The notes under the pieces are model-generated. The model had not been told where the DNA came from, made no database searches, and was given only the letters and a program-made list of their open reading frames with translations. Shown in pieces: positions 1 through 47,430 of a stretch of DNA of 47,430 nt (positions are counted from its first letter, which is position 1; each line of letters starts with the position of its first letter). The translations under genes and the position numbers were made by a program. This DNA is from Octopus bimaculoides (lineage: Eukaryota): contig NC_069003.1 in NCBI RefSeq assembly GCF_001194135.2, positions 29,226,647-29,274,076 of the forward strand, read 5' to 3'.

Positions 1-34
<34 letters not shown>

Positions 35-44
35 TGTATGTATA
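1..44. repeat. (TATG)n microsatellite
   Basis: Direct reading. Confidence 0.95.
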
Positions 45-387
45 GCTGAAACTTACAGAAAAACAAACGACAAAGACAAGTGTATGAACAACAAACACAT
101 ATATTAGTTTGACGCTCGGGAGAAAGGAAAAAGCCTTTTTACCTTTCGAGCCTACGCTCTTGCACAGGAAAGAATAAGAGAAAATAAATAGAGAGAGAAA
201 AAAATAAGTTGTATATATGTATATATGAATAGATATACATATCCACATCTACTTGACTGAGTACTATAGCTGCTGCTACTGCTTAGTGTTGCTTACGGAG
301 TAAGGAGGGGGCTAGAAAGGGGAAGGGGAAGTAGAGCGATTACTGACAGATAAGATAGAGGATGAATATTCTCCTGAGGGGGAATAA

Positions 388-641
388 GTGTGTGTGTCTG
401 TGAGTGTGTGTGTGTGCATGTGTGTCTGTGTCTGTGATGGCGTGTGGGTGTGTTTGTGTGTGTGCTTGTGTCCGTGTGTATGTTTTTGTGTGTTTGTCTT
501 TGTCCGCGTGCGTGTTTGTGTGTTTGTGTGTGTGTGCCTGTGCAGGAGTGTACATGTGTGTATGAGTGCGTGTGTGCGTGTGTCTGTGTGTATGTGTGCA
601 TGTGTGCATGTGTGAGTGTGTGTTTGTGTATGTGTGTATGT
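388..641. repeat. Degenerate (TG)n tract
   Basis: Direct reading; source of five spurious ORFs. Confidence 0.95.
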
Positions 642-1356
642 ACTTACCAAAGTTGAACAGCAAACCGTAAAAAAAAAACCGATGAAAGAATTTTATCTTC
701 TTCTAATGTTTTCTATTCCCAGAGTGTACCAAAGAATTTATTTTTTGGATTTTCGATTTAAATGTTCCTAACTATAATTTTACACATGTGATAGTAATAT
801 TTATATTGCATTTCATGTAAGTTTTTCTTCGTAAGATGTAATATGAATGATGTTAGAACCGCGTTTATAAATAACAATAATGCTAAAATTAATAGCTAAT
901 GGTTTGCCAGAATTATTAAGTAGAACTATAATATGCTGTTCAAGTCATTGTTCGATGATGGAAAAAAAAATCAGACAGAATTCGATTTACAATTGATTTC
1001 ACTATGCTTAGTTAGCTTGGACGTGTCAAAACGAGGATAAAATGATATTAAGTGTGATAAACTAATGGTCGATTTGATCGACAGCAACGCTTTAGAAACC
1101 GTTGCTTGAGGCCATTTTTTTGAAAACGATTTCTTGTAAAATCTCGGCTGTTATTATTGGAATATTAATAACAGAATGCATTAATATAGTATTAATGACA
1201 ATTCAGTTAGTATTCAACAGAATATTTTATGAAATAGTTTGCGAACACTCTATTATCATAAAAATAATTCATAGAATATTACACGTCACATATGACAAGA
1301 AATTATAGAAAAATATAACCACAATTTGGATCGATGATGGATCCATATTCGTAGCG

Positions 1357-1525
1357 AGGTGCAGGCGTGACTGCATGGGTGAGCCGTTTACTTCCCACCC
1401 ATGTCGTCTAGGGTTCACTCTCATTGCACCTCACATTCAGCATGTGTCTTCTCATATAGCTGAAGATCAGCCAAAGCCTTTCAAGTAGATTTAGTAAGCG
1501 GGAACTAAAATAAGTCCGCCGTGTA
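1357..1525 (+). mobile_element. SINE family B, 5' module only, degenerate
   Basis: Colinear with the 37613-37782 head (tRNA-like head, GTGTCTTCT..TATAGC, CCAAAGCCTT, GGAACT..AAG.CC). Confidence 0.75.
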
Positions 1526-1796
1526 CATACATAAAGACATACATGCATACACACACAAGTTACCTTAGTGTTAAATATATATATATATATATANNNNNNN
1601 NNNATATTCTTTGTGAAAGACTTACTTTACTACTTCAGAAAAATATATTTATATAAAATATTTTAGTCTGTGTACAGACACGAATACACATCTACATATC
1701 CCGTATATTTATGAAATATCATATATTATCGCTTTCCAGATATGCTTATGTATATATATATATATATATACATATATATACATTTCTATCCCTAAA

Positions 1797-2016
1797 GTGA
1801 CGAGCTGGTAGAATCGTTAGCACACCGGGCAAAACACTAAACATTGTTTTCTCCGCCATTGCGTAAACAGTCTGAGTCTAGATGCCACCGGAGTCAACTT
1901 CGCCTTTCCTCCTTTCGGGCTCTATAAAATATATACGAATTGAGCACTGGGGTCAATGTAATCGACTTACTCTGTCCCCGGAATTTCGTGGCCCTGTGCC
2001 AGAAGTTGAAACCAAT
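1797..2016 (+). mobile_element. SINE family A (tRNA head, Meta-domain-like core), full length
   Basis: GAGCTGGTAGAATCGTTAGCACACCGGGC head, GTCAACTTCGCCTTTCCTCCTTTCGGG core, CACTGGGGTCAATGTAATCGACT, TGTGCC..AAGTTGAAACC tail. Meta-domain similarity is recalled, not searched. Confidence 0.88.
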
Positions 2017-2901
2017 ACATTCCCGACTCTAATTTCTACCATTATCACAATACTAGCCATCCCAATTCTATCACCTTCGTACGTCTTTCATTTCATCGAC
2101 TTCAGAATATTTTCATCCTAATGTTATCTTTGCTGGTTTATTTTCAGTCTTCATTCCACCCAGCTTAGTAGACATTTTATCCTCATTTTATCTATGCTAA
2201 TATATTTTAATTATCATGTTATCTATGTTAGTATACATTTTATCCTCTTGTTATCTATGTAAGAACACTTTCCATTCTCATTTCATCGAAGATGATCCTC
2301 ATGTTAACCAAACTAGTATATTTTGATTCTCATTTCATCTACGTTAGTATATTAATGACCGTTACTTTATTCAAACCAGTGTAATACTGGTCTTCAATTT
2401 ATTGACTCCCATTATATTACTAATACCGATTTTATGGACGTCATTACATAAACTTAGCTTTATTTCAACAAGCCGAAGAGATAGAATCAAACTTGATTTC
2501 TGTGACATGAGATTTGCTACGTAAAACGGTAAAGTAAAATATTACTATGTGTGCTTTCATATTCTTGCAGTGGTTTAAAGAAAAGGCATTGTGCTATTAG
2601 TTGTTGTTCTTTAACTCAGCGTGGCAGAAGTGTTAAACCATCGCGCGAAATTTCCACAGACTGTTTACATTCTACGACGTCAGATATGGCAAGTTGTATT
2701 AGAACTTGATTTTCCCTTAGTCAACAGCAGTAGCGTATAGAGAAGAGTATTACCGTATATTCAATTGTTAACCTTCACAGATTTCCCTCGAAGGTACTTT
2801 TTAGTTGAATATATATATTTAGTGACGTCTGGGAGGCAGAAAAAATCCTTAAATATCCGACACTTCACAGATACTCCCAATATAATTTTAGTATAAATCG
2901 A

Positions 2902-3066
2902 GCAAATATTTTTAGGAGGGGAGGATACCGATTACGTCGACTGGTACATTATTTTATCGACCCAGGAAGAGAGACAAAGTTGACTTCGGTGGTGTGTGAA
3001 ATCAAAACATGAAGAGGCAAAAGAAATACCGCTAAACATTTTGGTTTGCATGGTAGCAATTCTGAC
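2902..3066 (-). mobile_element. SINE family A, degenerate
   Basis: Reverse-complement match to family A core and head. Confidence 0.75.
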
Positions 3067-3413
3067 AATGTGTTCCCTTACCGAAATTATGTATCGATGT
3101 ATTTTAATTATTTGCATGTTGATTGATTGTGTGCTATGCAATGTGTCTTTAATGTTATTAGATTAAAACTACTGATGCTGTTGCTATTGTTGTCAGCTTT
3201 GATCGGACAGATCTATGAACTAAGGCATTCTAGTCAATTTAGTCAATATATATCCTTATTTATGAGCACGGAGGGTGTAATCTGTGAAATATTTGCATCT
3301 GTTAATTGCACGCTGCGTGGCAATTGGATGGCTCACTTCCGGCCTTCTGTACCCACTGTGGGTAATTTGGGGAATCAGCACACAATTTTGTTAGGAAGGT
3401 TTCACAGTAGCAG

Positions 3414-3748
3414 TGGGCAAGTGTCTTCTTCTATAGCCTCGGGCTGACCAAAGTCTTGTGAGTGGATTTGGTAGACGGAAACTGAAAGAAGCCCGTCGTA
3501 TATATGGATATATATATGTATATGTGTGTGTATATGTTTGTGTGTCTGTGTTTGTCCCCCCAACATAGCATAACAACCGATGCTCCTGTGTTTACGTCCC
3601 CGTAACTTAGCGGTTCGGCAAAAGAGACTGATAGAATAAGTACTAGGCTTCCAAAGAATAAACCTTGGGGTCGATTTACTCGACTAAAAGGCGGTGCTCC
3701 AGCATGGCCGCAGTCAAATGACTGAAGCAAGTGAAAGAGTAAATGAGT
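3414..3748 (+). mobile_element. SINE family B, 5'-truncated, well preserved, internal (TA)/(TG) microsatellite
   Basis: GGGCAAGTGTCTTCT...GACGGAAACTGAAAGAAGCCCGTCGTATA, then microsatellite, then CGTAACTTAGCGGTTCGGCAAAAGAG...CCAGCATGGCCGCAGTCAAATGACTGA; shared with 37613-38337 and 19363-19712. Confidence 0.9.
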
Positions 3749-4063
3749 AGCATTGTAAATTCATATCTCCAGTATCAAGGATAATAATATTAAATAAAAG
3801 GTTACATTTTCTATTAGTCAGTGTATAGTCCATATATCAGTTCGTGTCAGCATAGTTAATGCAGTGAATATCGGTAAATTAATTACAAAAATTTATGAGG
3901 TGATGAAAGAACGGCTTTGAGACAGTGAGTATTATTATTTTTTCGAAACTATGGAAACATTTTATATGTTGGTGAAAAGGAGACACAACTCTGGCCAAGC
4001 TTTGGACTTAATATTCCTCCTCATTTGCAATGTAAATCAATAGTAGGAAATTAAGCGACCAAG

Positions 4064-4176
4064 TTCGACTCATGATGTCCGATTAGATATTCGACTCACG
4101 AATTTCATCTAGAGTTTCGACTCATTATGTTCGTCTCATGGTTCGACTCATGATGTTCGATTAGTTGTTTGACTCC
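4064..4176 (+). repeat. 26-bp-period degenerate minisatellite with conserved TTCGACTCA
   Basis: Motif starts at 4064, 4090, 4116, 4142 and (variant TTTGACTCC) 4168. Confidence 0.85.
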
Positions 4177-5290
4177 TGAACTGAGAGCCACATGATGCCC
4201 TCAAGCAAAGAATATATTTTTATATTGCCCCACTCTACTCAGATGTAATCATTATTAATCTGTTCTTGCTGTCAACCTTTCACTCTCTCCCTTTGTCATA
4301 AATCTGCATGTTCTTCTGGAGCAGGAGTGAGGCGACTCGAAAGTAGTCAGCATATATCTCTTCCCGTCTATATGGACACTTCAAAGCTACCAGAAACACT
4401 ATGCCACATGTTATATGTTAGCAATAAACTCTCACCTGAGGGTGATTTTTATTACATCGCTCTTTATTTAGTACAAATGTTGGTTTCATGGGCTCCAGAC
4501 AGATGAAAAGTGTAGTGAAATATAAATCATGAATATTTAGTTTATAGAAATATATCTGTACTCTGTATCAGCCTAAAATTGCTAATGTAATTTTTTCATA
4601 ACTCATTGAAATTTATAATCACTTTCTGTCAAGTCCAATGCATATTTCTCTAAATTTTACGTAAATATTACTTCTAATAACAGTTGAAGCAACGGTTTAG
4701 GTATATTAGTTAAAGTCAAAACAAATTTGCTATATCATATGTAATGAAGAGCCAGAATGTCTGCAGGAATTTTGGAGAAATTCCTGAATATATACTAAGT
4801 TAAGCTGAAAGTAATGATAAATAAATCTGTTTAATAAATGCGTCAGGTTTTATTTCACTGCAGAAGGTGAAACTTATAAAAGAATCTTCTGTTTAGAAAT
4901 AAGTTTCAATGCTGACAGTTATAGTTTCAAGTGGATAAATTTAGTGTACGTTATGCATACATCTTGAAAGTTTTAACAATTTAGTTACTTGACAAGAGGG
5001 ATTGAAATGGCCGCGTAAGTGGCAAAACTTTTATTCAATTATTTGTTTCAATTATTGAATTGTGTCTACTCTGGCGTACCAGCACCATCCCGTGTATTGT
5101 TTTTATCGATCACATCGATCACCGATTATACAAGTTATATGAACTCTTTCTATGTATTGAATCGCTAAAGTTTTCTCTTTGTTACAACGCTAGTAAGTAT
5201 TTATAAACAGCATCCAATGCCTTTACTGGATGCATGTGCATATGCATGTGAGAGAGTGTAACTTCTATAATAAAGGATCGTCTGAATTAT

Positions 5291-5504
5291 GTGTGTGTGT
5301 GTGTGTGTGTGTTATGACTCCCACGACCCGTTGAAGTTCAGTACATGTTTACGTACGTCCCTATAACTTAGTAGTTTCGCAAAAGCATACCATAGAAGTA
5401 TCAAGTTAAAAATAAATATTCTTTCGACTTGTTCGATAAAAATCCCTTCAAGGTGGTGTCGCAGCACGACTGCACTTCAATAACAGTAAAAAGTAAAAGA
5501 TAAA
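5291..5504 (+). mobile_element. SINE family B, 3' module, degenerate
   Basis: (TG)n followed by a degenerate match to the 3560-3740 tail. Confidence 0.7.
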
Positions 5505-5862
5505 CGAATTAGTAGCATCGAGGAAGATCGAGGGGTCAAAGACCAAAATGAAATCTTCCCAGTTTTGACATTACATGTTATATGTATGACTTTTCTACTG
5601 CTAAATCTGCAAGAAAATTGTGTTTTCCTAAAACAAAACAAAAACAGAAAACATCAAACATGTGAGAAAATGAGAATAGTGATAGATTCAATCTACAATT
5701 TCAACTTTTAGTTTCATTAACATTGACAGTGTTTCTTTAAACTGATTTCTGTTTTGATATACAAGCTGACAATTGTTCCGTTGATGTGAAAATAAAGAAA
5801 AACAAAGTCAAAGCATAGAATAGTATAAATATAGAAATATATACATATAAATACATAACTTT

Positions 5863-5885
5863 ATGTATGTATGTATGTATGTATT

Positions 5886-5917
<32 letters not shown>

Positions 5918-5994
5918 ATATGCGTATGTTTACAGATGTGTGTGTCCGTAAGAGAGAGAGAGAGAGAGAGAGAGAATGAGGAATGAGAGAGAGA
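5863..5994. repeat. Compound (TATG)/(TA)/(GA) microsatellite
   Basis: Direct reading. Confidence 0.9.
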
Positions 5995-7721
5995 AACATT
6001 TTCTGAGAGCTTCAAGGAACAATGAAGGAACAATTATAATTAGAAAATTATATTTGGCTCCGTTGTTTTGGTAGTATTAGTAAGATTTAAACTAAGATAC
6101 TAACGAAATTTTGCATTGCAGGTTATTGAATCTCGCAACCCACTCTTTTATTCCCAATAATAAAAACGATGACGTTGTCTTATTTTTGTGACAATGATAG
6201 TGCAGTCTGTCAATTTCTGCTGGTTTCTACAATATACATAGTTTCTTGATATTATGACGTAAAGCACAAGTGACGTCTGTTCCGATTATTTATTTTACCA
6301 TCAATAACTGCGAAGGAAGATCACAGATCACAGTGGCAAGTTTTCCTCAATATCGTTTTACTATAGAATGATTGCCATATAATACGAATTTATTACGTTC
6401 ATACAGTTCATAGGTTTACAAAGGAAAGAAAAGATAATTGATTATATAGTAGTGGTTTTCTAATATTTTCTTAGACGACTCTAGAGCAATAGATAGATTT
6501 ATATAAGCGATCTAGAGAACGGGAATACATAGCAACCCTCGGTGGAATTACGAGTATAGCAGTTAGAATGACGAAACTAAATAATCTTAGTTTTGTAGGC
6601 AAACACATAACTTCTGACATTCAAGTAACATAAAAAGTACTACTAATATAAATCTATGGATGTCCTATGGTAGAATGTTATATTCAATTTTCCTATATAT
6701 TTTTTACCTAAGGGAATGGATAAAATAACGAACTTAAGGTAAACAGAAATGAACTCAAAATGGTCATGATCATAACAACACTCCGTAAATATTGATTTAC
6801 GGATTGTATTGATTATATTCATATATTGATATTATATTTCCTTCATGTGAATATTTGTTTCTCCGATTGAATCAACCGTTTGATATACTTATTCGAACTC
6901 TTCTCTGAAGCATAATATCATAGATAATATACACATATAAATATATCGATTATATTGATTAGATCGATTCATCACCTTGCTAATTACAATAATGAAGTTT
7001 TCACACGCTGACACAGACACAGACATAACAAAAATGACATATTGTTAATTACATCGATCTAATCGATTGATTATATAGGTGTCGGTGAGTGAGAACCTAC
7101 ATAGCGCACATATCTATTGGAAATGGTACCCATATCTACAGCATATTATAGCTTATTTCCCTGAAAAGACAGCCGCATTCGATATTATAGCTCCAGATAA
7201 GGACAGCTAGTGGCAGTCATAGCCATTACATATTTTACCATAGTTTTACTCGCACAGAGGTTCACCGGGCCTGAAAGTAACAAAATCAACAATAATATTT
7301 GGCAATTATTTTAATCACCATGAAATAATAAATGTTAAGATCGATATTGGCGAGTTGGGAAAGCAGGAATTGAGAAAACAAAATGTGATTAAAACCGGAG
7401 AAGTATTCTGTTTGGTATTTTATCGATTGTAACCGAGAAAATTTCGGGTAAACACAATCAGTCTGATAAGTAATAACTTATAGATATGTTAATACAGCGA
7501 AAGCAGATAATAATAATAGATAAATCTTCCTTGTGAGGAAAAAGTGTAACTGGTAATGTTACATCTAATGTACAAGTCACAATATCCAGGGCATATTATA
7601 TGTTAATACAACCTTAGATTTTTTTATAGGAGAAATTGCTCTTAGTGATGTTAGTGAAATCTTATTACTGACAGTATTTTGTAATGTTACTGTGATCACA
7701 CATTAGTAAATTCCTATTTAC

Positions 7722-7722
<1 letters not shown>

Positions 7723-7796
<74 letters not shown>
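7723..7796. repeat. (ATCT)n microsatellite running into a gap
   Basis: Direct reading. Confidence 0.95.
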
Positions 7797-9107
7797 NNNN
7801 NNNNNNNNNNNNNNNNNNNNNNNNNNNNNNNNNNNNNNNNNNNNNNNNNNNNNNNNNNNNNNNNNNNNNNNNNNNNNNNNNNNNNNNNNNNNNNNNNNNN
7901 NNNNNNNNNNNNNNNNNNNNNNNNNNNNNNNNNNNNNNNNNNNNNNNNNTATATATACTTATAGGCAAGTTCAAAGTTCTGCGCATTTTGTATCAAATCC
8001 AGAACTTACAAGTCATACTTCTTAACATCATACGCAAATGCCTGCCTTACTTCGCGCACTCATGACTCGCTATTTTCTCGTTCCCTTAACACCCACAAAC
8101 ACCCCAGGAACCGTTACATACATATTATTCTACGTGTAAGTTTTGGTTTTCTAGATTATTTTTTCTCTGTCCCACTTTCTTCGTACGACAGCATGCGCTC
8201 GGCGCATCTGTCAAGCGCATGTAAGTATACCATTCCTTCAAACGAAGCAAATATAAAATATTCTACTTAAATACTCTCTCGAAGTGTTTCAGAAAATAAA
8301 TTTGTCTCGAACATTCAGAGTCAAATACATTAATCTCTGAGATGTTCAGCTAATATTTACTGCCATTTGTTAAAGTATTGTAGCGACAGTTTTATTAGAA
8401 TATGCTTGTAATAGTCTTTGAAGCCGTATTAATTGTACTTATTTTCCAATTAAAATTAAATAGCAGTCATAAAATGTCGATGTCGAAAAGTTTGAATGTT
8501 TTAATAACAATATCAAAGTCTTTGTTCTGACAAAAGTTATTGTTTTTTACCTCATGTTTAAAACGCAATAAACGCACGCTGAGAGCAATTAAAAGATGTG
8601 AAGATGAAAGACCTACAGAGTTTAGCTTTTAGCAGCAGATGAGTATAAATTAATTAATTGTAGGTGGTGGACAATAAAATTAAACAATTATAGCCAATAT
8701 TACAAAACAAGAAACCGGTCATACAAGGTACTCAGGTTAAATCAAATACTATGGTCTCTTAATTAAATTTCAGATTCTGATCTAAAGTGTGACATAAGTG
8801 ATGCACACCATATTATTACAAATATAGACTAGGATATTAAGCATCTAATTAAAGAATATTAGCAACGCAAAGAGCATTTTAATGAGACAAATGAAAAAAC
8901 AGTTTATTAACAAGTTTTCCTTACATAAACATGTCAACAAATGTAGAATGAAGGATAAACTGAATTATTGCGGCACTGTATATATAATGGTCCCCGGAGG
9001 ATGAAATTCAAATTCTTTCTAATTTTTGGCTCCGGACCAGCTATTTTGAGGGGAGGGGAAGCTGATAACTTTCATTTCACTGCTGAACTGGTGGATCAAG
9101 TGATGGA

Positions 9108-9680
9108 TGGATCGTTTCAAAATCTCAAACTGTTTTGGTGCCAGTGAGAAGACACATAGTCACTGAAAAGTAGCGGTTGTCATCAGAGAAAGATTAAGAG
9201 ATATTCAAATCAAAATAGATAGATTTCAAGGGGACATTCTCTCTCCCGTCTTGTTTGCAATCGCACTGATCCGATCCTTGGTTACACTACAGAAACGTAA
9301 GAAAAGATACCCAATGGGAAAGAAAAAGAAAAAAAATGAACTATGTAATTATGGAGAGATTTAAATATTTTATGGCAAATGCAAAGAAGAACTAGACTCC
9401 TTATTGAAAACAGTGAGAATATTTGGTACTAATATCAGCGCGCTTTAGGACTTGGAAAATAGGCTATGATAGAGATGAACGGAGAACGGAGAAACGTATA
9501 TAAACTTGCTGGAATATATCTACTTAATGATGAGATTATAAAATCATAATATAGCGCAAACACTCGGGAGCACAGGAAAGTAACAAAATGAAACATTATA
9601 AAGAATATTTTTGCAGAAAGTAAACTCTTAAATACAAATTGAATGCGGGGAAAACATAAAATTATTCAACTTGAGCAGTT
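9108..9680 (+). mobile_element. Decayed R4/Dong-type non-LTR retrotransposon reverse transcriptase fragment
   Basis: Translations: WIV..LKLFG; IQIKIDRFQGDILSPVLFAIAL (frame from 9200); a frameshifted YMDDLK-like segment followed by YGKCKEELDSLLKTVRIFGTNI; KEYFCR...LKYKLNAGK...*AV. These follow the R4-clade RT block order. Confidence 0.8.
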
Positions 9681-10006
9681 TTCCTTCATTTCATATTTTT
9701 TGAATTTGCGTTTATACTAGAAATGTGTGTTTCTATTACGCTTAATGCATACGTATTCTCCTCACTGGGCAGTACATTTCATGAGATTTCCCCGCTTCTT
9801 CCCCAACATTTTGAATTTTATAAGGCATCTCAATACCGTTAGGTAACATCATTCATTTGGAAAATATTATCTGGAACTCATAAAATATGTTTACGATATT
9901 GGATATTAGAGAACCATGTTGAGTGTGAAATATATTTCTTATAGCATACTTACCTTCTTTGCGTAATTTCATCAATGAATACACTTACATTCATCAAATA
10001 TATAGA

Positions 10007-10126
10007 TTCCAACTTTTCGCACAACGCCAACAAGTTCAGGATGTGAGGATATCGATTACATCAATCCCAGTGCTTAACTGGTACTCATCTTATCAAGCCG
10101 GAAGCGATGAAGGCCAAAGTCCACGT
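10007..10126 (-). mobile_element. SINE family A, 3' half
   Basis: CGATTACATCAATCCCAGTGCTTAACTGGTACT...GATGAAGGCCAAAGTC. Confidence 0.75.
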
Positions 10127-10129
10127 CTG

Positions 10130-10212
<83 letters not shown>

Positions 10213-10215
<3 letters not shown>

Positions 10216-10343
10216 CAGCTTCTTTCAATTTCCGTGTACCAATTCTATTCCCGGGTCTTTGAAACTATAGTGAAAAACACATGGCCCTTAGTTCCATACA
10301 GTTAGACTGAACTCGGTACGATGCAGTCGGGAAGCAAAACGCT
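10213..10343 (-). mobile_element. SINE family B, 5' module
   Basis: Reverse complement of the family B head; abuts (TA)n 10132-10213. Confidence 0.7.
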
Positions 10344-10504
10344 GAGAAATTACCAGTTCACCATCGAACGCACTGAATAAGATTACAGGGACAGAAAAAA
10401 ATTCATTATGAGAAAGAAGTGTCGTTGAATGTTATCACTGAGATGCTTGCAAAAATGCAAACTAATACACAATTTGCTTCTTAATATTTATGGAACTATA
10501 CATT

Positions 10505-10947
10505 GAAAGACGTCCATAACTTTAACCACATGTGGGGTATAAGAATATCAGAAGACAGAAAGACATGAAAGTCAATTATTGGACAGATCAAGGCTGCTTT
10601 CGATGAGATCAAACATTTATTGCCAAATAAAAGGTTATGAATAAGTATAATGAAATGTCAATACATTTATATATAGCTGTGTGATCTGAAATACTTAGAA
10701 GTACGAGCAAAAGCTTATCAGTGCCTTGCAGACAGAGTTCGTTTCATGAATGATGGAGATATATACGGATAGAACAGCATTTGCTGAAGTCTTTAGATAA
10801 GCAGAAAAAATCGCTGTCTTCTCAACACAGAGATGAAACGGACTATATTCACTGGACATCAAATGAGTGCTGATCAGTTAATGTCTGTTGAAAAAGTGAA
10901 AGAGAGACGACCACGATCAAATCAGAGAGAGAGAAGTTATTCGTTGG
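10505..10947 (+). mobile_element. Decayed RTE-like LINE, C-terminal RT region
   Basis: Translations: V.NF...GIRISED.....IIGQIKAAFDEIKHLLPNKRL, FTGHQM, and a frameshifted KR..RPR, resembling RTE blocks F.YLG..IS.D / RIG.A..AF / GH.MR / GKR.RGRPR. Confidence 0.65.
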
Positions 10948-11112
10948 CTTCACAAGCTAGTTTTAACGAATGCTGTTGTGATCCGTGACCGCTGACACCT
11001 GTAGGCATGTTGTGTAACGAAGAGTTTATTCTATAAACTATATTACCTACATACTATCTCCTTCATGTCCACAAAATATATTCTAAAAACTATATTGACT
11101 ATTTACAATATA

Positions 11113-11605
11113 ATATGGAGCACTGTTGCTAATTCTGGTGTTTGAAACATCTACTTCTGTAAGAGGGAGGCCAAATAGACACAGCAACATCCAGTTGTTA
11201 ATATGGAGCTGCTACGGAAATTTCTGGATCTCAAAATCACACACGCATTCGAATGTGTGATTTCAACAGGATGGGGTTACCCCTCACATAATGAGCTAAA
11301 TGAAATTTTCTTAGAGAATAGATTCTAGGGCACTTGATCTTAAGTGGTAATAATAAATGACCTGCACTCTGGATCGAATTTGCTTGATCTCGCTCCTTGT
11401 GATTTTGTTCTTGGAACCAGCAATTTCAGGTCTACAAACATCGACTGACAACTGTTGATGAATTGCAGTCTGCTATACGTCAATCAAGCGGATACATAGT
11501 GTCGGAAATGACACGCAGATGATAGAAAACTCAAGAAATCAATTTCAGCAGTTTATCAGGATTAGAGGCCGCCATTTAAACGATGTCATTTTAAAAAACA
11601 AATGA
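11113..11605 (+). mobile_element. Decayed Tc1/mariner (maT-like) transposase C-terminal half
   Basis: Translations: IWSTVANSGV*NIYF, LLRKFLDLKI, FQQDGVTPH (11261), *PA..., DLAPCDF, VYKHRLTTVDELQSAIR, IEN.RNQFQQFIRIRGRHLNDVILK*. Indels prevent reliable catalytic spacing. Confidence 0.8.
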
Positions 11606-12121
11606 AATAAACTGTATCAGTTTAGCTTAACCTTATTGTAATGTCGTTTTTTCTTAATAACATTTACCTTAATCTTTTTGTCAGCTCGTCAAATTGGAAC
11701 CTTTTTATAATTGAACGGTATGTGTAAATATGTAATTTCATGGTGGGTTGGGTGTTGCTTCAAGCAGATCGAGTTATCATGTAAATACTTCCTCGTGTTA
11801 TGGTTTGTGTTCCGGCACTTGATGCACTTCGGATTTTGCGGAAACAGCTGCTTGGAATTTACCATGAAGCGGATCGATACAATTTTGGTATTTCCAGCTT
11901 GGTCATCCGGTATTTCCCAAAACATGATTCTTGAATGGAGATTATTGATTTTTTTTTCATTGAATCCTTGACTGGAAAATATCGATTTTCTTTCTCTGCA
12001 CTAAATGACGGAGCCATCGTGACTGTACTTCGATTAAAATTTCAGATTATCAGCTTGGAATTATGAAATTCCTCTATTAGTACTGTATCATTTAATGTTA
12101 CGTAGACTGCTACAATATTGA

Positions 12122-12324
12122 TTTCAAATTCTGACGTAAGACCAGCAATTTCGGGGAAGGGCTATGCGACTTACGTCGACACCAGTATTCAACTGGTACT
12201 TATTTTATCGATCCTGAAATGATGAAAGGTAAAGTCGACCTCAGCGGAATTACTCAGAGCGTGAAGACAGATGAATTACCATCAAGCATCTCAACCGGCG
12301 CGATAGGAATTCTGTCAGATTGCG
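12122..12324 (-). mobile_element. SINE family A, full length
   Basis: ACTGGTACTTATTTTATCGATCC.GAAA.GATGAAAGGTAAAGTCGACCTC core with tail and head. Confidence 0.88.
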
Positions 12325-12511
12325 ACTTAAATTTTGTAAGTATTCATATTTAACGTAACCACCAAGATAAAATTTTATTTTCGGTGTTGAGTGATCTAGT
12401 AGACCAACCTGTGTTTTATCTCTCATTCTTATTTTGGACCTTAAAAGAGCCAAATATAAAGAAAATTTCGGTGAGTTAAGTACCCGAATTGTAATAAAAA
12501 GCAATAAATTG

Positions 12512-12990
12512 TACGAGGGGATAGATTCTTTAAAAACCTGACTTTTGAATTAAAGTATACGTGGATGAGCATTCCACAAACACGTGTACCCCTCACATAT
12601 TTATCTACCAGAATCAGCAGAGCAGAGTACACGTGACACATATGTATCATTCGAATTCTAAATAGAGTTCATCGGATCAGTTTGTAAACAGTTTCGATCC
12701 ATGAAGTTTCACTAAAAACGTATTAACCAACACGAAACCATTACCAATGAATCTGTTTTTGTACGATCCAGAACATTTGGCTATGCTTTTCGGTCCGAAT
12801 AATGTTTCATGGTCCGAATAATGTTTCATACCAAAAATCTGTATTGATATGGATGGAAATTTTTTGTGCCACGGTTTCAGCGATAAAAAGAGGAAAGTAT
12901 CGAAGAAATTGGAACGTTACTACTCCAAAACATATTCAAAGAGTCTTTGAGACAGTCTGTTTTGCAATCTTCGGGCCGTTCATATGGTAA
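12512..12990 (+). mobile_element. Possible heavily decayed Tc1/mariner element
   Basis: TACGAGGGG at 12512 is a typical mariner end; weak peptide traces ITNES.F.YDPE and QKSVLIW; a 19-bp tandem duplication at 12792-12829. No right TIR found. Confidence 0.3.
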
Positions 12991-13349
12991 ATATGCTTTT
13001 CCTTGTGATTGTCTGATCGAACTGGCATTCAATTAATTAGCGATATGGCTTGTCTTATTAATAGCATTTTATCAACAAGCTGTGCAATGCGGTGCAACAA
13101 GGGACGCCGGTGTTACGATATAAAGTTCTTAACCACTAAGTCATAATATGTGAGACATAAACTTTAATAACTATGATATAAAACATAGGCACAGTATCAA
13201 ATATTTTAGAGAGAAAAGGTTCTCACATATTCGATCCATATCAATATTGATATGTATTTTATCGATCTTGTAAAGATGTAAAGCAACGATTAAATCTGCA
13301 GGGTTTTATTGTAATAGATTGTAATAATACTGTCGATATTATTATCTCC

Positions 13350-13555
13350 AATCCTGTATCTCATGGCGGCAGGTTATCCGGTTTCCATGTCATATAGCTG
13401 ACCGAAATCAAGGCAGTTCCCAACTGAGCGGGGCGGTTCTCCATCATATGGTTTGCTGTTTACAACTAGGTGGAGTGGAGCAACCTGAAGTGCAACGTTT
13501 TACTGAAGAACACAACGTACCACCCGGTTCAGCAATTTAACCAGTAATCTTCCGA
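13350..13555 (-). mobile_element. Degenerate SINE with CORE/V-like central domain (family D)
   Basis: The minus strand reads GTTGTGTTCTTCAGTAAAACGTTGCACTTCAGGTTGCTCCACTCCACCTAGTTGTAAA, resembling the central domain of widespread tRNA SINEs. Confidence 0.5.
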
Positions 13556-13846
13556 CTTTTCTTATTTGTCCACTGTAAGGCTATTTTTTGCTTCATGTTT
13601 ATAAATATTATATGATAGTTATTCTTTGTGTCTACATGGGGAAGGTTCATAATGTTGTTTTTGAGGATATCTAGTACTGGTGTATATTCAGTGATGGAGA
13701 CTGATTGATTCTCTAATTCTAAGTTTGCATTATTGGGTTCATTTCGTACAGTTGCTGAGAGTATCTTATATAAGGTTAGCGTACTATTGATTTTAATGAG
13801 TGTTTGTTATTGTCTACTTGTTACATGCCTTCCCGGTAACATAGTT

Positions 13847-14240
13847 ACCAGACCAAAACTTTTTGCGAAGGAGAGATAGTCGATTAAACTGATCTGATAT
13901 TTTACTGGAATTTTATAGCGTGGGCCACAAAGTAATGAATGGCAAATTTGGATTTAGTGAGGAATTGAACTAAAGACATAACAGAGCTCTATTTAATTTC
14001 GCGAAATTATGTACGAAACACTAATGTCTGCGCTAGTCCGCTACCCATTAAAAGTAGTACTAAATTCTTTCATAGGTAGAAAGCATCAAATTTTAGAGAA
14101 AGATAACGTCAGTTTGATAGATAAACGTATTTGACTGGTAGTTTAATTTGCTTCTTATAGAAAACTGAAAAATAATTAGGCCTATTGGCATGATTTGAAC
14201 TCGGAAGTTTAAGAGGAAAAACTAGATACAACGTGGCATA
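13847..14240 (-). mobile_element. Two old SINE family A copies (about 13847-14047 and 14088-14240)
   Basis: Degenerate but colinear matches (AGTCGATTA, TGAA.GGCAAA, ATTTGAACTC.GAA). Confidence 0.5.
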
Positions 14241-14965
14241 CCAATAATACTGACAGTAACTGTAATAACACTAGATAAAGTAAAGTGGGAAGTACCAAAT
14301 GCCAATGCCGAGCGCAAGATATAATTAATTAATTTAAATTAGGCTCTTAATTAGAGAACAAAAACCAAAACCTAGCGGCAGTTGTTAGAAACTCTCAAAG
14401 AGGAAACAATTACAATAAATTAATTGACTTCTCAAAGTTAGATTACATGCTACATGCTCAGGGGAAGGAAAGTCTGGAATTCCTTTCACCTACTAGATGA
14501 AAACGCAATTGCATTTGCATCCTGCTTGCAAAGGAAGTTGAGACGTCACTTTCGTTAAGCACTCACACAAATTAAGGGAGATGAATTCTTAATTTCATGA
14601 TATTATCTCCTCAGTTCTTTGAGAGATTTATCATCAGTGATATTCGTTGTTTCTTCTTTCCAACTAAAAAAGAAATCTTTTTGTAATTCTATGACTTCAA
14701 AGGCTTGTTTTTTGCGTGGAATACCGTACATCAAAGTCTTAAGCTAATTATCAAAATTCCTGACATTGGGTCACTTTCAGTTATTTCACATAGTTCATTG
14801 TGTTTTTATTATGCACTGTTTACGTGTTAAAAGTTTGTAGCTTCGTAACCAAGGGGTTTCGTCTGAGGCCCAATCTGCCGTATCTTCAGAATCTGGGCGC
14901 TTATTTGTCCCTTCACCGCCACCTGATTGCCGGCGCTGTTTTCTTTGCATCCCGTCCATCAACAG

Positions 14966-15050
14966 TGTACGTGGCTTAGAAAAATGTACCGGGGTCGAAT
15001 CATCCAACTAAAATCTCTTCAAGGTAGTACCCCAGCATAACCGCAGTAGT
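14966..15050 (+). mobile_element. SINE family B, 3' fragment
   Basis: GGGGTCGA...ACTAAAA...TTCAAGG..GT.CCCCAGCAT..CCGCAGT. Confidence 0.6.
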
Positions 15051-15279
15051 TCGGTAAAAACTTATCACGTGATTTCGAAATTTGATCAATATAATCTTGT
15101 TTCTCACCAGATATTTCCACAATTACTCCGAGTTAAGGAGAAAACTTGACATTTATTAGTTCATGAGAAAAAAAAATGTGGAAAAGTGAGCGCTATAATT
15201 GAAAACGGATAAAGTGTATAGTAAAATAAAATCAGATATTATATCAATATATTAATATATTAAGTTATATTGAATATAT

Positions 15280-15281
<2 letters not shown>

Positions 15282-15330
<49 letters not shown>

Positions 15331-15566
15331 GGGGGAGAGGGAGAGAGAGAGGGGGAGAGGAAGAGAGAGATAGAGATCTATTTAAAAATATATTATATAC
15401 ATATACATATATGTGTGTGTGTATGTATATATGTGCATAAACGTATNNNNNNNNNNNNNNNNNNNNNNNNNNNNNNNNNNNNNNNNNNNNNNNNNNNNNN
15501 NNNNNNNNNNNNNNNNNNNNNNNNNNNNNNNNNNNNNNNNNNNNNNNNNNNNNNNNNNNNNNNNAT

Positions 15567-15615
<49 letters not shown>

Positions 15616-15640
15616 TATATACATATACATATACACACAT
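15282..15640. repeat. Compound (TG)/(TA)/(GA)/(CATATA) microsatellite with gap
   Basis: Direct reading. Confidence 0.9.
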
Positions 15641-16456
15641 ATTTATGAATGTGTGACATTGTGCAAATATATAAGAGTGAGTGTGTGTATATGTATATGA
15701 CCATAAATGAAAAATGCATTAAATGCTACCAAAAGTACACGTAGGATAGACGCAACAAATCTATAAAAACTTATACATACATAATATTTGTATTCTCTCG
15801 TGACCATCCAAAGCTCTCATTAGCAATATATCCTGTCTCCAAAGATATCATATAAAAGATACAACACTATATATTGTCCATTGGATATATTCCATAGCAC
15901 ACCCATTTTGTTTGTAAGTCGCGTCGGTGATGTATGTTTAAACTTCTCAGATTAGATATTCCGCAAATATACCAGGTCGTATCAAATGATGGTAGATATA
16001 TTTGTATATGAAGTTGTATTATATCAATGACTATATATACGTCTTCAAAGCATGCAATGGTTTGATGTTTACAAGCCAGAAGAGATATTGTTTTCATATT
16101 GACATATGTCAGTACTGCCATAGTTTGTTTTATTTCTCGCAGAACTGTCATCGAAGATAATAGCAACGTATATGTTTCATGTAGTAACATTAAAACAAAT
16201 CATACTTCGTGTTCACTATTCTCACTCGTCCCTCATTTTCTCTTTCTCTCTTCTCTCCTAATTTTAGCATTTTATATTTGTATATATATACATATATATA
16301 TATATATATANNNNNNNNNNNNNNNNNNNNNNNNNNNNNNNNNNNNNNNNNNNNNNNNNNNNNNNNNNNNNNNNNNNNTGTGTGTGTGTGTGTGTGTGTA
16401 TGAGTATATATATATATACATATTTATATACATAATGTATATGTGTGTGTGTGTGT

Positions 16457-16645
16457 GGAGGCGCAATGCCCCAGTGGTTAGGGCAGTGGGCTGGCGATGA
16501 TGGGATTAGGGTTTCGATTCCCAGACCGGGCGTTGTGAGCGTTTATTGAGCGAAAACATCTAAAGCTCCATGTGGCTCCGGAAGGATTGGTGGGGGGGGG
16601 GCTAACCCTGAAGTACTCTTTCAGCACAACTTTCTCTCACAACTT
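16457..16645 (+). mobile_element. tRNA-derived SINE family C, 5' part
   Basis: GGAGGCGCAATGCCCCAGTGGTTAGGGCAG (A box) and GGTTTCGATTCCC (B box), followed by a non-tRNA body ending in CACAACTTTCTCTCAC. Confidence 0.8.
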
Positions 16646-16649
16646 TCCT

Positions 16650-16840
16650 GATTCTGCACCATGTCACAGAAGCAGAAGAACCCAGTTATGGCTGTCAGAT
16701 AATTTCTGTGACCACATCCCCTTACATCTGTCCACCTTACTTACCAGACTGCAAACCCTTTGATTATTATGTGGGGCGCAGTTGAGCGAGAGACAAACAA
16801 AACTCCTTGTAACCCCATAGGTGAACTGAAGTCAAAGGTA
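16650..16840 (+). mobile_element. maT (DD37D-like) transposase fragment
   Basis: DSAPCHRSRRTQLWLSDNFCDHI, then a frameshift to PPYLPDCKPFDYYV.GAVERETNKTPCN..ELKSK. The two Asp codons (16650, 16762) are 112 nt apart, consistent with D37D (114 nt) minus 2 nt. Confidence 0.85.
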
Positions 16841-19362
16841 CGTATGTAATTTAGTGATATACACATAAAACGGCTCAATAGATGCACATACGAACCGCTT
16901 TTCTGCGATTACGAGTTTGGCATAGGATTAGATAACTGTGTAAAACAAAATATAGTCAGTGTACGGTAAGTGCAGAACTCTTTTCACAAATAAACGTGGG
17001 TAAGAGAAACAAACGTTTAAACAACAGAAGAACATTCTTTCACGGAACGATTCCAGCTGTACTCACAGTCTGACACCAATAATTACTTTCACAATACAAA
17101 CCAAAGTTTCGACACGTATTGCGACAAGCCCTGATGCAATGACTTAAACTTTTCAGTAGAAGCTAAAAAAAAAAACTAAAATCAATAATAAATAAATAAA
17201 TAAACGAAATAAATTTGGTTAACGTTCAATGACAAAATATGACCAAATGTTCTTCAAAACTTTTCTGTTCGTGCTCCATCATGATATAATTTGCTCGTAA
17301 TTAATTATAATTAATAATATCAAAAGCATTAGAATTAAACTGAATGGTTTATTGCTACTAATAAAACATCAAATCTAAAGATATTGAAATCGAAATTCAA
17401 TAAAATATTTCATTATTTAATCAATGTGATCTTTGTTTAATTTTCTAGACATTGAATATTTTAATTATTCTATTTTGTCTTTAATTAACATTATCTTCCT
17501 ATTAATTAAATTACCTTGTACTAACAACCAAAAAGAATAGATAACTGACCGTGTGGAGTGGAAAGGCTAACGATTCGCACAGTCTTCTTCAAGGACAAGT
17601 TGAGATATGTAGTAATGCAGTCTGATGTAATTCACATGGATGCTTCATTATATATATATATATATATATATTATGCCATCCCATATATAATGCGGTTTCT
17701 TCAGTTGCCTGAACTAAAAGTCAGAAGTGGACGAGATAAACTATTTGCATGAACTTCTTTGTGTTGCTTAAATAAATTGAATATTTTCATTACTAATTAG
17801 AAGTAACTCTGCCGGTGAAGGGGTTTCATGTACTAATGTGACAGTAGTGGTACCTATGATATCGAGAATATTCGCCTGGATTTCTTTCGCCAGAATCAGT
17901 ATGGATAAAGAAGTGCATTGTTCGGTAGCGGTCATTTGGCAACTGCTGTCATTGCGGTCGCGGGCACTCTGTAGGATGTGGTTATGAGTTTTTCGCTAGA
18001 ATGTTGTTTTGGTTCCGAACTTCTGGAAACAAACCGGATCAGTGGTTTCGACAGTGCTAATGTAGTTGTAGAGAGGATAAATAGCGATGTGATTTTGCTA
18101 TAATAATTATAGTTGATACTGTTGATTGAATAATAAAATATTTTATTGAACTCTTGATTTCAAGATCTTCAGATTTGATATCTTATCAAAGTTAACAGTC
18201 TATTAAATTTAATTCTAATCATATTCATGTTATTAATTACAATTAATTCCGAACAAATTATAAAATATCAGGATTTGTGATGTACCATCATACAGCAAAA
18301 TAGTACTGTGGTAAAAGATAGAGATATGATACATGTTTATATGTCTAGTTCAGGGGTGGTGGACAGGGTAAGAGTTATACTGTAAGCATGCAAACTAATG
18401 TAGGGTATAGCAGCAGCTTTTGGGATTACAGTTTTCCATCTGATATGGACATTGAGTATTTATTCATGTTCCTGAAATAAGAGATTTGAATAGTATTGTC
18501 GGAGAGATAAGAGTGATTGCAGGTTAGGAGTGACACCATGGATCCTCTTTTACATACATTGAGTGGGATTGCGGTGGTAGCAGATATAGTGTGGGATTGA
18601 GGTGGCGAAGTTTTATACATAGTGATACGTTTAGTAGTAAGATTGCTGTAGCATCAGTAGACGCTGAAGACGACCGGGGAAGCGGAGACGATGGTGTTGA
18701 TGGTCAAACAGTTTCTGTTTGGTTGTTGTGGAAGTGGTCGGGTTGAGAAATGAAGAGATTGTGCTGTAACAAAAGTGAAGTGATTTGCTTCTATTTATTG
18801 ATTAATTAATTTGTTTAATTATTTATTTATTTTCCTCCTTGTTTATAATCATTTTGAAAGTTGTGTCCAAATTTTTTCCTTTTTTTTTGTGTTGAATTGG
18901 ACGAAAGGAATTCGATGATTGGGAGTAACTGAATTATGTTAAATGTCTCCAAACCACTTGAAAGCGTTTCAAGTCGTCACCAAATTACTTTCAAAACTTG
19001 TAGTTTTGATGCAGTTTTGCTTACTCTTGTTGAAGATCTCATTTATTTTTCTCTAATAAATTAAGAAAGAATTTAATAATAAAGAATTTTCAAGCGTTTC
19101 AATTTTATCTAATTTCAACAAATCGGAAACCTGTAGTCTGCTGAATATTTTAAAAATACTTCTAGTAGCTAGAAGAAATTTTACAAGATAAGTGTTATTG
19201 CTTAATTGCTCCTTTGTAAACGAATGAAGACAAAAGCATATGTTCGTGGGTCAACAGCAAATATGTGGATTTCAGTTTATTATTTGTATGAGAATAGTCG
19301 GGAACATTTTCCTGACATTTGCTCAAGGAAGCTGAGGAAAATTGTCTAAAGGTGTCTTTTAC

Positions 19363-19712
19363 CTTTTACTCGCTTCTGTCATTAGACAGCAGCCGTGGTG
19401 GGGGCAGCGACTTGAAGAACTTTCAGCTGAATGTACCGACCCCAGTACTTACTTTTTATAAACCCGCTACTTATTCTATTAGTTCTTTCGCCGAACCGCT
19501 AAGTTACGGGCACGTAAACACAGCAGTACCGGTAGTCAAGCGGTGGTATGGGACAAACACACACACACACACATTCAGTTTCTGTCTACCAAATCCACCC
19601 ACAAAGCTTGGTCGGTCCGAGGCTATAGTAAAAGCTCGAGGCTATAGTAGACTGAGCCCGGAACCATGTAGTTGAGATGCAAACATCTTACCACTCAGCT
19701 ACGCCTGCACCT
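19363..19712 (-). mobile_element. SINE family B, near full length with an internal deletion
   Basis: Reverse-complement match to both head and tail; CGAGGCTATAGTA duplicated at 19618-19630 and 19637-19649. Confidence 0.88.
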
Positions 19713-20231
19713 ATGTGTATGAAAATATAAAATGGACGTTTACATTTCAATATGGGATTTTTATGTAGTTGAGGTATAATATGCGTGCAGAACTTATTCG
19801 ACTTCCCCGTGTTTGAAAAAGGGGGCATACTTCAAAAGTTATTCAGAGAACCGAATCCCAGCGGATCATTGTATTTTCTGATACTGACATGGAAATAGCA
19901 GACATTCTTGTTTTATTACTAGATATCAGGATAAATTGTCATTCAAATTGTTACTATTTCTGCCTCGCTAAATGACTTTTTTTTTCTTTTTATCTCACTT
20001 CAGATCAAAGAAAACATTGCGCAAAATATACGAATAACTTTAAATCAATTGGGATACGTAGTTATAGAAGTATATAATAACATCAAACGAGGAAAAATAA
20101 TCTTGGATATTCTCGTAACTTTGCTTTTCTACTTTATTTTGCTTTTCTTGTTGAAGAGTGTTACAAAAATTCATTGACGTCATTTATGTTATTCCGTATA
20201 ATACATACATACACACACACACGCACATATA

Positions 20232-20268
<37 letters not shown>

Positions 20269-20278
20269 NNNNNNNNNN

Positions 20279-20313
<35 letters not shown>

Positions 20314-20353
20314 GAAATACATTTTGATAATACTATTACTACACTAAATAATT

Positions 20354-20698
20354 TGTTTCAAATTTTGACTCATGGCCAGCAATTTTGGGGAGGACGTAAC
20401 AAGATTACATCAACCCCAGTGTTCAACTACTACTTATTTCATCAGACTCGAAAGAATAAAAGGCGAAGTCCTAGACAAAATATTCTTTTCTACTTTAGGC
20501 ACAAGGCGCGAAATTTTGGGGGAAGGGACCAGTCGATTAGATCGTCCCCAGTACGCAATTGGTACTTAATATATCGACCCCGAAAGGATGAAAGGCAAAG
20601 TCGACCTCGTAGAAATTTGAACTCAGAATGTAAAGATAGACGAAATACCGCTAAGCACTTTGACCGGCGCGCTAACGTTTCTGCCAGCTCGCCGCCTT
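20354..20698 (-). mobile_element. Two tandem SINE family A copies (20354-20471 partial; 20494-20698 full length, well preserved)
   Basis: The second copy has TGGCAGAAACG (A box) and GAGTTCAAATT (B box) on the minus strand and ATCGACCCCGAAAGGATGAAAGGCAAAGTCGACCTC on the plus strand. Confidence 0.9.
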
Positions 20699-21414
20699 AT
20701 ATTAAACAAAATATTAAACAATCAAAGTACTATATATCCACTAATAACCTCGAATCCACCAAATCTTTGTGAATTATATTTGACTGATGTTGACAGTTGG
20801 AATGCCTTCACAGTGTAGCTCGTTTAATCCTGCCTTTGACAGAGATTATCTCTATCTAACCTTTTGTAATTATTCGGATGAAGTTCTTGAAAGAAGTTGA
20901 CTGCCTCTCTTCCTCCCAACCTTTCATCAAGGAGGGCCTAATAATGTGACAAGCGTTGCCTATATTAATAATAAATAAACATACAAACAAATGAATAAAT
21001 AAATATGATTTCAACCTTATAAAATCTACTGCTTAGCACGTAAATGCAACAGTAATAATAAAAATAAAAAGAGACTTTTGCAAATAATTGTGATATATGA
21101 GTACCATTTGGGCAGAACAACGTGGCAAAAATCGATGAAAAGTCTATAAAGTAAAACACTAATTGGTGAAAATAAACTCACTGACATGAAAATTCAGTTA
21201 CACAAATTTAATTTACACAAACGAAAGATGTGTAAAAATGGATTAACATGTTCTCCAAAAGATTACTTTCTGATTCTATCTCCTCACTAACGAATCGATT
21301 ATGCAGACAGTGCATTATATTCTGTTAAATATACATGTGTGTGTATGTATGCTTGTATAGGTGCGTGTTGTGTGTGTGTGTGTGTGTGCGTGTGTGTGTT
21401 TGTGTGTGTCTATA

Positions 21415-21950
21415 CAGTAATGCCTCGATATACGAGTTAAATTTTGCCCGAATACCACTCGTAAAGCGAGAACTCGTAAAACAGAGGTTATTGTCCCATA
21501 GTAGCAATGTTTTAAATTGTAATTCGTTCCCAGAAAAGTATTTTACCTATAAAATTTAGAATATTCGTAAATAAATGACAATAAAACAACAGTAGAATGT
21601 AAAGAATATCTTATGTAAAGTAAAAAGAACGTCTAGTTCATTTCTAATAAAAAAAATATTATTATGATCAATTTCTTAATCACTCTCAGTCGCACTAGAG
21701 TCGCGCACACCACTTCTAGATGCGATCGCTGATTCACAAGCACCCGTAGACGGACTTGTAGATGTCAATTTATAAAACAAGTCAAGTGTTGTTTGCTTAG
21801 AAGAAGCTTTCTTTCGCTCTCTAAAAATTTCTCGGTAACACACAGAAGCACTGGTTATGGGAATAGTAAATTTGGATTTTGTGCTTGAAAGACACAACTC
21901 GCAAAACCGTTGTCTCGTAAAGCAGGTTCTCATAAAACGAGGCATTACTT
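21415..21950 (-). mobile_element. Tigger/pogo-type non-autonomous DNA transposon (536 bp)
   Basis: TIRs CAGTAATGCCTCG (21415-21427) and CGAGGCATTACTT (21938-21950; 12/13 match), TA on both sides, subterminal CTCGTAAA repeats, and minus-strand peptide CYREIFRERKKASSKQTTLDLFYK resembling a Tigger transposase C-terminus. Confidence 0.88.
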
Positions 21951-21955
21951 TATTT

Positions 21956-21980
21956 CTTTCTATCTATCTATCTATCTATC

Positions 21981-22019
<39 letters not shown>

Positions 22020-22065
22020 ATATATGTATATATATATATATATCTGCCTTTCTCTCTTTCTCTCT

Positions 22066-22133
<68 letters not shown>
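21956..22133. repeat. Compound (CTAT)/(CT)/(TA) microsatellite
   Basis: Direct reading; starts immediately after the Tigger element. Confidence 0.9.
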
Positions 22134-22136
<3 letters not shown>

Positions 22137-23113
22137 GTATGTGTCAACGTGTATGTATATGTGTTTACATACTGTATTGGAGTAATCTGGTTCATATTGT
22201 ATTCGGAATAATATCGGTCCAGCATTTCCGGAAGTCACTCTAGATTAGTCTCGCAGCATGGCTAATTTGTGACCCCTGTGCAACCGTTAACTATGCGTCT
22301 CAACGACCGCCACACATAATTTTATAAGAAGAATAGATTTAATATATATATTGTGGACATTACTTGAAATATGCATTACTCTCGGTTTCATTAATAACTA
22401 GATCCAACATAGGGAATTTGATTATTTATACGTCTATTGTCTATGATAGCGTTACCACTTAATTTATCATTTATACATTGTCCTCGCCGTTATCAATACT
22501 AACACCATCGTGATCATCACCGGTAGCATCATTGTCGTCGTCGACGTCAATATGATAAACCTCAAAAACATTATCCCCACCACCACCCCCACCATCATCA
22601 TCATCATCACTGTCATCATGCTCATCATTATCACCGTCGACGTTCTCGTCGCCGTCCTCATCAGCAGGAGCAGCTGTACCTTCGACATCAGGATTTTTAT
22701 TTTCTAGAGAAATGGTATTTCTAAGACAATATCTATAATTTTAGTGTCAATTCAGTTTATTTTACTAAGGGCCGGGGTTAGTTTATCATTTCGCGTTTAA
22801 AAACACGAAAAGAAATTCCACAATACGCAAATGAACAGTGAAGTTAAATAAAAGATCTCAATAATCCCCTTCAGTTAGAATGATTCACACACACCTTTGT
22901 TGGAATTAACTTAGAAAGCCTAGATTGGCTTTTGAATTATATAAGCAATATTTTTCGTAGGATTTGTGCAGGTCCCATGAGTACTATATATTGAATTTCT
23001 TCTATCTATGAATGTCTTGGAATATAAGATAAGTAAGAGCCAGCCCATTTTGCTATCATTCTAAGAGCACTTATGACAATAGGTATTGTTCTAATATTCA
23101 TTTTCTACAATTT

Positions 23114-23289
23114 TCCGGCGATTCAACTTTGCCTTTCATCCTTTCGATGCCGACAAAAGAGTACCAGTCAAGTACTGGGGGTTGGTGTTGCCGTTGCTAT
23201 TGTCGTTGTTAGCACTGAAGTTGATAGCATCGATGACTACTGTCAGCCGCCTTTCCCAAAATTTCAGGGTTTGTACCTATAGTAGAAAG
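23114..23289 (+). mobile_element. SINE family A, 3' half with a short insertion and the alternative tail
   Basis: CTTTGCCTTTCATCCTTTCG core; tail CCAAAATTTCAGGG.TTGT.CCTATAGTAGAAAG. Confidence 0.75.
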
Positions 23290-23844
23290 CACGAACATAA
23301 CTGGTTTTATTTACTTTCTGATTCAATATGCTGAAGTAAACGGAACGTAACTAAATTAGTTCATTAAATTAATCATTATCACAAGTGATTTGTTTATGTT
23401 CAAATTATATCAAATAGAAATAATTACATTGAACTGTTCCTTGTAATACTGCAACTTTTTGTTTCATGTCATCTCTGTAGCCATGCACATAGCTTAAATT
23501 TGTTATTAACTGAAATAGTTTCGTTATTTTGCGTTAGGTTATTATTAGAGTCGACTAATATTAATTTAATTATTTTCCCTCTTTATATGTATCATGAACG
23601 CCATAGACACGTAGATAACCATACAAACAAACGCGTGTACACACAGACACTCATAACTGCAACTAGATCATAGTTGTCCAGCAAATTCGATGATAACCAT
23701 CTCTTTCAATTTTGGAGTCCTTGCTCACTGTATATCCCAAACCTCTGTGTGCAGCTTCATGTACAGACGGGTGATGCAAATATTTAGTTGAACAGACTAC
23801 AGACTACTTATTCCTGCGTTTGTGGTTATTTATTTATTTATTTA

Positions 23845-23892
23845 TCTATTATTATTATTTTCATTATTATTATTGTTATTGTTGTTGTTGTT

Positions 23893-23964
<72 letters not shown>

Positions 23965-24135
23965 GTTCAGTACTTTTATTTTTGTAACGTGCTTTCACTT
24001 CACTACCGAGCGCAGCTCTGTGTGCCTTGGGCATGTGCTGTGGTTTGCTGTGATGCTCTTATGGTTAATGTATTGAAAGTGTTTTGCGTAGGATGTGTGC
24101 AGTGCCCAGTAGTGCAATTTTCTGTTTTTTATATA

Positions 24136-24196
<61 letters not shown>

Positions 24197-24228
24197 GTTG
24201 TTGTTATTATTATCATTATTATTATTAT
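23845..24228. repeat. Two compound trinucleotide tracts (ATT/GTT/ATC) at 23845-23965 and 24136-24228
   Basis: Direct reading. Confidence 0.95.
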
Positions 24229-24229
24229 T

Positions 24230-24310
24230 GCACGCCAGGCTTTATGCTTAGCCACATTTTGTCCTTTACGTTTTGGGTTCAAATTCCGCGAAGGTCGACT
24301 TTGCCTTTTA
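24230..24310 (+). mobile_element. SINE family A fragment
   Basis: GGGTTCAAATTCCGCGAAGGTCGACTTTGCCTTT. Confidence 0.7.
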
Positions 24311-24950
24311 TTAGTGATAAACTATTTCTTGTTTCTGTTTAACTTCAGTTGGGTTTTACAGAAGGTACCTTTCATTATATATGTGTCATCCGTGGCCTTT
24401 TCTACTGTTTATATTTATGTCAACATGTTTCAATGTGTCTTTTCTTATGACCGCAGGCTGTATTTTGTGCGAGCTTTGATTGCTATCTCTAGGAGCACGA
24501 GCGGTCGCATTTTCATCTAAGAAATACTTTATCACTAATGAATTCCATTTCATACATTGTGACTTAATGAAACTTCCCAACAACGCTTACACATTTCCCG
24601 GCATATTACTAGGATTACATATCGTTACCAGAATGAATGATATCAAAATGATTTATCAAGAAATAAATAAGCATTTAGTGTCGACTGAATGTGTGTAAAG
24701 CGAACAAACGAAAAACTGTCATATCCATGAGTGAAATATAAAATTAAGCATGTGACTTTAAAATAGTTCATTATCTGGAAAATAGATAATTATGGTTATT
24801 GACAATATTCAGAGATAGCAAATAATTCATGTAACTTGGTTAAGCTACTTAATTATTGTACAAACAAGCGGATTTAAGCTTTATTTGTTCAAAGACAAAA
24901 ACAGCTAAAGCGAAATAGAATGGTTAAGCTGTCATTATTATGTATAACAA

Positions 24951-25241
24951 AGCGGTGAGCTGACAGAATCGTTAGCACACCAGACAAAATCCATAGCAGC
25001 TTTTCTATGGGATTTACGCTTTGATTTCATACACCACGCCGCCAATGTCATCTTTGTATTTCACCATTTCCGGGTCGATGATATAAAGTACCATGTAAAC
25101 GAATTGTTCCCTCCCTTAAAACATTGCTGGTCTTTCAATTTCAGGATCGATAAAACATATACCTGCTGAATACTGGGGTCGATATAACCGACTCAACCGT
25201 CCCCTAAATATTGCTGGCTATGTGCGAAAATTTGAAACAAT
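24951..25241 (+). mobile_element. SINE family A with a duplicated 3' segment
   Basis: Head GGTGAGCTGACAGAATCGTTAGCACAC; the TCGAT.A.A...TACC and ATTGCTGG blocks each occur twice. Confidence 0.8.
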
Positions 25242-25420
25242 TAGCATTAAACTTTCGGCCCCGAGAAAATGACTTACAATATTTCTTTCTTTAAATTCTG
25301 ATTTCAACTAGCTGTCAGTTTTGTGCTTCAGCTTTTCGGGGCCCATAAGACAAACAGAAAATATCATTCAGGGACTATCTGATGGATAGTTCCTATATTA
25401 AAATAAATTATAATTAACTA

Positions 25421-25840
25421 CGAGGAGTTGCTGAAAAGTTCCAAGCTATGGGTAAAAGAAAATACAAAGGGGACCAGCTAATTATAATCTTATTCAACAT
25501 ATTTCCCTCTCAGATTCACACTCTTATTTCAGCGTTCCTTCAGTTTGTTTAAGCCCTCTAAAAGAACTTGAAAAATTGGTCTTCCAACCAGGCTATTTAT
25601 GATGCCCTTAAAGCCAAGAACTTTTGATAACCCCTTCGAATAGTTTCTAGTTTTGAGTAAGATAAAATACACAAGGATCAGTTGTTTATAATTCTATTCA
25701 ACATACTCCCCTCTCAGATTCGAACACAAATTCTAGCGGTCCTCCAGTTTTTCTAAGCCCTGTAAGCGAACTAGAAATTGATTCTCTAACCAGGCCTATA
25801 GCGATACCCTTAACGCCAGGAACTTTTCAACAACCCCTCG
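25421..25840. mobile_element. Mariner-type MITE arranged as a tandem dimer
   Basis: Left end TA-CGAGGAGTTGCTGAAAAGTTCC; right end GGAACTTTTCAACAACCCCTCG-TA (22/24 match). Two ~210-bp similar units with a degenerate internal TIR near 25617-25639. Confidence 0.88.
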
Positions 25841-28211
25841 TATGTATCCATCCTCTCATCCTTATTCTTCTCTATCCACGCCTCATCATATCCTAAAGAA
25901 GGATTATTTCTTTGACTCATAATTAACTCATTTCACGTCTTAGAGTCCCAAGCTAATAATTTTAATTATGAGATAGATCTTCATTTTTTTTTCTCATGTC
26001 AATTTTTTCCTCATATCTGTGACTGGGTGCGCGCACGCGAGTGTGACGGCATGTCTGCGCTTAATTTTCTTATGACAGTTTACGAACATTGATATAAGAT
26101 CATCAAATCATAGACTAGTTTCATAGTTATTCAACGAATTAACTAGTACATGAATTAGTAGGGAAAGTGTCTTGTAATTTGAGCACACAAATATGATCAT
26201 TACTATTATTGGTAATTTATAGCATAATTAAATTTCTAATTAACCCTAACCAGTTAAGCTACATGAACTTGTCTGTGTTTGTACATATTTCATAAATATG
26301 AATACATGCATGTATGTATATACATACACATACGTATGTGTGCTTGTGTGCATATGTGTGTGTAGTCTTAACATTCACACTAGCAATTAACTTGGATCTT
26401 GGATGATGGTTAAAAAATATTAAAAAAATATGTGAGTCTCATACCACCTTTACACTCTGTAGTTACTAAACCTTCTTTGATAAGATAAACGAATTACTGA
26501 AATGCTACATAATATAATACAGCGTAATATGATATGATATAATATAATGATGTAATGTAATATAGTGAAATGAAACATAATAAAATAACATAATATGATT
26601 GCATATGCAGAGATTGATGTGTACTGAATGTTATGCTATGGCAACATATCTTTTATACTTTTATAACATATGCTGATGTTTAGATATAATGAAAGCTAGG
26701 TTCATGCTTGGCTTCGTAAACAACTGTTTACCAGATAAAAAAAAAAATCCTATTTTGTTTATTTCCTTTACGTTGATAATAATCTTGTTATGTTTTATAA
26801 ATCGCTTGCAAAATTATTATGTAATTTAGTTACTACGTCAATACACATCAGAGAACTCAGTTCGCTCTAAGAGTTCTTCTTTAGATGAAACTTAATAGAT
26901 TTTGATAATAATGATTATCGTTTTCTTCTTTCAAAATGTAATATCAATCGATACGACGAAACAAAAATTTATCAATAAAAGATACTTTTTGCTCTAATGG
27001 ACGCATACAGTTGTTTTTGCACTTGTTTATTTAGATATGTCTTTTTTTTTCCTTTAAAAGTTAGTCCCTTTAGCCAAATAAAAGAATTTCTGGAGAAACT
27101 TGTGGATCTGGAATATTAGTATTTATTACAAAGGTTATGAAAGAAATAAAGGAAACTTATTAATTCCAGAAATACATATATTGAGATTTTTAATACCTCG
27201 TTGGTTTACTTAATCTGTGGATTATAAAAAAACTACTATTGTATACATATGCGCATGTATATTGTGTATTTGTTCGTGTGTAACTTGGCAGGCTACATAA
27301 GAAGAGAGAAAATCGATACTACAGTTCTATTAACTAGTGGGAATTGAAAATATTTGAATACTATTTTGTTTTATAGTGAATAGTATTTCTTGTAAAATAT
27401 AGAAACTTGAATTATCAATATAAATAACAAATTTCTGTTTTATATTTTATATGGCAGATTAATTTTCTTGGTACAAATCAAACTTCTTCAGTATAATTCG
27501 TTTTTCAATTTCTTTTAGAATTTTCACTTAAGATATACGTCACTGTATATTTAAAACAAATACATATAAAAATCGTTCCGAATGGCAAAGTTTGAAATTA
27601 TTATCTGCATTAAAAATTCAAGTTTGGTGCTAATATGTAAATATCGGCTAGAAATAGTAAAGGTAAAAATGAAATTATGCTAAACAACATATTATTATTA
27701 TCATAATGTGTGTGAATACGTTTGTCAGTCTGTATACACACATACACACATACATACATATATACATATATTCAAGAAATAAACGTTTTATTCTCCTTGA
27801 GAGGGCTGATCACAAAGGTCGAATTCTAATACATAAATATAAAATTCAGAGGTATATATATATACATNNNNNNNNNNNNNNNNNNNNNNNNNNNNNNNNN
27901 NNNNNNNNNNNNNNNNNNNNNNNNNNNNNNNNNNNNNNNNNNNNNNNNNNNNNNNNNNNNNNNNNNNNNNNNNNNNNNNNNNNNNNNNNNNNNNNNNNNN
28001 NNNNNNNNNNNNNNNNNNNNNNNNNNNNNNNNNNNNNNNNNNNNNNNNNNNNNNAAAATTGCTGACATTCCTTCTATTAATGGCACATAAATATTTGTAA
28101 CAAGACTTTACCGCGGAACCTCGTTCAACACACAATTTAATAAATTAAAAATAGATGTGTAACTGAATCATAGAATACTCGATGCACTTACACACAAGAG
28201 AACCATGAGTA

Positions 28212-28335
28212 TGTATATGTAAATGTATGCATGTCTGTCTGTCTGCATGTACGTATGTATGTATGTACGTGTATATAAATATATGCGTATACATAAATAC
28301 ATATATACATACATACATACATACATACATGCATT

Positions 28336-28376
<41 letters not shown>

Positions 28377-28470
28377 ATGCGCGTGTGTGTGTGTGTGTGC
28401 ATGTATGTATGCATGTATGTATGCATGTATGTATGTATGTATGTATGTTTGTATTTATTTATTTATGTAT
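28212..28470. repeat. Compound (TATG)/(TACA)/(TA)/(TG) microsatellite
   Basis: Direct reading. Confidence 0.9.
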
Positions 28471-28791
28471 CATGGTACATTATCTGCTATTTCTAGCGGA
28501 TCGAGCAATTCCAACGAAATGCCCATCGTCGATAAGATGGTCATAATTAGAATGATCTAATGGTAGGCCTACTTTTCCCAGGGTTGTAATTTTCATAAAG
28601 AAGGATTACAGTTGCTAAATAAAGGTGTCATTCGTTGAGAAAAAACTCCAGTAATCGGAACATTATTGTAAAGGTTAAATGTTGACGAAATAGCAAGTAC
28701 ATACCTTGAGAAGCATAAGATTTTTGATAAATATAGTAATTGTTTCGGAAATAAAGAAATGGTTATACTCTACTCTAAACTTGCCACCTAT

Positions 28792-29163
28792 GTCGACTTT
28801 GCCTTTCATTTCTTCTTCTTTATTTTTTTTGAGATCGATAAAATAAGAACCTTTTGACGCCTGGGATCGGTGTAGACCACTTACTCGATCCCCAGAAATT
28901 TTGGGCCTTGTGCCAAAATTTAAAACAATAATTACACTCCAACGTGTGGTGACGAGATGGCAGAATCGTTATAGTGCCGGAAAAATTGCTTAGTGACATT
29001 TCTTCCAACTTTATGCTGCGAGTTCATATACCGCCAGGGTGGACTTTGCCTTTCGTACTTCGGAGTCGAGAAAATAAGTGCCAGTCAAACACTGGATTCG
29101 ATATAATCGACTTTGCCCCACGAACCCAAAATTGCTGGCCTGGTGCCAAAATTTGAAACCAAT
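28792..29163 (+). mobile_element. Two tandem SINE family A copies (28792-28929 partial; 28948-29163 full length)
   Basis: Core GACTTTGCCTTTC and tail GGCCT.GTGCCAAAATTT.AAAC in both copies. Confidence 0.88.
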
Positions 29164-32009
29164 ATTACTCTCCAACTTTTTCAGTCTTTCATAAAAATTT
29201 CATTTTAACGAACCTCTACATTATACAAACATAAAATCGAATAATTCATTACATAACACTCGCAGCTGCAACAATCATGGCCGGAGTGTTTTTAAATCTA
29301 TATATACTCGATTACACTGTTCTTAAGGATAAGTACGTATGCCAGTCTCTTTCTTAGGATTTCTCCACTTTCCCACGATTGCCTAAAATTATGAAACAAA
29401 TTAACTCCAAATCTAACTTCACTATTATATTTTGCCAAAACAGGGGTGGGACATGACACACTGTCTGAATCTTCCAAACAACGAGATGATCATGGCTGGT
29501 AACACATTGACATCAAGTCGGTAGGAATAACTGGCTTATGGATAAAAATAACAATTAGCATTTTATTTTCTAGAAATACATCGCTATTGAGTACCCCAGC
29601 ATTAAATGAAGAAAACCAATCTTCGCTAATATGATACAAAACAATGTAATGTGCAACACAATCTAAAATAGAACTGTAGACCTGCCCGAAGAGTCAATTA
29701 TATTAAGCATATTATTTCTATGGTGTCTAAATGCGTAAGATTCTAAATTATTCATATTTATTTTTTCGATCTCGAATTCATTATAAAAATCCTATTATCT
29801 TTATTTCTTAAAGTCTTGCCAGCTTTGGTTTCCTACGTTAGTAACACACTGAAATCTGAATTAAAAATTAATTTCATTTCTATCCTGACCATCAAACTAC
29901 CCACTGTTTAATTGTTGTTTTCATATTAGCATCATTTGCACTCTTGTTTATTTATTCGCCTCTTCCACTTCACAAGATTTTGTAGAGTTTGTACAAATAT
30001 ATCCTTGGGCAATTTTGTAACAACAATCACCTCTACTATTAACCGGAGAATATTATACAAGAATATTAAGATGTTAAAATATGCTTCTGTAACAGATAGG
30101 CCCTCAGACGCTTAGCCATGACTAATTAACGTAGCAACAAATTTAAAATTTATGAACCAATGCTATGTGTCATATTTAAAATTCAGCCAGGATCTGACAA
30201 TAGAAATTCAAAAGGTTATTCAGCAAAAATCGAACTTCATTAAAATCTATCGTAAAACTCCGTATTTCGTTTAATTAAGAGAAGAAAAAAACTAAAAGAC
30301 ATGTCAAATTTACTATTGTTACACTTCGTACGCCTTACAACATAGCATCTCGTCTCTGCTCAGAAGCATTTCTTTAACCATATTAACAAATGGAACATGA
30401 TGAGGTCATGAAAGGAGATTTATTGTCATCACTTCGTGTTTTGCGTGTCGAAGCACATATTCGCGTAACATTCCTGCAGTGAAAATTTTTATCTGTCATC
30501 ATAATTGTATGCTAGCATTGTTCACCGCCGTCTCGTCAGTTGCTTGTATACATCTCCTGTTATTCTTGCTCCATCCCTCCCCAGCAGCTTTTGGCTGATG
30601 CAATACCTGACAACACGTTGCCACTGCTGCCACCGAGGGCACGACAGCCACTTTGAAACAAAACCAACTAGAATGACTTGCTAAAAGCAACAACCAAATA
30701 CCCAAAGCACGTCAATTTCAAAAAAGACTTTTAAATAATATATCCTTAGACGTTCTCCGTAGGACGAAACACTTCTTCGAAACGGATGGAGTCTATTTAA
30801 GTGGAGAGCTGCTGGATAAAGTTAAACGACCATTTGTGACATCATCATGCCTCTTCGTACGATATCAAATATTCTCTTCGAAAAGTAAAGTAGCTAAGAG
30901 TGCTCTAATTACTGAAATTATCAATGAAAATAGCACCAAAATTAACTAATTACACCTTGTTCTGGTCGTAAGTTCCCTATTATGAACATTGTCTTGTGAA
31001 GCTGCGCTAAAATGCTTGCAGCAGGAGAACGTCTATTAAAATGCTGTGTGTCAGTTTGTGACATCAATTTGCGAATTGATTTCAAATTGTACCAATATCG
31101 AATGTGTCTTATATTCTACTACGGTCGAGAAAACAGAATTACCAGTATACCCTGCCTCGGAGATGTTAGGACTTGCGTCGTCCTCATCTTACAAAGCCAT
31201 AATATCCAATCTAACTGTAGTGGATTAGCATAATAGAGAGACCGTCAAACGGAACCTCTGTTGCTACCGAGTAACTGTCCTCTACTTTCGACAAGCTAAC
31301 GTTGCTGTAGTCAACATTCAATGACACATTTCCACTTTAAGTACTTCATCTTCCATTTTCCGTTATTAGAAAGTAATCTTGTTTTCTCTGCCCAGGAATG
31401 ATTGTTTTAATTTCCTGTTCTATTTATAATTATGTTTTGATGACCAGCCATGTATCAGTAGTCGTATCGTTATTGTTCCTGGTGTTATTTTCATTGAAAT
31501 TATTTACAGTACAAAGAAATATTCAATGTTTATCTCACGTTCAATATATTATTTAACATGTTTTCTTGCGTGTTTATTAGATTTTCGATATTTTTCATTG
31601 ATTTCTAAGTATTAGCTCGATATTTTTGTCCACGAAACCCTTATGTGTGCTTTGTTTTATGTGATACTGCAACAGATTTTAACTACGTCGTCATATCATT
31701 GTTTCAAAATTTCCGTCTAGCTCTACTTTCATATATGCCAGTGACAGCACGTAAACCGTACAGCTTCTGTAGCGGATTACTCCGGTGTTTACTGTTGTAA
31801 GGACGACGCTTGGATTTGTCTGTGATTCGAAACTGAACCACTCGTTTGTTGCTTGTCACCCAATTCTCAAATCCCTCTGTCTTTGCTTCTCCACACTGGA
31901 TGTTGAATGGAGAACGCTTGACCTAAGACCTTTTACATGATCACTTAAAGGTCAGTCCTTTGTTTCGGATTTTTCCTACATCCTACCATAGTCCATATAA
32001 TAAGAGAAT

Positions 32010-32089
<80 letters not shown>

Positions 32090-32101
32090 TTCCGTCTACA
32101 G

Positions 32102-32308
32102 CGGACCAAGAGTAACACTTCTCTTCGACTTTCCGTCGGCAAAAGAAGAGCAACTATCGGCCGAAATCAAGAAGGGACAGCGTCACCTTTCCTTTCTTTC
32201 TTTCTGTCAGTAGAATGCAATCCTTACTCAGTCTCTCTCTAACAGCAGAACGCAACTTCCACACTACAGAGCGGAGACAACGATCTTGACATCTCCAATA
32301 GATTGCTG
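32102..32308 (+). other. Candidate non-coding 5' exon (first or internal) of the receptor transcript
   Basis: Preceded by (CT)n 32015-32085 and CTACAG (AG 32100-32101); ends at a consensus donor CTG|GTGAGT (GT 32309-32310). Non-repetitive and relatively CpG-rich. The link to the receptor is inferred. Confidence 0.45.
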
Positions 32309-32629
32309 GTGAGTTTAATCGATTGTTAGTCATATAAAATCGACTAAAATCTACTAAAATCGTATTATTAGATTCTGAAATTCAGTTTGAATAGATATGT
32401 TAGTATATGTTCTGAAACTAAAATTCTAAACATACCTACACACACACACACACACAAATATATATATATATAAAATGTGCTGCTAAAATGTATACCAGTA
32501 ATTATAGGTGCATTTGGAAGTAAAGATTTGAACAGATGTATTTGAAATGATGAATAGTGGAAATAGGCATAAAACCCAGTTCAGTATAGCTCTAGAAAAC
32601 AGCGTTTTTAGGGACAGCTAGTAGGAGTT

Positions 32630-32689
<60 letters not shown>

Positions 32690-32696
32690 AAGAAGA

Positions 32697-32742
<46 letters not shown>

Positions 32743-33089
32743 ATAGTAGTAGTAGTAATTTGAGAAAATGAAACAATGACGTCTGTCCTTCGTAGTAAAA
32801 TACAGCCGACGTCTAAGACACATTTTTTTCCCCTTTCATTAGACAGCGTATTTTTCTGTCGAATTCAATTTAATAAAATTCAGAAGTATAAATAAATTCC
32901 TTTGCTGTGCGGAGACAACGATCTTGACATCTCCAATAGATTGCTGGTGAGTTTAGTCGATTTTTAGTCATATAATATCGACTAAAATTGTATTAATAGA
33001 TCCTATGTTTGTATTCTGAAATTCAGTTTGAATAGATATGTTAGTATATGTTCTAAAACTAATTCTAAACATACCTACAAACACACACA

Positions 33090-33123
<34 letters not shown>

Positions 33124-33128
33124 TATAT
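32271..33128 (+). repeat. Local direct duplication (~190-220 bp; 32271-32460 and 32909-33128, offset 638 bp) containing the splice donor
   Basis: GCGGAGACAACGATCTTGACATCTCCAATAGATTGCTGGTGAGTTTA is identical in both copies, and similarity continues through TTCTAAACATACCTACA and the (CA)n tract. Confidence 0.95.
32630..32756. repeat. (TAG)n tract interrupted by (AAG)n
   Basis: Direct reading; lies between the two duplicated donor-containing copies. Confidence 0.95.
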
Positions 33129-33967
33129 ACATATATTCTGAAGCACTGCTTTATTGAATAAGTTTGAAGCACATTTTCAAGTGAAGTACTTCACCGGAAT
33201 AAAAAGATTTTCGAAATGGTTATGGAATTACTCAGAACTGAATTTAGCAACATTTTCAAACTTTATTGAAAGATGTTACTAACCTAAGCCATCGCTAGTT
33301 GTATGTTTCTTCTTTATATCTTGTGTTCCCCCAAATCAATCCGTATGGAACACTAACCAGTAACTTTCAGCGAACAGATACAGGGAACGCTAGGGAACAT
33401 TTGTATCTATTTTCATTAGATGCACCAATATTCTTTTGTTGATCGAAGGCGGGAGTGATTACGTATTCTTCCTCTTCACGAAAGATCACACGCTATTGGG
33501 AATGACGTTAATTATTGGGAGAATGTTTGTGCTTATGTGCATGTTGTGTGTAGTTTGGGGATATTAAAGGCCTTACTTTCCAGCTACAGTCATTCCATAG
33601 TTGTGGGGAAATCTACAATATAGTTTGTCTCAATACATTATTTAATACAGTAGAGTTCGAGTCGACGGAGATTTAGCTGTACTAGAATTAGCATTTGGAT
33701 CTACTAGAATTAACATCTATTGGGACTCTTTATGTTAAGTATATAGTTAGAGATATTTTTGTTTAACTCGACAAGTTACTTTGATTCTCATGATGATATT
33801 TCTTAAATTTCTTCTTAGCTACGCATTGCAGACCGCGACATAAAAGCTTGTTTGTTACTTGAGCTTCATGTATAGCACATCTCTGAATTTCATACACAAT
33901 AAGATTTCAAATTTAGAAATAATACATTTCTAAATCTCTCAGAGAGATTTATGCAGTAGTGATACGA

Positions 33968-34165
33968 TGAAGTAGTTGTATGCTGTCAACTTAATGTGAA
34001 AGTTCCCTGAAGGGTATAATACTACTGTTGGTTAGAGCTAGGAAGCTGCACGGCTTCCTGTCGGCCTTGACACATTTCCTGTGTCCTTATGTTTACAATG
34101 AGTAAACATATTATTATTCCCTTCAGGGGACTGTCACATTAAGTTGACAGCATACAACTACTTCA
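33968..34165. mobile_element. 198-bp fold-back / MITE-like element with 54-bp inverted arms
   Basis: 33968-34021 is the reverse complement of 34112-34165 at 51/54 positions; the outer 32 bp are perfect (TGAAGTAGTTGTATGCTGTCAACTTAATGTGA). CGA flanks both ends (33965-33967, 34166-34168), a possible 3-bp TSD. Confidence 0.8.
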
Positions 34166-34910
34166 CGATAAGATTTGTTTAACATCTTGATACCTTATAT
34201 TTCTTAATAAATTATGCATTACGAAGTGAATTTTCTTTTTCATCTTCATAAAAATGGTACCGAATTCACATTTGCAGCGTTTTCATTTCCATTTTATGAA
34301 TGTGTAGTCCTTCAAATGTTCTTTTACTCACTTCTTTATGTAATATTTCAGTAAATTTTTGTATGTTTTCCATAATTCATTGCTGTAATTCAAATATTGA
34401 GCACAAGCCATTACAGAACTGAGATAGAATTTTTTTTTTTTTAATTTGCTATGTTCCGGTATGCGATAGAATTTTGTTGTGATATTTGAGAATGTGGATG
34501 TTACTATATGTGAGGTTTGAAGATATATCTGTTTTATTTGCAAATAACTGCTAGTTCTGTATAATTATTTCTAAGTTGTCCTATGATGTTTTTGCTGCTA
34601 TCTTATTTCCAAATTATCCATAATAGCTCAATTATCGTTTGAAGAACATAGTTATTTTTAGCTGTATGTTTAGCAACTTTTTCATCGTTCCATAATTATA
34701 TTTTCTATTATTTTTCATTTGATTACTTTTTTCTTTCGAGTAACAGTGGATTGCTTGAATCCGTAGGATGTTGGACAACGCTGCTATAGAATTTCCCATA
34801 AAATTGATAAAAGAAAAAGACCAAGAGCAACAACAAAGCACTGAATCTAGTTAAGGTACAGAGTAAAAATGGCTTGAACAGTGTAAGCAGGCAATATATT
34901 TAAGAGTACT

Positions 34911-35121
34911 ATGGCGGCAGAATCGTTAGCACACCGGGCAAAACGTTTTGCGGCTTTTCGACCGGTTTTCCATTTTGAGTTCAAATTATGCCCGGATCGA
35001 CATTTGCCTTTCATCCTTTCTCTGTCAATAAAATACGTGGCACTTGAACACTGGATTTGAAGTAATCTACTTATCTCTCCCCCAGAGTTGTTGGCCTTGA
35101 CACAAAAAAGCTGAAACCAAC
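34911..35121 (+). mobile_element. SINE family A, full length
   Basis: GGCAGAATCGTTAGCACACCGGGC head, GAGTTCAAATT B box, core and tail. Confidence 0.85.
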
Positions 35122-35148
35122 ACATTTTATACTACTAGAATAGTAATA

Positions 35149-35366
35149 ATCGTTTCAAATTTTGGCACAAGGCCTGAATATGTTTTGTGGTGGGTGTAGG
35201 AGTAGCAGGTTGTTAGGCAATGACGTCAACCCCAAATCTTAACTGATACTTAGCGAACCAGGAACAGGAAAGCCAACACCGACCTCGAAAGTATCTGAAC
35301 TTAAAACATAGAGACAGACGATATGCTGGTAAACATTTTGTCCGATGTACTAACGATTCTACCAAC
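35149..35366 (-). mobile_element. SINE family A, full length, tail-to-tail with the previous copy
   Basis: GTTTCAAATTTTGGCACAAGGCC tail and TACTAACGATTCTACCA head, both as reverse complement. Confidence 0.8.
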
Positions 35367-36415
35367 AAACAGTGACTATCAAGGCTTCAACTCGTAACTG
35401 ATTTGATGTGTTATCACGTACAAATTTTGTCTTGGTGTAAAAAAGATGGGCTACAACAAATTTTCTGCTTAATACCACAGATTTGCATGTCAGTTGTTTG
35501 ATCTTAATCAGGGGAGCATGTCCTTCAGTGGCTGACAATATGTGCATCTCTGATCACGAGCAGAAGTAGTTGGGGGAGCATCATGCACATGTGTTGAGAG
35601 GATTTCTTTGGGGTTTGAATAATTCAACATCCTTAAACCAGGTTATAAAGTTTTAAAAAATCAGTTCAGAATATCTGTTCAATTTATAGAGTTAGCAACA
35701 GACTAATTTTTACGGACAACCGACGAGACAACAACAACAGCAATAATTATTATTATATTAATGGCTTCAAAGTTTAGCAACCTCAGGGACACACGCCATC
35801 TGGGTGCAACAGTAATATCCACTTCGTATATTATAGACTGGAAATTGTAACTTGAAGGAGAAACTTGGTTAGAATTTCTAGGAGGTCGATCGACAGCATA
35901 CAGCTCCACCCTGGTCATAGATAAGTATTCTATATGGTTAATATAAATGGGTTAAAGGATTAAGAATAGCTGTATTTAAACAAAAGTGCTAAGGAAAGAA
36001 TGTCATATTAGAAGAATGACAGAATATTGAAGAGACAGAGTTAGAGATGAAATAAAATTCAGTTATGGAATTATCAACATGAATGGAAAAAGAATAAATA
36101 GGAAATTGGGGGAATTTGGTAGAATCTAATAATCAGACTGCAAAAGAGCTAAGAGCAAATCTTGTGTAGTGTAAAAATATAACTTCATAGTGCAAAATCT
36201 GTAAGAGATTAGATAAAAATTATTAATCCATGAAATAATAAGCTTAATGTTAAATTCCATGGAATCTAGCATTGCATGCAAATGTTTCCAGGGAAATCGT
36301 AGCATGTAATCACGAGAAAAACAATTGGTGCAGAAAAAATTTCAAATGGAAGAAGGCGACAAGGAACTTGTGCTGACTTTGCCGTGTTCCCAATAACGAT
36401 TTATTAGATAAAGTT

Positions 36416-36872
36416 GGTGGGCTTGTAGTATTGTTAGCACGCTGGAGAAAAAAATTAGCGGCATTTCGTCCGTCTTCACGTTCTGAATTGAAATGCCGCC
36501 AAAGTCGACTCTGTGTTTCATCCTTTCGTGGTCGATTAAATAAGTACCAGTCAATCACTGAGATCGATATAATCCGCTAGACCAGGGATGTCCAACGTTT
36601 TTTTCCTAGTAGGCCATATTATAAATTTAAGTATATTCACTGCGCCACATCGGTACTTAAATATAAACTCTTAAAAAGTTCAAAATATAGTGAAAAATGT
36701 TTTAAATAACAAATATGAAATACAAATTGTGCTATTGACAGTATAAATGAAATTACACTTACACAAAATAAAATCAATGTGATTTGTGGCATTGCTTTCC
36801 TTTTATATTTTCAATAACTGCTTTTATAGTACTATTCTCCCAAAATTTCAGACCTTGTGCCTATAGTAAAAA
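36416..36872 (+). mobile_element. SINE family A split by an insertion (body 36416-36578, tail 36837-36872)
   Basis: Core AAGTCGACTCTGTGTTTCATCCTTTCGTGGTCGATTAAATAAGTACCAGT; tail CTCCCAAAATTTCAGACCTTGTGCCTATAGTA. Confidence 0.8.
36583..36835 (+). mobile_element. Probable truncated hAT (Charlie-like) left end inserted in a SINE
   Basis: CAGGGATGTCCAAC at 36583 is preceded by CGCTAGAC, resembling the NTCTAGAN target. The SINE body stops before it and the SINE tail resumes at 36837. No right TIR seen. Confidence 0.5.
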
Positions 36873-37612
36873 TAAATAATGGTTACTTAGATAGGTGCCA
36901 AGTTGCAAATACTTGAAGAGGATAAATACGAAATATTCGATGTCAGTACCCAAATCATCTCTAGTCTATAGACCTCCTGGTGATGCGAGAAAATTTCCAC
37001 CTCGGCAAAATTAGACGTTACAATATTAACTATGGGTGGGTTATATTAAACAGGGACGACCCTCGGTATTTAGGGGTTTCAGTTCCACGACAATATTTGT
37101 TCAATGAATCAGATAGCTAATACTTCATAGCCTCTTGGCATCATCTATTCCGCTTGACCCGGATCTCTATAAACGCGACGTATTTACATTTCTTCGAAGG
37201 AAGTCTATATGCAAAAAGTTCAGTCGACGTTTAGTCTAAAAACGATAATTATATTCTTCTCGTACGTCTTTGCGTCGGAACCTTCTTACATCGTTTTCAT
37301 ATGTTAAAGTCTGGTTTTCTATCAGATGGGAGAATCTAAAACGGGCCCGGATATATCCGTGGGTTTAAGTTTCTACTGGCGGAGAGGCAAGTAGAAGTTA
37401 ATTCGTGCTTAAATTAGAACGATACTTCAGCTAAATTGATAGGGGTGTCGCCTTTAGACGTGCTAATGAATTTAGTGGTGCATCTCATTGGTAAATGCGC
37501 CGTCTGAACGTTCTCCAGAAAGATACAAAAACAAAATTGAAATAACGATATTACTTTTATTTTATGCTACAAATTGACGACTTACCTGCATTCTGTAATG
37601 AGAAAATTACAT

Positions 37613-38337
37613 AGGCACAGACGGGGTTGCGTGATAGGAAGTTTGATTCCCAACCACTTGGGTCCGGGTTCAGTTCTACTGCGTAGCACCTTGGGCAAGT
37701 GATTTCTACAATAGCCTCGGGCCGACCAAAACCTTGTGAGTCGATTTAGTAGACGGAAACTGAAAGAAGCCCGTCGTATATANNNNNNNNNNNNNNNNNN
37801 NNNNNNNNNNNNNNNNNNNNNNNNNNNNNNNNNNNNNNNNNNNNNNNNNNNNNNNNNNNNNNNNNNNNNNNNNNNNNNNNNNNNNNNNNNNNNNNNNNNN
37901 NNNNNNNNNNNNNNNNNNNNNNNNNNNNNNNNNNNNNNNNNNNNNNNNNNNNNNNNNNNNNNNNNNNNNNNNNNNNNNNNNNNNNNNNNNNNNNNNNNNN
38001 NNNNNNNNNNNNNNNNNNNNNNNNNNNNNNNNNNNNNNNNNNNNNNNNNNNNNNNNNNNNNNNNNNNNNNNNNNNNNNNNNNNNNNNNNNNNNNNNNNNN
38101 NNNNNNNNNNNNNNNNNNNNNNNNNNNNNNNNNNNNNTGTGTGTGTGTCTGTGTGTGTGTGTGTGTGTGTGTGTCTTTGTGTCTGTGTTTGTCGCTCACC
38201 TATGCTTGGCAACCGGCCGTAAGTTAGCGGTTCGGCAAAAGAGTTCGATAGAATAAGTATCAGGCTTGAAATAAAGAAAAACTAAAGGCTGTACCTCAGC
38301 ATGGTCGCAGTCAAATGACGGAAACAAGAAGATAAAA
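37613..38337 (+). mobile_element. SINE family B, full length; central microsatellite is an assembly gap
   Basis: Head 37613-37782 with B-box-like GGGTTCAGTTC, gap 37783-38137, tail to 38337. Confidence 0.9.
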
Positions 38338-39211
38338 TATTTTATTTCCAATTTATTTACAGCTCACAGAAATTTTATTTAATTAGGCGCCGTTATTTCC
38401 TTTTTCGCTTTTCCCGCTTGTTATTGTCCCTCCTTCAGTAATTTTGTGTTTAAAAAAAAAGTGGTAGTAACACTAATGGTCTTATTTATGATTAGTGTTA
38501 AAACAATTACGTAATTTTGCTGGGTAAGAAAATTGGATAGACAAAATAGTGACAGCGAATGGCAAAAGCCATAAATCCTTGGGCTAGAGAATAGGAAGAA
38601 CTGGTAGTGCGGTCGGAAAAAAGGTGATGTTTGATAGGAAAATGAGTAGAAATTTTTGGCTGTGGTTAAAATTTGGCAAAGCCTTAAAAAGAATGGTAAC
38701 AAGTGATGGCATTTAAAAAAGAAAAACGGGGCCGTTTCGGTGCAGAATTGGCAGTGTATCCGATAAAATTTCACATAGATAAAAACAACAACGAAGTTTT
38801 AATACCTTTGCGATCCTGTCAATGATCATCTCCTAGATAGCTCCCGGTCACATAAATTAGAAAAAGATAAATCAGGTTTAATCGATCTCAGCAGTCGTAT
38901 TGTCTGTATAATGTAAAGCCGGTATGAAGAACTGTAATTTCCACCTTGGCAAAATATCTTACTGCATAAAGTTAATTTATATCTATATATATATATTACA
39001 ATTTCGAAAGTAAGAAAGGTCAACTTTGTTCATATCTGATTGTCTTAATCGATTTTACTCCGTCGGAAAATATGAATCCCAATACGTATATCATAAATCA
39101 CCTTTTACTGTATTTTTTTCACTTTTTCTATACAATTTTTACTTACTGATGATGATTCATCTCTCGGTTGCTGGAATAAACGCAGAATTGCTTTGTTAGA
39201 CGTATACCCTT

Positions 39212-39272
39212 GGGGTACACGAAGCCACATATCGTGTAAACATAATTGGTGCTTTACCACTGGACTAAAGCA
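39212..39272 (-). pseudogene. tRNA-like / SINE-head remnant
   Basis: Minus strand TTAGTCCAGTGGTAAAGCAC (A-box/D-arm-like) and GGCTTCGTGTACC (poor B box); no intact cloverleaf. Confidence 0.25.
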
Positions 39273-39961
39273 ATACTACAATTTTTTTTGTTTTTATTCA
39301 TTTTAGAAACATTATACTTACCAGAGATTGTCGTGTGCTGTTAACGTCATAAAAATTATAAGATTCGAGAGAACATGAAATACGTCTCTTTTTTGTTTGG
39401 GAAGGAGAATGAAGAGTGGATGTCAAAGCAAAGATGCCATTGTTATAATTTCTTATACTATTCCTCAACAGTCTATCTTTTTTTTTTGTGGTGTATTATC
39501 ACTACTGTTGTTTGAAATAAAAGCCTCTTCATTTGCAGCGATACATTTGATTGGATGGCCGTGTTACTGTACTGAAACTGTTTTGTGGTGGATGTGTGTT
39601 ACGCCTAACATAGCTATGGGATTTTAATTTGTGCAAAACTGAATATCATGATATGGAGAATGATATCATATATAGAGGCAGTAAAGGACATGCCCACATG
39701 TATGAATGTGTGTCTATGTGTGTATGCTCTAAGCTCTTCCATTTACAGTAATGAGGCTGAAGAGGAGAGGATGACGATAATAACGACGACGATTACGCTG
39801 ATGATGATTATGTGGGTGATGATAATATGGTTGTCGTAATAATGATGGTAAAGAAAAAGCGCGAGAAAATGGAAGAAATCTGTCAATGAAATATTTCTAT
39901 TTCTAATTTGAACATCATATTTTTAAAAAGAATTTTATTATAAAAATTATAGATATTAAAG

Positions 39962-39998
39962 CTAATTATGTTTTTCTTTTTCTTTCTATTTTTTTAAG
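39962..39998 (+). promoter_or_regulatory. Candidate 3' splice site opening the receptor's coding exon
   Basis: Branch-point-like CTAAT (39962-39966), a ~25-nt pyrimidine tract (39971-39995), then TAAG; the exon would start at 39999, 371 nt before the ATG. Confidence 0.6.
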
Positions 39999-40369
39999 GT
40001 TGTTGAAATGTAACTGAAAGAACCTCTAATCCGCCCTGAAGAACGCAGAAACAGCTAAAATTCGGCGAATAGTCGAAATCGAGAATATATACGGATAAGA
40101 CATACATTCATATTGATTTCAAAGAATCGTCCACATGACACCATATATATCGAATAACAATATTCTACAACTGATATTTCAATGTTACCAAATAAAATGA
40201 CAACAACAAGGGAAATAAAAATGATTAATTGAATGAAAATCGATTATCCCGAAACGCCAATATAAGACATATATATAAAATACATCATCTTCACATTTAA
40301 AAAAATATATTTATTGAGCAAGTCTGTTTTGTTTATTTTTTCAAACACATATTCCTATAAGATATCAAC

Positions 40370-41602
40370 ATGGAATCGTTATTCAATGAGACTGTTCACG
40401 TCACGGAACAAAGCTTGTTCAGTGAGAATTTCAACGACACATATCCTGACATGGACAATTCTTTTTCAAACGGCACGGAACACAGTATTAGAAGAGTATT
40501 CATGGAAATTGTTAATATAACTGTAATGATCAGTAACTCTCTGATCTGCATCACAGGACTGTTTGGCAATTGTTTGGTAATATATGTTGTAACGATGTTC
40601 TCGAAAATGAAAACTGTCACCAATACCTATATCTTGAATCTTGCAATTGCTGACGTCCTCTTCTTAGTTAGTATTCCTTTACTTATTGTTACAATTAAGA
40701 ATGGATTTTGGATGTTTGGATTCTTTATGTGTAAATTCTATTATCTTTTAGTATCCATAAATTCTTTTACTGGGGTCTTTACGTTGACAGTTATGAGTGC
40801 TGATAGATACCTCGCTGTTTGTCATCCAATAAAATCCATGTCACTCAGAACACCAAAGGTAGCATTTATTATAACCGTATGTATATGGTTAATATCTATC
40901 CTGATAATGTTGCCTGCCCTAATGTATTCTACAACAGTACGTAATGCAAAAAACAGAGACAGCTGTACGATGGTGATGCCAGATCACTTGGGAATCTCGC
41001 CAGATAAAATATTCATTTGGTACAACTTCATATTTTCCTATGCTATTCCTGTACCACTTATATCTGTATTTTACATCTCAGTTGTCCATAAACTACGTAC
41101 TACAGGCCCAGTTAAAAAGTCTTCTGAGAAAAAAAAGTCACAGAAACGTGTCACCCGAATGGTGCTGACTGTTATTGGGGTGTACATTATTTGCTGGTTA
41201 CCCTATTGGGCTTTTCAGCTTGATATAGTAGTTTTTACACCACCAGTTACTGAAGGACGTATTTTAATGTTCCAAACGTTTAACATCCTTACATACGCTA
41301 ATAGTATGTTAAATCCCTTACTCTATAACTTCCTCAGTGATAATTTCCGTAAAAGTTTCACAAAAGCATTTAAATGTACTTCTCGTTTCGAGGTCAACCG
41401 TTCCCTCCGAGCAGAAAACAGTATTTATCCAAAAGGACGTGAAGCATACTCACAAACAACAGTTATCGAAAAACAAGAATTACAAACTATAAACCATTGC
41501 GCTACCGAAAACAAAGTCCAGGAAGATTTTGCCAATGGAGAAACCCAGACAGAGGACATTGACGTCGACGAACCAGAAGTAGTTGTTACGGAGTTGGAAT
41601 GA
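40370..41602 (+). CDS. AstC-R: Allatostatin-C receptor-like (somatostatin/opioid-related) class A GPCR, 410 aa, intronless CDS
   Basis: Seven hydrophobic segments with GN (N67), KMKTVTNTYILNLAIAD (D95), C121/C199 disulfide pair, MSADRYLAVCHP, W173, P227, CWLPYW, NSMLNPLLY and helix 8 FLSDNFRKSF plus C336. N-glycosylation sequons at N6, N22, N34, N49. ICL3 KLRTTGPVKKSSEKKKSQKRVTRMVLTVI resembles protostome AstC receptors. Start context CAACATGG has A at -3 and G at +4. Orthology is from motif recognition, not a tree. Confidence 0.93.
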   Translation: MESLFNETVHVTEQSLFSENFNDTYPDMDNSFSNGTEHSIRRVFMEIVNITVMISNSLICITGLFGNCLVIYVVTMFSKMKTVTNTYILNLAIADVLFLVSIPLLIVTIKNGFWMFGFFMCKFYYLLVSINSFTGVFTLTVMSADRYLAVCHPIKSMSLRTPKVAFIITVCIWLISILIMLPALMYSTTVRNAKNRDSCTMVMPDHLGISPDKIFIWYNFIFSYAIPVPLISVFYISVVHKLRTTGPVKKSSEKKKSQKRVTRMVLTVIGVYIICWLPYWAFQLDIVVFTPPVTEGRILMFQTFNILTYANSMLNPLLYNFLSDNFRKSFTKAFKCTSRFEVNRSLRAENSIYPKGREAYSQTTVIEKQELQTINHCATENKVQEDFANGETQTEDIDVDEPEVVVTELE

Positions 41603-41702
41603 CGATTGACGGAATATTAATGTGATGTTACATGTATATTGAAAGGAGAATATTTCTGAGACCATCTGGCGATCGCTTTACTTCACGTTGTAATATCACA
41701 GA

Positions 41703-41708
41703 AATAAA
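41703..41708 (+). terminator. Candidate polyadenylation signal AATAAA (a second one at 42165-42170)
   Basis: First canonical hexamer about 100 nt after the stop codon. AT-rich context makes chance occurrence likely. Confidence 0.3.
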
Positions 41709-44171
41709 TGCGTTTTCTCCAAGAATTAATAGTATATCAGTAAGGGATGTAAAGGAACCCATATTATATCCTATATATATTGTATTATTTAAGCGATGAA
41801 TAATAACTTCAAACATGAAGAGTACAGTCCTAACTTATTAAATAATACAGAAGCAGCGAAATGGACACGCATATTGAATATTGCATATATTCTACAAATA
41901 CTAATACACACAGACACACACATATACACGCATACGTACAAACATACATACGTAGAACGATGAATATCCAACTAGATATGTGAATATATTATATATGCGT
42001 GTATACTTATATTTATATATGTATCAGTGTATTAAGTATATTTGCATATTTCTGTATATTAATAATTATTATTAGATAATTATAATAAACTATATGTACG
42101 AAGATTGCTGTCTATTTTATTACAATTACTTCAATATATGAATATTTCCGTGATATATGTATTCAATAAATGCGAGATCACACACATGCACATACGTACA
42201 CACACAAACTTCCACAGATATACATATCAAAGAAGATATATGTGCATATGCAGACACATAAACACACAAACGATTGATATATGAGTACGTACCTGTGTGT
42301 TGTGCGTGTGTATGTTGTGTGCATGCATGCATGTATGAGTGCATGAACATGTGCTTGCGTACAGGATTTTACAAGACAATAGATTATGGCAATCGCCCCT
42401 ATATTGTGATGGCATCACTTTGATATACATATAGACTCATTTGAACATTATACATCTCTGTCTATACGTCATCCAATGTTGTGAAATTGTAATATATTTT
42501 TGTCATTTATTTCTGTCCATATATCCCTAACCCGTTTCTTTCTTTCTCATATAAATAAGTATATATGTATATATGTAAGCATGGATGTATGTATATATAT
42601 NNNNNNNNNNNNNNNNNNNNNNNNNNNNNNNNNNNNNNNNNNNNNNNNNNNNNNNNNNNNNNNNNNNNNNNNNNNNNNNNNNNNNNNNNNNNNNNNNNNN
42701 NNNNNNNNNNNNNNNNNNNNNNNNNNNNNNNNNNNNNNNNNNNNNNNNNNNNNNNNNNNNNNNNNNNNNNNNNNNNNNNNNNNNNNNNNNNNNNNNNNNN
42801 NNNNNNNNNNNNNNNNNNNNNNNNNNNNNNNNNNNNNNNNNNNNNNNNNNNNNNNNNNNNNNNNNNNNNNNNNNNNNNNNNNNNNNNNNNNNNNNNNNNN
42901 NNNNNNNNNNNNNNNNNNNNNNNNNNNNNNNNNNNNNNNNNNNNNNNNNNNNNNNNNNNNNNNNNNNNNNNNNNNNNNNNNNNNNNNNNNNNNNNNNNNN
43001 NNNNNNNNNNNNNNNNNNNNNNNNNNNNNNNNNNNNNNNNNNNNNNNNNNNNNNNNNNNNNNNNNNNNNNNNNNNNNNNNNNNNNNNNNNNNNNNNNNNN
43101 NNNNNNNNNNNATATATATATATATATATATATATACATTTATATATATATTGATATATTTATATTATGTATATACATACTCACACACACATATAGATAT
43201 ATATAAATCAATATATATAAATGCATATATATGCATATATGTACATATATATGTGTATATATATAACTTCATATACACATGGATATGCATATATATGTAT
43301 ATATATATGCACACGACATTTTACCAGACTTCATGTTAATCATATTTGAATGTTACTTTTTATTTGTAAGAGTAATGAAGATGTAAGTTAAAATTTTAGA
43401 ACTATTAATTAATTGATCAGTTTTCAAGTTTAAATGTGATTTCTTTTCTTTTTAAACATCAGTGTTGTTCCAAATACATTCTCGCATTATAGAAAACCTT
43501 TTTATTATTTATCTTCGTGATATATGTCAATGATAAATATTTTGAATATAGTGTAATGGTAGTATCCCTTATTTCTCAAAACTTGCTATATATCTCTAGC
43601 AACAACATAGACTGTGTGGAAATGTATAAAACGAGATTCTAACTCCTCTCATTTTAACCTCTCAATGAAGAGCAATCTTCTTTAGCACCGCAAACAAACC
43701 AACTTCAAACTGCAGGTTTAAATGTTATATTTTTATTAATAACTTCAAACTCTATTACCTCTCATTTAAGACCCGACCAAATACCACTTACTTTTTAAGC
43801 CACCCATAAAATTCATCTAACTACCAATAAATCTGTTATGAACACTATTTAACGCAATCCGCAAAGCCCAAAGACATTGCACATATTCACTAATTACAAT
43901 ACCCATGTAATAACCCGACAAAACATCAGCCAAATTTAATCCCATATATATTCATTTGTAAGTCTGTGCACTTCTCCATACCTACAAATCACTTCCTCTA
44001 CAGCCTCCATTGTCCGTACCAGTTGAACGAGTCTGTGTACCCGGCGTATGCGCTAATACATCTGTCAGCGTCTTTGTTGGTTTGTCCATACACGTGTACC
44101 CGTGTATCTTTGTCTTTATGTCCATGTTTTTACTTACCTCTGACCCTGTGTCCATGTATGTAGATACATAA

Positions 44172-44202
<31 letters not shown>

Positions 44203-44777
44203 CATACATTCATACATACATCTATATATGTATAAAATACATAAATTACAGAGAAATAGTTTTATGTAACTATCATTAAATTCTAAAATCAGGACAAATT
44301 GTCTCGTAACTTAAAAACGTAAGCAATTTATATTATATTCAAAATAAAATAAATTACGAACATGTCTGCATGAAGATCGTTTTCCATTTTATCAAACTAT
44401 ATAATCTTTATGTTTGGTAGAGCATTTTACGAGTACTACCGTATTCCTTGAATCCATATATTGTATCTTACACATATATATGTGTGTTTAGTTTATTGTT
44501 CTCTGATGGTAAGATCAGTAAACGAAGACATAAATTTTATTTAATAAACTCAATGTTTTCATGTGCTATGTTTAGTTTCATGTGTTGAAAAACGGCCAAA
44601 GATTATTTTATAACACGTATGGGGTCCTAGCACAATCGTCGAACACTACCCACATGGCATAACGAACAACAAATAGGACAAGAGTAAATGCCAGAAAAGG
44701 CGAGAAGGAAATATATATAACAAGTGCAAGGGTGAAAAACAAGAAAATGAGAAAGATTTAGAGTTTTCCCGTCAGAC

Positions 44778-44908
44778 CTGAAAAGATAGTAGCTTAGAGC
44801 CTATGGTACAGTTATTCAATCGGGTGAGAGAGGCACTTTTCAATTTGTCAATAAGACTTAACCATATGCCTGCAACCGCTGAATATTTCGGATCTAGAAT
44901 TCAGTAGT
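44778..44908 (-). repeat. Left arm of a ~130-bp inverted repeat flanking the Penelope remnant
   Basis: Its reverse complement aligns to 45850-45982 with about 24 differences by hand count (~82%), including a perfect CCTCTCTCACCCGATTGAATAA block. Confidence 0.9.
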
Positions 44909-45140
44909 AACGTCTTCGACTTTGTAGGTCTGTTTCTATTAAACACATTGAGATCCAAAGTATCCATCTCACGACGTTCGTCCAAACCGTGACAATGGTT
45001 TCAGTAATTCTCATAGGTGAGATTGTCACACTCTTGATAACTTTAGGAAACAGCTTCAGTCTTTCAGTCAATTAAGCATTATTATAAGCCTAACGGAAAC
45101 GTTTCCTGCATACGTAAGCAGGTGCCGTCTTGTAGTATTT

Positions 45141-45789
45141 AAACACATTGTAGCTATCATTAGTAACAGAGTTTCTGACTTCCCTTTCACTGAAGATATT
45201 TTCTAGAAGGCAGTCCCCTACTACAACAATGCCCTAGTCAATATATAACCCCTCTAATATTAATCGGAATTATAATAATAGACTTAAAACTAGATCTAGG
45301 AAAATAATTTTGTTCACCCTCCATTTTCCCTTAACGTAAAAACTAACATTGGTAAAAGATTCATGTTTCTCCTAGTCTAACCTTTTCCAGAAAATTAAAG
45401 GTACAGAAAATATTTAACAGCCTGCACCAATATGAAGATTAGCATTACACGACACAGACACCAAGAGCCGACTCCCAGTTTTAACTGTAAAGACCTAGGA
45501 GCCTGTCCACTCAACCAGCGATGTATGTTTAAATCTTTCATATATAAGGCAGCAGTTACCACAACGATAGCTAATAACACAACCGATAAAAAAGAGCTAT
45601 ATCGGATTTTGTGAAGAATTAAAAAACAATAACTATGCCAATCACACATCGTCTTTCCGACAAAGGGATAAAAGTAAAACTAGTAAGTTGCCTAGCCACG
45701 TATGGGGATTGAAACTGAACGCCACACCACATACTGGAAAGTGGAAAATAGTCGAAAAGTCCACACCATATACTAACGGATCTAAAGAA
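45141..45789 (+). mobile_element. Penelope-like retroelement remnant: RT thumb/linker plus GIY-YIG endonuclease, with stops and frameshifts
   Basis: Manual translation gives IISNRVSDFPFTEDIF*KAVPYYNNAL, RKII.F..PPFSLNVKTNIGKRF, FNCKDLGACPLNQRCMFKSFIYKAAVTT, KSYIGFCEE...YANHTSSFR...LPSHVWGLK and KWKIVEKSTPYTNGSK. These follow the order of the conserved C-terminal blocks of Penelope ORFs. Confidence 0.9.
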
Positions 45790-45849
45790 ATAAAAACTAC
45801 CCGTAGTTGAAAGAACTCAGATCCTTTTCAGCTCTAAGAACTCTAACTC

Positions 45850-45982
45850 ACCGCTGAACTCTAGATCTTAAATTTTCAGCTGTTGTAAGCATATGGCAAA
45901 GTTCCTGTTGACGAACTGGAAAGTACCTCTCTCACCCGATTGAATAAAATGTACCATAGACTCTAATCCACTATATTTTCAG
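45850..45982 (+). repeat. Right arm of the ~130-bp inverted repeat
   Basis: Partner of 44778-44908. Confidence 0.9.
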
Positions 45983-46675
45983 CCTTATAATTTACGTTCT
46001 AAGGATAATAGCTCTTAATCTAATTTCCTCTGTTGTCTCTTTCTCATATGATTTTCGTTGTTCCACCTTTTATATATTTATATATATATATATATATATA
46101 CATACTTCTCGCTTTTTCTCTCGTTCCGTTTTTGTGTTCGTTATGCCATGTGGGCAATGTCCGATGATTGTGTTAAGACCCCCAGACGTGTTATAACACA
46201 CTATTCATAAATAAATACACATATGTGTGTTAGAGTCTGTGAATATGTTTGTAAATGTCTCTGTATGCGTTTCTCTATGTACCGCCCTGTCATTCTTGTT
46301 TTCTCATTGCAATTAACCAGACCTATCTTCTAAATCGAACACCATTGTATTTCAAATATTCAGTACCAAACAGCCCATTCTACTTTCCTCAACTTATTTT
46401 CATTAAAAAAAGACTATCAAATGTGTAGTGTTGGAAACAAAACAATTTTCCCAATATAAGCCACAGTTATTAACATCCCACAAACGAATTATCTAAGTAT
46501 TTCTGAATTTATTTTCTCATCCTTCCTTATTACTAATCTCGAAGCACATTTACTCTTCCAACCCATCAACGTGCATCTACATACAACCACATGAAGACAA
46601 ACCACATGAGTTATTACAGCACATACAGATAGCATACACAATTTCTTATAAGTAACACACCCATTTGTTAAATTT

Positions 46676-46725
46676 TCCCAGTCTGAAGATTCCTGCCCGG
46701 GATGAAACTACTAGTCACACTGAGA
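46676..46725 (+). ncRNA. Degenerate minimal type I hammerhead ribozyme-like motif
   Basis: Stem I 5' strand TCCCAGT; CTGAAGA (46683-46689); stem II TCCT/GGGA; GAAA (46704-46707); stem III ACT/AGT; GTC (46714-46716); stem I 3' strand (AC)ACTGAGA. Imperfections: U.U at the base of stem II and a 2-nt bulge in stem I. Confidence 0.5.
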
Positions 46726-46904
46726 TTTGAACCTTCCATTACCCACAATAAAGTTTCTCTACAATTGTACCGAGTTTTCTTTTTTATTATAAGAAGCATT
46801 GACAAGTACCCTCAGCCTACGCTTCTTATATACGCATGTAAAATGTTGAGTCTGCGTGAACAGAGGTTTTCTGCCTGTGTTCGAGTATATGAGTATATAA
46901 GCCT

Positions 46905-47055
46905 ATTCTTCTGTGTACGCATACACACACACAAATACACACATGTGGGAGGCTGACCTGTGTGTGTATCTGTGTTTCCGTGTGCGTGTGCACACGCTTG
47001 TGTTTAGCAGGTGATGCGTGCTTGTTCAGGTGGTGTGTGCACACGTGTATGCGTA

Positions 47056-47093
<38 letters not shown>

Positions 47094-47430
47094 TGTGTGT
47101 GTCTGTGTGTGTGTGTGTTATTTGTGTTTTGGTGTTTTGTGCATTTTGGAGTGAAAACTGTGTGATGTTGAGTAATGCCTAGAGGTGTGAGATGAGATGG
47201 GCGTGGGGCCAGATAGGGGTTTGTTAGGTGGGGTGCTAGTGTGCGTGAAATGGGAAGGTGAGTGTGAATGCGTGTGCATATGAGTGTGTGCGGGTGTGAG
47301 AGTATGCACGCCACGATAGTGTGTGGCATGTGTACTGAGTTGAACAGCTTGTAGTTGTGCTCGTATAGTGGTGTGTATGGTCACGCTGTTGAAGAGTGTG
47401 TGTGGGTACTGAGCAGCGTTTGGTGCTAAT
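46905..47430. repeat. (TG)-rich low-complexity region
   Basis: Direct reading. Confidence 0.85.

What the first reader, a model, noticed from the sequence alone, without database searches (positions are those of the whole stretch)
33968..34165. Near-perfect fold-back element: 54-bp stem capped by three small hairpins, inside the putative receptor intron
Seen: arms 33968-34021 and 34112-34165 pair at 51/54 positions (A.G at 34000, T.G wobble at 34004, T.T at 34015). The 90-nt spacer holds three consecutive perfect hairpins: AGGAAGC/GCTTCCT (34040-34059, 7 bp), GACACA/TGTGTC (34069-34085, 6 bp) and TATGTTTAC/GTAAACATA (34088-34110, 9 bp). The right arm can alternatively fold on itself (CTGTCA/TGACAG, 34131-34150), so two competing folds exist. 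CGA flanks both ends. Established: MITEs are TIR-bounded and can give rise to hairpin RNAs, and long intronic dsRNA is an ADAR substrate, with coleoids having very high A-to-I editing. Inference: either a young MITE of a superfamily I cannot place (TGAAG ends with a 3-bp non-TWA TSD fit none well) or a selected structured RNA; the ordered spacer is more than a MITE needs.
Basis: partly seen in the sequence, partly recalled or inferred. Interest (0 to 1): 0.7.

Follow-up and report, generated by a model that had tools for sequence, protein, structure and literature searches.

The report
Young octopus-specific fold-back DNA insertion
The near-perfect hairpin is real, but it is most of a roughly 256-bp piece of DNA inserted only in the Octopus bimaculoides lineage, most likely a by-product of mobile-element insertion rather than a conserved functional RNA.

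Summary
Arms 33968-34021 and 34112-34165 pair at 51/54 positions, the three inner hairpins are perfect, and the fold is far beyond chance (MFE -114 kcal/mol, z = -16.5).

The window is Octopus bimaculoides chromosome CM046623.1, 6.2 kb upstream of a single-exon somatostatin-receptor-like GPCR.

The key result is that the orthologous site in O. sinensis and O. vulgaris is empty. O. bimaculoides carries a 256-258-bp insert (33908-34165) flanked by an 11-13-bp target duplication, CAC[A/G]ATAAGATTT. The insert is larger than the hairpin: 57-60 nt lie between the left duplication and the left arm. The hairpin is therefore not a TIR-bounded MITE with a 3-bp duplication.

The best single-event model is reverse transcription primed from both nicked target strands. 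This is LINE-1 'twin priming', and it is also the usual Penelope-like-element layout of an inverted 5'-truncated copy plus a one-sided tail. On this model two head-to-head copies of one hairpin-rich source of about 200 nt were joined, and the long stem is an accident of insertion.

Rfam, tRNA, hammerhead, viral and protein searches found nothing. Copy number could not be tested, because no tool here searches octopus genomes by DNA. Conservation as a selected RNA is refuted within the genus. Interest is low.

The parts
33895..33907 (.). Left copy of the target-site duplication, CACAATAAGATTT. It has one CpG-to-CpA difference from the right copy and from the empty site.
   Evidence: O. sinensis and O. 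vulgaris have a single CACGATAAGATTT. The background rate for a non-simple 12/13 repeat at 150-400 bp spacing in this window is 2.4e-5 per pair.
33908..33967 (-). One-sided 57-60-nt 'leader' or tail. It is part of the insert but lies outside the inverted repeat, and holds two small palindromes (ATTTAGAAAT/ATTTCTAAAT and TAAATCTCTC/GAGAGATTTA). In the model it is the extra 3' end of the minus-strand copy.
   Evidence: Absent from the O. sinensis and O. vulgaris site. The palindromes are shown. It is not significantly templated from the local flanks.
33968..34024 (-). Left arm of the inverted repeat. In the model it is one of the two copies of the same source segment.
   Evidence: 51/54 (or 53/57) complementary to the right arm.
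34025..34108 (.). Spacer with three perfect local hairpins (34040-34059, 34069-34085, 34088-34110). In the model it is the unique part of the longer of the two 5'-truncated copies.
   Evidence: z = -3.5. No match in Rfam, ARAGORN or the viral scans.
34109..34165 (+). Right arm of the inverted repeat, with an internal CTGTCA/TGACAG hairpin at 34131-34150. Its last two bases (CA) overlap the right target duplication.
34164..34176 (.). Right copy of the target-site duplication, CACGATAAGATTT, identical to the empty site.

Best explanation
SHOWN. The hairpin is the larger part of a 256-258-bp block (33908-34165). O. bimaculoides has this block, and the orthologous sites of O. sinensis and O. vulgaris lack it. 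The block is flanked by an 11-13-bp duplication of the target, and its inverted repeat does not bound it.

INFERRED. The block was made in one event by target-primed reverse transcription from both nicked strands of the target. Two 5'-truncated cDNA copies of one hairpin-rich RNA 3' region of about 200 nt were laid down head-to-head, with 5' ends inward and 3' ends outward.

- One copy supplies arm + spacer (141 nt) and the other supplies the second arm (57 nt).
- The copy on the minus strand started 57-60 nt further 3' on the template. This leaves a one-sided 'tail', the leader at 33908-33967.
- The reconstructed source reads + strand 34025-34165 followed by the reverse complement of 33908-33967.

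This is the topology of LINE-1 'twin priming' 5' inversions with overlapping cDNAs. It is also the routine architecture of Penelope-like elements: an inverted 5'-truncated copy, an optional one-sided tail, and a short target duplication.

On this reading the 54-57-bp stem is an accident of insertion. The small hairpins belong to the source sequence, and the element has no demonstrated function. If the region is transcribed, for example in a 5'-UTR intron of the receptor, the RNA would form a 54-bp duplex that ADAR could edit. That is a possibility, not a finding.
For: 1. Empty site. O. sinensis and O. vulgaris read ...TTTCGTACACGATAAGATTTGTTTAAT.... O. bimaculoides reads CACAATAAGATTT[256 bp]CACGATAAGATTT. 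Such a 12/13 repeat is about 2e-5 per pair by chance.

2. The left arm is 57-60 nt from the left duplication, so the inverted repeat does not bound the insert.

3. Only the minus-sense orientation gives a self-consistent two-copy layout. In that orientation the duplication starts A-rich (C|AAATCTTATCGTG) in AT-rich DNA.

4. Duplication length. In human L1 insertions target duplications have a median of 13 bp, 18-22% of insertions carry 5' inversions, and the two cDNAs can share sequence (PMC12016303).

5. Penelope-like elements. Their insertions are strongly 5'-truncated and often carry an adjacent inverted 5'-truncated copy plus a 30-40-bp tail at one end only (PMC8557442). Inverted pLTRs with 8-10-bp duplications and a 31-bp tail are documented (PMC3846280). 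A purified Penelope-like-element protein cleaves and extends both strands and starts reverse transcription at two internal sites, and the interval between them is the tail (PMC11167929).

6. The reconstructed 201-nt source is itself hairpin-rich (z = -3.9 and -4.2 on the two strands). The inner hairpins therefore need no special explanation.

7. Age. Arm divergence is JC 0.058-0.074. Flank divergence between the species is JC 0.089. With 0.0036 substitutions per site per My, the rate quoted in PMC13282606, this gives 8-10 My for the arms against about 12 My for the split, consistent with an insertion after the split.
Against: - No poly(A) or recognisable retroelement 3' tail.
- No sequence similarity to any retroelement in the roughly 110 kb of octopus DNA in hand.
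- No protein match to any frame of the insert.
- No hammerhead ribozyme: Rfam at E<=10 and no CUGANGA core.
- The 54-57-bp shared segment is longer than typical L1 cDNA overlaps (median 12 bp).
- The 57-60-nt tail is longer than the 30-40 bp reported for Penelope-like elements.
- The CGA direct repeat touching both hairpin ends is left as a 1-in-64 coincidence.
- The source family was never observed, because no tool here searches octopus genomes by DNA.
- The direction of change rests on the duplication and on arm age, not on an outgroup. Argonauta aligns only in the CDS. Three mismatches cannot statistically exclude an insertion before the split (P about 0.29).
Confidence: 0.45

Rival explanations
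1. A genuine MITE (198 bp, TGAAG...CTTCA ends, 3-bp CGA duplication) inserted at ACA|CGA|TAAG. A second event at the left junction, for example break repair at the palindrome with template switching, then added about 68 bp that begins with a copy of the right-hand flank (CAATAAGATTT).
For: Long near-identical terminal inverted repeats and a small non-coding size. CGA directly abuts both arms. The right junction is exactly what a CGA-duplicating insertion into the empty site predicts. Recently active MITEs and several TIR superfamilies are reported in O. vulgaris (PMC13282606).
Against: It needs two independent events at the same nucleotide. The left junction does not match the empty site. The filler is not detectably templated from local sequence. 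TGAAG ends with a non-TWA 3-bp duplication fit no known superfamily. No second copy exists in 47 kb of O. bimaculoides plus 63 kb of other octopod loci.
Confidence: 0.2
2. A fragment of DNA or cDNA from another locus that already contained the palindrome was captured at a staggered double-strand break. No transposition machinery specific to the element was involved.
For: The insert is not bounded by its own repeats, has no poly(A), and matches nothing else available.
Against: The right end of the captured fragment would have to coincide with the end of the palindrome to within 2 nt. An 11-13-bp duplication is not typical of simple end-joining capture.
Confidence: 0.12
3. The insert predates the O. 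bimaculoides / O. vulgaris split and was lost from the O. vulgaris-sinensis lineage. The loss was a precise deletion between its two target duplications, stimulated by the palindrome. This rival concerns timing only and is compatible with any insertion mechanism.
For: There is no outgroup for the site. Three arm mismatches do not statistically exclude the older age.
Against: It requires exact restoration of the empty site. The point estimate of arm age is younger than flank divergence. One copy of the duplication still equals the empty site exactly.
Confidence: 0.1
4. A selected structured RNA: a hairpin-RNA or microRNA-like precursor, or a dedicated ADAR substrate that regulates the neighbouring receptor.
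For: A very stable fold with an ordered spacer, on the same strand as a neural-type GPCR 6.2 kb downstream.
Against: It is absent from O. sinensis and O. vulgaris. Both strands fold equally well. There is no Rfam family. A mollusc small-RNA survey that included O. bimaculoides found no siRNA-type Dicer and little sign of long-dsRNA processing (PMC12479628). The perfect small stems are expected at this age without selection.
Confidence: 0.03
5. An assembly artefact of the short-read, scaffolded assembly.
For: The window has 8 N-runs. Complex inverted insertions are known to trouble short-read assemblies (PMC8557442).
Against: The hairpin lies in a gap-free stretch between N-runs at 28054 and 37783. 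The palindrome is imperfect, with 3 mismatches. It sits between a diverged target duplication at a site that aligns cleanly to two other genomes. Assembly errors are not expected to produce these features.
Confidence: 0.04

Closest known systems
Penelope-like element insertions (inverted 5'-truncated copy or pLTR plus a one-sided tail)
   Same: Head-to-head inverted copies with 3' ends outward. An extra segment at the outer end of only one copy. A short target duplication around the whole unit. No poly(A), an AT-rich target and a palindrome-rich terminal region.
   Different: No sequence or protein homology to any Penelope-like element was found, and no hammerhead motif. The tail is 57-60 nt rather than 30-40, and the duplication is 11-13 bp rather than the 8-10 reported. 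Only about 200 nt of the presumed element is present.
LINE-1 twin-priming 5' inversions
   Same: One insertion made of an inverted and a direct cDNA of the same template, flanked by a duplication of about 13 bp. The two cDNAs can share sequence. There is 2 nt of microhomology at the junction.
   Different: No poly(A). The shared segment is 54-57 bp against a median of 12 bp. The octopus LINE families reported as active (RTE, Dong-R4) are not L1, and the template is unknown.
MITEs / fold-back elements
   Same: Small, non-coding, with long near-identical inverted arms. Predicted to give hairpin RNA if transcribed.
   Different: The target duplication does not abut the left arm. The ends and the 3-bp repeat fit no superfamily. 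No second copy was seen.
Inverted-repeat dsRNA substrates of ADAR (for example inverted Alu pairs) and Drosophila hpRNA loci
   Same: A long, nearly perfect intramolecular duplex, possibly within a transcribed non-coding region.
   Different: No evidence of transcription, editing or small RNAs. The element is lineage-specific and young. Molluscs appear to lack an siRNA-type Dicer pathway (PMC12479628).
Parvovirus-type terminal hairpins (T/Y-shaped ITR)
   Same: A long stem capped by small hairpins.
   Different: Three caps rather than two. No viral genes adjoin it. It sits between a target duplication in host DNA. There are no exact 20-23-mer matches in IMG/VR.

Membership tests
MITE (non-autonomous TIR DNA transposon) | Terminal inverted repeats at the very ends of the inserted unit | tested here: not met
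   The empty-site comparison shows that the inserted unit starts at 33908, which is 57-60 nt before the left arm. Only the right arm ends at the insert boundary.
MITE (non-autonomous TIR DNA transposon) | Target-site duplication of superfamily-specific length directly abutting both TIRs | tested here: not met
   The duplicated target is 11-13 bp (33895-33907 / 34164-34176) and does not abut the left arm. The CGA triplet abuts both arms, but it is not what was duplicated from the empty site.
MITE (non-autonomous TIR DNA transposon) | Multi-copy family with conserved ends | not testable with these tools
   There is no DNA search of octopus genomes. It is single-copy in the 47-kb window and absent from 63 kb of O. 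sinensis, O. vulgaris and Argonauta loci.
TPRT insertion with 5' inversion (twin priming) | Variable-length (about 7-20 bp) target duplication flanking the whole insert | tested here: met
   An 11-13-bp duplication flanks the whole insert, and the site is empty in two congeners. Chance rate is 2.4e-5 per pair.
TPRT insertion with 5' inversion (twin priming) | Inverted and direct segments map to one template with 3' ends outward | tested here: inconclusive
   The layout is self-consistent in one orientation only, but the template itself was not found.
TPRT insertion with 5' inversion (twin priming) | Poly(A) or a family-specific 3' tail at the 3' junction | tested here: not met
   The minus-sense 3' end reads ...TTTCTAAATTTG directly before the duplication. 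There is no A-run or simple repeat.
Penelope-like element | Inverted 5'-truncated copy plus a tail at one end only | tested here: met
   Arms of 57 nt with an 84-nt unique part, and a 57-60-nt one-sided extension. The architecture is as described in PMC8557442 and PMC3846280.
Penelope-like element | Homology to PLE RT / GIY-YIG or pLTR, or a hammerhead ribozyme in the pLTR | tested here: not met
   No protein hit for any frame. No Rfam hammerhead at E<=10. No CUGANGA core in the reconstructed source. Some PLE clades do lack hammerheads.
Conserved structured RNA / microRNA or hpRNA precursor | Presence and structure conserved in related species, or an Rfam family match | tested here: not met
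   Absent in O. sinensis and O. vulgaris. The best Rfam hit is MIR1435 at 18 bits against a gathering score of 94, E = 6.3.
Conserved structured RNA / microRNA or hpRNA precursor | Transcription, small RNAs or A-to-I editing at the locus | not testable with these tools
   No read data are accessible. An exact-sequence search of the literature found nothing.
tRNA-derived SINE / tRNA-like cloverleaf | Detectable tRNA-related region | tested here: not met
   ARAGORN found nothing in standard and mitochondrial modes. Only spurious calls appeared at very relaxed settings.

The most novel reading that the evidence does not exclude
The hairpin is a copy of an undescribed fold-back mobile-element family of the O. 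bimaculoides lineage. Its long stem capped by three hairpins is part of its mobility or is processed as RNA. As a transcribed 54-bp duplex upstream of, or within the 5'-UTR intron of, a somatostatin-receptor-like gene, it serves as a lineage-specific ADAR or dsRNA regulatory module.
Probability: 0.05. Interest if true: 0.6.

Novelty: new member of a known kind. Interest (0 to 1): 0.2.

Why it matters
It matters little for function. The element is a young, species-lineage-specific insertion with no sign of selection.

It is useful as a cautionary example. A structure that looks like a MITE or a designed RNA can arise when a retroelement inserts from both strands, and one empty-site comparison is enough to show that the apparent 3-bp duplication is misleading.

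If genome-wide searches confirm a Penelope-like or LINE source, such mini head-to-head inserts would be a ready supply of long dsRNA-forming sequences in cephalopod introns. That is relevant to the origin of ADAR substrates in coleoids.

Tried and rejected
- Rfam, whole window at gathering scores and the local region at E<=10: nothing meaningful.
- tRNA and mitochondrial tRNA scans: none.
- Hammerhead core motif: none.
- Six-frame peptides of the insert against 5.8 billion proteins, hoping for spurious ORFs on other copies: no hit at E<=10.
- Exact 20-23-mers in IMG/VR: none.
- Exact 20-mer in JGI metagenomes: one contig sharing only 22 nt, which is a chance match.
- Exact-sequence search of 8 million papers: none.
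- Test of whether the 60-nt leader was templated from the flanks or from the hairpin: not significant (best p about 0.02-0.09, AT-rich motifs only).
- Outgroup polarity with Argonauta hians: only the CDS aligns.
- Logan contigs of a third Octopus species: genomic, 2 kb or less, and they do not reach the site.
- Look-ups of two neighbouring spurious ORFs, to fish read-assembled contigs that span the site: not on record.
- The supplement of the O. vulgaris repeat-annotation paper holds no consensus library.
- Sampling octopus loci through multi-copy transposon proteins to estimate copy number was considered and not run. At most a few hundred kb could be sampled, too little to be informative for the cost.
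- Parvovirus-ITR-like and tRNA-cloverleaf readings were rejected for lack of any supporting match.

Full report
**Identity of the window.** The 410-aa ORF at 40370-41602 (+) is a rhodopsin-family GPCR (7tm_1, E = 5e-62). The exact protein is encoded on Octopus bimaculoides chromosome CM046623.1 of GCA_001194135.2. Its closest relatives are named 'somatostatin receptor type 2-like' in O. sinensis, O. vulgaris and Argonauta hians. The window is 33% G+C with eight N-runs, as expected for a short-read scaffolded assembly. The CDS is one exon. The hairpin lies 6.2 kb upstream of the ATG on the same strand, so it is in a 5'-UTR intron or in intergenic DNA. I could not decide which. Three O. sinensis transcript variants with the same protein make a 5'-UTR intron plausible.

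- The arms pair at 51/54, with mismatches at exactly the positions stated, and extend to 57 nt at 93%.
- The three spacer hairpins, the alternative CTGTCA/TGACAG fold and the flanking CGA are all there.
- The MFE is -114.2 kcal/mol with z = -16.5 on the + strand and -107.8 kcal/mol with z = -15.4 on the - strand. This is a DNA-level inverted repeat without a strand-specific signature.
- The spacer alone is more structured than shuffles (z = -3.5, 0 of 200). The 60 nt to the left of the hairpin are not (z = -1.5).
- Apart from microsatellites, N-run artefacts and old inverted SINE pairs, it is the only such fold-back in the window. It has no second copy there.

**The empty site is the key result.** I fetched 10 kb on either side of the orthologous receptor gene from O. 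sinensis (L002), O. vulgaris (L003) and Argonauta hians (L004). The octopus loci are collinear with the window at 86-93% identity. At the hairpin, both congeners read ...TGAATTTCGTACACGATAAGATTTGTTTAAT.... O. bimaculoides reads ...TGAATTTCATACACAATAAGATTT[256 bp]CACGATAAGATTTGTTTAAC.... Three things follow.
- The hairpin is absent from the other two species.
- The extra DNA runs from 33908 to 34163-34165 and includes 57-60 nt to the left of the hairpin.
- It is flanked by an 11-13-bp direct repeat of the target (33895-33907 / 34164-34176), which differs at one CpG.

Non-simple 12/13 repeats at 150-400 bp spacing occur at 2.4e-5 per pair in this window, so this is a real target-site duplication. 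Argonauta aligns only in the CDS, so there is no outgroup. Polarity rests on the duplication and on age.

**Age.** Flank divergence between O. bimaculoides and O. sinensis or O. vulgaris is JC 0.089 over about 980 bp. Arm-to-arm divergence is JC 0.058 (3/54) to 0.074 (4/57). The rate used is 0.0036 substitutions per site per My, as quoted in PMC13282606.
- The rate gives about 12 My for the split, against a published range of 13.3-33.5 My.
- It gives 8-10 My for the arms, if they were identical at birth. This fits an insertion in the O. bimaculoides lineage after the split.
- Three mismatches cannot formally exclude an older insertion (P about 0.29).
- At this age only about 1.3 substitutions are expected in the 44 paired bases of the inner hairpins. 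Their perfection therefore says nothing about selection.

**What it is not.**
- Rfam has no family at gathering scores. The best local hits are noise: MIR1435 at 18 bits against 94, and snoR127.
- There is no tRNA or mitochondrial tRNA and no hammerhead core.
- No protein in 5.8 billion matches any reading frame.
- No exact 20-23-mer occurs in IMG/VR. One 22-nt match in a metagenome contig is chance. No paper prints the sequence.
- The leader is not detectably copied from the flanks or from the hairpin.

**Mechanism.** A MITE with TGAAG...CTTCA ends and a CGA duplication predicts that the empty site plus 198 + 3 bp gives the filled site. It does not. The left junction carries an additional 68 bp that begins with a second copy of the sequence lying to the right of the hairpin. 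Rescuing the MITE reading needs a second, complex event at the same nucleotide.

A single event explains everything if the insert is two head-to-head 5'-truncated copies of one template with their 3' ends outward.
- One copy is 141 nt (arm + spacer).
- The other is 57 nt (arm) and continues outward for a further 57-60 nt (the leader).
- This layout is self-consistent only when the leader is read on the minus strand. The duplication then reads AAATCTTATCGTG preceded by C, an A-rich start in AT-rich DNA.

This is the topology of L1 twin priming. There, 18-22% of insertions carry 5' inversions, the two cDNAs can overlap, and duplications have a median of 13 bp (PMC12016303).

It matches Penelope-like elements even more closely.
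- Their insertions are highly 5'-truncated and often have an adjacent inverted 5'-truncated copy.
- They carry a 30-40-bp tail at one end only (PMC8557442).
- Inverted pLTRs with 8-10-bp duplications and a 31-bp tail are documented (PMC3846280).
- A purified Penelope-like-element protein cleaves and extends both strands. It starts reverse transcription at two internal sites in a stem-loop, and the interval between those sites is the tail (PMC11167929).

The reconstructed 201-nt source is itself a chain of about six local hairpins (z = -3.9 and -4.2). The ordered spacer is therefore inherited from the template and needs no function of its own.

**Weak points of the model.**
- There is no poly(A) or known tail.
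- There is no homology to any retroelement in the sequence available, and no hammerhead.
- The overlap and the tail are longer than the published typical values.
- The CGA repeat is left as a 1-in-64 coincidence.
- Above all, the template family was not observed, because none of the tools searches octopus genomes by DNA.

I put this model at 0.45, MITE plus a second event at 0.20, and capture of a foreign fragment at a break at 0.12. Ancient insertion with precise loss in the O. vulgaris lineage, which is a timing variant, is at 0.10. Assembly artefact is at 0.04 and a selected RNA at 0.03.

**Function.** Nothing indicates one. A mollusc small-RNA survey that included O. bimaculoides found no siRNA-type Dicer and little evidence of long-dsRNA processing. 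It suggested editing as a way to melt dsRNA (PMC12479628). If the site is transcribed, the 54-bp duplex would be a plausible ADAR substrate. That remains untested.

**Verdict.** The structure is real and striking, but it is ordinary in kind: a young, lineage-specific, mobile-element-derived insertion whose long stem is most likely a by-product of how it was inserted. The MITE reading with a 3-bp duplication and the selected-RNA alternative are not supported. Interest is 0.2.

Noticed in passing
window 40370-41602 (+): An intact single-exon 410-aa rhodopsin-family GPCR, named 'somatostatin receptor type 2-like' in O. sinensis and O. vulgaris (same 90% cluster) and 85% identical to the Argonauta hians orthologue. 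It is the only clear gene in the window.
   Followed up: partly
window ~35154-35166; L002 2046-2415; L003 1790-2158: O. sinensis and O. vulgaris carry an insertion of about 370 bp that O. bimaculoides lacks, flanked by a 9-10-bp TTCAAATTT-type direct repeat. It is another lineage-specific insertion 1 kb from the hairpin.
   Followed up: partly
L003 2619-4988 / L002 2880-5272 versus window 35628-35827: O. vulgaris and O. sinensis have a block of about 2.4 kb with LINE-like ORF remnants (...RLYLPRKE...). O. bimaculoides has about 200 bp of unrelated sequence there. The junctions are complex and were not resolved.
   Followed up: partly
window 44621-44678 and 46125-46182: A 58-nt, 83% inverted repeat with arms 1.45 kb apart, in a region shared with O. 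sinensis and O. vulgaris. It may be an old TIR element or two inverted SINE copies.
   Followed up: no
window 1594-1603, 7797-7949, 15447-15564, 16311-16378, 20269-20278, 27868-28054, 37783-38137, 42601-43111: Eight N-runs, mostly next to (TA)n or (CA)n tracts. These are short-read assembly gaps, and they create spurious 'inverted repeats' in repeat scans.
   Followed up: yes
L006-L009 (Logan SRR11869384, SRR11869385, SRR11869390, SRR11869391): Genomic contigs of 2 kb or less from a third Octopus species, carrying the same receptor at about 89-92% nucleotide identity to the window. They are too short to reach the hairpin site.
   Followed up: partly
L004 3691-4767 (+), Argonauta hians: A 359-codon stop-free stretch with a LINE-type '...RLYMKRKDGGRGL...' motif about 5 kb upstream of the Argonauta receptor gene. 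It is probably a retrotransposon ORF remnant.
   Followed up: no
window 33902-33907, 33932-33937 (reverse complement), 33946-33951, 34171-34176: The hexamer AGATTT that ends the target duplication recurs once in each orientation inside the 60-nt leader. This could be chance in AT-rich DNA, or a trace of target-like sequence in the tail.
   Followed up: no
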